Source: Candidatus Marinacidobacterales bacterium (lineage in GTDB: Bacteria; Acidobacteriota; Vicinamibacteria; Marinacidobacterales; SMYC01). Taken from it: DNA of 64,000 bases. Numbering within the stretch: the first letter of the stretch is position 1; each line of letters starts with the position of its first letter. This document shows, piece after piece, positions 1 through 64,000 of the stretch. The notes under the pieces are model-generated. The model had not been told where the DNA came from, made no database searches, and saw nothing but the letters and a program-made list of their open reading frames with translations. A program made the translations under genes and the position numbers. The DNA lies in contig CBDCYI010000005.1 of the NCBI GenBank assembly GCA_965224085.1, forward strand, positions 2,080,001 through 2,144,000, written 5' to 3'.

Positions 1-1299
1 ATGATGGAGCCCCAGGTAGCAGCGAAGATTCATAAGTATCGCCGGGCCGTCATTCGTGACGCGGGATCTCCGGAGGACTGGGGGCGGCTGGGTATGGTAT
101 TCCAGGCCCACGGGCTGGAGGTCGAAGCGACGGAATGCTACACGCGTGCCTCCAAGCTCGATACCGTAGAGTTCCGCTGGACCTACTTACTGGCCAACAC
201 ACTTGCGGACAGGAACACAGAGCAGGCGCTCACCTTTGCTGAGCGCGCCTCCCAGCTCAGACCGAGCTATGCGCCGGCTCATGTCCTCGTGGCTCAGCTC
301 CTGGAACGACACAACCGGCCGGAAAGTGCTCTGGAGCGTTACAAAAAGGCGGTTGCGTCAGATCCGCGCTGTACCGTGGCCGTGTTCGGTCTCGGGCGCC
401 TTTACCTGGCGAATCGAGACCTGGAGGTCAGTCTAGAGCATCTCCGGCGTGCTGCAGAATTACAGTCAGACGCCACGCCTATCAACGCCTTCCTGGCTAG
501 GGTCTACCGACGACTCGATGATCCGGCATCAGCCGAGCGGGAGGCTGAACTGGCTCGGCAGCCTAGCAAGGAGATTGTTTTAAACGACCCGCTCATGGCT
601 CAGGTCATGGATGAGGCGGTGTCTTCTGCGGCCTATCACCGCCGAGCGATGCGTGCCGATGCGGCTGGAGATTTGAAAAACGCCGAGGCACTCTACCGGT
701 CGCTCCTGGAGATACGGCCTCTGGATGTTGTGATTCACTATCAGCTAGGAAATATGCTGGCTCGCCAAGGAAAGTTCCCCCAGGCCAGGGATCAATACCG
801 CAAGGCTTTGGACGTAGACCTGCGCCACGCCCCAACACTGGTCGCTTTCGGCAACATGTTGAACTATCAGGGAGAGTTCGATGAAGCGGTACGACAGTAT
901 CGAAATGCGCTGGACGTTCGTCCCGAAGACACGGTCACTCGCAACAACCTGGCCAACGTTCTCGCAAAGAAGGGGGAGCTCGAACAGGCGAGAGCGCATT
1001 ACCAGAAGTCTCTGGAGTACGAGCCGGGCAACTTCGACGCTCATCATAACCTGGGGCAAGTCTTGGCTCGGCAGGGCAAAATCGAGCAGGCAATAGCCCA
1101 TTACCGATCGGCCCTGCGGTCGAAGCACAACGTCGGCCTGGTTCATTCTCACCTTGCCCTTGCTCTCGTCCAGGCCGGAGACTATCGATCCGCTTGGAAG
1201 CACGCAGAACTTGCCCAAAGTCTTGGCGAGACGTTTCCGGCGGACATTCTCGAGGCACTGGAGCAGCGCATGCAGGACCCCACCTCGAAGCGACCCTAA
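1..1299 (+). CDS. Tetratricopeptide-repeat protein (probably 5'-partial at window edge)
   Basis: 432-aa ORF made almost entirely of TPR-like helical repeats (e.g. AHHNLGQVLARQGKIEQAIAHYRSAL); convergent with the CRTAC1/ASPIC genes. Confidence 0.85.
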   Translation: MMEPQVAAKIHKYRRAVIRDAGSPEDWGRLGMVFQAHGLEVEATECYTRASKLDTVEFRWTYLLANTLADRNTEQALTFAERASQLRPSYAPAHVLVAQLLERHNRPESALERYKKAVASDPRCTVAVFGLGRLYLANRDLEVSLEHLRRAAELQSDATPINAFLARVYRRLDDPASAEREAELARQPSKEIVLNDPLMAQVMDEAVSSAAYHRRAMRADAAGDLKNAEALYRSLLEIRPLDVVIHYQLGNMLARQGKFPQARDQYRKALDVDLRHAPTLVAFGNMLNYQGEFDEAVRQYRNALDVRPEDTVTRNNLANVLAKKGELEQARAHYQKSLEYEPGNFDAHHNLGQVLARQGKIEQAIAHYRSALRSKHNVGLVHSHLALALVQAGDYRSAWKHAELAQSLGETFPADILEALEQRMQDPTSKRP

Positions 1300-1358
1300 G
1301 TCGTCGAATTCTTTGGGTCCGTACGGGACGAGGGAACCGCTTTGTGGCTTCTGCTGCG

Positions 1359-4300
1359 TTATCTAGGCTGCTTGAGCCCGAGGGCTTCTCCCAACCCACC
1401 TAGCTCCGGATCGTCCGGCCACCGCTCGAGCCCCTCCTCGAGAAAGCGAAGTGCTTCGCTTCGCTCGCCAACTTGAACGTGAGCACGGATGAGTCTCACG
1501 CAGATTGCGGGCGAAGGAGCAAGGTCGAACGCCTTTCGAAGGGGTTGTAGGGCTTGTCGGCTTTGCCCGGTTTGATTGAGAATGGTGCTCAAGTTGAGGT
1601 GGTCTCTCGGAGACTCGGGTTGGTGGGAGATCGCCGCCTCATAGGAGGAGATGGCCTTCGACAAATTACCCAGCACCGCCATGACGTAGCCGAGATTGCT
1701 GTGTGCATCGGCAAATTGTGGATTCAACGCGATGGCTTTCTCGAACGCCTCTGCCGCTTCTTTCCATCTTTGCTGGTTGAGCATCACCGTGCCGAGGTTG
1801 TGATGGACCTTGGCAGAATCCGGACTCCGTTCCGTGGCCCTTTGGTAGAACGTCTCTGCGTGACTCCAGTAGCCCCGCTCTGCGAACTCATTGCCCAGTG
1901 AAAAAAAATTGCGGAAGAACTCGATTCCCAAATTGATGCCATCGAACGGCAGGCCGACCCGCTCCCGCTCTTCGGCGGTCCGAGGGATTCGCTCCGAGTC
2001 GGCGGCAACGTCATCAGCCCCGACGGCGCCCCGGTAAACCTTGACAATCCTTCCTTGCTCGTCGATGAGGAAGCTCGTTGGAATGGCCAGGTCGGAAATT
2101 CGGTCATAGAGAGTGGGAGTCAGGACATTGTAGACTCCAACCATCTCTTCACTAGCCAGGAGCAACGGGAAGTCGAGCCGGAGCTCCTCCTTGAACGCCC
2201 GCACCGGTTCCTCAGCCGGCGGCTCGTCCACCGAGACGGCTAGAAGAGTGACGCCCGACGCTTCCAGATCCGATCTTTTATTCTTGAAGTCCAAAAGCTC
2301 ACCGCGGCAAGGGGCGCACCAGCTCGCCCAGAAGTTCAGCAGCACCTTTTGTCCTTTGAGACTCGCTAACCGGTGGCTCTTGCCGTCCAAGTCGCTCAAG
2401 GTGAAATCAGGAGCGGGCAGAGGATCCAGAAGCCACGTACCCCTGGGTGGGCTGGGCATGTCTTTATTGACCTTCCGAACCGGAGTCGCGTGGGGCGGCT
2501 GGAAAGGCTCGATCTCGAGGTCCTCCTCGCCTTCGACCACACGGATGAGGTGATTCGCCGGGGTCGACCCGAGTGTCTGTACCACTCCACTCGGCCAGTG
2601 GATGACGACTCTTTCTATCTCCCCCAAACCCTCGAGACCGAAATGAAGCCTGCGGCTACTTTGAGATAGGTAACCGCTTGCCGCACGTACCGTTTTCTGA
2701 CGAACGCCCCGACTGGTGTGGACCTCGACGCGGGCACCTATCGCGTCAGGATTACTCGAGCGACCTTCCAAAAGAAAACGGACCGCAGCCCGTCCGTTGG
2801 CCAGGTCGTTGCGCAGGAGCCGGAGCTGAGGTGCGTTTCGGCTCTTGAGTGCGATGTCAATGTCCCCATCCAGGTCATAGTCGAAACCGACGAAGGCCCG
2901 TCCGTCCTCGGGAAAGTCGAGCCCGCTGATACCCGAGGCATCGATGAAGGTGCCGTCGCCATTGTTGAGGTAGAAGCAGTTGCGCTCGTCGCCGCTCCAG
3001 CTTCCGTCGCCCCGAATGAGGCGATTGATAGCGTTCCAGCCTTGCTCATAAAGCTCCACCGCTTTGTTTTCAGTGGGCGAGCGCGACACGACTTGCCGCC
3101 AGAAGAAGCTTCAAAGATCTTTCGTCGAGGTATTAGTAATGAAGCCATTGACGGAGTAGAGGTCTTCGTCCCCGTCGTTGTCGCAATCGAGAAAGTCACT
3201 ACTCCAGGCCCATCGCCCAAACTCGACCCCGGCCTGCTTGCCGACATCTTCGAACCCGCCATCTCCCCGGTTTCGAAACAAGCTACTTCCCTTGGCGTGA
3301 CGCACGTAGCTGGCGCGTGCGTTGTCAGTTTGATAACCGGGCTGTCCGGTCAGGCGTAGACCGGCAGAAGACCACATGTTGCCCACATAGAGATCGTCTT
3401 TGCCATCCAGGTCGTAATCCACCCAGGCGACGCTCATACCCGCGCCGATGTCCGATACACCCGCGTCTCGGGTAACCTCGAGGAATCTGCCTTTCCCGAA
3501 GTTCTGATACAGATTGTTCCTGCCGAAGTCGTTCGCCACGTAGAGGTCGAGCCATCCATCATTGTTGAAGTCGCCCCAAGACGAGGAGAAGCTGAAGCGG
3601 TCGTTTCCCCGGTCAAAGCCCGCACTCTTGGTGACGTCTTCGAAGGTTCCATCGCCACGATTCCGAAAAAGTATGTTTGGAGGCCCATTGGTGGCATCGT
3701 GATAGGGGTAAGGCAGCGCCAGGGTAGTATCTTCTCCGGGAGCATCGAAGTATCGGTAGCAGGTGACGTAGAGGTCCAAATCGCCGTCGTTGTCGAAGTC
3801 GGCCAATGACGCCGAGCTCAAAGTGGCGTCGGCGCCGTCTTTCCTTTCAAACGAAGCTCGAGAGAGCTCGAATCTCCCGTGCCCGTCGTTTAGGAGAAGC
3901 ACGACGGTCCAGTTATGGATGACGACGAACAGGTCTTGATCACCGTCATTGTCGGCGTCGCCGAAGAGTCCCAAGGAGGTGCGCTCGAGAAGATCGACTC
4001 GGGATTCCCGGCTGATATCCTCGAACGTCCCGTCACCCCGGTTCCGATAGAGCCGGTTCGGGAGTCCCTGCGGCTGAGCCACGTAAAGGTCCTCGAGTCC
4101 GTCGCCATCCACGTCTCCAACCGCAAGTCCGCTATGTCCGTACACATCGATGCCACCGGCGGCATCTACCCCGGTGCGGAAGTGATCGACCCCCATCCTC
4201 ATCTGCTCCCAGTAGGAGGGTGCGTCGGCCCAGGCGACAGTGCTCACGTCGGTAAAGAAGGGCTTGGCGGTTCGCCCTCCGGTGGAGGGCTCGACCTCGA

Positions 4301-4946
4301 GGCGCTTCATTTTCCAACCGTCATCCGAAAAGACCCAGTCCACTCGCCACCAACCTCGACGGGCAATGAAGTCGTTCGCCGCTCCTCGTCCCGAGACGTC
4401 ATACAAGATCCGAGTCCGCGCATGCGACGGCTCGGCAGCGGCATCCACGTGGATACTGACGATCTTGAACTCGAGTAAAGAAAAGGAATGAAACTCCTCG
4501 ATCCAAGCCAGAAGAGCGGAGGGCGCCTGGGCCGCCATTGCGGAGAGCTTTTCAGGATAGCGATACCGGAAGAGCTCAACACTCGGAGGTGCGGCCACCG
4601 CCTGGCTTGAGACCGGCTCTAGAGAAGGTGCCTGAAACCCCCTATGGACAAGCGAGGCGATCTCTCCCGGTCGACGTCCTTCTATTGCCTCTTCCAACGC
4701 ACGGAGCCTTTCTTCGATCGCCTCGGCAACGACCTCGGTCCTAAAACGATCCTGTGCAGGATCGACGGCAACGAACAGGGACTCGACCGCCGAGCGTTTG
4801 GAGGGGTAGCCTCGCACCGGGAAGACCTGTTTGCTCTGCTCAGATTGCTCGGAGGCTTCTCCTGCTCGTGAGGCGGGAGTAAAGGATATGAACAAGCAGG
4901 CCAGCACCACGAGACGAGAAAACGACTCACTCATGATGGAATACAC
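1359..4946 (-). CDS. FG-GAP-repeat / ASPIC-UnbV / thioredoxin-like redoxin / TPR multidomain protein, probably read through an in-frame UGA (candidate selenocysteine) at 3111-3113
   Basis: ORFs 3111-4946 and 1359-3089 are in frame, joined by TGA plus 7 sense codons (STKDL-U-SFFWRQVVSRSP). N-terminal signal-like stretch, DxDxDGxxD FG-GAP repeats, ASPIC/UnbV (SNPDAIGARV...LHFGL), redoxin with WCAPC, C-terminal TPRs. Start may be the ATG at 4934. Confidence 0.75.
3083..3099 (-). promoter_or_regulatory. Candidate bacterial SECIS hairpin for the UGA at 3111-3113
   Basis: UGA, 11 nt, then GCGGCA-AGUCG-UGUCGC (6-bp stem with one G-U pair, 5-nt AGU loop); same geometry as the fdnG SECIS in this window. 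Confidence 0.6.
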
Positions 4947-5264
4947 TTCGCTCCGATCCAGCGGTTGTTTTTGTTGACTCGCTGCCTCGGCGAGATGCTA
5001 TCACCGGCGGAGCCTGAAAGGGCTCCCAGGAAAACGCAAGTTTAGTCCAGCCGAGCGGTCTGACGCTGCTCGCCAGCTGAGGAGAATAGGACGCGAAGCG
5101 GGAAAAAGCAAGCGGTCGCGTTGCAGCGAAGTTGCTGGTGCTGACGATTTTCCCAAGCTCGAGCAAATGATGCTCGCGGCTATAGAGGAGCTGCGCCAGG
5201 GAAGATTGGCCTCAGGGGATTTGAACCGGGCACGAAAAGCGCATGCGCCTCGGTCTTCTTGAAG

Positions 5265-5470
5265 GGCGGCGGAGCCTATACCCGTCCGCCGCGGTTCTCG
5301 CCCGATGGTCGCCGTATCGCTTTCGCCGCCCCGCCGGCGGTAACTCCGATATCTACCTGGTGGAGGCGGACTCGGCCACGCCCCTCCGGCTGACAACCGA
5401 TCCTGCCGAGGACTTCGCGCCATCGTGGACGCCCGCTGGCGAGGCGATCTCGTACTGTGCCGAAATTCGG
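5265..5470 (+). pseudogene. Remnant of a TolB/PD40-repeat protein
   Basis: Frameshifted RFSPDGRRIAF...GNSDIYLVEADSATPLRLTTDPAEDFAPSWTP; no start, truncated. Confidence 0.65.
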
Positions 5471-5614
5471 CCGATCACTTGAACACTAATAATAATGATA
5501 GAAGCGCTATCGCGCTGAAAACTCCGCAACACGCCAGGACCACGATCGTTCGCTTTCCGACCGTGACGAATCGAAGCCCGGGATGGGCGCGACTTGCTAA
5601 GATGAAACAGGGTA

Positions 5615-7825
5615 CTAAGGAAGTAGAGTGAAACGCGTCCCGCCCTCGACGATCGCGATGCGTCGACCCAAAGGCAGATCGTGGAACGTCTGGGTGAGCC
5701 CGGAGGTCGGCCACCAGACTTCGAGACGATCGATCTTTTTCGCTCTTCCCAGGCCGACCATCTGCTCGAGTGGATTGGCTCCAAACGTTCCCCCGCTGAT
5801 CACGTGCTTGTAGATGGTGCGGCGGCGGTCCCCTTCGTCGATATCGAAGCGCAGCCGGGCTCCCTGGGCGGAGCGATTCGACTGCCTCCCGATGAGCTTC
5901 ACGCCGATCCATTGGTTGCCGAAGCCCGGGTTCTCGTAGACAACGTCATGGAAGCCGTCGCCCGGGAGCGCACCGCCCATCTGCTCGAAAACGTCCTGAT
6001 CGCCGTCATGGTCGAGATCCGCAAACGCGATCGCGTGCCCCTTCTGCAAATGAGCGAAACCGCCGGCGGTCGTGACATCCGCAAAAGACTCACCGGATCG
6101 GTTGCGGAACATGACGTTGGGCATGACGTCCTGGTAGTCCGGATAGCCCGTACCCAGGTAGAAGTCCAGGTATCCATCGTTGTCCAGGTCGCCGAAGTTG
6201 GAGCCCATGGGGGCGTTGGGACTCTTCAGATTCTGCTCGAGGGCAACGTCTTCGAAACCGCCCTGTCCGTCGCCGCGATACAGCCGCGCCATCTCGATGT
6301 CGAGGGGCTGCCCGAGGTAAGCGGCGGCCAGGTGTCCGATTCTGGCGATGTAGGCGGATACGAACAAGTCAAGAGCCCCGTCGTTGTCGAAGTCCCAGAA
6401 CCAGGCGGGGAAACTGTCCACCGGGCCATCCACGCCGAGTTCCGTCGCCACGTCCGTGAAGGTTCCGTCGCCGTTGTTGTGGTAGAGACGGTTCGCGCCT
6501 TTCAGATTCGAGACATACAGGTCGGTAAAGGTGTCGGCGTCGTAGTCGCCCCAGATGACCGCCTTGGCAAACCGCAAATTCTCCACATCCGCTTCTCGCG
6601 CCACGTCGGTGAACGTCCCGTCCCCGTCGTTGCGAAGGAGCTGACAAGGGGCTGTCACGCCGTCGTACGTCTCGTTTCCGATATACAGATCCAGGTCGCC
6701 ATCGTTGTCGTAGTCGGCCCACGAGGCGGTCTGGGTAGGAAAGTGCTCCTCTCCCAGCCCGGAGTCGAACGTGACGTCGGTAAAGGTTCCGTCGCCGTTG
6801 TTGCGCAGGAGGGAGTTAGGGTGGAGCCCACTCCGGGACAGCCAGGCTCCGCGCAGTACCAGAACGTCGACGTCGCCGTCGTTATCGTAGTCGGCCTGGA
6901 GCATGTTGAGTCCGCCGGTAATTCCGGTCAGCCCCGCCGGTTCCGTCCGGTCCTCGAACGACCAGCTCCCCCGGTTTCGGAACAAGCGGATCTGACCCGC
7001 CGGATCCCACGTGGAGACGAGCAGGTCCAGCCGGCCATCGGTGTCGAAATCGTCCGCAATGGCGCTCCCGGAAAGACTGAAGGTGTCCAGCCCGACGCGC
7101 CGAGCAATATTGGCGAACCGGGGAAACGGCTCGTCGGAGTCGAACGCTTCCGGCGGAATCAAGTAGGCCTCGGGCACGTCCCCGGGATGAGCACCCAGCG
7201 TCATGAAAGCGATATTCAGAAGCCAGCGCGCGCTCATGTGAATGAGGGTGTCTTCGCTGGAGTTTTGGAGCACCTCGGTGAAGCACTCCACCGCTCTGAG
7301 CGATCCCTCTCGCTCGATATGAATGGCGTTTCCTCGAATCGGAAGGATGCAGCTTTCGGGCGCATTACGGAGACAACAGTTCTGGGTCTCGCCCAATCGC
7401 GTGTAGGCGACACCCATGCGGTAGAACAGTCGGTTTCTCCAGCCTGCGGCCAGTTCGGTCTCCACTTCGCGAAGCAGGCGGTACGCACCCAAAAAGCTCT
7501 CGATTGCCTCTTGCTCGCGGCCCAGGTCGAGCTCGGCCTCCCCTAGTCGGTAGTAGACCTCCCACTTGATGATTGCGGGTATCGTCTCCGGCAGCGCCGC
7601 CAGCTCGGCTCGTAGCGCGCGCGCTTTCTTGTCACCGATGTAGGGATTGTCTTCCGGCGTGCGGGCAACGATATCGGACAGCAGGGCGAGCATCTTCTGG
7701 TGCCCGGGATCGTGGGGCTGGACTCCTGGGGAGCTTGCCGCGAGCAGGAATGGGCTTGCGATCAGTGCGAGCGTCGCAAGCGATCGGAGGATGATGGTGC
7801 GCGATGTATTCATCGCAGGTATCAC
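5615..7825 (-). CDS. CRTAC1-family protein (FG-GAP repeats plus C-terminal ASPIC/UnbV domain) with N-terminal TPR-like and NCC-x7-C region
   Basis: Signal peptide, ETQNCCLRNAPESC motif, many DYDNDGDxD repeats, QSNRSAQGARL...GTFGANPL ASPIC/UnbV region; start may be ATG 7813. Confidence 0.85.
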   Translation of the reverse strand: MIPAMNTSRTIILRSLATLALIASPFLLAASSPGVQPHDPGHQKMLALLSDIVARTPEDNPYIGDKKARALRAELAALPETIPAIIKWEVYYRLGEAELDLGREQEAIESFLGAYRLLREVETELAAGWRNRLFYRMGVAYTRLGETQNCCLRNAPESCILPIRGNAIHIEREGSLRAVECFTEVLQNSSEDTLIHMSARWLLNIAFMTLGAHPGDVPEAYLIPPEAFDSDEPFPRFANIARRVGLDTFSLSGSAIADDFDTDGRLDLLVSTWDPAGQIRLFRNRGSWSFEDRTEPAGLTGITGGLNMLQADYDNDGDVDVLVLRGAWLSRSGLHPNSLLRNNGDGTFTDVTFDSGLGEEHFPTQTASWADYDNDGDLDLYIGNETYDGVTAPCQLLRNDGDGTFTDVAREADVENLRFAKAVIWGDYDADTFTDLYVSNLKGANRLYHNNGDGTFTDVATELGVDGPVDSFPAWFWDFDNDGALDLFVSAYIARIGHLAAAYLGQPLDIEMARLYRGDGQGGFEDVALEQNLKSPNAPMGSNFGDLDNDGYLDFYLGTGYPDYQDVMPNVMFRNRSGESFADVTTAGGFAHLQKGHAIAFADLDHDGDQDVFEQMGGALPGDGFHDVVYENPGFGNQWIGVKLIGRQSNRSAQGARLRFDIDEGDRRRTIYKHVISGGTFGANPLEQMVGLGRAKKIDRLEVWWPTSGLTQTFHDLPLGRRIAIVEGGTRFTLLP

Positions 7826-7877
7826 GCCTACCGCTATGTTAGCGCCAAAACAAAGTAAATGCGAGTGCTCCCGGACC

Positions 7878-9314
7878 CTAACGGATCAAATACCACTCGG
7901 TCTGATATGGCCTGAAGTAGACGTAGCCCTTCTCGGTCAGGTACGCGTCGTCCTCCATCGGTATGAGAACCGTCTCCCCGTTCCACTCCGGTACGGCCGT
8001 TCGCGCGCTGAACTCGATCGAGCGGTAGGCGCCTGGCCGAAGCACCGAGTCCTCCTCCGGTCGCACCCCGAGCTTCATATCGCGGGCGGATAGACTCGGT
8101 CCGACCGCGTGGCCGTGATGGCCGATGGCGTGCGAGTAGATGCTCGGCTGAAAGTCGACTCCCTCGAGCTCTTTCATGATGGCGAGCGTTGCTTCGCGTC
8201 CGGTCATGCCAGGGCGCGGCGCACTCGCCATCGCCTGGTGGACGATATTGGCGTTTTCGAGGGTGCGCTTCAGCCCTTCGGGAGCATCGTCCTCGCCCTC
8301 CCTCAAGATGTAGGCGACCTTCTGCCAATCGCTGGCAAAGCCCAGATAGTTGAAGCCGCAATCGAGGTGAATCACGTCGCCCTTCTGATACACCAGATCC
8401 TGGGGGGCCGGATGGACATAAGGGATCGTTTTGCCAGTGGCCGGCTCCCACCGTTGCACCGCGGTGTGGATCTCGAACCAGGGCTCGGCATCCACGCCCA
8501 GAGAAGCGATCTGCTGGTTGAACCACCACTTGACGTCCGCCGCACGTGTGACTCCCGGCGTGATGACCTCGTTCGAGAGCGTCCTCTGGGCAATCACATC
8601 GGTCGCAAGCACTAGCGCCCGATAGAGCTCGAGCTCTTCAGGAAGGCGGGTATCGAGATAGTCCTCGATGAGTGCGCTGGCCGATACGAAGCGGCGGCTG
8701 GCCTCGGCCCCCAGCGCTTCGGACAAGAAGCGATACGCGTCGAGCGTGATCCCGCTGTTCTGACCGCGTCCACCACCCATGTTGAGGGCGATCGTCTCGG
8801 GCTCGTAGCGCTGATAGAGTGTTCGGAGCCCCTCGGCAACGTCCTGGCGGCCTCGGTCGGACCGAGGTACCGGGAGCGGCTCGAAAAAACGCTGGTAGTT
8901 TTCGGTGGGTCGCCAGTAGTTCGAGAACCGGGCGAGCCCCTCGTCACCCGAATCGACGAAGACGTGAACGTCGAGCCGTCCCGTGTAATAGAGATCGGGA
9001 GCGATGTACTCGAAGACGGCGTCCGGGTGGAATTCGTGGCTGGTGACGATCCACATCGCGACGCCGTACTTGCGCATCATGGGCAGTAGCTGCGCGTGCT
9101 TGCTCACGAGCCACTCGAGCCTCAGCTCGTACTGCGCGCGCACTCCGAGGAGTCGCGGCAGCGGTGGCACGACACGACCGTCGAACAACCGTACCGATCC
9201 ATCCTCTCGACGCTCGAACAGCTTGCCTGTCGCGTCTTGGGACGACAGCAAAGCTGTCACCAGCGGAATGAAGGTGATAAAAGACAAGCATGTAATGATG
9301 ACTCGACGTCTCAT
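7878..9314 (-). CDS. M24-family metallopeptidase (Xaa-Pro aminopeptidase-like), secreted
   Basis: Signal peptide; GDVIHLDCGFNYLGFASDWQ, HAIGHHGH, SIEF and MEDD metal-ligand motifs. Confidence 0.85.
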   Translation of the reverse strand: MRRRVIITCLSFITFIPLVTALLSSQDATGKLFERREDGSVRLFDGRVVPPLPRLLGVRAQYELRLEWLVSKHAQLLPMMRKYGVAMWIVTSHEFHPDAVFEYIAPDLYYTGRLDVHVFVDSGDEGLARFSNYWRPTENYQRFFEPLPVPRSDRGRQDVAEGLRTLYQRYEPETIALNMGGGRGQNSGITLDAYRFLSEALGAEASRRFVSASALIEDYLDTRLPEELELYRALVLATDVIAQRTLSNEVITPGVTRAADVKWWFNQQIASLGVDAEPWFEIHTAVQRWEPATGKTIPYVHPAPQDLVYQKGDVIHLDCGFNYLGFASDWQKVAYILREGEDDAPEGLKRTLENANIVHQAMASAPRPGMTGREATLAIMKELEGVDFQPSIYSHAIGHHGHAVGPSLSARDMKLGVRPEEDSVLRPGAYRSIEFSARTAVPEWNGETVLIPMEDDAYLTEKGYVYFRPYQTEWYLIR

Positions 9315-9651
9315 TTCGTCACTTCCTTTGTTTCGGTGCTCACCGAGCGTTGAGGATAACAGAGTGGCGAGAGAGAGGATAAGCGTCCGAACAAGAATAA
9401 ACGCCTCGAGCTCCCTGCCCCTGGACTTTCCGCTTTGAACCGGTTAGCTGCCATATCGGAAGATGAGCCGCTTGAGTACAATGAGCTCGCGCGCCCCTGG
9501 CGCCTCGGGGTCCTTTCGGCGGGCATGAAAGAAGAACCTTATCTGCTGCCGCGGTCCGAAGGAGCTTGGAGGCTGTCTGTTTCTCAGGAGACCGTTCTGT
9601 CGTTTACACTGCAACGGCGCGAGGATTGCTGAAGGGTGCACGGAGGCAAGC

Positions 9652-11263
9652 ATGAGAGCTTTGAGATGGACCTCGACGGTTCTGGCTGCGACTTTCCTGG
9701 GAGCTCTGGTCGCTCCGAAGGACCTTCAAGGAAGGACAGAGAGTACGTCGGAGCAGGAAGGGCAGAACCCGGAGTTCGAGAGGGTTATCGACAGATACCT
9801 GGCGGAGTTTCACGGAGTGGGAGAGAGAACCGGTCCTCCGGACGACGGCTCGATCGGCTATTACCGGCATCAGCTCGACAAGGCCAGAGAGCTTTTGGCT
9901 CAACTCCAGCAAATCGATCGCGACTCCCTGAGCTTCGATCAGGACATCGACTATCGCTACCTCGAAGGGATCTTGAAATCGAAGGTCATGGACGGCGAGC
10001 GGGTCAAGCGCTGGCAGCAGGACCCCCGCATCTATATCCGCATCGAGCCGATCATTTCGGCCAGAGGCGGTCTGCTCCATGACGAGCTTCGTCCGCTCGA
10101 CGAGAGAGCGGAGAGAATTCTGGAAGTGCTGCGCATCATCCCCGCTCGACTCGCCAACGGCAAGAAAAACCTGACTCAGTTCATTCGCCTGTGGCTCGAG
10201 CCCAGCAAAGCGGAGCTCGCGGGGAACATCCAGATCCTCGAAAAGGATCTTCCTCGCTTCGCGGATCGGGTCGAGAAACGACGAGCGACGCTGCTGGCGG
10301 AGAGCCAGAAAGTCCTCGCCGCGCTTCGAGATTTCGGAGGCTTTCTCGCGACGGAGCTGCCCCAACGGCCGCCCGGGGACTGGAGAGTAGGACGGGATAT
10401 CTTCGACTTCCGCCTGCGTCAGCTGCACCACATCGAAGATATGGACGCGGAGTCGTTCTACGAATGGGGCAGGCGCGCGTACCGGGAGCAGTTGCACACC
10501 CTCGAGCTGACCGCTTGGCGGCTCGGCGACGGGCGAACCTGGCAGCAAATTGAGCTCGACTTGCAGGCCGACCACCCGACGGCCGAAGCGCTGATCTACG
10601 AACACATCAAGGCGGTACGCCGCAATCGCCAGTGGGTGCTCGAGAAAGATTTGGTCTCCTTTCCCTGGGACCAGGACAACGCCGCCATTTCTCGGGCCTC
10701 GCCTGCGGTCTACAGCAACAGAGGGTACGGCAACGGCGGAGCGCCCAGGGCCTTCGGTTCGACCGCTCCGGGGGGCTGGAACGTGGTGCCGGTCGATCCG
10801 AAGTGGAGTCCGGAAAAGCGGGAGGAGTTCCTGCGCGGCCACAGCTGGGCGATGATCAACGCCATGGTAACGCACGAAGTCTACCCGGGCCACGGCCTCG
10901 TGCAGCTCTACTTGAACCACAATCCCAGGAAGCTACGCACCTATGAGAGCAGCTATGCCAACCAAGCCTGGTGCTATTACGTGGAGTGGGTTCTGACTCC
11001 CCAACACGGCTTCTATCCTCCTGAGAAACAGAAGGAGTACATGGTTGAGATGGAACGGAACAAGCTGTGGCGCTATGCACGCGTCATTGCCGACGCGGGG
11101 ATGCACACCGGGAAGGTGAGCTTCGATGAAGCCCTGCAGCTAATGCACCAGGGATTGCTCTTCTCGGAACGATTCGCTTTCATCCAGGTGGAGCGAACGA
11201 CTGGCGGCGGCAGTGGAAATTCGATTCCAACCTGGGGCTACCATCAGATCTTGCAGTTGAGAG
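9652..11263 (+). pseudogene. DUF885-family protein, C-terminally truncated by a deletion junction
   Basis: HEVYPGH motif, AWCYYVE, LWRYARVIADAGMH; similarity stops at GYHQILQLR, after which the ORF runs out of frame into the M20 gene. Confidence 0.7.
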
Positions 11264-12154
11264 GCCGGCATGACTTGTGCACTCGAAGCCCTGTTGGCAG
11301 CGGGACTGAAGCCCGAGGGCGACGTCATTCTGGCAAGCACGCCGAGCAAGAAGCGCGCTCGAGGGATCATCGCCGTTCTGGAGCATGGGTATGAAGCGGA
11401 TGGGGTCGTCTATGTGCACCCAGCAGAGTCGGGGCTGGGTCTGGGAGAGATCAAGGCAGCCGCAGCCGGCTTGATGAGCTTTCAGATCACCGTGCCTGGG
11501 CGTTTACCCCCCACGGGAGAGCCCGGACATACAGCCTTTCACCACCTCGCAGTCGACCCGCTGGACAAAGCATGGCTCATCTATCATGCGTTGGCGTCGC
11601 TTAACGAAAAACGGGGTCGTGAGGTGCACCATGCGGCCTTTGATGAATCCGTTGGGCGCTCTACCAACTTGCACGTTGCGCACATAAGCTGTGGCCGAGA
11701 AAATCTACCGATTCGCGTTGCCCCCGAGTGTGTTCTTGGCGTATCGGTCACGCTTCCTCCCGGAGAGCGACTGGCTGACCTGCAAGCGGAGATCTCCCGC
11801 ACCGTAGAAGAAGCGGCAAACAGGGACGATTGGCTCAGAGAGAACCCACCGACGATCAAGTGGCTTTCCGGCACGATAGGTACGGAGATATCCACCGATC
11901 ACCCGCTGTACCAGACAGCGAGCCGAGCCATCGTGGCGGTGACGGGTTGCGAGCCAGTGCTCAATCCGATGCACACGGCCAGCGATATCCGCAATCCAAT
12001 GCTGTTCAATAACATCTCGACCGTGGGTCTAGGCCCTCTGGCGGGGAACCTCGTTCAGATAGGTGGTCACGACGAGTGGATACACGTGGATGAGTACGTC
12101 AGGACCCTGAAGGTTGTTGCTTCGATCATCGTCGATTGGTGCGGCGCGAAGTAG
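11264..12154 (+). pseudogene. M20-family (ArgE/DapE-like) deacylase/peptidase, N-terminally truncated
   Basis: Starts abruptly at AGMTCALEAL (just after the usual GAxDxK motif); EE motif corrupted; C-terminal GGHDEWI retained. Confidence 0.7.
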
Positions 12155-12213
12155 GCCCGAAAACGGTTGATGACAACTCTTGACAATATCTCCTCATTCG
12201 AAGGAGGCAAAGA

Positions 12214-13884
12214 GTGTCTAGCAAAGGGTTGACGGCCGTTGCCATGTTAGTGGCCATGGTTGTGTTGGCACAGTGGTACGCTGCCTGCGTCGGCCCGGCT
12301 GCACCCCCACCGGCTCCGGGAAAGTCCGGAGATACGGATACAGCCGCCCCTCAGCCGGTCCAAGAAGGTGGAACCTTGATCGTCGGCTGGGCAGGGGAAC
12401 CGCAAGCCCTGGATGTTCTGTCTAATTCGGTGGCCACCACCCGCATCACCAGCCTCATTGCTGAGAATCTGGTGGCGGAAGATACCACCGCCGTCGGGAA
12501 GACCTTTGCCCCTGCCGTGCCGGGTTTGGCGGAGAGTTGGGAGGTCTCCGAGGACGGGCTGATCTACACCTTCCAACTGCGCCAGGGGGTCCAGTTTACC
12601 GATGGTGCGCTGTTCGACGCCGACGCGGTCAAGGCCAACTTCGATCGCGTTATGGACCTCGAATCACCGCTGTACTACGAGCTGAGGCAGGCCGTCGTGG
12701 CCAGCCGGATCAAGACGATTGCCAGCTATCGTTCCGTCGATCCGCATACCTTTGAGATCACACTGAAGGAGCCTTTCGGGCCCTTCATTGGCGCCCTGAA
12801 GCACAGAACGTTCGGCATTGTCAGTGCAGGGCCGCCAAGCGGGCTGAGGTATCCGGCATGATTCGGAAGATGACCTGGTTCACATGTACGGGCTTCTCGT
12901 CCTGTCTCCAGTAGTCCGGGTTTCTCTCCAGCACTACCTTCACGCCTTGCTCGCGCTCGACGAACTTGAACGGGCCAGTGCCCACCAGGTGCTCGCCGGT
13001 CATTTCCTGGCTCGACGACTCGAGCGCCGTGGGAGGCCGGCGAGATAGATGTGGAATTGTCAGTGCCCGCGGACAGGGTCGCCGATTTAGTCGCGCATCC
13101 TGACGTCGAGGTGGTCTATCCTGGTCATCCACACGTCGCGTTCTGGATATTCAATCACAACAAGCCCCGACTCCAGAACCCGAAGGTACGTCAGGCCATC
13201 TGGCATGCCATTGATGCCGATGGAATGGTCGCGAGTCTGTTTGGCGAAACGGCTGTGTCCATGAACAGCTTTCTTCCACCAGGCAATCCGGGCTATCGTC
13301 CTGACTTCAAGCGGCCCTATCCCTACGATCCCGAAAGGGCCAAGGCGTTATTGGCCGAGGTCGGCTATCCGGACGATCTGAAACTTACCATCGCTTACCC
13401 GCAATCCGGCTCTGCTTCCTACATGGATGGTCCGCTCATGGCCCAGTGGGCACAGGCCAACCTTCAAGCTGCCAGCATCGAGACCCGACTGGAGTTGTAC
13501 GAATGGGCTACCTGGATTAGCAAGTTTAACTCAGGCATGGATGAGAGCATCGACATCGCACTCCAAGGATGGCAGAGCATCGCTTACGACCCGTATATGC
13601 TGGAACAGCTTTTTACCACTGCTGCTCGACCACCCAATGGTGTCAACAGATCCTGGTACAGCAATCCTGAGTTCGATGCGCTGTTGGATGGGGCGCGCTC
13701 GCTCAGCGATGACGACGAGCGCACGAAGCTCTACCAACAAGCGGAAGAGGTGTTGCTGCAGGATGCCGCTGCGATACCTGTGGCTCATTCCAGACTACCG
13801 CGAGCTTATAACACCAGGGTTCATGGCATCGCCTTTGGCCCCTCCACCTGGTTCGAGCTGACCGGGGTCTGGATCGAAGAGTAA
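12214..13884 (+). pseudogene. ABC peptide/nickel-type (family 5) substrate-binding protein disrupted by an internal 210-bp inversion (12825-13034)
   Basis: PGLAESWEVSEDGLIYTFQLRQGVQFTDG on +; GTGPFKFVE...LERNPDYW on -; C-terminal half on +. Re-inverting gives one 556-aa ORF. Confidence 0.85.
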
Positions 13885-13915
13885 GACAAAAGGTTTTGTG
13901 TCAGTGGAGTCAGAC

Positions 13916-14755
13916 ATGGGACGGTATGTACTGAGACGGCTTCTTTCGATCGTGCCCGTTATTCTTGGCGTCACCATTGTCGTGTTTCTGCTGATCAAGC
14001 TGGTTCCCGGGGATGTTGCCTCCGTCCTGTTGGGCCCCGAGGCCACACCCGTAGAGATTGAGGCGCTGCACAAGGCGCTGGGACTGGACGAACCACTTCA
14101 AGTCCAGTACTTCAGATGGTTGGGCAGCGCTATCCAGGGCGATTTGGGTGACTCTATCGAATACAGGGTTCCTGTTCAGGCTTTGATCTTCGACCGGCTG
14201 GGTAACACCTTGATCTTGACACTGACCGCTCTGTTCTTGTCTACCAGCGTGGGAGTAACCATTGGCGTGATCTCGGCCACGCGGCAGCATTCTTTTTTTG
14301 ATCGAATTGGAATGTTAGTGGCCCTTTTCGGGAACAGCATGCCGGCCTTCTGGTTGGGGATGCTGCTGATCCTGACTTTCTCTCTCCGTCTATCCTGGTT
14401 TCCTGTGGGTGGAATGTACTCGATAAGGGGTGACGAGGGGCTATTGGATCTAGCGCACCATTTGGTGCTCCCAGCCATTACTCTGGGAAGTCTGTCCATG
14501 GCGATCATAGCTCGCATGACCCGCTCCTGCATGCTGGACGTGCTAACGCAGGACTATGTGTGGTCTGCCAGAGCCAAAGGTTTAAAGGAGCACACCCGTC
14601 GTCCTGGTTCATGCCTTGCGCAATGCTTTGCCGCCGGTTGCCACTGTGGTGGGCTTGCGATTCGGCACGATGCTGGGTGGCGCCGTGCTCACCGAGATCG
14701 TGTTTTCCTGGCCGGGAGTAGGGCGCCAGATGTACCAGGCTATCTCTACCAGAGA
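13916..14755 (+). pseudogene. ABC transporter permease (DppB/OppB-like), frameshifted near 14597 and truncated by an IS remnant
   Basis: RYVLRRLLSIVPV, ARMTRSCMLDVLTQDYVWSARAKGL, then shifted frame HALRNALPPV...TEIVFSWPGVGR. Confidence 0.85.
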
Positions 14756-15116
14756 GCCGTGGGGCAGTGTCCGCTGCACGACGAACACATCCGACGGAGC
14801 CATCAAGGGCTCGTCTCTCAGTAAGCGTCGCAGGGGCTTCGACCTTGGCCTTGGGCCACTCCGTCAGATTGGCGATGGTGCGTTTTCGGATGCGCTTTCC
14901 CTCTCGCCAACCCTCGCGCAACAAGATGGCTGGCCGGGAGTTCCGGTTGGGAACGATGTCGACATACATGGCAACAATAATACACATAAAAAGCTTAATA
15001 TCAATATAAAACAGATCAATACATGGGAAAACTTGTGGGGCCACATTTTCTCGTTTCCCACTTAGAATCAATGAATTACACCCCGTTCTAGGTGTTTCTG
15101 TTAGGGGAACTTTTGG
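14756..15116 (-). mobile_element. IS1634-family element remnant (one end plus transposase N-terminus, frameshifted)
   Basis: ATG 14969: MYVDIVPNRNSRPAILLREGWREGKRIRKRTIANLTEWP, continuing out of frame ...VQRTLPHG; AT-rich leader and probable terminus CCAAAAGTTCCCC directly after the thioesterase stop. Confidence 0.75.
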
Positions 15117-15543
15117 CTAACGCCGGCCCGAGAGCTCTTGGAGCTTCGCCTCGAGCCGCTTCGCCTCGAGCCGCTTTCGGTGCCGCTCGACGTCGATCAC
15201 GAAGCGGACGTGCCGGCCACGGCCCACGACTTCCACGCTGTCTCGCACTTCGGCCTCGAGCGTGACCTTCCGGCGGTCGACATCGGTCACCGTGAGCTGA
15301 ACTTCGACCCACGCGCCGAGAGGTGTCGCGCCGACGTGGTCCATCGAGACATGCGTTCCGACCGAGCTCTCACCTTCGTCGAGATGCTCGCCCACGAGCT
15401 GCAACGCGGTATTCTCGACGTCGCGCACCATCGACGGCGTCGAGTAGACGCGACCCTCTTTCCCGAGAAATGCGATCGTACGAGGCTCGTCGACGATGAT
15501 CTTTTGCGTTGTCGAAACACTAGGAACGAGAGAATGCTTTCAT
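15117..15543 (-). pseudogene. FlK-like hotdog thioesterase with a 1-nt frameshift just after the start codon
   Basis: VYSTPSMVRDVE, SVGTHVSMDHVGATPLG, GRHVRFVID motifs; ATGAAAG has one extra A relative to the frame MKHSLVPSVST. Confidence 0.7.
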
Positions 15544-15550
15544 GACCCGA

Positions 15551-16168
15551 TCACTTCGAGATGTCTCGATACCACTTGGGATGGTGCGACGCCGCCCAAC
15601 CGGGCCGCACCCAGCCTTGAATCATGCCACGCAAAGCTCCGGGGACGGCAGCCGTCCCCATATAGATGTGGACGATGATTCCACCGATGGAAAGCACGGC
15701 GACCGCGGGATGCACAAGGATCGCGGCGAGCCGGAGGGTGCGCGCCGTCGTCTCGGGAAACCAGAGGACGACCCCGGTGGCGATGAGAAGGATCACGGCC
15801 AGGGACTGCACCCAAAAGAGCACCTTCTGCCCCGCGTTGAACCTCCCGGGCTCGGGTAGACCTTCTTCTTCGTGAACGGCATATTTGTGCGCGTTCGCGA
15901 GCCACACCTTGTCGTCGGCATCGAGCTTCATTTCCCGGGCCCAGTTTCTGAACATGAGCCCGAGCGCTACACCAAAGAGGACCCCGCCCCACGGATGCCA
16001 GCGCCGCACGGTCTCGCCGCCGCCGAGAACGCTCGAAAGCCAAAAAAGATGGGGCGACCAAAGAGCGAGACCCGACAACGCGGCATAAAGAAAGCTGAGC
16101 GCCGCCATCCAATGCGTCGCCCGTTCCGCGAAGGAGAAGCGCACCAGCTTTTGGCTCGCGTCGCTCAT
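15551..16168 (-). CDS. fdnI: Formate dehydrogenase gamma subunit (cytochrome b556)
   Basis: ERATHW, VRRWHPW, GRFNAGQK, IVHIYM, WAASHHPKW; operon position. Confidence 0.92.
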   Translation of the reverse strand: MSDASQKLVRFSFAERATHWMAALSFLYAALSGLALWSPHLFWLSSVLGGGETVRRWHPWGGVLFGVALGLMFRNWAREMKLDADDKVWLANAHKYAVHEEEGLPEPGRFNAGQKVLFWVQSLAVILLIATGVVLWFPETTARTLRLAAILVHPAVAVLSIGGIIVHIYMGTAAVPGALRGMIQGWVRPGWAASHHPKWYRDISK

Positions 16169-16956
16169 GGCGCTTTATCCTCATAGGTCTTCGGACCGAA
16201 GCGAACGTAGTGCAGAAAGGCCCCAAGCACGCCGCCGACCAACAACGCGTTGCCGAGCCACTTGAGCGGGCCTTTCCACAGGCGCACCGTCAAGGGCACG
16301 ACCGGATCGTTCGGGAGGCCATAGTCTTCGGGGTTCAAGGCATCTCCGAGCACGTAGATGACGTTGGTCCCGCCCACACCCGCGGGATTATAGACACCCG
16401 CTTTCTCGCTTCCACGCGCCCGCAGCTCCTCGGAGCGATCGTTCGCGATCTGAACCAGGTCACTGCGCTCGCCGAAGGTCAGACAATTCGTGGGGCAAGC
16501 TTTGATGCAGGCAGGCTCGAGCCCGACGGCCGTCCGATCGGAGCACAAGTTGCACTTGTACGCCTTGCGCGTCACCGGATTCAGCTTGGGTACGTCGAAA
16601 GGGCAGCCGGTGATGCAGTAGCCGCAGCCGATGCACTTCTCCTCGTCGATGTCGACCGTGCCGTTTTCGTGGCGGAATATAGCTCCCGGCGCGGGACAAG
16701 CGGTGAGACAACCGGCATCGACGCAATGCATGCATTGGAACTTCGCCATGAGCCAGGACAGGTTTCCGTCCTCGCGCTCGATCTCATTGAACTGGATCAA
16801 GTTCCAGAAATCGTGGCGCGTCGTGGGAAAGGTCTGATAAGAGCCGTCGAAGCTAGAGGCGGTGAGGCCTTGCTCGTTCCACTCTTGGCAGGCTGCTTCG
16901 CACGCCTTGCAACCGATGCACGTCGTGGTGTCGATCAACTTGGCGACAGTGACCAT
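16165..16956 (-). CDS. fdnH: Formate dehydrogenase beta (iron-sulfur) subunit
   Basis: AKLIDTTTCIGCKACEAAC, CMHCVDAGCLTACP, CIGCGYCITGCPF, KCNLCSDR; C-terminal membrane anchor. Confidence 0.93.
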   Translation of the reverse strand: MVTVAKLIDTTTCIGCKACEAACQEWNEQGLTASSFDGSYQTFPTTRHDFWNLIQFNEIEREDGNLSWLMAKFQCMHCVDAGCLTACPAPGAIFRHENGTVDIDEEKCIGCGYCITGCPFDVPKLNPVTRKAYKCNLCSDRTAVGLEPACIKACPTNCLTFGERSDLVQIANDRSEELRARGSEKAGVYNPAGVGGTNVIYVLGDALNPEDYGLPNDPVVPLTVRLWKGPLKWLGNALLVGGVLGAFLHYVRFGPKTYEDKAP

Positions 16957-19900
16957 CAGACCTTCGCTTTCTCAAGGTTGACGAGAAACCCTTTGTATTC
17001 CGGCGTTCCCGAGTTGGGGTCCAATACGGACGGCGTCAGGTTATTGACGAGCGGACCTTTCGTCCGGCCGAGATAGCCCCAATGGATCGGAAGCCCCACT
17101 TGGTAAATCGTGCGCCCTCCTGCTTGGAGTGGACGGATGCGCTTCGTCACCATCGCCGGACCCTCGGCCGTACCGCGTGCCGACGTCACCCGAACCCGGT
17201 CTCCATTCCGTATGCCTTTTTCGTTCGCGAGCGGTTCGGGGATCTCGACAAAGAAGCTCGACTGCAAGAGCGAGTTGGTCTCGACGTGTTTCGTCCAATA
17301 ATGAAAATGCTCGGTCAAGCGATAAGTGAGCGCGACATAAGGGTAGTCCTCGGCGGTTCCGAGCGGATCGAGATCGCCTTCGAAGATCGTCGCCATCGGA
17401 TTGGTCCCCACCGCTTTATGCATGGCGTTATCGACAGGAGACTCCACCGGCTCGTAATGCTCGGGGAAAGGGCCTTCGGCGAAATCCGGAGCAAAGAGCT
17501 TTGCGACCCCCTCGGGAAGCATGATGAACGAGCCCAGTGCATCGGGCGGCGCGTCGGCTTTGAAATCGGGAACGTCGCCGACATAGCGATTCCCTTGCCA
17601 GCGAATGGCCGCGCGCGTTTCATCCCAAGGCATCCCGTTCGCATCCGCGGAGGCGCGGTTGTAGAGAACGCGCCGATTGGCGGGCCAGCTCCAGGACCAG
17701 TTCGCATGAAGGCCGAGCCCGGTCGGATCGTCTTGGCCGCGCCGTGCCATTTGGTTGCCGTCCTCGGTAAAAGAACCCGCATAGAGCCAGTTGCCGCAAC
17801 GGGTCGATCCGTCATCCCGAAGCGCACCGAAGCCCGGAACTTGCCGTCCGCTGGCGAGCTCTTGTCCGTTGACTTCCTTCGCAACTTCCTCGAGATCGGG
17901 AGAGACGGCATTGCCGTAGTCCCACGCGATGTCCATCAGCGGCTCGGGCGAAGCGCCCCCTTCTTGCTCGTAAAGCTCCCGTATCTTCAGGAAGAGGCGG
18001 GCTACGATCTCTTGGTCCGGCTTCGCGTCGCCCGGCGGCGGGAGCGCCGCGCGCTTCCACTGAAGCCACCGGGAGGAGTTGACGAAAGCGCCGTCCTTCT
18101 CGGCGAAACAGGCTGCCGGGAGCAAGAACACCTCGGTGTCGACCGCGGAAGCGTCCGGCGCCTCGCCGTAATATTCCTCTGCCAGCTTCTTCGCGTTCCA
18201 AAACGCCGCGGTCTCGGTCTCGAAGTTCTCGACGACGATCATCCACTTTAGTTTGCGGAGCGCTGCGAGCATCTTCGGCGAGTTGGGACCGTTGGCTACC
18301 GGATTCATCCCGAACGAGATCAACCCCTCGACCTCGCCCTTGTGCATGCGGTCGAACAAGAACCCCCAGCCGAAGTTGTCGTTCTCGCCGACTTTCGGAA
18401 GATGATCGTAGGCGAAATCGTTCGCGCGCGTCGCCTTGTCGCCGTAATAGGCTTTGAGGAGGCTCACGATAAATTTGGACGTGTTGCTCCAATAGTTGAG
18501 CGCTTTGGGGCGAAGCGCCCGCGGGGAATTGGCGTCGACATAGTCTTCGAGGGTCTGCCAGTCGGCGCGAGGCACTTTGACGTAGCCTGGGAGCATGTTC
18601 CACGCACCCATGTCAGTCGCGCCTTGGATGTTCGAATGGCCGCGCTGCGCGTTCACACCTCCGCCGGGCATCCCGATATTGCCGAGAAGAAGCTGCAGCA
18701 TCGCCGCCGCGTGGATGAGCTGCACCGAGTGGCTGTGCTGCGTCCAGCCGAGCGCATAGAGTATCGTCCCCGCGCGACCCGCGCGACCGGTGGAGCAAAC
18801 GACCTCCGCAACACGGTTGAACTCCTCCACCGTGCAACCGCAAATATCGGCGACGCGTTCCGCGGTGTAGCGGGCATAATGCTGCGTCAAGAGCTGAAAA
18901 ACAGAGCGCGGGTGGCCGAGAGAGGCGTCGACACGCGCATAGCCTGTGCTGTCGAGCTCATATTGCCAGCTCGTCTTGTCGTATTTCTTTGACGCACCAT
19001 CCCATCCCGTAAAGTAGCCGTTGTCGAAACCGAAGCCTTCCTTCACGAGAAAAGGTGCGTTCGTGTGCTCCTTGACATAGTCGCTGTGATAGAGGTCGTT
19101 ACTGAGCGCGTAGTGGATGAGCCCAGCGAGAAAAGCGATATCGCTGCCCGAGCGCAGCGGCACGTAGACATCAGAGACGGCCGCGGTGCGGGTGAACCGC
19201 GGATCGACACACACGATCTTCGCCTTCCGGCGCTTCTTCGCCTCCATGGCGAAGCGGAAACCCACCGGATGGTTCTCCGCGGGGTTTCCGCCCATGACGA
19301 GGACGACGTCGGTGTTGGCGACGTCGGTCCAGCCATTCGTCATCGCGCCCCGTCCGAAGGTGGCGGCCAAACTGGCCACCGTGGGGCCGTGTCAGAGCCG
19401 GGCCTGGTTCTCGTAGGTGACGATACCCAGGCCGAAGCGGAATTTTCCGAGAAGGTAATTGATCTCGTTCGTGTCGGTGCAGCCGCCGATGAGTGCCGTG
19501 TTCTCGAGGCGATTCACGGTGCGCCCGTCGCTGTCTTCGGCCTCGAAGCCCGCGTCACGGGTGTCTTTGATCCTGCGCGCTATCCGCTCGATGGCGTCGT
19601 CCCACGAAATGGGCGTCCACTCCGTGGCGCCGGGGGCGCGATAAAGGGTCTTCGTCAAACGGCGGTCATTGACGACGTATTGTTTTAGCGAGATGCCTTT
19701 GGAACAGAGCGTACCGCGGTTGATCGGGCTATCCGTGTCGCCTTCGATGTGGACGACGGTCGGCTTCACGTTCTTCGCGCGGTCGCCGAGCGTATGGATG
19801 ACAACACCGCATCCGACGGCGCAGTAAGGACAGACGCTCTGGGTCTGGGTGGTGCGGGCGATCTTCAGCTCTTTCGCGCGACGCGCCGCCTCGCTCAAGT

Positions 19901-19970
19901 CGAAGCCGAAAGCGGTGGTCGCGAGAGCGGTCGCGCTCGCTTGAAAGAATTGTCGCCGGGATAGATCCAC
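16956..19970 (-). CDS. fdnG: Formate dehydrogenase-N/O alpha subunit, selenocysteine-containing (UGA at 19392-19394), Tat-exported, ~1004 aa
   Basis: SRRQFF Tat motif, CPYCAVGC, in-frame NQARL-U-HGPTVASLAATFGRGAMTN joining ORFs 19392-19970 and 16956-19379, RGHSNIQG. Confidence 0.95.
19362..19380 (-). promoter_or_regulatory. SECIS element of fdnG
   Basis: UGA, 11 nt, then GGUGGCC-AGUUU-GGCCGCC hairpin at the position expected for an fdnG SECIS. Confidence 0.85.
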
Positions 19971-20101
19971 GGGTACCCTCCCGATGGATTGGGTATCACG
20001 GTCGGTCGGTGGCTGTCAAAGCGAGCGGAAGGGTCCTAGCAAGAAGATCGCTCCCGCCCACGATCGGATCAAACTGAGATTGGCACACTCTCTGAAGAGC
20101 C

Positions 20102-20284
20102 GTCGACTCGCTACAGCTGACCGCGAACTATCAAGTGGCGACACCCGTGAACTGGAAGGACGGCGATGACGTCATCATCGTACCCGCGGTGAGCAACGAA
20201 GAGGCGGAAAAGAAGTTTGCCACGGGTTTCAAAGAAGTGAAACCCTACTTGCGCGTGACCCCGCAACCGAATCGCGACGCGTAA
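20102..20284 (+). pseudogene. C-terminal remnant of a 1-Cys peroxiredoxin (Prx6-type)
   Basis: Hand translation VDSLQLTANYQVATPVNWKDGDDVIIVPAVSNEEAEKKF...KPYLRVTPQP*; N-terminal catalytic part missing. Confidence 0.8.
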
Positions 20285-20321
20285 GCCCGCTGCACGGAGC
20301 TTGTTAGGCGATCCCCCGGCG

Positions 20322-20687
20322 TCAAGCCGGGGGATCCACATCCGAGTGTACGCCGTAAAAGGTGTTGGTCTTGGCGGCCATGACGAAATCGTTGCGGTGT
20401 AGGCCTCGTATCTTGTGGGTCCACCAAGAGACCGTGACGCGACCCCACTCGGTGAGGATCGCTGGATGGTGACCCTCGCTTTCAGCCAGCTCGCCGACCT
20501 TCTGCGTAAACGCCAGCGCTTCGGCAAAGTTCTTGAAGCTGAAGACGCGGTTGAGGCGAGGGATGTCCTCCTCAGTCAGGACCTGCCACTCCGGGGTTTC
20601 GGGCTTCAGGTGCGCGATTTCTGAGTCGTTGAGTCTTGGCGCGTCGCGTCGGCAGGCCACGCACTTTTCCTGAATCAACTTACCCAT
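20322..20687 (-). CDS. phhB: 4a-hydroxytetrahydrobiopterin (pterin-4a-carbinolamine) dehydratase
   Basis: CVAC N-terminus, FKNFAEAL, EGHHPAI, WWTHKIRGLHRNDFVMAAK. Confidence 0.88.
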   Translation of the reverse strand: MGKLIQEKCVACRRDAPRLNDSEIAHLKPETPEWQVLTEEDIPRLNRVFSFKNFAEALAFTQKVGELAESEGHHPAILTEWGRVTVSWWTHKIRGLHRNDFVMAAKTNTFYGVHSDVDPPA

Positions 20688-20694
20688 GAATTCC

Positions 20695-21006
20695 TTAGGA
20701 CATCTCGACTTCGACGTCGTCCCCCTCGACACGCACGTTGTAGGATGTCACTTCCGCTGGCGCGGGTGGCGTCAGGTTCTTGCCAGTGCAGACATCGAAG
20801 TTGGCTCCGTGCCACGGACAGGTCACCGTGCTACCCTCGAGCGATCCCTCGGACAGAGGGCCTCCACGGTGCGTACAGGTGTCCGCGATTGCGTAGCAGG
20901 TCCCATCTACGTTGAAAAGAGCAATCTTGTTTCCGGAAACCTCGACGGCCATACCTTGCCCCGGGGCAAGGTTCTTGGTCTCTGCGACCTTGTGAAAGGT
21001 TCCCAT
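20695..21006 (-). CDS. Rieske-type [2Fe-2S] ferredoxin
   Basis: CTHRGGPLSEG...CPWHGANFD Rieske motif, 103 aa. Confidence 0.9.
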   Translation of the reverse strand: MGTFHKVAETKNLAPGQGMAVEVSGNKIALFNVDGTCYAIADTCTHRGGPLSEGSLEGSTVTCPWHGANFDVCTGKNLTPPAPAEVTSYNVRVEGDDVEVEMS

Positions 21007-21294
21007 CGCGATAAGTCCTCCCTGACACGACCATTGTAACGGCGCCGCCGAGATAACTCAAAGCGCAGGGTCGACGCAGTAACCGCTTGTGCTGCGCGGA
21101 GATCGACCTCGACGAGGCGCGATTCTTTCTGAGCGACGCGAGAGAGCAGGTCTTGAGAATCGCCCGGGGAGGCTTCTGCCGTGAGGGACGTTTTCCGGGT
21201 AGGCTCGGCGAGTGGGCGTGATGGCGGTTCTCGTTTTGGCTGCCGTTTTGTGGGTGATAACCGGGGGCTCCCCGAGATCTCGGGCGCTCCCGAT

Positions 21295-21485
21295 ATGGTG
21301 TGGATAACGCTCGGGGTCGTCGTCGTCTTGGTGTGGGCCGTCCTCTTCAACCGTCTCGTCCAGTTTCGCAATCGTGCGGCCGGGTCCTGGGCGGATATCG
21401 ACGTGCAGCTCAAGCGGCGCTACGATCTGGTTGGAAGCCTCGCGGACGCCGTGAAAGGCTATGCCCAGCACGAACGGCAGGTGTA
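21295..21485 (+). pseudogene. LemA-family protein, N-terminal fragment
   Basis: TM segment then FNRLVQFRN...WADIDVQLKRRYDLVGSL...VKGYAQHER; truncated. Confidence 0.8.
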
Positions 21486-21519
21486 TCTACCCGAAGCTTT
21501 TTCGAAGGATGCGGAGGAG

Positions 21520-21620
21520 ACACCGTTCAACTGAGCGTATCCACAGATTTCCCCTGACGGAAAATGGCTTGCCTACTCCGCGAACGAGTCCGGTCGGCCG
21601 GAAGTCTACGTTCAGTACCC
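21520..21620 (+). pseudogene. PD40-repeat remnant of the kind found at the C-terminus of Ser/Thr kinase-TolB-like proteins
   Basis: TPFN*AYPQISPDGKWLAYSANESGRPEVYVQ fused to the LemA fragment. Confidence 0.6.
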
Positions 21621-22244
21621 GCCGTCGTCTTCCTCCGGGAGCATTTCCTGGGACGACAACTCTTTCCACGTGCTCAGAATGGCGTTCTCTACACCTACGC
21701 CTGCGAGCCTGTCGCCAACCGGGCCAGGGTCTGATTTCAGCTCGGGAAAAGCGAGCAGTAGCATCGCGATGTCGCGCCAGTCGGTACCAGATTTCGGTTT
21801 TCCGCGCCGCTCGTGAAACGCAATGACCTTCGATGCAACGAGCACATCCGGCGCCATGACCAAGATCTTGGATATGCGTCGAGCGGGCGGGAGCTCCTCG
21901 ACCACACGAATATCGACGAGATGGCGATTCTTCGGCTTACGAACCTGATAGAGGCGAAAGGCCAGTCCGTCCTTTATCGTCCGGATGCGTATCGATATTC
22001 GGAAGAGCGCATGAAGATGGTCGCGCAGTTCCGCGGCTAGCTCGGATGCGCGATCCGAGAGGATGTCTACATCCTGCGTCATACGAGCCTCGTCGACATA
22101 GGCGTTGACGGCTTGCGCACCATAGACGACAGCATCGTCACGGCCCTGAAGGAATTCCAATACAGCATTCTGTATGCCCGAAAGAGGCAGCTTCTCTTTC
22201 ACGGCGAACTCCCTGAACGTAAGGGTTCCTTCTCCAAGTACCAT
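21612..22244 (-). CDS. Nucleotidyltransferase-fold protein (AbiEii/AbiGii-toxin-like)
   Basis: GAQAVNAY...RMTQDVDI (GxxA, TxDxD), VDI, SKV, and K-x4-D-x2-D-like C-terminal motif. Confidence 0.65.
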   Translation of the reverse strand: MVLGEGTLTFREFAVKEKLPLSGIQNAVLEFLQGRDDAVVYGAQAVNAYVDEARMTQDVDILSDRASELAAELRDHLHALFRISIRIRTIKDGLAFRLYQVRKPKNRHLVDIRVVEELPPARRISKILVMAPDVLVASKVIAFHERRGKPKSGTDWRDIAMLLLAFPELKSDPGPVGDRLAGVGVENAILSTWKELSSQEMLPEEDDGGY

Positions 22245-22373
22245 CTCATACCTTCAGCGATCGTCGCACTTGTGAGGTTAATCCACGCCACGCTCAACCG
22301 CAAAGCCTACGTCTGAGAATTAGGCCACCGCAAACCGACCCGCCGGTGGCTCCAAAAGGGAGCAGCGGTTATA

Positions 22374-23735
22374 GTGGTCTCCTTGCACCTCATACTCGCT
22401 GCCTTCGCCATCGCTGCCGCCCCCAACCATCAGCTCGCCATGTCGGCGCACCACCTTTGCTCGGGGGTTTTCGTCGTGGGACGCGACATGGCCCGGAGCC
22501 CGGAAGTGGTCATCGACCACGACGTACGGCGCTTCGACTTTTTCCAGTGGGGGGACGACTTCGAGTACGCCGTCGACATGGACGAAAAGACCGCGCGCGT
22601 TTGGGTAGCTGGCGGCCCATCCTGGACGGCGCAATATAACGGCGACCAGGGCTGCACCATCCTTCCCCAAGGCGCGAGCAACGTCTTCTTCGAGCCCAAG
22701 AAGATCCCGTCGAAACTTCCCGACGCCGAAACGCAAGCTTGGCCGACTGGCGATGCCGGCGCTGAAGCACTCGCACCCGAGATCGACGACGCGCTCGATT
22801 GGGCGATGGCGCAGAAAACGCAGTTCACGCGGGCCGCTCGTCGTCGTTCACAAAGGGAAGATCATCGGAGAGCGCTACGCCGAAGGCTTCAAAAAGAACA
22901 CGCCGCAGATTAGCTGGTCGCAAGGAAAGAGCATCACTTCGGCGCTCATTGCCGTCCTCGTGCACCAAGGGGAGCTGCGCGTCGATGACCGCGCGCCCGT
23001 GTCGGAATGGCACGGCGAGGGTGACCCGCGCCGCGCGATCCAAGTGAAGCATCTCTTGCATCTCTTGCGCATGTCGAGCGGTCTCGACTTCAAGAATTAC
23101 GGGATCGATAATCCGAACTCGTGGACCACGGAGAACGAGCACTTCGCATTTATCATGACGCCATCAACGTCTTCGACCACGCGGTGGATCAACCGCTCGA
23201 GATCCCTCCGGACAGCCAGTTTCGCTACCGGAACTCCGACCCGCTCACGCTCGGGAGCATCATTCGCCAAATCGTCGAAGCCCGCGGCGATAGCTACCTC
23301 GCCTTCCCGCGCGAAGCGCTCTTCGACAAAATCGGCGCGCGCGACTACGTGCTCGAGACGGACGCTTATGGCAACTTCATCATGACGGGCTACGACTACG
23401 GCTCCGCGATGGACTGGGCGCGGTTCGGGCTCCTCCATTTGTGGGACGGGGTCTGGGAAGGCGAGCGGCTCTTGCCCGAGGGTTGGATTGACTTCATCAC
23501 CGAGCCCGCGCCCGGCGATCCCACGAAAGGCTATGGCGCTCTGTTTTGGCTCAACCGCGGCGGCGCTCTTGGCCGAGTGCCTGAGGATGCGTATTGGGCC
23601 GCAGGCTTCATGGGGCAGCGCACGACGATCATCCCATCGCGCGACATGGTCGTCGTTCGTCTGGGGCCGAGCCCGGAGGGTTTCTCGGACTACATCAACG
23701 ACGTGATCGGCCGCATCCTCGAGGCCGTGCCGTGA
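22374..23735 (+). pseudogene. Serine hydrolase (class C beta-lactamase / NylB-like) broken by two frameshifts (~22830, ~23147)
   Basis: SWSQGKS (SxxK), HLLRMSSGL, FRYRNSD, DWARFGLLHL, AAGFMGQ spread over three overlapping ORFs; also a 9-bp duplication (HLLHLL). Confidence 0.8.
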
Positions 23736-24427
23736 TACGGGCGGCCGCCCTCGCCCTGGCCGTCGGCGCTTGCGGCGGGAGCACGTCGCGCGTGCCGGTA
23801 GACGGCCCTTTCATCTACGTTCTTTTCGACGAGCGCCACGATCTCGAAGGTGGTGAGCCGGTACGCGTGCACGGGTTCGACGTCGGCTTTATCGAAGGCG
23901 TGGACATCGCCGACGCCCGCGTCCGCGCCAAGCTCGTCCTGAAGCCCGAGATCCTCGGACAGCTGACTGAAGACTCCACGTTCTCGGTGGAAGACGATGA
24001 CGGGCTCTACCTCGAAGCTCACGTGATCGATCCCGAAGCGACGACGCTGACGCAGGGGGCGACGGTGGACGGGGTCGACTCCGGTTGGGAGCTCGCTTAT
24101 CGGCGCGCGGGGCGAAGCGCCTCCGGGCTCGCAGAGGACGTGCAAGGCTCCGAATGGTGGAAGAAGGCCACCGAGCTCGTCGATGCGATGAAGCACGAGC
24201 TCGAGGAAATCGATTGGAGCGAGGAAGAAAAGGAAATCCACGAGCACTGGTGGGAAGTGGTTCGCGAGATGGAAGAGCTCACTGGCGAGAGCTCGGAGGA
24301 GCTGCGCGAGCGCGTCGACGATATCGTCAAAGAGCTCGAGGAGCTCGGCCGCTCGGACGAAGCGCAAAAGCTGCGAGAGCGCTTCGAGAAGCTTGTGGAA
24401 GCGCTGCGCGAAGGCGACGACCCCTGA
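23732..24427 (+). CDS. MlaD/MCE-domain lipoprotein with acidic helical C-terminus
   Basis: GTG overlapping upstream stop; lipobox-like AVGAC; F...LEGGEPVRVHGFDVGFIEGVDI MCE motif. Confidence 0.65.
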   Translation: MIRAAALALAVGACGGSTSRVPVDGPFIYVLFDERHDLEGGEPVRVHGFDVGFIEGVDIADARVRAKLVLKPEILGQLTEDSTFSVEDDDGLYLEAHVIDPEATTLTQGATVDGVDSGWELAYRRAGRSASGLAEDVQGSEWWKKATELVDAMKHELEEIDWSEEEKEIHEHWWEVVREMEELTGESSEELRERVDDIVKELEELGRSDEAQKLRERFEKLVEALREGDDP

Positions 24428-24437
24428 GGCAAGGACG

Positions 24438-24557
24438 ATGGAAGAGCTCGAGAACCCAGAGAAGCAGGCGCGCCTCGAGAAGTGGATCCCCTATCTCTGG
24501 CTGCCTCCATTCGCACTGATCGTGGTCATGTTTGTCGCAGCCTATTGCGGCAGGTAG
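24438..24557 (+). CDS. 39-aa small single-pass membrane protein (not in ORF track)
   Basis: MEELENPEKQARLEKWIPYLWLPPFALIVVMFVAAYCGR*, purine-rich upstream GAGGCAAGGA, fills the gap between co-oriented genes. Confidence 0.55.
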   Translation: MEELENPEKQARLEKWIPYLWLPPFALIVVMFVAAYCGR

Positions 24558-24563
24558 GAGCCA

Positions 24564-25217
24564 GTGGACGATTTCTCACTACAGGTGACCGGTTGGCTCT
24601 TCGTTGCCGCCGCAGCGATGACGTGGACGGGCATCACGTTCTTGCCCGCTCGTATCGGAAGCTTTTTCGAGCGCGAGGACTGCGCTCGCGTGCTGGAGCG
24701 GTTCAGAGTTTGGATCTGGTTGTATCGGATCCATCTCTTCGGTTATATCATCGCCCTGATGGCCTTCGTCGCGCTCGCAACGCTCTTGTCGGATGTGCCC
24801 GCCCGCATCGTGATTTGGCCCGCCGTCGCGGTTTGCGGGGCGGGACTCTTGACAACGGCTCTCGCCGGTGCGTTCTACTATCACTTCGGTGCTTGGGGCG
24901 CGCTCGACATGAAAGGACGTTCACCGGAAGCCGTGGACGGTTTCGTAGCATCGTTGCGTGTCACCACCGAATACGTGACGTGTTTCGTTCGCTTCGGCCG
25001 CGTCTTCTTCGGTCTCGGACAGCTCGTGCTCGCCATCGGTTTGCTCTACGGCGGGCTCGTGCCGACATGGGTAGGGGCGAGCGCCGCGATATTGGGCATC
25101 GCCGCCATGGCACTCACGATGGGCCTCCCCGACGATCTTCACCTCTATCGCTACATCTTCCACCTCAACAACCTTTGGCTCGTCGCCTTGGGACTAGTGG
25201 TCCTCAGGCTCCAATGA
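24564..25217 (+). CDS. Multi-pass membrane protein of unknown function (DUF4386-like)
   Basis: 217 aa, about 6-7 hydrophobic segments, GGAG RBS before GTG. Confidence 0.6.
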   Translation: MDDFSLQVTGWLFVAAAAMTWTGITFLPARIGSFFEREDCARVLERFRVWIWLYRIHLFGYIIALMAFVALATLLSDVPARIVIWPAVAVCGAGLLTTALAGAFYYHFGAWGALDMKGRSPEAVDGFVASLRVTTEYVTCFVRFGRVFFGLGQLVLAIGLLYGGLVPTWVGASAAILGIAAMALTMGLPDDLHLYRYIFHLNNLWLVALGLVVLRLQ

Positions 25218-25235
25218 TCCCGAATCGATACGAAA

Positions 25236-25706
25236 TTGAAAAAAGACCAGATCAACGAGCTCGACCGTGCCGTCCGCGCATTCGAGCGCGTCATCATGGA
25301 GTTCGACCCGGACGCTTTTCTCGAAAGGCTCGGTGGTTGGACCCCTCGAGACGTCGTTGCCCATCTGGTCGGGTGGAACGTCTACGTCGTTGATGGAAGC
25401 CGTCAGCTCCAGCGCGGCGAGCTTCCGTTCTACGATCAGGACCCGGGCGACAACTACGCAAAAGTAAATGCCGAACTGATCCGGAAGCACCGGTCGACCG
25501 ATCGCAACACGCTCGTGCTCGCGCTCGAGAGCTCCGCGAATGCGCTCAAGGCTTTTCTACGAGATATCGAAGACTGGGCCTGGGAGCGCGACTTCGGTGT
25601 CCGGCATGGAGACGAAACGCGCACGGTCCGCGGCACCGTGACCGACTTGATCCAGGACTACGATCATCACCGCCGTCAGATCGAAACGTGGTCGGGAACC
25701 GCGTAA
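25236..25706 (+). CDS. DinB/ClbS-DfsB-like four-helix-bundle protein
   Basis: WTPRDVVAHLVGWN and DYDHHRRQI motifs; true start uncertain. Confidence 0.7.
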   Translation: MKKDQINELDRAVRAFERVIMEFDPDAFLERLGGWTPRDVVAHLVGWNVYVVDGSRQLQRGELPFYDQDPGDNYAKVNAELIRKHRSTDRNTLVLALESSANALKAFLRDIEDWAWERDFGVRHGDETRTVRGTVTDLIQDYDHHRRQIETWSGTA

Positions 25707-26273
25707 AGTGCTCCCACTACGCGACGCCCGTGCCCTCGTCTTCGCTGTCAGCTTCCGGCGCCTCGACGTCCTTGCGCGCTTCCCGCATTTCGCCCGATCT
25801 TCGGTGGGGGGCGGCCGTGGCGATCTGGCGAATACGAGGGTCGGGATCGTCCACAACTTTGCGAAGCGCGCCTTGGGCACGCTCGCCGCCAATCTGAGAC
25901 AGCGCAAACGCCGCCGTGGCTCGAACTTGATCGTCCCAACGTTTCCCCCCCAGATGAGAAATTTGCGCGCCGTGAGGACGTCTTCGAGAGCGGGCACGGC
26001 GACGGGGTCGCCGAGCTGCGCGAGCGCCTGCGCACATGCGATGGCGCGTTCATGCTCTTTGGTCACTTCGAGAGTCGAGACGAGAGCGCCGACGGCATGA
26101 GCGGACTGCAGATTGGCCAGGCTCCGAATCGCGCCTTTGGCAACACCGATGTCCTCGTGGCGGGCGAAATCGACGAGCAGCTCGAGGACTTGTTTGTCGT
26201 TGAGGCGCTCGGTCAACCGAAAAGCGGCCCGGCGCACTTTCGGGTTGACGTCCGACAAGCAGAACGCTAGCTA

Positions 26274-27957
26274 GTTCCTGTCCAGAAACACCATAACTTG
26301 TGGTGTACGAGAGGCCTATCGAAGATGTGGGTATTATACGTTTTCAGTCGGCACCTCGTAGGCTCGGAAGCGAATGAAAATCTTGGACGAAACGAGAGGC
26401 GAATCGTCAGCAATCCATGGCTATAAACGCAGTAAGAGTAATCATTATTATCGTAATAGGTGCCTTGCCATTACCAACAGGTTGCAGGTGATGATGGAAC
26501 TCCATACGTAGGATTTGAAAGAAGGCAATGAGCGCCATGTGCATCGGTCGAGACCAAAGACTCGTTTCAAGAACGAAATGACGCCTTCGATTCCGCAGCG
26601 AAATCGCCGTAGGCGTTGATAGACCCAGGAACTCTTGACCATATCGGTCACCGCGAAGTGAGCCTTGGTAAAGGCAACATCTTCAACTCCCTTGCCTTTG
26701 ATGGCTTCCAAGTTTGCCTTTGAAGAAAACGCGCCATCGTAGGCAACCTGGCGCGGGGCCCGTTCGTAGAGTTCGACTTGACGGTCGATCATGGTTTCCG
26801 CGAGAGTTGAATCGGACGGATTCCCATCCAAGATCACGCAATCCAAAATCATCGAGGACGAGCCACCAGTCAAACACACCTTGTGACCGTAGAGAGTCTC
26901 GCGCCGGTCTTTGCGAATAATGTCGGTGTGTTCTTCGAAGATCGAAACGACCTTTTCCTCCGCAGGCACACGCTCTTCATCAATCACTCTACGCCGAGTT
27001 TGGTTGATGACTTTTTCGGTGAGGACGAGAAAGTGCTTAAAATCCGCGGCGATCTTCTCCGCACTCGCTCGCTTCACCGGCTCGGTCAAGCCGGACTCGT
27101 CCAACTGGTCTGCAACGCGTTGAGCGGAGCGATAGGTTTCTTCCGACACCTTCAGTAGATCTCGATAGACGCGACGCCTTTGTTCCTTATCCTTCGCGTT
27201 TAGAACTCCCAGTCGACGTCTCTTCGCTCGACGCGTTCGATTGCCGAAGACCACTACTGTACCCAGCAGTTCGCGAGTTCGGCACATGAGGCGAGTGAGA
27301 ACTCGGACGCAGTCATAAAGAAGCTCGGAGTCCGTAGGAGAATGAATATTCGACTCCACTACCGTGCAGTCCACTCGTACTTTTCTTCCTTTTTCGATCG
27401 CGGTCTTCTCGGCAACACTCACCAACTCTCGGTTGATTTTCTCCAGCGTTTCGAACTTCACGGCTTTGATGTTTGCTGCTAGGGTCGACTTCGACGGGCT
27501 CGGCTCTATGATGCCGAGCTGGCAAAACGTCCGATAGCTTCGAGAGTCTGCCAAGTGAAACGCCAGCTCCCGATAGGTGAACTGATTCAGCTGCTTGACC
27601 AACAACGCCCGGAGAACCTGCTCCGCGCTCATTCCCCCACGACCAACATCGCTCCCTGCCGATGGGGTGACCGACCTCAGGTCTTGCAGTACCAGCTCAT
27701 TCAGCTTAGGATGGGCATCGAGCAGCGATGATATCGTTTCGAGCTCGCGTGCGTGCTCCAGCTCCAGCCAGGGCTCGCGAAGGCTTGGTTGTGGGTTGAT
27801 CGTTTTTCGCATTTAGGGCTGGTCTCCTTTGGAGTTAAGTCGTTTAGAATCTGCGTTTTTGTCGACTCGATACTAAACGACACTCCCTCAGAAGGCTAGC
27901 CCTAAATTTGCGATTACCCCTTTTTTCTCAACCTCTTACACCTGTCAGGACGGGTAC
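26274..27957 (-). mobile_element. IS element A copy 1 (ISNCY/ISDol1-like DDE), 1684 bp
   Basis: Imperfect TIRs GTTCCTGTCC / GGACGGGTAC, flanked by TAGCTA on both sides, one transposase ORF. Confidence 0.9.
26448..27812 (-). CDS. DDE transposase (ISNCY/IS5-like), 454 aa
   Basis: VRVDCTVVESNIHSPTDS, KVVSIFEEHTDII, AYDGAF, RCGIEGVISFLKR. Confidence 0.92.
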   Translation of the reverse strand: MRKTINPQPSLREPWLELEHARELETISSLLDAHPKLNELVLQDLRSVTPSAGSDVGRGGMSAEQVLRALLVKQLNQFTYRELAFHLADSRSYRTFCQLGIIEPSPSKSTLAANIKAVKFETLEKINRELVSVAEKTAIEKGRKVRVDCTVVESNIHSPTDSELLYDCVRVLTRLMCRTRELLGTVVVFGNRTRRAKRRRLGVLNAKDKEQRRRVYRDLLKVSEETYRSAQRVADQLDESGLTEPVKRASAEKIAADFKHFLVLTEKVINQTRRRVIDEERVPAEEKVVSIFEEHTDIIRKDRRETLYGHKVCLTGGSSSMILDCVILDGNPSDSTLAETMIDRQVELYERAPRQVAYDGAFSSKANLEAIKGKGVEDVAFTKAHFAVTDMVKSSWVYQRLRRFRCGIEGVISFLKRVFGLDRCTWRSLPSFKSYVWSSIITCNLLVMARHLLR

Positions 27958-27963
27958 TAGCTA

Positions 27964-29647
27964 GTTCCTGTCCAGAAACACCATAACTTGTGGTGTACGA
28001 GAGGCCTATCGAAGATGTGGGTATTATACGTTTTCAGTCGGCACCTCGTAGGCTCGGAAGCGAATGAAAATCTTGGACGAAACGAGAGGCGAATCGTCAG
28101 CAATCCATGGCTATAAACGCAGTAAGAGTAATCATTATTATCGTAATAGGTGCCTTGCCATTACCAACAGGTTGCAGGTGATGATGGAACTCCATACGTA
28201 GGATTTGAAAGAAGGCAATGAGCGCCATGTGCATCGGTCGAGACCAAAGACTCGTTTCAAGAACGAAATGACGCCTTCGATTCCGCAGCGAAATCGCCGT
28301 AGGCGTTGATAGACCCAGGAACTCTTGACCATATCGGTCACCGCGAAGTGAGCCTTGGTAAAGGCAACATCTTCAACTCCCTTGCCTTTGATGGCTTCCA
28401 AGTTTGCCTTTGAAGAAAACGCGCCATCGTAGGCAACCTGGCGCGGGGCCCGTTCGTAGAGTTCGACTTGACGGTCGATCATGGTTTCCGCGAGAGTTGA
28501 ATCGGACGGATTCCCATCCAAGATCACGCAATCCAAAATCATCGAGGACGAGCCACCAGTCAAACACACCTTGTGACCGTAGAGAGTCTCGCGCCGGTCT
28601 TTGCGAATAATGTCGGTGTGTTCTTCGAAGATCGAAACGACCTTTTCCTCCGCAGGCACACGCTCTTCATCAATCACTCTACGCCGAGTTTGGTTGATGA
28701 CTTTTTCGGTGAGGACGAGAAAGTGCTTAAAATCCGCGGCGATCTTCTCCGCACTCGCTCGCTTCACCGGCTCGGTCAAGCCGGACTCGTCCAACTGGTC
28801 TGCAACGCGTTGAGCGGAGCGATAGGTTTCTTCCGACACCTTCAGTAGATCTCGATAGACGCGACGCCTTTGTTCCTTATCCTTCGCGTTTAGAACTCCC
28901 AGTCGACGTCTCTTCGCTCGACGCGTTCGATTGCCGAAGACCACTACTGTACCCAGCAGTTCGCGAGTTCGGCACATGAGGCGAGTGAGAACTCGGACGC
29001 AGTCATAAAGAAGCTCGGAGTCCGTAGGAGAATGAATATTCGACTCCACTACCGTGCAGTCCACTCGTACTTTTCTTCCTTTTTCGATCGCGGTCTTCTC
29101 GGCAACACTCACCAACTCTCGGTTGATTTTCTCCAGCGTTTCGAACTTCACGGCTTTGATGTTTGCTGCTAGGGTCGACTTCGACGGGCTCGGCTCTATG
29201 ATGCCGAGCTGGCAAAACGTCCGATAGCTTCGAGAGTCTGCCAAGTGAAACGCCAGCTCCCGATAGGTGAACTGATTCAGCTGCTTGACCAACAACGCCC
29301 GGAGAACCTGCTCCGCGCTCATTCCCCCACGACCAACATCGCTCCCTGCCGATGGGGTGACCGACCTCAGGTCTTGCAGTACCAGCTCATTGAGCTTAGG
29401 ATGGGCATCGAGCAGCGATGATATCGTTTCGAGCTCGCGTGCGTGCTCCAGCTCCAGCCAGGGCTCGCGAAGGCTTGGTTGTGGGTTGATCGTTTTTCGC
29501 ATTTAGGGCTGGTCTCCTTTGGAGTTAAGTCGTTTAGAATCTGCGTTTTTGTCGACTCGATACTAAACGACACTCCCTCAGAAGGCTAGCCCTAAATTTG
29601 CGATTACCCCTTTTTTCTCAACCTCTTACACCTGTCAGGACGGGTAC
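27964..29647 (-). mobile_element. IS element A copy 2, tandem direct repeat of copy 1
   Basis: Same ends and length; the only difference from copy 1 that I saw is one silent substitution (27702 vs 29392). Confidence 0.9.
28138..29502 (-). CDS. DDE transposase (ISNCY/IS5-like), 454 aa
   Basis: Protein identical to 26448-27812. Confidence 0.92.
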   Translation of the reverse strand: MRKTINPQPSLREPWLELEHARELETISSLLDAHPKLNELVLQDLRSVTPSAGSDVGRGGMSAEQVLRALLVKQLNQFTYRELAFHLADSRSYRTFCQLGIIEPSPSKSTLAANIKAVKFETLEKINRELVSVAEKTAIEKGRKVRVDCTVVESNIHSPTDSELLYDCVRVLTRLMCRTRELLGTVVVFGNRTRRAKRRRLGVLNAKDKEQRRRVYRDLLKVSEETYRSAQRVADQLDESGLTEPVKRASAEKIAADFKHFLVLTEKVINQTRRRVIDEERVPAEEKVVSIFEEHTDIIRKDRRETLYGHKVCLTGGSSSMILDCVILDGNPSDSTLAETMIDRQVELYERAPRQVAYDGAFSSKANLEAIKGKGVEDVAFTKAHFAVTDMVKSSWVYQRLRRFRCGIEGVISFLKRVFGLDRCTWRSLPSFKSYVWSSIITCNLLVMARHLLR

Positions 29648-29841
29648 TAGCTAGAGCCTGTTGCAAAACGTAACCGCTTTCACCGTTGGTTTCAATCCGC
29701 GTCCAATCGGGCAGCTGACAGATCTGTGATTTGCCGGCGCCAAACGCGCCTGGATCGATCCGCAAGAATTTTCCCAACTATTTTGTATTTGGTCGTTTTT
29801 TTCTTGACTTGTAGCCTAAGGGATGATATTTATTAGGCGTT

Positions 29842-31279
29842 ATAGGGACCGTTACCAGGCAGTCCGCCCTCTTCTACGTCAACTTCTCCAAACAGGCGTC
29901 GCTCATCAAGGATGATCTACTCGAACCCGTCGACACGCTCCTCGAGGACCCCGAGCTGATAGAACTGACGAGAGAATCGCTCGCTGGTCGTTTCCCGCTC
30001 TCACCGCGTACCGGCCGGGTGAGTATCGCGCCTGACCGCTTGCTCCGCAGCTGTGTACTCAAGCACATCAAAGGATGGTCCTTCCGAGTCCTCGAGCGGG
30101 AGATCCGTTCTAGCCTCGTGTATCGGCGCTTCACTCGCTTCGACGACGATTCGATTCCCAACTACTCCACATTCAGTCGCAACTTTTCCCTACTCGGTGA
30201 TGCGTTCGTAGAGAAAATCCATGCCCGTGTGGTCGCTCAGGCTCGAGACGAAAAGGTGGCTACGGGACGCAAGTTACGCACGGATACGACGGTAGTGGAG
30301 AGCAACATCCATTACCCCACAGATAGCTCACTGCTTGCCGATGGCATCCGGGTGCTCACCCGTAGTCTGAAGTGTATTGCAAAGGCTTGTGCTCAAGGTG
30401 CGCTCAAGGTGGTGGACCACAGCCGATCAACGAAAAACAGGCAGCTTGAGATCGACCGCGCCAGCAAGTCGTTCACCGAATCGAGCCAAGTCAAGTTCAA
30501 GCAAAGTTATCGCAAGCTCATGGGCACGGCGCGCAGCGTGGTCCGGCAAGCCGACGAGGTTATTCAGTCGCTCAAGAGCGGAAAGCTTCCGGTCGTGGGT
30601 TCGCTGGTGAGCATCATAAGCAATCAGAGCCAACTCGAACATTATCTGCCACTGTGCAAAAAGGTGTTAGCTCAGACAAAGGCCCGTGTTTTAGGGGGCC
30701 ATCGTCACCATCCGGACAAGATCGTCAGCCTGTTCGAGGAGCATACGGCCGTGATCCGAAAAGGCAAAACATGGAAGCCGACCGAGTTTGGACGACTCGT
30801 GCGAATTGATGAGGTGGAGAACGGCATTGTTAGCCACTACGAAGTTGCCGCAGGCAATCCGGCGGACCAAACTCAGTGGATGCCCGCGCTGGAGCAACAC
30901 AAAAAACAGTTCGCTCGTGCGCCGGAGATGGCGACCGCTGACCGCGGATTCTTTTCGGCAGACAATGAACGCAAGGCCATAGATCTCGGTGTAAAGAAAG
31001 TGGTGTTGCCGGCTCGAGGACGACCCTCGAAAAAACGAGCCAAGGTTCAAAAAAAGCGCTGGTTCCGTCGAGCCCTCAAGTGGCGCGGGGGCGTCGAGTC
31101 CCGCATCAGCACCCTCAAGCACCGCTTCGCTATGCTTCGCGCCACCTACAAGGGCGACCGAGGATTCAAGCGTTACGTCGGGTGGTGCGTTATCAGCCAA
31201 AACCTCATATCGATCGCTCGAGTCAAGCGGCGAAGAAAGGACAGCGAAAATGCCGAACCCTTCATTCCGATCCACGTAA
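29842..31279 (+). CDS. DDE transposase of element B (non-canonical or damaged start; natural stop lost by a frameshift, so the ORF reads on to 31680)
   Basis: Frame open from ~29827; LRTDTTVVESNIHYPTDS, DKIVSLFEEHT, KPTEFG, ADRGF, RGGVESRISTLKH. Confidence 0.75.
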
Positions 31280-31592
31280 ACGTCGGGACCAGCTCCTACA
31301 ACAGATTCAACAATATGCGCGAAGGGCGATCTTCGGCACACCCTCCGAAACCTATCGTACCTGCGGTACGCCCACTTGTCGGTGCCACGGGCCCGGGCCA
31401 AAGCATGGCCCTCACCTCTATATCAATTTTCGTGGCAAGCACGGCAAGACTACCGGCTACTATGTGCCCCAAGCCGCACACAAGCGTATCCGCGAAGGCG
31501 TCGCCGCATGGCAGAGCTTGCAGGTGTCGCGAGAACTCGCGGACATCAACAAGCAAAATACGCTCGACCGTGCCCGACAGGCGCGTTCCTAA
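31250..31592 (+). pseudogene. DUF6788-like Cys/His-rich passenger protein, frameshifted near 31273
   Basis: GTPSETYRTCGTPTCRCHGPGPKHGPHLY...GKTTGYYVP motif; ATG at 31250 is out of frame with the rest. Confidence 0.7.
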
Positions 31593-31679
31593 CAAGCAGT
31601 ACAACCAACGGCCTCACTCCTGTGCTCAAACAAATGAACGCCTTGACGCTAAACGGGCTTTTGCAACAGCCTCTAGCTA

Positions 31680-33363
31680 GTTCCTGTCCAGAAACACCAT
31701 AACTTGTGGTGTACGAGAGGCCTATCGAAGATGTGGGTATTATACGTTTTCAGTCGGCACCTCGTAGGCTCGGAAGCGAATGAAAATCTTGGACGAAACG
31801 AGAGGCGAATCGTCAGCAATCCATGGCTATAAACGCAGTAAGAGCAATCATTATTATCGTAATAGGTGCCTTGCCATTACCAACAGGTTGCAGGTGATGA
31901 TGGAACTCCATACGTAGGATTTGAAAGAAGGCAATGAGCGCCATGTGCATCGGTCGAGACCAAAGACTCGTTTCAAGAACGAAATGACGCCTTCGATTCC
32001 GCAGCGAAATCGCCGTAGGCGTTGATAGACCCAGGAACTCTTGACCATATCGGTCACCGCGAAGTGAGCCTTGGTAAAGGCAACATCTTCAACTCCCTTG
32101 CCTTTGATGGCTTCCAAGTTTGCCTTTGAAGAAAACGCGCCATCGTAGGCAACCTGGCGCGGGGCCCGTTCGTAGAGTTCGACTTGACGGTCGATCATGG
32201 TTTCCGCGAGAGTTGAATCGGACGGATTCCCATCCAAGATCACGCAATCCAAAATCATCGAGGACGAGCCACCAGTCAAACACACCTTGTGACCGTAGAG
32301 AGTCTCGCGCCGGTCTTTGCGAATAATGTCGGTGTGTTCTTCGAAGATCGAAACGACCTTTTCCTCCGCAGGCACACGCTCTTCATCAATCACTCTACGC
32401 CGAGTTTGGTTGATGACTTTTTCGGTGAGGACGAGAAAGTGCTTAAAATCCGCGGCGATCTTCTCCGCACTCGCTCGCTTCACCGGCTCGGTCAAGCCGG
32501 ACTCGTCCAACTGGTCTGCAACGCGTTGAGCGGAGCGATAGGTTTCTTCCGACACCTTCAGTAGATCTCGATAGACGCGACGCCTTTGTTCCTTATCCTT
32601 CGCGTTTAGAACTCCCAGTCGACGTCTCTTCGCTCGACGCGTTCGATTGCCGAAGACCACTACTGTACCCAGCAGTTCGCGAGTTCGGCACATGAGGCGA
32701 GTGAGAACTCGGACGCAGTCATAAAGAAGCTCGGAGTCCGTAGGAGAATGAATATTCGACTCCACTACCGTGCAGTCCACTCGTACTTTTCTTCCTTTTT
32801 CGATCGCGGTCTTCTCGGCAACACTCACCAACTCTCGGTTGATTTTCTCCAGCGTTTCGAACTTCACGGCTTTGATGTTTGCTGCTAGGGTCGACTTCGA
32901 CGGGCTCGGCTCTATGATGCCGAGCTGGCAAAACGTCCGATAGCTTCGAGAGTCTGCCAAGTGAAACGCCAGCTCCCGATAGGTGAACTGATTCAGCTGC
33001 TTGACCAACAACGCCCGGAGAACCTGCTCCGCGCTCATTCCCCCACGACCAACATCGCTCCCTGCCGATGGGGTGACCGACCTCAGGTCTTGCAGTACCA
33101 GCTCATTGAGCTTAGGATGGGCATCGAGCACCGACGAGATCGCTTCGAGCTCGCGCGCGTGCTCCACCTCCAGCCAGGGCTCGCATAGGCTTGGTTGTGG
33201 AATGATTGTTTTTCGCATTTAGGGCTGGTCTCCTTTGGAGTTAAGTCGTTTAGACTCTTGTTTTTGACGACTTCGATTCTAAGCGACAACCCCTCAGAAG
33301 ACTAGCCCTAAATTTGCGATTACTCCCTTTTTCTCAACCTCTTACGTCCGCCAGGACGGGTAC
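31680..33363 (-). mobile_element. IS element A copy 3 (mosaic; diverged ~33130-33350)
   Basis: Same ends and 1684-bp length; near-identical to copies 1-2 except a substitution cluster in the leader and transposase N-terminus. Confidence 0.9.
31854..33218 (-). CDS. DDE transposase (ISNCY/IS5-like), 454 aa, variant N-terminus
   Basis: Differs from the other copies only within the first ~30 aa (5 substitutions). Confidence 0.92.
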   Translation of the reverse strand: MRKTIIPQPSLCEPWLEVEHARELEAISSVLDAHPKLNELVLQDLRSVTPSAGSDVGRGGMSAEQVLRALLVKQLNQFTYRELAFHLADSRSYRTFCQLGIIEPSPSKSTLAANIKAVKFETLEKINRELVSVAEKTAIEKGRKVRVDCTVVESNIHSPTDSELLYDCVRVLTRLMCRTRELLGTVVVFGNRTRRAKRRRLGVLNAKDKEQRRRVYRDLLKVSEETYRSAQRVADQLDESGLTEPVKRASAEKIAADFKHFLVLTEKVINQTRRRVIDEERVPAEEKVVSIFEEHTDIIRKDRRETLYGHKVCLTGGSSSMILDCVILDGNPSDSTLAETMIDRQVELYERAPRQVAYDGAFSSKANLEAIKGKGVEDVAFTKAHFAVTDMVKSSWVYQRLRRFRCGIEGVISFLKRVFGLDRCTWRSLPSFKSYVWSSIITCNLLVMARHLLR

Positions 33364-36300
33364 TAGCTAGGTTTTCAAATCGCGCGTCACGATGTCGACG
33401 ATCTCCAAAATGCGAAAGCGCTGCTCCGAAGTCACTTCGAGAACCACATCGCGCTTGAGACGCTCGGCGCCTTCGGGGCCGGTCTTCGCCAAAGGCCTGC
33501 GGCGAGATGGCGTGTCCGGAAGTCTTTCTCCTGCTTGATGACTTCGATGAGAAGGGGGATACCCGGCTCACCCATGCTCTCGAGGACCTGCGCCGCTTGA
33601 TGCTGGCGCGAGGGCTCTTTCGACTGAAGCTCGTTCATCAGTAGCGCTTTCGTCGCCACGTCCATCTTACGATTCAGGACGGCGAAGCCTCGACCCGATG
33701 CGTTGGGGTGTTCGAGCAGAGGGCGTTGGCGCTCGCGGAGCTCCGAGAAGATGCGGCTCGCGAGCGCATAGTCCCCAAATTGGAGAGCACCTTTCGTCAT
33801 CTCGTGCAGCAGATTGGCGATCTCGGCGACAAGTCGCTCGTCGTCTTCCTCCTTGAAGGCGAGAATCAAGTAGTCGATGGAGAGCACGGCAAACTGATGT
33901 TGGAGAGCGTGGATGAGCGTGTCCAGGAGCTCGCGGCAGCTACGAACGAGTCTCGACCGCGCTGGACTTTCATGGCTCGTGTAGGAGCCGAAGAGCTTGT
34001 GTAGAACTTTTCTCAACAGGTCTCGATCGCCCTTCATGAGAAGCTCTTTCGCGACCGTCGGCAAGTTCTCCAGGAGTACATCGGTCGCCACGAGCTCGGC
34101 CGTCGTGGCATCGTCCAGCTCAGCCGAAAGACTCTCGTCCGCCTCGACGGACTGGAGCACGTCACCGACCGATACCCCGTAATGACGATCGCTGAATACG
34201 ATGCCCTCGATCCCCTTCTCTTTGGCGAGCTGCTGCCAAAAGGAGGGCTCCAAATCCGGTGGAAGGTCTTTGAGCGCACCGATGAACGCTTCGGAATCCG
34301 CTTCGGTCACGGTCTCCAGAAACTTCAGACTCGTCAGCTCGGTTTCCGTCAAAAAATGGACAAAACTGTCCGAGAGATCTTCAAAGCCCGAACTATTCAC
34401 TCGGTGACCGTTGACGAGAAGGACATCACCTCCGCTCACCGGAATAGTTTTCCGCCTCTTGTCGGCTGAAGGTCTGCTTATCGAAGTCGATGCGGATTTG
34501 CTCGAAGCGTGACGCTTTGTCCCGATCGGAGGAGAGTTTGTAGTGATAGGCGAGGATGGCCGCCGATGTCTCCAAGTGGTCCTGGTGCAGGTCCTCCTGA
34601 TAGGTACCCATGCGCCCGTGCAGCTCTTCGCGACGCAACTGATTCATCGAGCCGTAGACAATGTCGAGGACGCGTTTCGAGAGAAAGCGCATCGTCTCGT
34701 CATTGATGTGGAAATTCGAACGCAATAGTCCGAGATCCTCCGCGCGGTCCATGAACTCCAAGACCTTACTCTCGGAGACTTCCGACGCGCCTGTGACCAT
34801 ACTCAGAGGAACGTCCTCGCCGAGAGTCGAGACTTGCTCGAGGAGCCTACGGCCGTCGTCGTCGAGCGCGGCGAGCTTGTGCATCACGATCTCTTCGAGC
34901 GAGCGCGGCAAATATCCTCGCTCGGTGGCCTCGAGCACCCAGCGCTGCCCCTCCAACTTCAGCTTCTGATCGAGAACGAGCTTGCGAATGATCTCGGAAA
35001 GAAAAAGCGGATTCCCTTGCGTAATCTCGACGAGCTCCTCTGAAAGACCGTCGGGAATCTCGAGGCCCGGAAACACGCCCTCGAGGTGGCTCATGATATC
35101 GGAAGCCTGAAGCGCCCCCAACTTCAGATGCTCGACCGAGACCTCGTCCTCACTCTTCTCGATGAATCGTTTGAACGGAAAGTCTTCGTCCTTCTGCTCC
35201 GGAGCGACAGCCTCAGTGACCGCCCCGCAGACGAGAAAGCTGCGCTTCTGCCGACCCAAGGCTCAGAGCAGAACAAGGCTAGCGTCGTCGACATATTGCA
35301 ATTCGTCTACAAGCAGCACGAGAGGTTTCTCGTCGAGGAGCTTTGTCAGCAAGCGGACGAGTGCTTTGAAGAGTCCTTCTCGCTGCAGCTCCGGAGATTC
35401 GGCGTCTTCCGGCGCGTCGCCTTCGAGATGCGGAAGCACCCGAGAGAGATAGAGATGCTCTTTCGCATCGAGCCCATCGAGAACCGAAACGCCATGATCC
35501 TCGAGGGCGTTCAAGAGAGCAACGATCACGTCTCCGATGGCATAGTAGGCGCGAAATCCCTCCTGTGGCCGGCCGGCGATACGAACCACGTGGAGCGCAT
35601 TGTTTGATGCGAGGCTGCGCCGCACGGTTTCGATGAGGGTGCTCTTGCCCATACCGGGAGCGCCTTCGAGAATAACGAAGCACGATTTTCCCAAGCTCAA
35701 GGCCCCCAGAGCCTCCGAGACCGCTGCAAGCTCGCGGCTTCTCCCTGCGATCTCGGCACCTTCTAAGCGATGAAGCGCCGTTTTGCGTGAGGTCTTCTCG
35801 GCGTCGATCTCGGCGGCGATCGAGACACGATTGCGTCCGAGGGCTTTGGATGTATAGAGCGCGGTGTCCGCGATGCGAATGAGATCGCTACTCGTCGCCG
35901 CATCGTCACGCGCCGAAGCAACACCGATGCTAAGCGAGATCTTCAGCTCTTCATTCCGGCCCTCGAGAGTAAGGGTCTTCTCCTTGGTAAGCTGGTTCAA
36001 TCGATGGGCGTGCTGCACGGCAAAATCGGGCGCGGTATTCGGCATGATCACCATGAACTCATCGCCACCGAAGCGAACGGGGAAGAACGTCTCCCCTGCG
36101 ACTTCCTTGAGAAGCCCGGCGACGAAGTTCAGAGCTTCGTCTCCCGCGTCGTGCCCATAGGTGTCGTTAACTTCTTTGAAGAGGTCGACATCTACGACCA
36201 TCAAAGAGAGAGGGAAGCTCTCCTCGCTTTCCCAACGGACCTTGTGCTCGAAGTAGCTGTGAAGGAATCGGCGGTTATGGAGACCGGTGAGCTCGTCTTC

Positions 36301-36571
36301 GAAGATCAGACGAGCGGGATCCTTCCCTACGTTTTGAAGGAAATCAATGAGCTCTCCGTACTGCATCTAGACGGCAGTCTCCCCGCGAGAATTCCGCTGG
36401 CTGTCCCGGGGTGCAGCCGAACGATATCGGTCCGAATGTGTGTTGTATTAACAGGTTAAAGGATAGAAACGGGACAAGCAACCTATCCGTTTTCCGGGGG
36501 GCAACCGTTTCTAGTTCGGAGGCGCCCGCAATTGCATCCCGGCCACCGACTGGGGTAAGTTCCGTAGAATC

Positions 36572-38197
36572 ATGCACCTACGCCGGCTAATCGTAGCTCT
36601 CGCCACCCTGTCTTTTACCGGGCAAAACGCATGTGCCCAGGAACCGACGCCTCGCCTCGTTCTGCTCCTCACGATCGATCAAGGCCGAGGAGACTACCTC
36701 GAGAGGTTTCAGCCAAGCTTCAAGGGCGGCTTCAAGAGGCTGCTCGAGCGCGGCGTTCTCTTTACCGACGCCCATCATTTTCACGCCGGCACGGTGACCG
36801 CTGCCGGCCACGCCTCGCTTTCGACCGGGCGCTATCCAGCACATTCGGGGATGGTCGGAAACGAGTGGTACGACCGCACCGACGGCAAGCGCGTCTATTG
36901 TGTCGAAGACGCGACGACCCAAACCCTGGTGCCCGAGGGCGCCAAACCGGGTTCCGGCGCCGGGCGCTCGCCGGCGCGGCTTCTCACGACCGGGCTTGGC
37001 GACTGGATTCAAGCAAATGACCCGGACTCCAAGGTTTTTTCGATCGGTGCCAAAGATCGTTCGGCCGTTCTCATGGGAGGCAAGAACGCCCACGGCGCTT
37101 TCTGGTTCGACACGTGGAGCGGCCAGTGGGTGACGAGCACCCACTACACTTCCGAATATTCCGCGTGGGCTCGAGAGTTTCATCGAGAGCGCGCCGCCGA
37201 TCGCTATTTCGGGCGCACGTGGACGCCGCTTGCGGTTTCCCACACGCTTCTCGACGAGATGGATATCGTTGGTACGCCAGACTTCATCCATTCGCTCGGG
37301 CGCGCCGATTTCTACCCGACAACACGTTTCTACAGCGCGCTCTATAACTCGCCGTTCATCGAATCCTATTTGCTCGATTTCGCGAAGAAGCTCGTTGTCG
37401 CGCACGAGCTCGGAGCAGACGAGAGCGTCGATGTGTTCGCGTTGAGCTTTGCGAGCGTCGACACCGTCGGTCACACATACGGGCCGAACAGTCCCGAGGT
37501 ACTGGACACCATGCTTCGCCTCGATCGCGAGCTCGGTGAGCTCTTCGATTTTCTCGACGAAACGATAGGCCTCGCGAACGTCGCCATCTCGCTCTCGGCC
37601 GATCACGGGGTCGCGTCACTTCCGGAATATCAGAGCTCGCACAACCTCCCCGGAGGACGCCTATCGGCGGACGACTACGCTTGCTTCCAGAAGGCGGGGC
37701 GCGCGTTCCAGGAACAATTCGGGAACGACGATTGGTTCCACGAGGCGCTCTATTTCAACGATGAAACTTTGAAGCGGCGGGAAGTCGAGCAGTCTAGCCT
37801 CGAATCCATGATCGCCACCGAGCTCGCTCGCTGTGGGAGCGTCGAGCGGGTTTGGACGCGGACCGAGATCGAGACCGCCTCGGAGGGAGGACTCATGGAC
37901 CCGACGCTCGAGCTCTACGTCCACTCGTTCCATCCCGAGCGTAGCCCGGATCTCTACGTGCAACGCAAGGAAGGTCTTATCGGCGGCGTCCGAGGCACGA
38001 CGCACGGCTCGCCTTACCGCTACGACACGCACGTCGTAGCACTCGTGCAGTGGCCGGGGGCTCAACAGGGCACCGTCGACGAGCGCGTCAACACGGTCGA
38101 TCTACCTGTCACGATCGCGGCCTTGCTCGGCATCAACTTCCCTGACGACGTCGACGGCGTAGACCGCTCGGGTCTCATCCGCGACCAAGGGCGCTAA
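36572..38197 (+). CDS. Alkaline-phosphatase-superfamily protein (PafA/NPP-like), secreted
   Basis: IDQGRGDYL, TVTAAGHASLSTG (Thr nucleophile), KDRSAV, DTVGHTYGP, SADHG, HGSPYRYDTHV. Confidence 0.88.
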   Translation: MHLRRLIVALATLSFTGQNACAQEPTPRLVLLLTIDQGRGDYLERFQPSFKGGFKRLLERGVLFTDAHHFHAGTVTAAGHASLSTGRYPAHSGMVGNEWYDRTDGKRVYCVEDATTQTLVPEGAKPGSGAGRSPARLLTTGLGDWIQANDPDSKVFSIGAKDRSAVLMGGKNAHGAFWFDTWSGQWVTSTHYTSEYSAWAREFHRERAADRYFGRTWTPLAVSHTLLDEMDIVGTPDFIHSLGRADFYPTTRFYSALYNSPFIESYLLDFAKKLVVAHELGADESVDVFALSFASVDTVGHTYGPNSPEVLDTMLRLDRELGELFDFLDETIGLANVAISLSADHGVASLPEYQSSHNLPGGRLSADDYACFQKAGRAFQEQFGNDDWFHEALYFNDETLKRREVEQSSLESMIATELARCGSVERVWTRTEIETASEGGLMDPTLELYVHSFHPERSPDLYVQRKEGLIGGVRGTTHGSPYRYDTHVVALVQWPGAQQGTVDERVNTVDLPVTIAALLGINFPDDVDGVDRSGLIRDQGR

Positions 38198-38203
38198 CGG
38201 ACC

Positions 38204-39346
38204 CTAACGGTCGAAGATCTCTTTCTGAACGATGAGCCGCTGGATCTGGCTCGTACCTTCGTATATTTGGTAGATCTTCGCGTCGCGATAAAGTTTTTCG
38301 ACGGGATATTCCTTGTTGAACCCGTTGCCGCCAAAGACTTGAACGGCGTCGGTGGCCACCTTCACCGCCGTATCCGCGGCAAAGAGCTTCGCGAAGGCAG
38401 CCTGCTTCGTGTTCTGCTTTCCCTGATCGATCGTCCAGGCCGATTCCCACACGAGAAGGCGGGCCGCCTGGATCGCGACCGCCATGTCGGCAATCATGAA
38501 GCCGATCGATTGGTGCTGATAGATCGGCACGCCGAAAGTCTTGCGCTCTTTCGCGTAAGCGACCGCGTGGTCGTAGGCGGATTGCGCGAGACCGATCGCG
38601 GCGGAGGCGACGACGGGGCGCGAGTGGTCGAAGGCCGCCATCGCGGCGCGCCACCCATCCCCTTCCTCACCAAGGCGGTTCGTGGCGGGGACTTTCACGT
38701 CTTGAAAGCTCACCGCGCGCGTGTCTGAGGCACGCTGGCCCATGTTGTTCTCTTTCTTGCCAACGGAGACACCTTCCGAATCTCTGGGAACGATGAAAGC
38801 GCTCATGCCGCGATAGCGTTTCTCGGTATCCGTATAGGCGACGACGAAGTACCACTCGGCGACACCGCCATTCGTGATCCACATCTTGCTGCCGTTGAGG
38901 ACGTAGTCGTCGCCGTGGCGCTTCGCCGTCGTCTTGATGCCCTGGACGTCGCTCCCCGCATCTGGCTCGGTCACGCAATAGGCCGTGAGCAGGAACTCTT
39001 CCGTCAGCGGCGTGAGCCATTTCTTTTTCTGCTCGTCGGTTCCCGCCACGATGACGGGCCCTTCGGCGAGCGTATTGGCCTCCATCGCCGTGCCGATCCC
39101 GCTGCATCCCCAAGCGACCTGCTCAGAGATAAGACAACCTTCGACAACGCCGAGCCCCAAGCCGCCATATTCTTCGGGAATATGGGTGTTCATGAGGCCG
39201 AGCTCCCACGCCTTCCGGCAAATATCTCTCGGATACTCTCCCGTTTCGTCGTGATGCGCGGCGTTGGGCGCGATCTCTTTCTCGGCGAACTCGTGGGCGA
39301 GGTCGCGAAATTGCTGTTGCTCTTCACTCAAACCGAAATCAATCAT
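38204..39346 (-). CDS. Acyl-CoA dehydrogenase
   Basis: [38 protein letters not shown]. Confidence 0.93.
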
Positions 39347-40275
39347 GACGCGTTCCCCTTGAATTGCGGACGCCTCTTCTCCTCGAAAGCCTGGATTCCC
39401 TCGAGGGCGTCATCCGATCGAAAGCAAGCGAGCTGAGCCTCGGCCTCGAAGTCGAGAACCTCGTCGAGAGACCCTCCTTCGGCGAGCGCTACGGCTTTCT
39501 TGGCGTATTGGATGGAGAGAGGGGGCGCGGCGGCGAGCGCCTCCGCGAGCTCCCAGCTGTCCTTCGCGAGCGCCTCCGATTCGACGACGCGGTTCACGAG
39601 ACCGAGACGCGACGCTTCCGCGGCGTCAATGAGGACGGCGCGCTTGATGTGGCCCACGGCTTTCGAGGCTCGGCCGGGCGGAACAAACTGCGTCGCATAG
39701 TCCAGGATCTGTGCACGGAAATCGTCTCCGTCGAAGACCTCGTTCACCATACCGATGGTCTCCGCTTCGTCGAAGCTCATGAGCTTCCCTGTCGCCATGA
39801 GCTCGATAGCGCGGGATCGCCCGACAAGACGCGCGAGGCGCTGGGTGCCGCCCGTCCCTGGAAGCACACCGAGCTGCACTTCCGGAAGTCCAATTTTTCC
39901 GCCGTCCTTTTTCGCCACCCGCAAATCGGCCGCGAGCGCCACTTCGAGCCCGCCGCCTACCGTGTGGCCGTTCAAGGCCGCGATGACGAGCTTGGGCGTT
40001 TGCTCGAATCGGTTCAGCGTTTCGTTCGCGTGGAGACAAAAATAATATTTGAAGCTCGGCGCCGCTTCGTTGAGCATGTTGATATCCGCACCGGCGCAGA
40101 AGAACTTCTCCCCTGCACCGGTGAGCACGATAACGTGCACGCTGTCGTCCAAGCGCGCCGCGAGAAGCGCGCGGTCGAGCTCTTGCATCATCTCGTAGCT
40201 GTAAGTATTGGCGGGCGGAGCTTCGAGCTCGAAGAGCGCGACGCCGTCCTGTCGCGAATCGTTGACGAGCACCAT
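39343..40275 (-). CDS. Enoyl-CoA hydratase/isomerase-family protein, apparent in-frame chimera of two paralogues
   Basis: FFCAGADI, HTVGGGLE, LPEVQLGVLPGTGGTQRL; after HIKRAV a second LIDAAEASRLGLVNRVV...FEEKRRPQFKG C-terminal module. Confidence 0.8.
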   Translation of the reverse strand: MVLVNDSRQDGVALFELEAPPANTYSYEMMQELDRALLAARLDDSVHVIVLTGAGEKFFCAGADINMLNEAAPSFKYYFCLHANETLNRFEQTPKLVIAALNGHTVGGGLEVALAADLRVAKKDGGKIGLPEVQLGVLPGTGGTQRLARLVGRSRAIELMATGKLMSFDEAETIGMVNEVFDGDDFRAQILDYATQFVPPGRASKAVGHIKRAVLIDAAEASRLGLVNRVVESEALAKDSWELAEALAAAPPLSIQYAKKAVALAEGGSLDEVLDFEAEAQLACFRSDDALEGIQAFEEKRRPQFKGNAS

Positions 40276-41678
40276 CAGCCTTTTCTCACATATTCGAACT
40301 CGAATGGTTGACCCTTCACGCCCGATCGCGGGGGCGCTATCCAATTGGCAATTTGCCCCGGCTCGGTGACCGCATGCATCAAGCTTCGGACATAGGCGCG
40401 ATCGTCTTCCACCGGCAGCCAGAGATCCTTCTTCTCGTTCCAGACCTTCGCCGAGATGAGCTCGCCCGCGGGATTGAAGAAATGACCCGCATAGGCGCCG
40501 ATTTGGCGGTGAAAACGCCGATGCGGCATCGTCAAACGATCGGAGATGCCGGCATCTTCGAGAGTCTTGTTCCAGCGCTTGACCCCGCGCTCGCAATCCT
40601 CGATATAGTCGTCGCGCAACACTTCGTTCATGGCATTGCGCATCGGTATCTCTTCCTGCACGATCTTCCCGTCTTTTACGAGCTCCATCTGGTAGCAACT
40701 ATCGAGACATTTATGCTCGTCATAGCCGTCTTCGCGATTGCGCCCTTTGACGCCCGTGGCAAAGTACTGCGCCGCGTTCGTCGAGACTTCACCCCCGAAG
40801 AGATCCGTCGAGACGCTCACCCAGAAATTCAAATATTTCTGGATCGTTTCAAGGTCGACGCCGCCATGCCGGCGCACGTCGTCGCCGTGCTCCCCCATCA
40901 GCTGAGCGGTACGCTCGACGATGCGGCCGACCCCGGTTTCTCCTACCGACATGTGGAACGCTTCTTCCGTCAGCATGAACTTGGTCGTGCGAGAGAGCGG
41001 GTCGAAACCGCTCTCCGCGAGCGCGAGAAGCTGATATTTTCCGTCGCGGTCGGTGAACATGGTGAACATGTAGAAGTTCAGCCAGTCTTCGCATGGCTCG
41101 TTGAACGCACCAAGAATGCGGGGCTTGTCATCGTTGCCGCTCCGGCGCACGAGCAAATCCTCTGCCTCTTCGCGGCCGTCGCGGCCGAAATACGAGTGAA
41201 GGAGGTACACCATCGCCCATAGGTGGCGGCCTTCCTCGACGTTGACTTGAAACAGACTGCGGAGGTCGTAGAGACTCGGCGCCGTCTTTCCGAGCTGGCG
41301 CTGCTGCTCGACGCTCGCGGGCTCGGTATCGCCTTGAGTCACGATGAGTCGGCGCAGTTGGGTGCGGAGTTCACCCGGAACATCCTGCCACACGGGCTCG
41401 CCCTCGTGATCCCCGAAGCCGATCCTGCGATCCTCTTCCGGTGGCGTCAGGAAGATCCCCCAACGATACTCGGGCATCTTGACGTAGTCGTAATGAGCCC
41501 AACCGCCAGCATCGACCGAGATGGCCGTGCGGAGATAGACATCGTCGTTCTGGAAACCGTCGGGGCCCATCTCCATCCACCAATCGACATAGTTGGGCTG
41601 CCACTTCTCGAGCGCACGCTTGAGCTTGGGATCGCTCGACAGGTTTACGTTGTTCGGGATCTTCTCGTGAAGCTCCAT
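40275..41678 (-). CDS. boxB: Benzoyl-CoA 2,3-epoxidase subunit BoxB
   Basis: KIPNNVNL, QGDTEPASVEQQR, VNVEEGRHLWAM, TDRDGKYQL, LTEEAFHM di-iron motifs. Confidence 0.93.
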   Translation of the reverse strand: MELHEKIPNNVNLSSDPKLKRALEKWQPNYVDWWMEMGPDGFQNDDVYLRTAISVDAGGWAHYDYVKMPEYRWGIFLTPPEEDRRIGFGDHEGEPVWQDVPGELRTQLRRLIVTQGDTEPASVEQQRQLGKTAPSLYDLRSLFQVNVEEGRHLWAMVYLLHSYFGRDGREEAEDLLVRRSGNDDKPRILGAFNEPCEDWLNFYMFTMFTDRDGKYQLLALAESGFDPLSRTTKFMLTEEAFHMSVGETGVGRIVERTAQLMGEHGDDVRRHGGVDLETIQKYLNFWVSVSTDLFGGEVSTNAAQYFATGVKGRNREDGYDEHKCLDSCYQMELVKDGKIVQEEIPMRNAMNEVLRDDYIEDCERGVKRWNKTLEDAGISDRLTMPHRRFHRQIGAYAGHFFNPAGELISAKVWNEKKDLWLPVEDDRAYVRSLMHAVTEPGQIANWIAPPRSGVKGQPFEFEYVRKG

Positions 41679-41679
41679 C

Positions 41680-43317
41680 TCAGGTCCTCCTCCAGTCGAA
41701 CTCGGGCATGCTCTGCTTGCCATAGAGCGTGAGCGCCCCTTTTTCGCCAACAGCATTCGGGCGCTGGAATATCCAGTTCTGCCAAGCCGTCAAGCGACCA
41801 AATATTTTCGTCTCCATCGTCTCCGGACCCGCGAAGCGCAGAGAGGCCTCCATGCCGGTCATGGCGTCCGGCGAGAAACCACAACGTTCCTCGATCGCGA
41901 TGCGTACTTCATCCTCCCAATCGAGATCGTCGGGCGCGAAAGTCACGAGACCGAGCTCCATTGCCGCGGTTGGGTCGATGAGCCCGTCATGGGCAAGTAC
42001 TTTTGCGAGCGTTTCCGGCTCGCCGAGAAACCGGGTCTCGAGGCGGGAAAGCCCGTTGCCCTTCGGAAACCATTCTTTGTTGAGAGGCCCGAGACCAATA
42101 CGCACGGGGTTTTTGGGATCGTCCAGCATGTAGCTGCGATCGGCGGCGAGGGCGATTTCGAGAAGGCTTCCCACGAAGCACGAGCCGGGTTCGATGAGGG
42201 CGAAGAGGCTTCGCGCCGTCTGGTCGAGACGTTTGAACGTGCGCCGCATCTTCAGAAGGATCTCCTTCACGAGCCAATCAGAAGCGTAGTCGCAGAGCGT
42301 TTTGTCGATAGCGAGCGCCGCGTCCGCATCGCCCTGGGTCTTCAAGAGTACGAGACCGCAGGTCGCGTAGTTGAAGCGAAGCTGGCAGAGCGCGTCATCG
42401 AGCTCACGCGCCATCGCGAGCGGCCAGTAATCGACACCAAGCGCGTGAATCGCTTCGGGCGTCTGAGGCTGCTCGCCTGCGGGACCACGCACGAGGATCT
42501 CGACGCGCCGCGACGCCTGGTCGATCCTAACACTGACGGTGCGATATTCGAGAGCACTCTCCGAGCGCTTGGCGTCGAGCGACTTCAGCTCGATGCCGGG
42601 ACCGTTCGCATTTCTCGTGGAAGTCGCCGCGAGTGCTTCCGCGCGCTCGCGAACAGCCTCGTCGAACCTGCTCCGAGCCGCGATGCCGTCGACCAGCCTC
42701 CACGCAACAGCACGCTTGCCTTTGATGCCTTCGACGAGCGTCGAGAAAACGTCGGCGCGATCGCGGCGCACCATGCGTTTGTCGACGAGCCGCGTGAGCC
42801 CACCTGTACCTGGCAGCACCGCGAGAAGCGGCGCTTCCGGAAGCGCGACCGCCGCGTTGCCGTCGTCGACGAGAAGAATCTCATCCGCGGCGAGCGCGAG
42901 CTCATAGCCGCCCCCCGATGTGACGCCGTTGAGCGCAGCGAGAAATTTCTGCCCGCCGTCGCGGCTCGACTCCTCCATCCCGAGCCGAGTCTCGTTGGTG
43001 AACTTGCAGAAGTTCACTTTGAAGCTGTGCGCCGAGCTGGCGAGCATATAGATGTTGGCGCCGGCCGAAAAGACCCGATCCTTCCCGCTCGTGATGACGC
43101 AGCACTTCACCTCCGGATGCTCGAAGCGAAGCCGCTCAATCGCGTCCGCGAGCTCGATATCGACGCTCAAGTCGTAGCTGTTCAGCTTCAGCTGATAGCC
43201 CGGCGTCAAGCCGCCGTCTTCCTGAACGTCGAGCGTCAACGTCGCCAGGGGACCATCGACGGACAACTTGAAATGCCGGTAGCGGCCCGGATCCGTCTCG
43301 AACTGAATGGGTTCCAT
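41680..43317 (-). CDS. boxC: 2,3-epoxybenzoyl-CoA dihydrolase BoxC
   Basis: LKLNSYDLSVDIELAD, KVNFCKFTNETR, GGGYELALA, ETKIFGRLTAWQNWIFQRPNAVG. Confidence 0.93.
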   Translation of the reverse strand: MEPIQFETDPGRYRHFKLSVDGPLATLTLDVQEDGGLTPGYQLKLNSYDLSVDIELADAIERLRFEHPEVKCCVITSGKDRVFSAGANIYMLASSAHSFKVNFCKFTNETRLGMEESSRDGGQKFLAALNGVTSGGGYELALAADEILLVDDGNAAVALPEAPLLAVLPGTGGLTRLVDKRMVRRDRADVFSTLVEGIKGKRAVAWRLVDGIAARSRFDEAVRERAEALAATSTRNANGPGIELKSLDAKRSESALEYRTVSVRIDQASRRVEILVRGPAGEQPQTPEAIHALGVDYWPLAMARELDDALCQLRFNYATCGLVLLKTQGDADAALAIDKTLCDYASDWLVKEILLKMRRTFKRLDQTARSLFALIEPGSCFVGSLLEIALAADRSYMLDDPKNPVRIGLGPLNKEWFPKGNGLSRLETRFLGEPETLAKVLAHDGLIDPTAAMELGLVTFAPDDLDWEDEVRIAIEERCGFSPDAMTGMEASLRFAGPETMETKIFGRLTAWQNWIFQRPNAVGEKGALTLYGKQSMPEFDWRRT

Positions 43318-43334
43318 CAATCCCTCCGCGAAAC

Positions 43335-43382
43335 AAGCATTATACTACTTGATCGATAACAATTATATGTATTATACTGCTT
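43335..43382. promoter_or_regulatory. Divergent boxC/boxR control region with two candidate BoxR/BzdR operators and a sigma70-like promoter
   Basis: 16-mers AAGCATTATACTACTT (43335-43350) and ATGTATTATACTGCTT (43367-43382), each near TGCA-N6-TGCA; TTGATC-N18-TATACT upstream of boxR. Confidence 0.55.
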
Positions 43383-43384
43383 CT

Positions 43385-44131
43385 ATGAACGCTGGGCATA
43401 TCCTGCAGGAGCTCGGGAAACAGATTCGAACGCGGCGCGTTCGAAAAGGGTTTAGCCAGCAACGACTTGCAGAGTTCGCCGGGCTCTCGCCGCGATACAT
43501 CTCGCAGCTCGAATCGGGCCAAGGCAACATCTCTATCCTGAAGCTGCACGAGCTTGGTCGGGTGCTCGGAGCTCCTCTTCACGAGCTCGTACGGGTTGGA
43601 GACCACCGCCACATCATAGCGATCGTCGGCCTGCGAGGCGCTGGAAAGAGCCTTGTCGGCGCCCAGCTCGCCGCCGAGCTCGGCACGTCTTTCGTCGAGC
43701 TCGACCAGCTCATCGAGGAGGAGGCAGGCCTCAGGCTGGCCGAGATCTTCGCGCTCCACGGCGAAAGTTACTATCGGCGTCTCCAGCACGACGTACTGTC
43801 ACGATTCGTCGCGACCCATACGGACACGGTGATCGCGACCGGCGGTAGCCTCGTCCACGGCCGCGCAACCTACGAGCTTCTAAAAGCCCATGCTCGAACC
43901 GTTTGGCTGAAAGCGCGGCCGGAACAACACCTCGAGCGCGTCGCCGCTCAAGGCGACCAGCGGCCCATGGCCGGGCGTTCGGATCCACTCGCCGAGCTTC
44001 GCACACTCCTGCTCGAGCGTGAGCCGCTCTACGCGGAGGCGGACGTCACGGTCGATACGAGCGCCCTTTCACCGGAAGGCGTGACGAAGAAAGTCATCGA
44101 GAAACTCGAAAGAAGTACAATCGGCGCATGA
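43385..44131 (+). CDS. boxR: BzdR/BoxR-type regulator (XRE HTH plus shikimate-kinase-like benzoyl-CoA sensor)
   Basis: SQQRLAEFAGLSPRYISQLESGQGNISI; IAIVGLRGAGKS; RVAAQGDQRPM; divergent from boxC. Confidence 0.88.
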   Translation: MNAGHILQELGKQIRTRRVRKGFSQQRLAEFAGLSPRYISQLESGQGNISILKLHELGRVLGAPLHELVRVGDHRHIIAIVGLRGAGKSLVGAQLAAELGTSFVELDQLIEEEAGLRLAEIFALHGESYYRRLQHDVLSRFVATHTDTVIATGGSLVHGRATYELLKAHARTVWLKARPEQHLERVAAQGDQRPMAGRSDPLAELRTLLLEREPLYAEADVTVDTSALSPEGVTKKVIEKLERSTIGA

Positions 44132-46029
44132 AGCGCGTGGTGCTTACGCTTTGGCTCGCGAGCCGGGCCGCGCTCGCTCAAGATCCAATCGAGCCGATCG
44201 TTCCCGACGAGCTCCTCACGATTCCCCATATCCTCAAGACGCCGGTGATCTCGGATTTCGCGGTGGCGCCTGACGGCGGGACCGTGACACTCAGCTTGTC
44301 CAGCATCGGCAAGCAAACGCTGTGGATGATGCCAAAGGGCGACCCGGCCGGATCGCCCATCGCAACGAGCCGAGGCATGGGAGAGCGCGACGTCGATTGG
44401 TCTCCAGACGGCGAGCGCATCGCGTTCATCGGTCGCCGCGCAGACCAATGGCACGTCTTTATCTCGGATCCAAAAGGCGAGAACGCGCGGCAGTTAACAA
44501 GGCATCGGGGACAGGACCGAAAGCCGAGGTGGTCTCCTGACGGGTCGTACATCGCCTTCTTGACCGAACGAGTGGGTAGCGAGACCGGATGGGATCTGTG
44601 GGTGACGACCGTAGCTGAAGGCCGTGCACGCCAGCTGACGGAGCATCCTTTCGACGAAGCCGATCACCGATGGTCTCCCGACGGTACGCGCTTAGCACTC
44701 ACGTTCCGCGGCGGTCGTCACGTCGAGCGCGCCGTCGGCGTCGTCGGCCTCGAAGACGGCGAGCTCGACATCACCAGTCTTCTGCCCGCCGATTGGCAAG
44801 GCGACAGCTTCGGACCGCGTTGGTCGCCCGACGGTGCTCGGATTACGTTCGTATCGGACACTTCCGAACGAAAAGCCATCTACATCGTTTCTTCGAATAA
44901 AGGGAATAGAGGGGATGGAGGCACGCCCGAGCTCCTCGTCGATTCCGAGTTCGAGCTCACCGAGCCCGCTTTTAGCCCGGACGGAAACTATCTCGCGTAC
45001 CTCGAGAACCGCGACGGGAACCTCCGGCTCAAGCTGCACGATTTCGAGAAGGACGCGGAGAGAACGCTCACGATGCGCGCCGGCGTACACTCGCAGCCGG
45101 TTTGGCGCCCCGACGGAAAGGCTGTGCTCAGTCTCTTCGAAGCCTACAACTACCCGCGAGACGTCTGGGCCTATCCCATCGAAGGCGGGCGCGAGCGCCA
45201 GAGCGACACCTTGCCTCCCGATCTCGACGTGCGGCGGATGGCGCGGCCAGAGCTCGTTCGTTTCAAGAGCTTCGACGATCGCGAGGTCACGGGCTTTCTC
45301 TATCTTCCGGAGAGCGCCACGCCCGAGAGTCCCGTGCCCGTTCTCGTACGACCCCATGGCGGCCCGACCTCGCAGTGGACGAATCGCTGGCATCCGTTCG
45401 CGCAGCTTCTCACGCAGCGCGGCTACGCGGTCTTCGCGCCCAATGTCCGCGGGAGCACGGGCTACGGCGCCCTGTTCGAGAACTTGAACGACCGCGCGTG
45501 GGGCCAAGGAGATCTGGAAGACTTAATAGCGGGAACGCGCGCGGTGACAGCGCGGCCGGAAGTGCGAAACGATCGCATCGGCATTTGGGGCGTGAGCTAT
45601 GGCGGCTTTCTTACGCTCGCTGCCATCACCCGTTACCCGGAATTTTTTGCCTGCGCTGTCGAAGCGGTCGGGATGCCGGACTTGGAAGCACTGTACCGCC
45701 AGACGAACATCGAAGGCCAGAGCTACCTCGATCGCGAGCTCGGCCCGCTCCGAGGCAATCTCGAGCTCTATCGTCAACTGTCGCCGCTGAGCGATGTCGC
45801 TGCCACCCAGACGCCCCTTCTTTCGTTCCACGGACAGCACTACCCGCTCGTGCCCTACGAAACGAAGCGGCCGTTCTTCGATGCGCTCCGCGCGCGGCCG
45901 CAATATCCTCTGCTCGAGTACATCTTTCGGGGCGAGGAGGTACGAGGGACCTATCGCCACGATCTTCATCCGGAAGCGGCCTGGGCCTATGTCGAAAAAA
46001 TCCTCGAGTTTCTGGACATCTACTTGTGA
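44128..46029 (+). CDS. S9-family peptidase with PD40 beta-propeller
   Basis: WSPDG repeats, HGGP, PNVRGSTGYG, GVSYGG nucleophile elbow; downstream Asp motif looks atypical (HGQHYPLV). Confidence 0.85.
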   Translation: MKRVVLTLWLASRAALAQDPIEPIVPDELLTIPHILKTPVISDFAVAPDGGTVTLSLSSIGKQTLWMMPKGDPAGSPIATSRGMGERDVDWSPDGERIAFIGRRADQWHVFISDPKGENARQLTRHRGQDRKPRWSPDGSYIAFLTERVGSETGWDLWVTTVAEGRARQLTEHPFDEADHRWSPDGTRLALTFRGGRHVERAVGVVGLEDGELDITSLLPADWQGDSFGPRWSPDGARITFVSDTSERKAIYIVSSNKGNRGDGGTPELLVDSEFELTEPAFSPDGNYLAYLENRDGNLRLKLHDFEKDAERTLTMRAGVHSQPVWRPDGKAVLSLFEAYNYPRDVWAYPIEGGRERQSDTLPPDLDVRRMARPELVRFKSFDDREVTGFLYLPESATPESPVPVLVRPHGGPTSQWTNRWHPFAQLLTQRGYAVFAPNVRGSTGYGALFENLNDRAWGQGDLEDLIAGTRAVTARPEVRNDRIGIWGVSYGGFLTLAAITRYPEFFACAVEAVGMPDLEALYRQTNIEGQSYLDRELGPLRGNLELYRQLSPLSDVAATQTPLLSFHGQHYPLVPYETKRPFFDALRARPQYPLLEYIFRGEEVRGTYRHDLHPEAAWAYVEKILEFLDIYL

Positions 46030-47921
46030 CACGCGACCGGCGACATTACGTTTTCGATTTCGATAGCACGCTCGTTACAGTGGAGTCTTTTCCCGAACTC
46101 GCACGTCTTTCTCTCAAATCGCATCCCGAGCGCTCTGACCGACTCGGCGAAGTCGAGCGCATCACCGAGCTGACAGCTACGGGCGGCATGTCGATGGCGG
46201 AGGGGATTGCACTTCGCATCGAGCTACTCGACGCGCACAGAAAGCATATCGAGGCGCTCGTCCGCGTCTTGAAGCGCGCGATCTCTCCTTCGGTGAAGCG
46301 CAACAAAGCTTTCTTCAAGAAGTACAAGAGTCACATCTACGTTCTCTCGAACGGGTTTCGCGAATTCATCACCCCGGTCGTCGAGAGCCTGGGTATCTCG
46401 GATGCGCATGTCTTCGCGAATGTGTTTCTCTTCGACGCCAAGGACCACATCGTCGGCTTCGACTCCCGGAGCCCACTAATCCATCAAGACGGCAAAGCAC
46501 GCGTACTCCGTCAACTGCAGCTCGATGGCGAGATTTACGTGATCGGGGACGGTTATAGCGACGTCAAGATGCGCGAGGCCGGGCTCGCCACGCGCTTTTA
46601 TGCCTTTACCGAGAGCGCGCGGCGCGAGCCCATCGTCGAGATCGCCGACCACGTGCTGCCGAGCCTCGACGAGTTTCTCTACATCCACAAATTTCCGATG
46701 TCGATCTCTTACCCCAAAACGCGGATTCGCGTCTTGTTGGTGGAAGACATCCACAACGCCGCACAGAAACATTTCGACAAAGAAGGCTACGAAGTGCGCA
46801 CGCTGCCCGCTGGGTTGAGCGAAGACGAGCTCATTCGGGAGCTGGACGACGTCACGCTGCTCGGCATTCGGTCAGGCACGCGAATCACACGGCGCGTTCT
46901 CGAATCCACCGAGAAGCTCAAAGGCATCGGCGCTTTTTGCATCGGAACGAATCGAATCGACCTCCACGCCTGCTCGGAACGCGGCGTCATCGTGTTCAAC
47001 GCTCCTTATGCGAACACACGGAGCGTCGTGGAGCTCGCGATTGGCGAAATTATCATGCTGGCGCGGAAAGTTTTCGAAAAGTCTTCCGGCATTCATCGCG
47101 GTGTTTGGGACAAGAGTGCTCCCGGTGCCTTCGAGATCCGCGGCAAGAAGCTCGGGGTCGTGGGCTACGGCAACATCGGCTCCCAGCTCTCCGTCCTCGC
47201 GGAAGGTATGGGCCTCGACGTCTATTACTACGACATCGTCGAACGGCTCCCACTCGGAAACGCGACCAAATGTCGCTCGCTCAAGGATCTCTTGAAGCGG
47301 GCCGACATCGTCAGCATCCATGTCGACGGCCGCGCACACAACCACGAGCTCTTCGGCGAGCGCGAGCTCCGAATGATGAAGAAAGGCGCGCTCCTTCTGA
47401 ATCTGTCGCGCGGCTTTGTCGTCGATATCGACGCCCTCAAAAAAGCTCTTGGGAGCGGACACCTCGCCGGCGCCGGCTTGGACGTGTTTCCGGAAGAGCC
47501 GGCCGGGAACGACAGTCCCTTTTCGTCGCCGCTTCAAGGGCTCGAGAACGTGATCTTGACGCCCCATATCGGCGGAAACACCCGTGAAGCCCAAGAGAAC
47601 ATTGCCGATTTCGTCTCCGGTGCGCTCATCTCTTTTGTTAATTCGGGAAACTCCTTCGGAAGCGTCAACTTTCCCAGCGTGCAGCTACCCGATTTACGGC
47701 GTGCTCATCGCTTCATCCACATTCACCGAAACGAGCCCGGCGTCCTCGCCGCCATCAACCAGGTCATGGCGCAGCACAAGATCAACATTCTGGGACAGTA
47801 CTTGAAGACCAACGAGCGCATGGGTTACGTCATCACCGACGTGAGCAAGAGATACCAAACACGGGTGATCGAAGAGCTCAAGAAAGTACCCCACACGATC
47901 CACTTCCGTGTCTTGTATTGA
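46026..47921 (+). CDS. serA: D-3-phosphoglycerate dehydrogenase with N-terminal HAD-IB (phosphoserine-phosphatase-like) domain and C-terminal ACT domain
   Basis: GTG at 46026; FDFDSTL and IGDGYSD HAD motifs; FCIGTN, NTRSVVEL, VGYGNIG, LTPHIGG, HRNEPGVL. Confidence 0.88.
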   Translation: MTRDRRHYVFDFDSTLVTVESFPELARLSLKSHPERSDRLGEVERITELTATGGMSMAEGIALRIELLDAHRKHIEALVRVLKRAISPSVKRNKAFFKKYKSHIYVLSNGFREFITPVVESLGISDAHVFANVFLFDAKDHIVGFDSRSPLIHQDGKARVLRQLQLDGEIYVIGDGYSDVKMREAGLATRFYAFTESARREPIVEIADHVLPSLDEFLYIHKFPMSISYPKTRIRVLLVEDIHNAAQKHFDKEGYEVRTLPAGLSEDELIRELDDVTLLGIRSGTRITRRVLESTEKLKGIGAFCIGTNRIDLHACSERGVIVFNAPYANTRSVVELAIGEIIMLARKVFEKSSGIHRGVWDKSAPGAFEIRGKKLGVVGYGNIGSQLSVLAEGMGLDVYYYDIVERLPLGNATKCRSLKDLLKRADIVSIHVDGRAHNHELFGERELRMMKKGALLLNLSRGFVVDIDALKKALGSGHLAGAGLDVFPEEPAGNDSPFSSPLQGLENVILTPHIGGNTREAQENIADFVSGALISFVNSGNSFGSVNFPSVQLPDLRRAHRFIHIHRNEPGVLAAINQVMAQHKINILGQYLKTNERMGYVITDVSKRYQTRVIEELKKVPHTIHFRVLY

Positions 47922-47968
47922 GCCGACGAACACCAGAGCGGTGTCGCTGTCTGGTAACCTGTTAATGG

Positions 47969-48385
47969 ATGAAGAAAACGCTTTTCTATCGGCTCTTCGG
48001 ATGGGGGCAGCTCCCCAAAGCGATGCGCCCGATACTGGAGAGCGAGGGGATAGCGCTCTTCGACGAGGGCGTCGGCGGCACCGTCACGCTTCGGAACTAT
48101 CGCTCACCGACACGGCGCTCGGGCTATCGCTGCAGCTGGTTCACGGGGTCCGTCGTCGTGACCGGGATCCGCTTCGCCGCCTTCTCGTTCAGCCGGCCGA
48201 TCATCAACGTCCCGCTCGACGAGGAACGGCTAGGTCTGCTCGACTGCTCCATCGAAAAAGGGACGAAGCTCAAAGTCGCGTACGATGCCGCCGACTTCGA
48301 CGACAATGCGACGGGAAAGGTCGAGCTCCGCTTTCGAACGGCGAAAGCGCGGCTGTTTCTCGAGCGGATCCAGCAGACTCGCTGA
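47969..48385 (+). CDS. Hypothetical protein
   Basis: 138-aa ORF with typical codon usage, co-oriented in gene run. Confidence 0.6.
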   Translation: MKKTLFYRLFGWGQLPKAMRPILESEGIALFDEGVGGTVTLRNYRSPTRRSGYRCSWFTGSVVVTGIRFAAFSFSRPIINVPLDEERLGLLDCSIEKGTKLKVAYDAADFDDNATGKVELRFRTAKARLFLERIQQTR

Positions 48386-48410
48386 CGAACTGGCCAAGGG
48401 CGGAAGCCCT

Positions 48411-49229
48411 ATGAAGCTCGCCTGGGCCACCGACATCCACCTTGACCATGCGTCCGAGGCGGTCGACGAAGCCTTCTGTGCCGACATCGCCGATTCGGGA
48501 GCGGAGGCGTTGCTGATCGGAGGCGATATCGGTGAAGCCAGCAACCTCGTCAGGTGGCTGCATTTCGTCTCCGAGCGTGTACGACTGCCAGTCTATTTCG
48601 TCCTGGGAAACCACGACTACTACGGAAGTGACATCGCCACGGTGCGTGCACGGATGCGAACGCTCGACTCAGCCTGGGCCAAGTGGCTTCCCCATGCTGA
48701 GCTCGTCGAGCTCAGCGAGCACACCGCGCTGGTGGGCCATGGAGGGTGGGGGGACGCGCGCTTTGGGAACTTCGAAGCGCCTGCTCTCTTGAGCGACTAC
48801 TTCGTGATCCAGGACCTTCGTGAGTCCACGGGAGGCGGCAACGCTCTCGCCGTCCTGAACAACCTGCCCGCGCTCGAGCGCAAGCTCGGCGAGCTCGGAG
48901 GCGATGCGGCGGCCACGCTCTTGCCCTTCTATCGAGACGCTCTCGAGCGATTCGACGAAGTCCTCGTGCTGACCCATGTGCCGCCCTTTCGAGAAGCTTG
49001 CTGGCATGAGGGACGTATCTCGGATGACGCGTGGCTCCCGGGTTTCACGTGCAAGGCGATGGGACAGATGTTGATCGAGGGCGCGCGGGATCATCCGGAT
49101 AGGGAAGTTACCGTCTTGTGTGGACACACGCATGGAAGCGGCGAAGCTCGCATCTTGAAGAACCTGGTCGCCATCACAGGCGAAGCTCGATACGGCGCGC
49201 CCGGCTTTCGCGTTCTGGAAGTGAAGTGA
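48411..49229 (+). CDS. Calcineurin-like metallophosphoesterase
   Basis: TDIHL, GGDI, LGNHD, THVPP, CGHTH. Confidence 0.88.
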   Translation: MKLAWATDIHLDHASEAVDEAFCADIADSGAEALLIGGDIGEASNLVRWLHFVSERVRLPVYFVLGNHDYYGSDIATVRARMRTLDSAWAKWLPHAELVELSEHTALVGHGGWGDARFGNFEAPALLSDYFVIQDLRESTGGGNALAVLNNLPALERKLGELGGDAAATLLPFYRDALERFDEVLVLTHVPPFREACWHEGRISDDAWLPGFTCKAMGQMLIEGARDHPDREVTVLCGHTHGSGEARILKNLVAITGEARYGAPGFRVLEVK

Positions 49230-49804
49230 AGTGACGGTACGCGTACTTGTTATCCTACCTATTGAACCGCTAGATTGCTTTTCAAGCTAGGGAAAGATAT
49301 GGCACTTATTCGCGGGAGTTCCAAGTGCTCATGAGCAAGATACGGGACCGTTGGGAACGGTTCGAGACCTGATTCGGGCGCGACAGCGGACGTCGTGAAA
49401 GAGCATCTGGTCGGTACCGCGCTCGAGAAGCAGCCAGTACTCCGCGTGTGTGCGGCATCGGCGACGTCCGCTGCGCTCGCGAAAGATGTGGGAGGGCGTT
49501 CGCGTTGCTGACGCCTTCGTCGCGGAATCAAACCGTGGGAAATCACGGCGATTGCGGCAAAGTAGAGCTCCGTCACCCGTCGATATCGTGACATGCGATC
49601 TATCCACCGTCCCGCGCGGTTGCTTGCGCCCTCTCGTTGGACACGGCGTCGAGGAGCGGCGTCAGCGCGGCTCGCCATCCAACGAGAGGTCGATGAAGTT
49701 GAGTTGAGACTCCGAACCGCCGGCACCGCGCCCAGCTCCGGTGAAGCCCGCACTCGTGCGCCACAATCCGGTATCGGTTCGTAGTTCGCTACGAACCGTT
49801 ACAG

Positions 49805-50095
49805 CTAGTGAAACGCATAACCCAACGTTCGCGCCGCATTGCGAATGATGGACAGCATGGCGGGGTCAGCGAGCGCCCGGTGAAAGCGCGGAACCTCCGG
49901 CAGCACACCGACAGCTTCAGCACGATCCGTCAAGACCACGGCGTTTGCATTCGCGTGCATCGACGATGGATAGCACAAACCATGCAAGCTCTCGTATGCC
50001 TCGTAGTAACCCTGTGCCCAGCGTCTCGCGACCGAACGCGCACATGACATAAGACCCATTGAGGCGCCGCTTCGCGTGGCACTGGTGGCCGGCAC
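49805..50095 (-). pseudogene. C-terminal fragment of a RES-domain protein
   Basis: ARRWAQGYYEAYESLHGLCYPSSMHANANAVVLTDRA...FHRALADP resembles RES C-terminal motifs; N-terminus absent. Confidence 0.55.
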
Positions 50096-50470
50096 CTGGC
50101 TGATTCTGCGAATCTAGCCACAGAGCATCTCTCCTGGAACCTCGCCGATAAGAAAGACCCGAAAAAGAAGCTCGAGAGGCGGAGAAAGAAGCACAAAGCA
50201 GACGGCGCGCCATCTCGTTCAGATACGAGATGGCGATAAAGACGAGCCGGCCAAGCTCGATACGTTGCCTCCGAGGTTAGAGAACGCGTCCACGAGCGTG
50301 ATGGCTATCAGTGTCTGTATTTTAGCCGCGACGGCACGCGATGCACCGCGCACAAGGACCTCCACCTCGACCGTAGGTCGCCGTTTGTTTGACGGCGACC
50401 AATTCGTTCTGGACCAACGTTCCCTTTTCAAGAACGAGGCGCAAACAACCCCGGTGATAAACTCGCTCGA

Positions 50471-51211
50471 ATGGAGCACGATGAGTATCGAAAACTCCAC
50501 GAGCTCGAAGACCACATGTGGTGGTTCCGCGGTATGGAGCGCATTTCCTTGGCACTCGTCGAGCGCTTTGTCGCCAACGCCTCCGAGCTCGCGATCCTCG
50601 ATGCCGGTTGCGGCACTGGAGGCATGCTCCAACCACTGAGCCGTTTCGGAACCGTAACCGCCCTCGATCGTTCCGCCGAAGCGCTTCGGCTCGCCAACAC
50701 ACGCGGAACGGGAGCGCTCGTCCAAGCATCCGTCGAGCGCGTGCCGCTCGCCGAGAAGAGCTTCCATCTCGTGACATCCTTCGACGTGCTTTACCATCTC
50801 GACGTCCGCAACGATACCGAAGCGCTCGCCGAGATCACGCGTGTGCTTCGGCCCGGCGGGACTTTTCTCGTCCGGGTACCGGCGCACGAGGCGCTTCGCA
50901 GCCAGCACGACGAGGCTGTCCACACGCGCCAACGTTACGGGAGAAACGAGCTGACCAAAAAACTTCAGAGCGCCGGGCTCGAGCCGATCTTCGTGTCTTA
51001 CGCGAATTGTCTGCTCTTTCCCCTCGCTCTTTTGCGCCGGCGCGCTGAAAAGCTCACGCGCGGAAAGCGCGAGGGCTCCGAAGTCGAAGCCTACCATCCG
51101 GTCCTCAACCAACTGCTCTCGATCCCGCTTGCGATCGAAGCTTGGCTTCTTCGCCGAACATCTCTCCCCTTCGGCCTTTCGCTCGTCGCGGTCGCGAGAA
51201 AACCCACATGA
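50471..51211 (+). CDS. Class I SAM-dependent methyltransferase
   Basis: EDHMWWFRG, ILDAGCGTGG, FDVLYH, HDEAVHTRQRY. Confidence 0.88.
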   Translation: MEHDEYRKLHELEDHMWWFRGMERISLALVERFVANASELAILDAGCGTGGMLQPLSRFGTVTALDRSAEALRLANTRGTGALVQASVERVPLAEKSFHLVTSFDVLYHLDVRNDTEALAEITRVLRPGGTFLVRVPAHEALRSQHDEAVHTRQRYGRNELTKKLQSAGLEPIFVSYANCLLFPLALLRRRAEKLTRGKREGSEVEAYHPVLNQLLSIPLAIEAWLLRRTSLPFGLSLVAVARKPT

Positions 51212-51336
51212 CGGATTGGGACGAGATCCGCACGCACTTTCCCGCTCTTCAGGGTCGTGTCGACTTGAATACCACTGTCGGCGGTCCGATGTGCCGTGAG
51301 GCGGTCGAGCCTGTGCGCAAGTATTTTGACGAGTGA
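51208..51336 (+). pseudogene. N-terminal fragment of a class V aminotransferase/cysteine-desulfurase-like protein
   Basis: MTDWDEIRTHFPALQGRVDLNTTVGGPM then stop. Confidence 0.6.
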
Positions 51337-51656
51337 GCCTGGACGCTCTCACCGGACGTCGCGCGGCGCCAAACATCCTTCAAATCGACGCGGTCGTCTG
51401 TCAGCTCCTGCATGGGCAGCGGCATCAACGGGTAGGCGCCACCGGGGCGAAAGCGCACGGCAACGGTTGGGCCAATGTCACCGCGCGGGATGAAGAGAGC
51501 ACGGTTCATCGTTCCTACGACGTAGGGAGCCTCTCCCTCCGGGAACAAGATGTCCACAGAACCGTCGGGGAGCACGGGCATCGGACCCGCTCCCCGTGTG
51601 CAGTAGCACTCCACGTAGCGGCGAAGCGCCTGAGACGGGAGGTATTCGCGATACAT
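51337..51656 (-). pseudogene. N-terminal fragment of an AraC-family regulator (DUF6597-like domain), HTH lost
   Basis: YREYLPSQALRRYVECY, VLPDGSVDILF, AVRFRPGG, ELTDDRVDL; meets the convergent aminotransferase fragment. Confidence 0.65.
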
Positions 51657-51658
51657 GT

Positions 51659-52531
51659 TCAGGGGATCTGATTCGCCGCGTGGTACGAACTGCGCACGAG
51701 CGGCCCAGCTTCGACATGGCGGAAGCCAATCTCGCGGCCTTTCCGGGCGAGAGCGACGAACTCGTCCGGATGCACGTAGCGATCGATGGGCAAGTGATCG
51801 CGCGTCGGCTGCAGGTATTGCCCGATGGTAAACACGTCGACGCGGGCTTTGACGACGAGTTCCCGCATAACCTCTTCCACTTCGTTGAGGCTTTCGCCGA
51901 GGCCGACCATAAGCCCCGTCTTACTAATAACGTCAGGAGCGATGGTTTTCGCGCGCTCGAGAAGCTCCACGGATTGCGCAAAGCGCGCGCCCGACCGCAC
52001 ATGCTTATAGAGCCTCGGTACCGTCTCGATATTGTGGTTCAGGATCTGTGGTTTCGCGGCGAGAACGGCTTCGAGCGAGGCCCGAGAGCCTTTGAAGTCC
52101 GGGATCAACACCTCGATGTTCGTTTCGGGATTGCGGCGGCGGACAGCCTCGATGGTCTCGGCGAAAATAGCAGCGCCCCCGTCGGGAAGCTCGTCGCGAT
52201 TGACCGATGTGATCACAGCGTGGCTCAGGCCCATCGCCTCGACCGCCTTGGCCACCCGCTCCGGTTCCTCTCGATCGAGGATCTGAGGAAGCCCGGTCTT
52301 CACGGCGCAGAACCCGCAGCTGCGGGTGCAAACGTCGCCGAGGATCATGAACGTGGCCGTACCTTGCCCCCAGCACTCGGCGACGTTGGGGCAGCGCGCT
52401 TCCTCGCACACAGTGTGCAGGTTCAGGCTGCGCATCGTGCTCTTCAGCCGGAAATAGTCATCCCCGCTCGGCAGGCGTACCTTCAGCCAATCGGGTCTAG
52501 GAGAACGTGTTATCGTTACCATCGGTGCCAC
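51659..52531 (-). CDS. lipA: Lipoyl synthase
   Basis: TVCEEARCPNVAEC, CTRSCGFC, NHNIETV, VRSSYHA. Confidence 0.95.
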   Translation of the reverse strand: MAPMVTITRSPRPDWLKVRLPSGDDYFRLKSTMRSLNLHTVCEEARCPNVAECWGQGTATFMILGDVCTRSCGFCAVKTGLPQILDREEPERVAKAVEAMGLSHAVITSVNRDELPDGGAAIFAETIEAVRRRNPETNIEVLIPDFKGSRASLEAVLAAKPQILNHNIETVPRLYKHVRSGARFAQSVELLERAKTIAPDVISKTGLMVGLGESLNEVEEVMRELVVKARVDVFTIGQYLQPTRDHLPIDRYVHPDEFVALARKGREIGFRHVEAGPLVRSSYHAANQIP

Positions 52532-53826
52532 TATAGTATTTTTTCGTCCCAGCCTTCGAGCCGGCGTTTGACGTCGGCCATGAACTGGTCCCCGAGCGCG
52601 CCGTCTATGAGGCGATGGTCGAAAGAGAGAGCGAGATACACCATCGAGCGCACCGCGATGCCTTCGTTGACGACAACCGGACGCTTGTGGATGCCGCCGA
52701 TCCCCAGGATGGCGACTTGAGGCTGGTTGATGATCGGTGTTCCGAAGAGGCCGCCAAAAGGGCCCGGGTTCGTGAGTGTGAACGTCCCGCCCTGCACGTC
52801 TGCGGGCATCAACTTTTTCGTGCGCGCGCGCTCGCCGACATCGTTCACGGCCCGCGTGAGCCCGAGGAAGCTCTTTTCGTCGACATGTTGGATCACGGGG
52901 ACGATGAGCCCGCCCTCGAGAGCGACGGCGATACCGATGTTGTAATCGCGGTGGTAAACGATCTTGTCGCCATCGATCGAAGCGTTGACCAGCGGAAACG
53001 TTTTGAGAGCACCGAGCACGGCGGCGACGAAAAACGGGGTGTAGGTGAGCCGGACGCCGTCTCGCTCGAAGATGGGCTTGTGCTCATTCCTAAGCGCCAC
53101 GATCCGGCTGACATCGGCTTCGAACACCGTCGTCACGTGCGCGGAGGTCTGCCGTGAGATCACCATGTGCTCGGCAATGGACTTCCGCATTTTGCTCATC
53201 GGCTCGACATCGACGCGGCTCTGTTGAACCGGCGGTGGCGAGGCCGCCGTCGCAGGAAGGGCCGCCGTAGGCGGGGTCGCACCAGGCGTCGGCGCTAACA
53301 GTGGTTTCGGTGTCGCTTCGGCCGCCGTGGGTGATGCTAGAAAACTCTCGATGTCCTGCTTCGTCACACGGCCGCCCCGCCCCGTTCCGGTGAGCTGGCT
53401 CAAGTCCAAATTGTGCTCGCGAGCCATCTTGCGGACGAGCGGAGAGCTGCGTAGTCCAGGCTCGGACGCCTCCGGCTCAGGACTCGCCGGCGTTGGGGCG
53501 ACGCTCACGCGGGGGATGGGTTGCGTTGAGACGGTTGCAGGCGTGCTCTCTGCTTCGGTAGTAGGAGCGGTCGGCGCCGCCTCCTGTTGGACCTCCCCAC
53601 CGATTACACCGATGACGGTCATGATGGCGACGGTCTCGCCTTCTTGAACCTTGATCTCCGACAAGATGCCCGCGACGGGGGCCGGGATCTCCGTGTCGAC
53701 CTTATCGGTCGAGATCTCGAGCAGCGGCTCGTCGCGCTCGACCAGCTCCCCAACCTTCTTGTACCACTTCGTGATAGTGCCTTCGGCGATGCTCTCGCCC
53801 ATTTGCGGCATGATGACGTCAGTCAT
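52531..53826 (-). CDS. 2-oxoacid dehydrogenase E2 (dihydrolipoamide acyltransferase, SucB-like)
   Basis: ATG 53826; lipoyl domain EISTDKVDTE, E3-binding GTGRGGRVTKQD, catalytic FDHRLIDG. Confidence 0.92.
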   Translation of the reverse strand: MTDVIMPQMGESIAEGTITKWYKKVGELVERDEPLLEISTDKVDTEIPAPVAGILSEIKVQEGETVAIMTVIGVIGGEVQQEAAPTAPTTEAESTPATVSTQPIPRVSVAPTPASPEPEASEPGLRSSPLVRKMAREHNLDLSQLTGTGRGGRVTKQDIESFLASPTAAEATPKPLLAPTPGATPPTAALPATAASPPPVQQSRVDVEPMSKMRKSIAEHMVISRQTSAHVTTVFEADVSRIVALRNEHKPIFERDGVRLTYTPFFVAAVLGALKTFPLVNASIDGDKIVYHRDYNIGIAVALEGGLIVPVIQHVDEKSFLGLTRAVNDVGERARTKKLMPADVQGGTFTLTNPGPFGGLFGTPIINQPQVAILGIGGIHKRPVVVNEGIAVRSMVYLALSFDHRLIDGALGDQFMADVKRRLEGWDEKIL

Positions 53827-53864
53827 GGGTTCCCTTCTTACTGCGGCGGCTCGTAACTCACCCT

Positions 53865-54848
53865 TCAGTACGCAAAGAGGTCCCGGGCGGCGCGCACGAT
53901 GTCCTCGACTTGTGGTATGAAGGCATCTTCGAGAGACGCCGCATAGGGGACGGGCGTATCCGGCGCCGTAACGCGAACGATCGGACCGTCCAAGTCGTCG
54001 AACGCCTCCTCGACGATGATGGCAGCAATTTCGCCCCCCATGCCGCCCGTCCTGGTGTCTTCGTGAAGCAATATCACTTTGTTGATCCGCCCAACGGCTT
54101 CGAGAATACACTCCTTGTCCAAAGGCACGAGACTCCGAAGGTCAATCACTTCGAGCTCAATGCTTTCACCAGCGAGCACTTCGGCCGCATCGAGCGCCGT
54201 ATAGAGCATCGCACCATAAGTCACGAGCACGATGTGCTTGCCCCGTCGGCGGATCGCTGCCTTTCCGATCGGAACGAGCTCCTCTTGCCCGTCGAGCTCC
54301 TCGGCCGCCACTTTGATGTGGCGATACAACTTCTTGTGCTCTAAATAGAGAACCGGGTCCTCGTCGCGTATGGCAGACTTCATCAAGCCACGCGCATCCG
54401 CGACGGTCGCCGGCACAACGACTTTGATACCCGGGGTGTGCACGAAATGCATTTCTGGATTTTGCGAATGGAACGGTCCTGCGCGCACGCCGCCGCCGGT
54501 AGGCCCGCGCATGACGATCGGGACAACCGCGCCCCAACGATAGCGGCTCTTCGCGGCGAAATTCGTGATCATGTTGAACGCGTTGGCAATGAAGTCGATG
54601 AACTGAAACTCGACGATGGGCCGCAAGCCGTTGAAGGCCGCTCCAATCGCCACCCCCGTATAGCCCTCCTCGCTGATCGGCGTATCGATGACTCTCTCCG
54701 TGCCAAATTTATCGACAAAGCCAGCCGTGACCTTGAAAGCTCCTCCGTAGAGCCCGACATCTTCACCCAATAGCACGACGCTTTCATCGCGCTCCATCTC
54801 ATCCCACATCGCTTGGCGGATGGCTTCGAGATAGGTGATTTCGCTCAT
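53865..54848 (-). CDS. 2-oxoacid dehydrogenase E1 beta subunit
   Basis: GEDVG, DTPISE, EFQFIDF, GPFHSQ, IDLRSL. Confidence 0.93.
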   Translation of the reverse strand: MSEITYLEAIRQAMWDEMERDESVVLLGEDVGLYGGAFKVTAGFVDKFGTERVIDTPISEEGYTGVAIGAAFNGLRPIVEFQFIDFIANAFNMITNFAAKSRYRWGAVVPIVMRGPTGGGVRAGPFHSQNPEMHFVHTPGIKVVVPATVADARGLMKSAIRDEDPVLYLEHKKLYRHIKVAAEELDGQEELVPIGKAAIRRRGKHIVLVTYGAMLYTALDAAEVLAGESIELEVIDLRSLVPLDKECILEAVGRINKVILLHEDTRTGGMGGEIAAIIVEEAFDDLDGPIVRVTAPDTPVPYAASLEDAFIPQVEDIVRAARDLFAY

Positions 54849-54851
54849 GAA

Positions 54852-55829
54852 TCAGCTCGAAGCGAAAAGAGCGCTCTCAAAATATTGCGCCTTCGGCGCG
54901 GGGGCAGCGTCGGCCGTGCGCAGAGCGTCAGAGACGGCCTCTTCCGCACGCGCTACGAGCGTCGATCGATCGGCTTCCGAAAGCCAATCCTGCTGCAATA
55001 GAAATTTCTCGAACCGCCAAGCCGGATCGTTATCGACGTCTTTCGCGCCCTCGTCGTCATCGATGTCGTGCGCGCCGGCAGAGAAAGGCGCGGGAGAGGC
55101 ACTCTCATTGCCGAAGTAGCGGCGCGAGCTTCGAAGCACCGCCTCGATGAGCGTCGGACCATCCTGTGCGCGCGCCCTCTCCATGGCGGTCTCCACCACC
55201 TGAACGACTTGGAGCAAATCGCTGCCATCGACCGGCAGAGAGGCCACGCCATAGGCTTTGGCTCGCTCGTAGAGCTGCGCAACGCCCGAGCCCACCTCGT
55301 GGGACGGATAGCGCACGACGACGATAATGAGCGGCAGCTTCTGCACCGCGGCGAAGTTGACGCCTTCATGAAAGTCACCCGTCGCGACCGCCTCTTCAGG
55401 TATGAGCGCAAGCGCGACGCGTTCTTGTTGATGAGAGCGGTACCCAAAAGCCATCCCTGCCATTACACTCACATGCGTGGCAGGATGCCCCGTGGTCGAA
55501 ACGAGGCCTCGCGACAAGTCTCCAAAATAGCCCAAGCCGTCTCGCCCTTGACTCGGCGAAGTCTCCTTCCCGAGAAACTGAAGCACGATCTCTTCTGGTT
55601 TGACCCCTCGAAGCAAGAGCGTCCCGACGGTGGGCAGCGACGATGCGATCGCATCTTTCGGGGTCGGCGCAAAGGACGCACCCACGCTTACAGCCTCGAG
55701 GCCAGTCCGCAGAGCGAGCGGCGTTGTGAGCTCCTGTTCTCGGTGAAGCCGAGCGAGAGCCTCCTCGAGACGGCGCGTGAGCACCATGTAGTACAGAAGC
55801 TCTTGCAACTGCCGCTTGCCTAGGCGCAT
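54852..55829 (-). CDS. E1 alpha-like protein with degenerate thiamine-diphosphate motifs
   Basis: Keeps GDFHEGVNFAAV, VDGSDL, GPTLIEA and operon position, but has IPEEA and VVRY where GDG and NN are expected. Confidence 0.8.
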   Translation of the reverse strand: MRLGKRQLQELLYYMVLTRRLEEALARLHREQELTTPLALRTGLEAVSVGASFAPTPKDAIASSLPTVGTLLLRGVKPEEIVLQFLGKETSPSQGRDGLGYFGDLSRGLVSTTGHPATHVSVMAGMAFGYRSHQQERVALALIPEEAVATGDFHEGVNFAAVQKLPLIIVVVRYPSHEVGSGVAQLYERAKAYGVASLPVDGSDLLQVVQVVETAMERARAQDGPTLIEAVLRSSRRYFGNESASPAPFSAGAHDIDDDEGAKDVDNDPAWRFEKFLLQQDWLSEADRSTLVARAEEAVSDALRTADAAPAPKAQYFESALFASS

Positions 55830-56512
55830 TAGTGGAGGCTCATCTCGAGCGCGCCTTTTGGGGCTCGAAACATCTCGCGATCGAAGGTACGTCCAAAGGC
55901 CAGCGCCAGATCATCTCTCACGGGACTACACGCAACTTGAGTGTCTAGAACATTTTCCATCGAGGTGACTGCGCGATCGAAGATACCACACGGAACGATA
56001 TGTTTGAAATGTTCGAGATTCGTCGAAACGTTCAGCGCCAAACCGTGCGAGCTCACCCAACGGGAAACGCGCACGCCAATGGCGGCGAGCTTTTCGCCGT
56101 CGTGCCAAACGCCGGTAAGCCCCGGCTCGCGCCTGGCGGTAATGCCGTGGGCTTTTAGAGCGATGAGGATCGTTTCCTCCAGCGCTCTCAGATAAGCGCG
56201 CAGATCTGTTTTCCAGCGCCTCAAATCGACGATGGGATAGACGACTATTTGCCCTGGGCCGTGATACGTGATGTCGCCGCCCCGCTCCGTTTCCACGAAG
56301 GTAGCGCCGATACGGGCGAGAAGCGCCGGATCCGCGAGAAGATGCTCCGGGTTCCCACTGGGCCCGAGCGTATAGACCGGAGGATGCTCGACGAACACGA
56401 GCACGTCCGGGATCCGCCCGGCTTGGCGCTCGACCACGAGCTCGCGCTGCAGCGCAAGCACGTCGCTATATTCCCGGCGCCCAAGATCCATGCGCCAGCA
56501 AGGATCAGACAT
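55829..56512 (-). CDS. lipB: Lipoate-protein ligase B (octanoyltransferase)
   Basis: EHPPVYTLG, RGGDITYHGPGQ, KLAAIG, HGLALN, IVPCG. Confidence 0.94.
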   Translation of the reverse strand: MSDPCWRMDLGRREYSDVLALQRELVVERQAGRIPDVLVFVEHPPVYTLGPSGNPEHLLADPALLARIGATFVETERGGDITYHGPGQIVVYPIVDLRRWKTDLRAYLRALEETILIALKAHGITARREPGLTGVWHDGEKLAAIGVRVSRWVSSHGLALNVSTNLEHFKHIVPCGIFDRAVTSMENVLDTQVACSPVRDDLALAFGRTFDREMFRAPKGALEMSLH

Positions 56513-57911
56513 GGATGGGCATCTCGACGGCACCGTGCGCGGCTTCGGCGACGGCCTCCGAGAGTGTTGGGTGCGCGTGTACGGCGCGCATCAAAGACTC
56601 GGCGGTCGCCTCGTGCTCGAGCGCGACAACAGCCTCGGCAATGAGGTCGGTCGCGTGCGGGCCGATAATGTGGACCCCGAGGAGCTCGTCGTACCTCACC
56701 TCGCTCACGATCTTCACGAAGCCTTCATTGTCACCGAGAATCGTCGCTTTGGCGTTCGCGGCAAAGGGAAAGCGACCGACCTTCACGTCATAGCCCTTGT
56801 CTTTAGCGGCCGCCTCGGTGAGGCCCACGCTACCGACCTCCGGACGGCAATAGGTAGCCCCCGGCATGTGGGAGTAGTTCAAGGGACGCGCGGCGGCGTG
56901 GCCAGCGATACGCTCGACGGCGAGGATCGCTTCCGCGGAAGCGACGTGGGCGAGCTGTTGCGTGGCGACAACATCGCCGATCGCGTAGATCCCCTTGGCC
57001 GCCGTCTCCATATATTCGTCGACGACGACGTTGCCGCGATCGAGCTCGACGGCGGTCTGCTCGAGCCCGATCCCGTCGGTCCTCGACTTCCGCCCGACCG
57101 CGACGAGAAGCTTCGACACGGTGCGCTGGTCCGTCGTCCCGTCCGCCCGGGTGAAGCGGACGGAAACACCCTCCTCGGTCTTCGAGACGCCGTCGACACG
57201 CGTCGGGACCATCGTCTCGATCCCGCGCTTTTGAAAGGATTTGAGGAGGACCTCCGAGAGTTCCTCGTCTTCCACCGGCACGAGCCGAGGAAGAACCTCG
57301 AAAAGAGCTACTTTCGTGCCGAAGCTATGGAACATCGACGCGAACTCGACCCCTACCGCCCCGGCTCCAATGACCCCGAGGCTCTCGGGCTGAGAGGGCA
57401 GATCGAGCATTTCCGTGTTCGTCACGATGTGGCGCCGGTCGATCTCGACGCCCGGGATGGAGCGCGGATCGGAACCCGTCGCAACAATGATGGCTTTTGC
57501 CGATACCGGCTGGGCGCCTTCGGCCGTTTCCACTTCCAGCTTGCCCGGTGCGAGGATGCGGCCAAAGCCCGTGAGGGTCTCGACGTTGTTCTTTCGGAGC
57601 AGGAAGGCTACCCCGCCAGCGTTCTTCTTGATGATGCGCGCCTTACGCTTGAGAAGCGCCGGCCAATCCAGCCGGAGCCCCTCGACGACCACGCCGTGCG
57701 CGCCCGCCTGGCGCACTTGATCGAGAAGTTCCGCGGTGTGGAGAAAAACTTTGCTCGGGATGCAGCCTACATGGAGGCACGTGCCCCCGAAATGCGGGTC
57801 TTTTTCGATAACGAGCGTTTTCAGCCCGAGCTGACCCGCACGAATGGCCGCAACATAGCCGCCGGGTCCACTGCCCAGAATCGCCACATCGTAATGGGTC
57901 GCGTTTGCCAT
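56505..57911 (-). CDS. lpdA: Dihydrolipoyl dehydrogenase (E3)
   Basis: GSGPGGY, GGTCLHVGCIPSK, GAGAVG, HAHPTLSE. Confidence 0.95.
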   Translation of the reverse strand: MANATHYDVAILGSGPGGYVAAIRAGQLGLKTLVIEKDPHFGGTCLHVGCIPSKVFLHTAELLDQVRQAGAHGVVVEGLRLDWPALLKRKARIIKKNAGGVAFLLRKNNVETLTGFGRILAPGKLEVETAEGAQPVSAKAIIVATGSDPRSIPGVEIDRRHIVTNTEMLDLPSQPESLGVIGAGAVGVEFASMFHSFGTKVALFEVLPRLVPVEDEELSEVLLKSFQKRGIETMVPTRVDGVSKTEEGVSVRFTRADGTTDQRTVSKLLVAVGRKSRTDGIGLEQTAVELDRGNVVVDEYMETAAKGIYAIGDVVATQQLAHVASAEAILAVERIAGHAAARPLNYSHMPGATYCRPEVGSVGLTEAAAKDKGYDVKVGRFPFAANAKATILGDNEGFVKIVSEVRYDELLGVHIIGPHATDLIAEAVVALEHEATAESLMRAVHAHPTLSEAVAEAAHGAVEMPIHV

Positions 57912-58315
57912 AATGTCCTTCGGCTGTTCCGTTTTTTGTTCGTACGCGTCTTTCGCGACGAGAAAACATCAATTCGAGTATAACGTATTTAGAAACAATT
58001 GTTTACAACAGTACCCTTCGGTTCCGGCCGCAAAGTGTATCGCGGTGGAACGAGACGAGGCAAATAAATCGTTGCGATAAGGCCATATACTTATATATTT
58101 ATTTAGAGTCTTTCGGTTGGTCGCGTGTGATAAACTGACGAAGTATGGCTCGCCCAGTGGCATCTATTGAGTTTTACTAGGCTTATACGGATCGCTCGTC
58201 AGACCATCCCCAAGAACAGTGCTGAAGTTTCAAGATACAGTTGAGTCGATCCGCATGAGTCGAAATGTGTCGGGCCGCATTCGGGAACGCCCCGACCATC
58301 TATACCAGTTCAGTG

Positions 58316-59041
58316 ATGGCCAAACCTAAAAGAAGCAAGAAAAAACCCGCTCGCGCCCAAGCGAAGAAGAAGAAGGCCGCTTCCACGAGGAAGTTCGCCT
58401 CGAAGCCGAAGAAGAAGAACAAGAAGAAGAACAAGAAGAACAAGAAGAAAACTGCCAAAAAGGCACGAGCCGCGTCCAAACCGAAGAGGAAAACGGCGAG
58501 CAAATCGGCTGCGAAGCGGAAATCATCTCCGCGCTCAGTCAAACGCGCCGTACCGGCCCTGGAGCCCGCGCCCCCAACCCTCGTCCCCGTACCGCTCCCT
58601 GGCGGCGTCCGCGCTCGGCGTCCAGACGAGCTCAACGAGCGCTCCGCACACTTAGACAAGATCAAACAGCTGTTCGAGTCTGCGCCCATCAGCCGCTATC
58701 TGGGTATGTCGCTGGGATATTGCGAGAACGGCGTGGCGCGCGTCCGGCTCCCTTTCCGTAAGGACTTCGAAGAAGGTCACGGAGTCATCCACGGCGGTCT
58801 CGTCGGACTGGTCGGTGACACCGCGGGCAATTTTGCCGTCGGCTCGGTCTCACCCGGCTCCACCGTAAAGACGGTCGAGTTCAAGCTGAGTCTTCTGACC
58901 GGAGTGCAAGGCGATTTGCTCGCAATCGGCGAAGTCGTGCGCAAAGGCCGCACCCTCGCAACCTGCCGTCTCGAAATCGTAGAAGGCAACGATCGCGTAG
59001 TAGCAATCGGGCTCGCCACCTACGCACTCCAAGCGATCTAA
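58316..59041 (+). CDS. PaaI-family thioesterase with Lys/Ala-rich basic N-terminal extension
   Basis: ~80-aa K/A-rich tract, Pro linker, then hotdog fold with IHGGLVGLVGDTA. Confidence 0.8.
   Translation: MAKPKRSKKKPARAQAKKKKAASTRKFASKPKKKNKKKNKKNKKKTAKKARAASKPKRKTASKSAAKRKSSPRSVKRAVPALEPAPPTLVPVPLPGGVRARRPDELNERSAHLDKIKQLFESAPISRYLGMSLGYCENGVARVRLPFRKDFEEGHGVIHGGLVGLVGDTAGNFAVGSVSPGSTVKTVEFKLSLLTGVQGDLLAIGEVVRKGRTLATCRLEIVEGNDRVVAIGLATYALQAI
58409..58450 (+). repeat. (AAG)n/AAC low-complexity tandem repeat encoding KKKNKKKNKKNKKK
   Basis: Repeated aagaagaac units read directly. Confidence 0.8.
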
Positions 59042-59120
59042 CGGCCAAACCATCGCGATCAATAATAAGAAAAGCGCAAAGGCGCTAGAAATGACGATCG
59101 TCTTTTTATTTGATCGCTTT

Positions 59121-60029
59121 TTACGCTTGGCGCGGCTCGGCTTCCACGAAGACACGTTTCACGCGGGGCAGCGTTTGTTTTAGCTGACGGTCCACGTCCG
59201 CTATCACCTTTTCGATGTCGTCGGCGGAAGCGGAATCGACGAACTCCACGCTCAAGTTGACGAGAATGAAGTCCGGCCCCATGTGCATCGTCAAGACTTC
59301 GTTCACATGCTGGATTTGTGGCGCGCTCACGGCGATCCGTCGGATGCACGCCACGACCTCGGGATTGGCGCTCTCTCCAATCAAAAGACTCTTCGTCTCG
59401 GCCGCGAGCCAAACCGCTGTCCCCGCGAGGATGAGCCCAATGACGATCGAGGCCCCGCCGTCGAAATAGGGGATGCCCGTGAGTTGGTTCAAGAGCACGC
59501 CCAAAAAAGCGACGATGAGACCGGCCATGGCCGCGGTGTCCTCGAACAGCACGACGAACAGCGTTGGGTCTTTCCCTTCGTGGACGGCACGGATGTAGCC
59601 TCGGCGGCCCTTGTGTACTTTGAATTCTCTCCATGCGTATAACCACGCCGCGCCTTCGATGAGCATCGCGAGACCGAGAACGATGTAGTTGACGTAGGGG
59701 CTTTCGATGGGCTCGGGGTGGCGGAGGTGCAAGATACCTTCATAGATGGAGACGCCCGCGCCGACAGCGAAGATCAGCATCGCTACGATGAAGCTCCAGA
59801 AGTAGAGCTCCTTGCCGTGGCCGAACGGGAACTCCCGGTCCGCAGGACGCTTCGCGCGCTTCATTCCGTAGAGCAGAAGCACTTGATTCCCGGTATCCAC
59901 GAGCGAGTGGATGCCCTCGGACAGCATCGCCGAGCTTCCCGTCACCGTCGCCGCGACGAACTTCGTCACCGCGATCAAACTGTTGCCGAGCAGCGCGGCA
60001 TAAATGACTTTCTTGGACGATGCGGCCAT
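59121..60029 (-). CDS. Cation diffusion facilitator family transporter
   Basis: SEGIHSLVDTGNQ, PFGHGKE, FEDTAA, C-terminal dimerisation domain. Confidence 0.9.
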   Translation of the reverse strand: MAASSKKVIYAALLGNSLIAVTKFVAATVTGSSAMLSEGIHSLVDTGNQVLLLYGMKRAKRPADREFPFGHGKELYFWSFIVAMLIFAVGAGVSIYEGILHLRHPEPIESPYVNYIVLGLAMLIEGAAWLYAWREFKVHKGRRGYIRAVHEGKDPTLFVVLFEDTAAMAGLIVAFLGVLLNQLTGIPYFDGGASIVIGLILAGTAVWLAAETKSLLIGESANPEVVACIRRIAVSAPQIQHVNEVLTMHMGPDFILVNLSVEFVDSASADDIEKVIADVDRQLKQTLPRVKRVFVEAEPRQA

Positions 60030-60030
60030 G

Positions 60031-60806
60031 TCAGATGGGGGCGTTTGGACCGACGAATCTCCACATATCGTCGAAGAGCACTTCCTTGCTGGCCGTCAAG
60101 CGGTGGTCCCCGCCGGCGATCTCGATGAGCTCCACTCCTTCGACCCTTTCAGCGAAAGAACGTGACAACTGGCAAGGCACGACAGCGTCGTCCGAGCCGT
60201 GGAGGATCAAGCTCGGCGTTTTCAGCTTGCGGACCAAACCTATCATTGGATAGCGCGACTCGTCTTCCACGAGACCATATCCTAATTCGATAACCGCGTG
60301 GCCGATGTCCAAGTGGATTTTACCCTCGCTTCGCCACTTCTGGGCTCTCCCGCGCCCGAGCGACAACATAAGGCGGCCCGCCATCTCGAAAGCCGGCGCG
60401 ATGACGAGGTTGCGGGTGACGATTCCCGGCTTCTGCGCCAAGAACCAAAGCGCGGTGAGACCGCCCATGGACGAGCCGATCAAATGCACCGCTGCAAACG
60501 GTCCGTGCTGCTCTTCGACATGACGCAGTCCACGTTCGAGATCCCTTAGGTTGCGCGTCAAGGAGAGCTCCAGCAATTCTCCCTCCGAGTCCCCGTGACC
60601 CGTCATGTCGAGGCTCGCGAAGGCTTCCCCGCGACGCGCGATCTGTCGCGCGAAATAGAGCGCCTTCTCTCCGCGGCGGTTCGAGCTCAACCCATGGAGA
60701 AAAACCCACAAGCGTGAGCCCTTGCGCGCCGCCGGCACGAAATCCAGCGCGAGTCTCGACTCACCTTCGGCGCTCGGCTCGACCCACTGGGGGGGCTCTC
60801 ACTCAT
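60031..60806 (-). pseudogene. Alpha/beta hydrolase; ATG at 60806 out of frame because of a 7-G homopolymer (60789-60795); could still be made from GTG 60738
   Basis: FLHG, GSSMGG, HGSDDAVV, GGDH triad motifs; upstream frame QWVEPSAEGESRLALDFV joins MSES only after a slip. Confidence 0.65.
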
Positions 60807-60830
60807 TAGGCCGCATACGTGTTGGGCTAG

Positions 60831-62832
60831 CCCATGTTTCCCTTTTAGGTCTCTAAGTCATCATAAACAAAGGACTGAGATCCGCGGTTTGTCTCTACGC
60901 TGACAGCACCTCCTCGGAGAAGGCTGGCGGGTCGCGTTCAACGATTCCGAGTGCAGTCAGGATCGAGTTGGCGCGAGCGGTGCCGCGCGTGACGACGCGC
61001 TTGGTCCGCCCAGAACCCAGCTGTAAGTCGACGAGCCGGACCGAGCGTAGCGCTTGTAGTGCCTCGGTTGCGGACAGGTCGAGTTCGGCGACCTTGAGCT
61101 TTTTCTCAAGAGCCCGATGCACAAGGAAGGCCAGCGTAGCTACGAAAAGATGTGCCTCCACACGCTCATCGGTCTGGTGGTAAACGGGACGCATCTCAAT
61201 GACATCCTTAAGGCATGAGAAGGCTCGCTCGACCTCGTTTAGGTCCTTGTAAAGGCGCACGGCGTCGACCGGAGAGAGGTTTTGCTCCTCGGTTTGAATA
61301 ACGTACTTACCCTCGTAGGCTTGCTCGCGCTTGAGGTTGACCGGGTGCTCGAAGAAGCGGAAGCGAGCGTTTTTGTACTCCCAGTCGTAGTAACGGTGAC
61401 CGTGGTGGCGTGCCTGTATGCGCGCGGCGGCGGCACCGATTTTCTCGGGGGCTTTCAATCGTCCCTCGCGCACGCGGCGCTCGAGGGCCTCGAATGCCGC
61501 ACGGGCACGTCCCATGGCCCGCAGCCTCTGCCCGCGCTCGTAGGCGAGCCTTTCGTCGCTGTGAACGACGAAGATGCGCACGCCAGACTGCTCGGAGCGG
61601 ACTTCTTGCACACGAGTCTTAGGTGGCTCGGCTTTTTCGCTCACCGTGATGCCACCAGGGCAGTCGATCCACTCTCCGCTGGCGCGCTCGATGTAACGAT
61701 AGACCTCCTCGCGCCGTCGTCTTTGCAGCCCGACGAGATAGCCCTGCTTGCGCGAGCGCACCACCGCCAGGCTGTCGCTCGTTACCATCCCTCGGTCGCC
61801 GACAAAAACCACGCGGTGCAAACCGAATCGTTCGTTGAGATCGTTGAGCACCTGCGGCACCGTTTTCGCGTCACGCCAGTTGCCGGCGAAAACATGGTGG
61901 GCGATCGGCCAACCGTCCACCATCACCAGACCGACAAGCACTTGCCGGTTACGCGGTCTGCGGTCGCGACTGTAGCCGTGGGCGCCGAGCCCCGGAGGGC
62001 CTTGACCTTCGAAGTACGTCGACGTCAGGTCGTAAAACACCATGTCAACCTCAAGCGAAAACAGATCCCGCAAGCGCAAAAACAGCTCTTTCTCGATCTG
62101 TTCTTTGCGGGCATGCAGCTGGTCGAGCGTTCGGTACCATTGCTTGAGTTGGCGAAACTCCACGCGAACCCGCGGGGAGCGACTCGCTCGCCGCTCCCCA
62201 TCATCGCGCCACTGCGGCACCCACCGCCGCCCCTGCCGGTCGCAGACGAAGTCGGTCTCGAGCCAGCGCGCCAGACCGTGCTCGCTTGACGGAGCACATA
62301 GCCGGTTGGCGACCAGCACCAAAGCTCGCTCGCTTAGCGCCACTCCGTCGCGCTTGCCGCGGCCTCCGAGCCGGTCGAGAATCTGCTCCAGTCCGAGCTC
62401 GCGCCACAGCGTCGCCGTCACCACCATCGGACCCCAATCCCACGCGTCTGCCCCCGCGATCTGCTCGGCTGCTCGCTCGGTGTCGGCCGGTTCACCGGCC
62501 CCAAGCAACCGATTGAGGGAGTCGAGATTGGCAACTAGGAGATCCTTGCGCCCCAAGTTGCACACTACGCGTTGCCTCGGCTTGCCGTGCTCCCGATACG
62601 ACTCGACCAGGCGGACATACTCATGTTGAACCCCTTTGCCGCCTGCGGCCCGAACGATGCGGAAGAACATAACCTGTCCTCACGCATACTACATATCATT
62701 GTCCACGATTACAACGTATTAATGGCGCTCAAAGCACAATATCTGTCTCTACGTTTTGGGCAAATTCAACCCCCGTTCCTTTGAATTCAGTCACTTACGA
62801 GCGTTAGGGTGCCCATAAAGGGTAAACATGGG
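60831..62832 (-). mobile_element. IS1634-family element, 2002 bp, CTAG target duplication
   Basis: Imperfect TIRs beginning CCCATGTTT at both ends; CTAG at 60827-60830 and 62833-62836. Confidence 0.9.
60895..62670 (-). CDS. IS1634-family transposase
   Basis: LVESYRE...QRVVCNLG, FYDLTSTYFEG, VGDRGM, YKDLNEVERAF, RPVYH. Confidence 0.92.
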   Translation of the reverse strand: MFFRIVRAAGGKGVQHEYVRLVESYREHGKPRQRVVCNLGRKDLLVANLDSLNRLLGAGEPADTERAAEQIAGADAWDWGPMVVTATLWRELGLEQILDRLGGRGKRDGVALSERALVLVANRLCAPSSEHGLARWLETDFVCDRQGRRWVPQWRDDGERRASRSPRVRVEFRQLKQWYRTLDQLHARKEQIEKELFLRLRDLFSLEVDMVFYDLTSTYFEGQGPPGLGAHGYSRDRRPRNRQVLVGLVMVDGWPIAHHVFAGNWRDAKTVPQVLNDLNERFGLHRVVFVGDRGMVTSDSLAVVRSRKQGYLVGLQRRRREEVYRYIERASGEWIDCPGGITVSEKAEPPKTRVQEVRSEQSGVRIFVVHSDERLAYERGQRLRAMGRARAAFEALERRVREGRLKAPEKIGAAAARIQARHHGHRYYDWEYKNARFRFFEHPVNLKREQAYEGKYVIQTEEQNLSPVDAVRLYKDLNEVERAFSCLKDVIEMRPVYHQTDERVEAHLFVATLAFLVHRALEKKLKVAELDLSATEALQALRSVRLVDLQLGSGRTKRVVTRGTARANSILTALGIVERDPPAFSEEVLSA

Positions 62833-62914
62833 CTAGGATATAGCCTTGCGCGAGCGCGGTCTAATTGCTGACAACTTCAAACTGACACCTGAACAAGTCT
62901 AGCGTCGCGAGCAC

Positions 62915-63610
62915 TCAGCTGTCCACGAGAGCTCGGGCTTTCTTGAATACGCGGTGGAACATCGAGCGCGTGAGCCTCCCAGTGAACGTGTTCTGCTGGC
63001 TCGGATGGTAGCTTCCGAGAAGGCGCAACCCGCCGGACAACGTGGCGTCCGAGCCGTGCGCAAACTTGGGCTTCGGGTTCGGGAGCTCGCGCCCCGAATC
63101 ACGCCACGCCGCGACAAAACCGTCGAATCCTATACGGCCGAGTGCGAGCACCACTCTCAATTCGGTCATCGCTTCGAACTCGAGCAAAAGAAACGGGCGA
63201 CAACGCAGGATCTCCTCGCGCGTCGGCTTGTTGTCTGGCGGCGCACAGTGGGCGATTGCGGTGATGTAGGCGGAGTCGAGGCGAAGCCCGTCATCGCGCC
63301 CTTTCGATTCCGCCTGGTTCGCGAAACCGTAGCGACAGAGCGCGCCGTACAACCAATCGCCGCTGCGGTCCCCGGTAAACATCCGCCCGGTGCGATTCGC
63401 CCCATGGGCCGCGGGTGCGAGGCCGACAATGAGAAGGCGCGCGTCAAGATCGCCAAAAGACGGTACCGCTCTTCCCCAGTATTCTTCATTGGCGAAGCGT
63501 TTGATCTTCACCGAGGCGACCCGTTCGCGGTGTGCGACTAGGCGGGGGCACTGCCGACACTGAACGATATTGCTCTGGATGCGATCGAGCTTCTCTGGGG
63601 CTTCGGACAT
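62915..63610 (-). CDS. Uracil-DNA glycosylase, family 5 (UdgB-like, Fe-S)
   Basis: CRQCPRL, GLAPAAHGANRTGRMFTGD, HCAPPDNKP, YHPSQQN. Confidence 0.9.
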   Translation of the reverse strand: MSEAPEKLDRIQSNIVQCRQCPRLVAHRERVASVKIKRFANEEYWGRAVPSFGDLDARLLIVGLAPAAHGANRTGRMFTGDRSGDWLYGALCRYGFANQAESKGRDDGLRLDSAYITAIAHCAPPDNKPTREEILRCRPFLLLEFEAMTELRVVLALGRIGFDGFVAAWRDSGRELPNPKPKFAHGSDATLSGGLRLLGSYHPSQQNTFTGRLTRSMFHRVFKKARALVDS

Positions 63611-63627
63611 GGTTAGAATGACGGAGC

Positions 63628-63909
63628 ATAACAAGAAAGACCTGGGCAACGTTCGCGCCGCCTCGCATCCGAGAATGGTCGGGGTTTCTGACGGACGCCG
63701 ATTGCGGGGCCACCGGCGGCAAACAAGGCGCTTTGCACGTTCGATGTGCCGAACGGTGCATCCGCGCAGGACAGCAGCCGATGTTGTATACACGAGGGAA
63801 GCTCTATCGCCTCGACGGCTACCAGCACCTTGCGATCGTTCGCGGCGAGCCGCTCCGATTCAAAGGCTGGTTGGAAGCCGATACGATCCACGTCTTGGAT
63901 GGCGAGTAG
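63628..63909 (+). pseudogene. 5'-truncated small Cys-rich domain (DUF5818-like)
   Basis: Hand translation EWSGFLTDADCG...HVRCAERCIRAGQQPMLYTRGKLYRLDG...TIHVLDGE*; no canonical start upstream of the motif. Confidence 0.45.
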
Positions 63910-64000
63910 AATACCGCTCTCTTAACAACAACCCGCCGAAGCAAAAGCAACGTACGGCGCCCCTGCCCTTGCTCCGGCGCAACGGACGGCGGCCCAGGAG

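What the first reader, a model, noticed from the sequence alone, without database searches (positions are those of the whole stretch)
1359..4946. Candidate new selenoprotein: FG-GAP/ASPIC-UnbV/redoxin/TPR protein read through a UGA with a SECIS-like hairpin
Seen: the two ORFs are in frame and separated only by TGA plus SFFWRQV, giving ...NTSTKDL-U-SFFWRQVVSRSP..., about 1190 aa with no frameshift over 3.6 kb. The FG-GAP repeat series continues across the stop. Eleven nt after the UGA lies GCGGCA-AGUCG-UGUCGC. The fdnG in this window has the same 11-nt spacer and GGUGGCC-AGUUU-GGCCGCC. Established: bacterial Sec insertion (SelA/SelB/SelC/SelD) needs such a hairpin just 3' of the UGA, and the UGA-type fdnG implies this organism decodes Sec. 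Inference: U612 is selenocysteine in a secreted beta-propeller, paired in cis with a WCAPC redoxin that could re-reduce it. I know of no characterised selenoprotein in the CRTAC1/UnbV family, but I could not check the catalogues.
Basis: partly seen in the sequence, partly recalled or inferred. Interest (0 to 1): 0.9.

Follow-up and report, generated by a model that had tools for sequence, protein, structure and literature searches.

The report
New selenoprotein: CRTAC1-like propeller with redoxin
The apparent stop codon in the middle of this large secreted beta-propeller gene is almost certainly read as selenocysteine, which marks a widespread bacterial selenoprotein family missing from the current catalogues and routinely mis-annotated as two broken genes.

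Summary
One 1195-codon frame (window 1359-4946, minus strand) is interrupted only by a TGA at 3111-3113. Eleven nt downstream lies a 17-nt hairpin (3083-3099).

- The genome has tRNA-Sec, selA, selB and selD.
- The TGA sits in the same alignment column in 22 of 22 insert-bearing homologues from 14 of 41 related genomes.
- It also sits in family context at 106 sites on 105 contigs of species-representative genomes, mostly Planctomycetota, Acidobacteriota and Verrucomicrobiota.
- The hairpin keeps its place and pairing through compensatory changes. One stem pair occurs as G-U, A-U, C-G, U-A and G-C.
- Asn-form relatives encoding the same FFWRQVV peptide lack the hairpin.

Sec co-occurs with an intact CxxC in the C-terminal ResA/TlpA-like domain in 32 of 34 U-forms, against 0 of 70 Asn-forms. 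Cys at the site is rare: 2 of 202 non-TGA relatives.

In an AlphaFold2 model, Sec is the first residue of a helix in a CRTAC1-like propeller. No such family appears in a 2026 list of 119 prokaryotic selenoprotein families or in NCBIfam. Selenium incorporation, the substrate and the Sec-redoxin relay remain untested.

The parts
1359..4946 (-). Whole gene: 1195 codons plus stop, read through one UGA. A likelier start is the ATG at codon 5.
   Evidence: orthologues at 98, 96, 82, 74 and 73% identity have the same single TGA
3111..3113 (-). In-frame UGA, proposed selenocysteine codon (residue 612)
   Evidence: same column in 22 of 22 insert-bearing homologues; 106 in-context TGA sites in the species-genome scan; identical in contigs of two DNA studies and bridged by contigs of two RNA-library runs
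3100..3110 (-). 11-nt spacer between the UGA and the hairpin (codons S-F-F and part of W)
   Evidence: the spacing is constant in all 150 aligned U-forms, whose alignment is ungapped
3083..3099 (-). SECIS-like hairpin GCGGCA-AGUCG-UGUCGC: 6-bp stem and 5-nt loop holding G+19 U+20
   Evidence: 89.8% of cells paired; covariation 0.248 against 0.114 shuffled; absent from Asn-forms
4860..4934 (-). N-terminal hydrophobic stretch (MSESFSRLVVLACLFISFTPASRAG), probably a signal peptide
   Evidence: read by eye; no signal-peptide predictor was run
2757..4139 (-). FG-GAP beta-propeller (about residues 270-730), including the Sec-bearing insert loop and helix
   Evidence: FG-GAP_3, E 8.1e-44; CRTAC1 9etn_A, E 1.9e-25, TM 0.70 normalised to the target; the insert is missing from 16 ordinary homologues
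2547..2744 (-). UnbV_ASPIC domain (residues 735-800)
   Evidence: E 1.6e-19
2019..2417 (-). ResA/TlpA-like redoxin domain (residues 844-976)
   Evidence: AhpC-TSA E 4.8e-25, Redoxin E 5.5e-20; ResA 1st9_B, E 2.1e-12, TM 0.86 normalised to the target
2307..2321 (-). WCAPC motif (Cys877, Cys880), proposed partner of Sec612
   Evidence: first Cys present in 81 of 83 U-forms and 0 of 54 Asn-forms; second Cys in 79 of 83 and 32 of 54
1401..1814 (-). C-terminal TPR repeats (residues 1045-1182)

Best explanation
The gene encodes one secreted protein of about 1190 residues in which UGA612 is decoded as selenocysteine by the ordinary bacterial route: tRNA-Sec, SelA, SelD, and SelB bound to a small hairpin 11 nt after the UGA.

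Sec612 is the first residue of an alpha-helix (U-S-x-F-W-R) on an insert in a CRTAC1-like FG-GAP propeller.

Inferred: Sec is the redox-active residue of an extracytoplasmic oxidoreductase whose substrate is unknown. After turnover it is regenerated by the ResA/TlpA-like domain of the same chain. Cys877 attacks the oxidised selenium to form a selenenylsulfide, and Cys880 resolves it.

Relatives that lost Sec (mostly to Asn) also lost Cys877, and probably no longer carry out this redox chemistry.

Shown here: the conservation of the UGA, the selected RNA hairpin, the Sec machinery, the domain folds, and the co-occurrence of Sec with CxxC. Not shown: selenium in the protein, the relay, the substrate. 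The confidence given is for the Sec reading; the cis-redoxin relay alone I put at about 0.6.
For: (1) Sec machinery in this genome.
- tRNA-Sec scores 74 bits against a gathering score of 47.
- selB scores 364.9 bits against a cut-off of 242.
- selA scores 550.1 against 267.9.
- selD scores 279.6 against 125.
- A UGA-type fdnG lies in the window.

(2) The TGA is conserved in related genomes.
- It sits in the same column in 22 of 22 homologues that carry the insert. These form three clades at about 30-37% identity to each other and come from 14 of 41 related genomes.
- The 16 other aligned homologues lack the insert.

(3) The TGA recurs across phyla. A scan of species genomes for D-x-(TGN)-S-x-F-W-R gave 114 matches: TGA 109, TGC 2, TGT 2, TGG 1.
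- 106 of the TGA matches sit in family context.
- All 5 non-TGA matches sit out of context.
- By phylum the 105 loci are Planctomycetota 49, Acidobacteriota 30, Verrucomicrobiota 18, and 8 others.

(4) The hairpin is selected.
- 150 distinct U-forms align without gaps.
- 89.8% of cells pair.
- The covariation score is 0.248 against 0.114 +/- 0.008 shuffled (0 of 500 shuffles reach it), and 0.029-0.106 when the partners are slid.
- Stem pair 18/28 occurs as GU 51, AU 39, CG 21, UA 12 and GC 11.
- Synonymous-site compensation occurs within one peptide, WRAVAR: CGU..GCA against CGC..GCG.
- G+19 and U+20 in the loop are invariant.

(5) A natural control. In a metagenome scan unbiased for the codon class, 39 U-forms have a mean stem of 6.05 bp at the fixed register. 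The 82 Asn-forms encoding the same FFWRQVV have 2.7 bp.

(6) Coupling to the redoxin domain.
- A CxxC lies 180-330 residues downstream in 32 of 34 U-forms against 0 of 70 Asn-forms.
- The first Cys is present in 81 of 83 against 0 of 54.
- All 22 U-forms from relatives have WCxxC.
- No other Cys exceeds 64% in U-forms.

(7) The tree. Non-U clades are nested inside U clades. Their basal members still keep CxxC, and the crown Asn-forms do not.

(8) A Cys-form with an intact CAPC motif exists (P0128) and groups with U-forms.

(9) The AlphaFold2 model has pLDDT 87.4 and pTM 0.79. It shows a strand, a loop, and then Sec as the first residue of helix 363-373.

(10) Distant holders. selA is over its cut-off in 5 of 5 distant U-form holders.

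(11) Public reads. Contigs of runs from two DNA studies are identical over 2800-3400. Contigs of 230 and 237 nt from two RNA-library runs bridge the TGA.
Against: - There is no experimental evidence for selenium in the protein.
- The usual Sec/Cys pattern is weak. Cys aligns with U612 in 1 of 120 listed relatives and 1 of 82. Asn dominates, with 97 and 68.
- The window's own hairpin is thermodynamically unremarkable: -6.5 kcal/mol alone, -8.1 in context, and z = 0.16 against shuffles.
- The Sec-CxxC association is phylogenetically clumped. There are 4 U/non-U changes on 168 tips and only 3-4 independent contrasts, so the sign test cannot reach significance.
- 2 of 34 U-forms lack the CxxC, and 5 of 120 non-U forms keep it.
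- Asn-form holders also have selA, in 5 of 5 genomes. The Asn-form is therefore not explained by loss of the Sec trait.
- S, F, W, R and V of the helix are invariant in Asn-forms too. Part of the nucleotide conservation is therefore protein-level.
- The RNA evidence is contigs from RNA libraries, which can contain DNA.
- I could not read model coordinates, so the Sec612-Cys877 distance is unknown.
Confidence: 0.88

Rival explanations
1. The UGA is read, with the help of the hairpin, as something other than Sec. Candidates are Cys from a tRNA-Sec-like tRNA, or Trp by near-cognate read-through.
For: Acidobacteria are known for unusual tRNAs and for Cys recoding of Sec codons (recalled, not checked here). 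A Cys-form, P0128, is viable in nature.
Against: Only one tRNA-Sec-like gene reaches the Rfam gathering score; the other matches score 34-43 bits. selA and selD are intact, so Sec-tRNA can be made. Trp is never seen at this column: 0 of 120 and 0 of 82. The single TGG match in the scan is out of context.
Confidence: 0.05
2. The UGA terminates translation. The cell then makes a 611-residue truncated propeller, and perhaps a second product from an internal start, as current annotations imply.
For: Gene callers do this. 33 database proteins of the paralogue clade end exactly at the residue before the TGA. A GTG lies 7 codons after the UGA.
Against: The break falls inside a propeller that aligns as one fold to CRTAC1. 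The frame and the protein similarity continue across the TGA in all clades. The GTG is not kept at that place in clade 3, which has WRAVAR (GCG GUC GCA) there. The hairpin shows selection for pairing rather than for a start site. The downstream CxxC domain co-varies with the TGA.
Confidence: 0.04
3. The gene is a pseudogene or the TGA is a sequencing error, and the hairpin is a by-product of the conserved peptide.
For: The single-sequence fold is not better than shuffles.
Against: The same TGA is found in over 150 distinct loci. Contigs of two DNA studies are identical. Asn-forms encoding the same FFWRQVV peptide do not keep the hairpin, with a mean stem of 2.7 bp against 6.05. Compensatory changes include synonymous sites.
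Confidence: 0.01

Closest known systems
Bacterial SelB/SECIS-dependent selenoproteins, such as the FdnG/FdhA encoded in this window
   Same: An in-frame UGA followed at 11 nt by a short hairpin with G-U in the loop. The same genome carries tRNA-Sec, selA, selB and selD. The hairpin fits the published bSECIS consensus (stem 4-16 bp, loop 3-9 nt, G in the first two loop positions, 16-37 nt from the UGA to the loop) with 6 bp, 5 nt, G at loop position 2 and 17 nt (criteria read in PMC13188914 section 5).
   Different: The protein family, fold and location differ. Sec is not a molybdenum ligand and does not sit in a thioredoxin-type UxxC motif. Cys-forms are rare. The hairpin is minimal (17 nt) and weaker than that of fdnG (-6.5 against -13.4 kcal/mol).
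CRTAC1 / ASPIC-UnbV family (FG-GAP propeller plus UnbV_ASPIC; solved structure: murine CRTAC1, 9etn)
   Same: Pfam FG-GAP_3 and UnbV_ASPIC. By sequence, CRTAC1 is the only Protein Data Bank match. It is also the best fold match: E 1.9e-25, TM 0.70 normalised to the target, 581 columns.
   Different: This protein carries an insert of a loop and helices bearing Sec, which ordinary members lack. It also has a fused redoxin domain and TPR repeats. To my knowledge no enzymatic or redox role is described for CRTAC1 (recalled).
Extracytoplasmic thiol-disulfide reductases ResA, TlpA, StoA and Etrx
   Same: The redoxin domain matches ResA (1st9_B, E 2.1e-12, TM 0.86 normalised to the target), TlpA, StoA and Etrx2, and has the WCxxC motif. 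These proteins reduce specific partner proteins outside the cytoplasm. The Etrx proteins are said to feed a surface methionine sulfoxide reductase (recalled).
   Different: Here the domain is fused in cis to its presumed client. NCBIfam scores are far below the cut-offs for ResA (86.9 against 170) and TlpA (67.5 against 230).
Known redoxin-type selenoproteins: the WAxxUGC ResA-like family (NF041054) and the UGC-containing TlpA family
   Same: A ResA/TlpA-like domain, and in NF041054 also TPR repeats (Table 1 of PMC13188914).
   Different: In those families Sec lies inside the redoxin motif. Here the motif is all-Cys (WCAPC) and Sec lies 265 residues upstream in the propeller. The NF041054 score is 75.5 against a cut-off of 300.

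Membership tests
Bacterial selenoprotein (SelB/SECIS-dependent UGA recoding) | An in-frame UGA conserved among homologues, with coding similarity on both sides | tested here: met
Bacterial selenoprotein (SelB/SECIS-dependent UGA recoding) | A hairpin just 3' of the UGA that fits the bSECIS consensus (stem 4-16 bp, loop 3-9 nt, G in the first two loop positions, 16-37 nt from the UGA to the loop, MFE at most -7.5 kcal/mol) | tested here: met
   6 bp, 5 nt, loop AGUCG (GGUCG in most relatives), 17 nt. The energy is -8.1 kcal/mol in context but only -6.5 alone, so that criterion is borderline. Covariation supports the pairing.
Bacterial selenoprotein (SelB/SECIS-dependent UGA recoding) | The genome encodes tRNA-Sec, SelA, SelB and SelD | tested here: met
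   selA is also present in 40 of 41 relatives and in 5 of 5 distant holders
Bacterial selenoprotein (SelB/SECIS-dependent UGA recoding) | Cys-containing homologues at the Sec position (the usual criterion in computational screens) | tested here: inconclusive
   Cys in 2 of 202 non-TGA relatives that span the site. One of them, P0128, has an intact CxxC and groups with U-forms. Asn is the common replacement.
Bacterial selenoprotein (SelB/SECIS-dependent UGA recoding) | Selenium shown in the polypeptide by 75Se labelling or mass spectrometry | not testable with these tools
   No proteomic or labelling data were available.
CRTAC1 / ASPIC-UnbV family | FG-GAP repeats forming a propeller, followed by an UnbV_ASPIC domain | tested here: met
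ResA/TlpA-type extracytoplasmic thiol-disulfide oxidoreductase (domain) | A thioredoxin fold with CxxC at the N-terminus of a helix | tested here: met
   Cys628 (model numbering) precedes helix 629-640; fold matches
ResA/TlpA-type extracytoplasmic thiol-disulfide oxidoreductase (domain) | Location outside the cytoplasm | not tested
   The N-terminus was only read by eye. No signal-peptide predictor was available.
WAxxUGC ResA-like selenoprotein (NF041054) | Sec within the redoxin motif, and a score over the curated cut-off | tested here: not met
   75.5 bits against 300; the motif is WCAPC

The most novel reading that the evidence does not exclude
This is the founding member of a large, unrecognised class of extracytoplasmic selenoenzymes of Planctomycetota, Verrucomicrobiota and Acidobacteriota. 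The class would be a CRTAC1-like propeller that uses a helix-capping selenocysteine, recharged by a built-in TlpA-like reductase, for chemistry that cysteine cannot sustain. That would explain why Cys-forms are almost absent, and why lineages that lose Sec let the redoxin site decay. It would give the CRTAC1 fold its first catalytic role.
Probability: 0.45. Interest if true: 0.85.

Novelty: new variant of a known kind. Interest (0 to 1): 0.75.

Why it matters
Selenoprotein catalogues are built mainly by looking for UGA/Cys pairs in thioredoxin-like folds. This family would escape such screens, because Cys-forms are rare and Sec sits in a beta-propeller.

- 106 in-context sites in species-representative genomes of at least 7 phyla.
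- 39 of 121 motif matches in metagenome contigs.

It is systematically split into two truncated genes in public annotation.

Recognising the family would correct many gene models and enlarge the known selenoproteomes of three environmentally important phyla. It would also offer a tractable case of Sec that Cys seemingly cannot replace, and suggest a redox function for a fold shared with human CRTAC1.

The 17-nt hairpin at 11 nt, with five pair types at one stem position, is a compact natural data set on what SelB needs.

Tried and rejected
- **Rfam.** A search of the whole window at gathering thresholds gave 0 matches, not even at fdnG, so it says nothing on bacterial SECIS elements.
- **tRNAs.** ARAGORN found no tRNA in the window.
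- **Single-sequence folding.** The hairpin region does not beat shuffles. I do not use it as support.
- **Does the TGA form track the Sec trait?** This test does not discriminate. selA is present in 40 of 41 relatives and in 5 of 5 Asn-form holders.
- **Gene neighbours.** An ordinary CRTAC1-like gene, a TPR protein, M24 and M20 peptidases and a DUF885 protein gave no functional lead.
- **Independent-contrast test of Sec against CxxC.** There are too few contrasts (3-4) for a significant result.
- **Model coordinates.** They could not be read, so no Sec-Cys distance was measured.
- **Literature.** Six searches found nothing relevant:
  - selenoprotein + FG-GAP
  - selenocysteine + ASPIC
  - selenoprotein + CRTAC1
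  - the selenoproteome search
  - selenocysteine + VCBS, 0 papers
  - selenoprotein + UnbV, 0 papers
- **Word searches inside papers.**
  - The terms FG-GAP, ASPIC, VCBS, propeller, CRTAC and Planctomycet gave 0 hits in PMC13188914, PMC12013277 and PMC13326102.
  - The terms FG-GAP, ASPIC, repeat, TPR, 'without Cys' and 'no Cys' gave 0 hits in PMC2398784.
  - Supplementary tables of these papers were closed and could list the family.
- **Partial cover in the RNA runs.** Contigs of X16 and X17 do not cover the whole stretch. I draw nothing from the gaps.


Full report
**Observation.** The gene lies on the minus strand. ORF 3111..4946 (611 aa) and ORF 1359..3089 (576 aa) share one frame. Read through, they give 1195 residues with one TGA, codon 612, at window 3111-3113...NTSTKDL-U-SFFWRQVVSRSP.... 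Eleven nt after the UGA lies GCGGCA-AGUCG-UGUCGC, at 3083-3099. Pfam finds six FG-GAP_3 stretches, UnbV_ASPIC (735-800), AhpC-TSA/Redoxin (844-976, motif WCAPC at 876-880) and TPR repeats (1045-1182). An fdnG-type gene has TGA at 19392-19394(-)..ARL-U-HGP.., an 11-nt spacer and the hairpin GGUGGCC-AGUUU-GGCCGCC. On its own the hairpin of the gene under study is not remarkable: -6.5 kcal/mol alone, -8.1 in context, and z = 0.16 against shuffles.

**Can this organism insert selenocysteine?** Yes. The 6.87-Mb genome holds the full machinery:
- one tRNA-Sec (74 bits; gathering score 47)
- selB (364.9 bits; cut-off 242)
- selA (550.1; cut-off 267.9)
- selD (279.6; cut-off 125)

**Is the TGA conserved in relatives?** I searched 41 related genomes with stops read through. 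Orthologues at 98, 96, 82, 74 and 73% identity each carry exactly one TGA. So do paralogue clades at about 30-40% identity. I aligned 38 homologues.
- All 22 that carry a roughly 14-residue insert have TGA in the same column.
- The motifs are KDL-U-SFFWRQ, KDT-U-SLFWRH and GD[TS]-U-S[IT]FWRA.
- The 16 ordinary CRTAC1-like homologues lack the insert altogether.
- The 22 come from 14 of the 41 genomes. This genome has a second copy on another contig.

- It gave 114 matches: TGA 109, TGC 2, TGT 2, TGG 1.
- 106 of the TGA matches lie in the family context (..NDGWEDL..NGF.T....DL-U-SFFWR..).
- All 5 non-TGA matches and 3 TGA matches lie out of context.
- The 105 loci come from Planctomycetota (49), Acidobacteriota (30), Verrucomicrobiota (18), Bacteroidota (2), Pseudomonadota, Latescibacterota and Myxococcota (1 each) and unplaced records (3).
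- selA is over its cut-off in 5 of 5 distant holders tested.

**Is the hairpin selected?** I aligned 150 distinct U-form 39-mers. They align without gaps, so the spacing is fixed. For the 6-bp stem the counts are as follows.
- 89.8% of cells pair.
- The covariation score is 0.248, against 0.114 +/- 0.008 in shuffles (0 of 500 reach it) and 0.029-0.106 with slid partners.
- One stem pair occurs as GU 51, AU 39, CG 21, UA 12 and GC 11; another as AU 124 and GC 13.
- The first of these pairs links the synonymous third base of the Arg codon with the first base of a codon that changes between Ser, Pro, Thr and Ala.

In the WRAVAR clade the pairing is kept by purely synonymous changes, CGU..GCA against CGC..GCG. 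The loop always holds G+19 and U+20. The hairpin meets the published bSECIS consensus, which I read in section 5 of PMC13188914: 6-bp stem, 5-nt loop, G in the first two loop positions, and 17 nt from the UGA to the loop.

**What stands at the site in relatives without a TGA?** It is not the classic Cys.
- Among the best 120 of 3086 full-length relatives, the residue is N 97, S 12, A 7, E 2, C 1 and D 1.
- Around the paralogue clade, 33 database proteins end exactly at the residue before the TGA; these are truncated annotations.
- The 82 proteins that span the site have N 68, S 6, R 2, and one each of V, E, C, T, A and Q.

This looked like a problem until I compared the redoxin motif.
- All 22 U-forms from relatives have WCxxC.
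- Of the 120 non-TGA relatives, 5 have CxxC, 52 keep only the second Cys, 1 keeps only the first, 53 keep neither, and 9 have no redoxin match.

I then scanned metagenome contigs for D-x-(WRH)-x-FFWRQVV, a pattern that admits U, C, N, S, K, R and Y codons alike.
- It gave 121 matches: Asn 77, TGA 39, TGC 4 (all out of family context) and AGC 1.
- Five more Asn-forms came from a search of 401 genomes of the phylum.
- A CxxC lies 180-330 residues downstream in 32 of 34 U-forms, 0 of 70 Asn-forms and 0 of 1 Ser-forms.
- The mean stem at the fixed register is 6.05 bp in U-forms and 2.7 bp in Asn-forms, although both encode FFWRQVV.

In a joint alignment of 83 U-forms and 54 Asn-forms, the first Cys of the motif is present in 81 of 83 against 0 of 54, and the second in 79 of 83 against 32 of 54. 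No other Cys exceeds 64% in U-forms. The hairpin is therefore not a by-product of the peptide, and Sec goes together with the nucleophilic Cys of the redoxin.

**Direction of change.** I built a FastTree of 168 propeller segments with the site masked. Twenty Asn-forms were dropped at random to thin the set, and four short proteins were left out.
- The tree needs 4 U/non-U changes.
- With midpoint rooting, all non-U groups are nested inside U clades.
- In the large Asn clade, the basal members (E, S, N, C forms) still keep CxxC, and the 40-tip crown has lost it in 38.
- The Cys-form P0128, with its CAPC motif, groups with two U-forms.

This fits Sec as the ancestral state, a few losses, and later decay of the partner site. 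The caveats are that there are only 3-4 independent contrasts, the sign test is not significant, and the root is a midpoint. Asn-form holders keep selA in 5 of 5 genomes, so the loss of Sec here is not a loss of the Sec trait.

- It has pLDDT 87.4 and pTM 0.79.
- Sec (model residue 363) is the first residue of helix 363-373, after strand 346-351 and a loop.
- The first Cys of the redoxin motif likewise precedes helix 629-640.
- Foldseek finds murine CRTAC1 (9etn_A, E 1.9e-25, 581 columns) for the propeller and ASPIC part.
- For the last domain it finds ResA, TlpA, StoA and Etrx2, at E about 1e-12 to 1e-10.
- By sequence, CRTAC1 is the only solved relative.
- S, F, W, R and V of the helix are invariant in Asn-forms too, so the helix also has a structural or binding role.

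**Public reads.**
- Contigs of runs from two DNA studies are identical to window 2800-3400. Either may be the source sample.
- Contigs of 230 and 237 nt from two runs of one metatranscriptome study bridge the TGA with 2 and 1 differences, none of them listed at the TGA.
- Many other contigs match only about 3075-3119, the UGA-hairpin segment, with the rest unlike. These come from other family members.
- RNA libraries can contain DNA, so transcription is not proven.

**Mechanism.**
- Shown: the recoding signals and their conservation, the domain folds, and the coupling of Sec to CxxC.
- Inferred: a secreted enzyme whose selenolate, at a helix N-terminus, reacts with an oxidised substrate or an oxidant. 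Cys877 of the tethered ResA/TlpA-like domain then forms a selenenylsulfide, and Cys880 resolves it. The domain is re-reduced from the membrane, as ResA and TlpA are (recalled). The substrate is unknown.

**Novelty.**
- Table 1 of the 2026 review PMC13188914, which I read in section 7 parts 1-2, lists 119 prokaryotic selenoprotein families or subfamilies. None has FG-GAP, UnbV_ASPIC, CRTAC1 or VCBS domains.
- The words FG-GAP, ASPIC, VCBS, propeller, CRTAC and Planctomycet do not occur in that review, in the deep-Sep paper or in the BSepDB paper.
- The words FG-GAP, ASPIC, repeat and TPR do not occur in the GOS paper.
- Six full-text searches found nothing relevant.
- NCBIfam has no model for the propeller part. 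The ResA-like WAxxUGC selenoprotein model scores 75.5 against a cut-off of 300.

**Verdict.** I put the Sec reading at about 0.88, and the cis-redoxin relay lower, at about 0.6.

Noticed in passing
window 19392-19394 (-), gene about 16950-20020: An fdnG/fdhA-type formate dehydrogenase with an in-frame TGA (..ARL-U-HGPTVASL..) and a 19-nt hairpin of -13.4 kcal/mol, 11 nt downstream.
   Followed up: partly
own genome, contig C11:1313418-1315472 (-), outside the window: A second family member in the same genome: 922 residues, motif KDT-U-SLFWRHVVA, WCVPC redoxin, no TPR. It has its own TGA and hairpin.
   Followed up: yes
window 5615-7825 (-): Immediately upstream lies an ordinary CRTAC1-like gene (FG-GAP_3 plus UnbV_ASPIC, 736 aa) without the Sec insert or a redoxin domain. 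Related genomes give 27-54 matches each to the query, so the family is much expanded.
   Followed up: partly
window 26683-26685, 28373-28375 and 32089-32091 (-): Three copies of an identical stretch (reading ..VFFKGKLGSHQRQGS*RCCLYQGSLRG.. in one frame) turned up in a scan for U..C motifs. This is a repeated element in the window of unknown nature.
   Followed up: no
own genome, contig C5:1545162-1546073 (-): The selD match lies in an open frame of 774 aa, far longer than the 311-position selD model. It may be a fusion protein.
   Followed up: no
public protein databases (P0129-P0209): 33 listed proteins of 540-592 aa, named 'FG-GAP-like repeat-containing', 'VCBS repeat-containing' or 'hypothetical', end exactly at the residue before the TGA. 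The family is systematically annotated as truncated.
   Followed up: yes
window about 3075-3119 and 2947-2967, in runs X3 and X4: Contig depth rises about 6- to 37-fold over two short segments: the UGA-hairpin segment and a DxDxDG FG-GAP motif. Many other family members in the same samples match only there.
   Followed up: partly
related genome G018, contig C15:960792-961985: selA is matched in three adjacent pieces, which suggests frameshifts or assembly errors in that 74%-complete genome.
   Followed up: no
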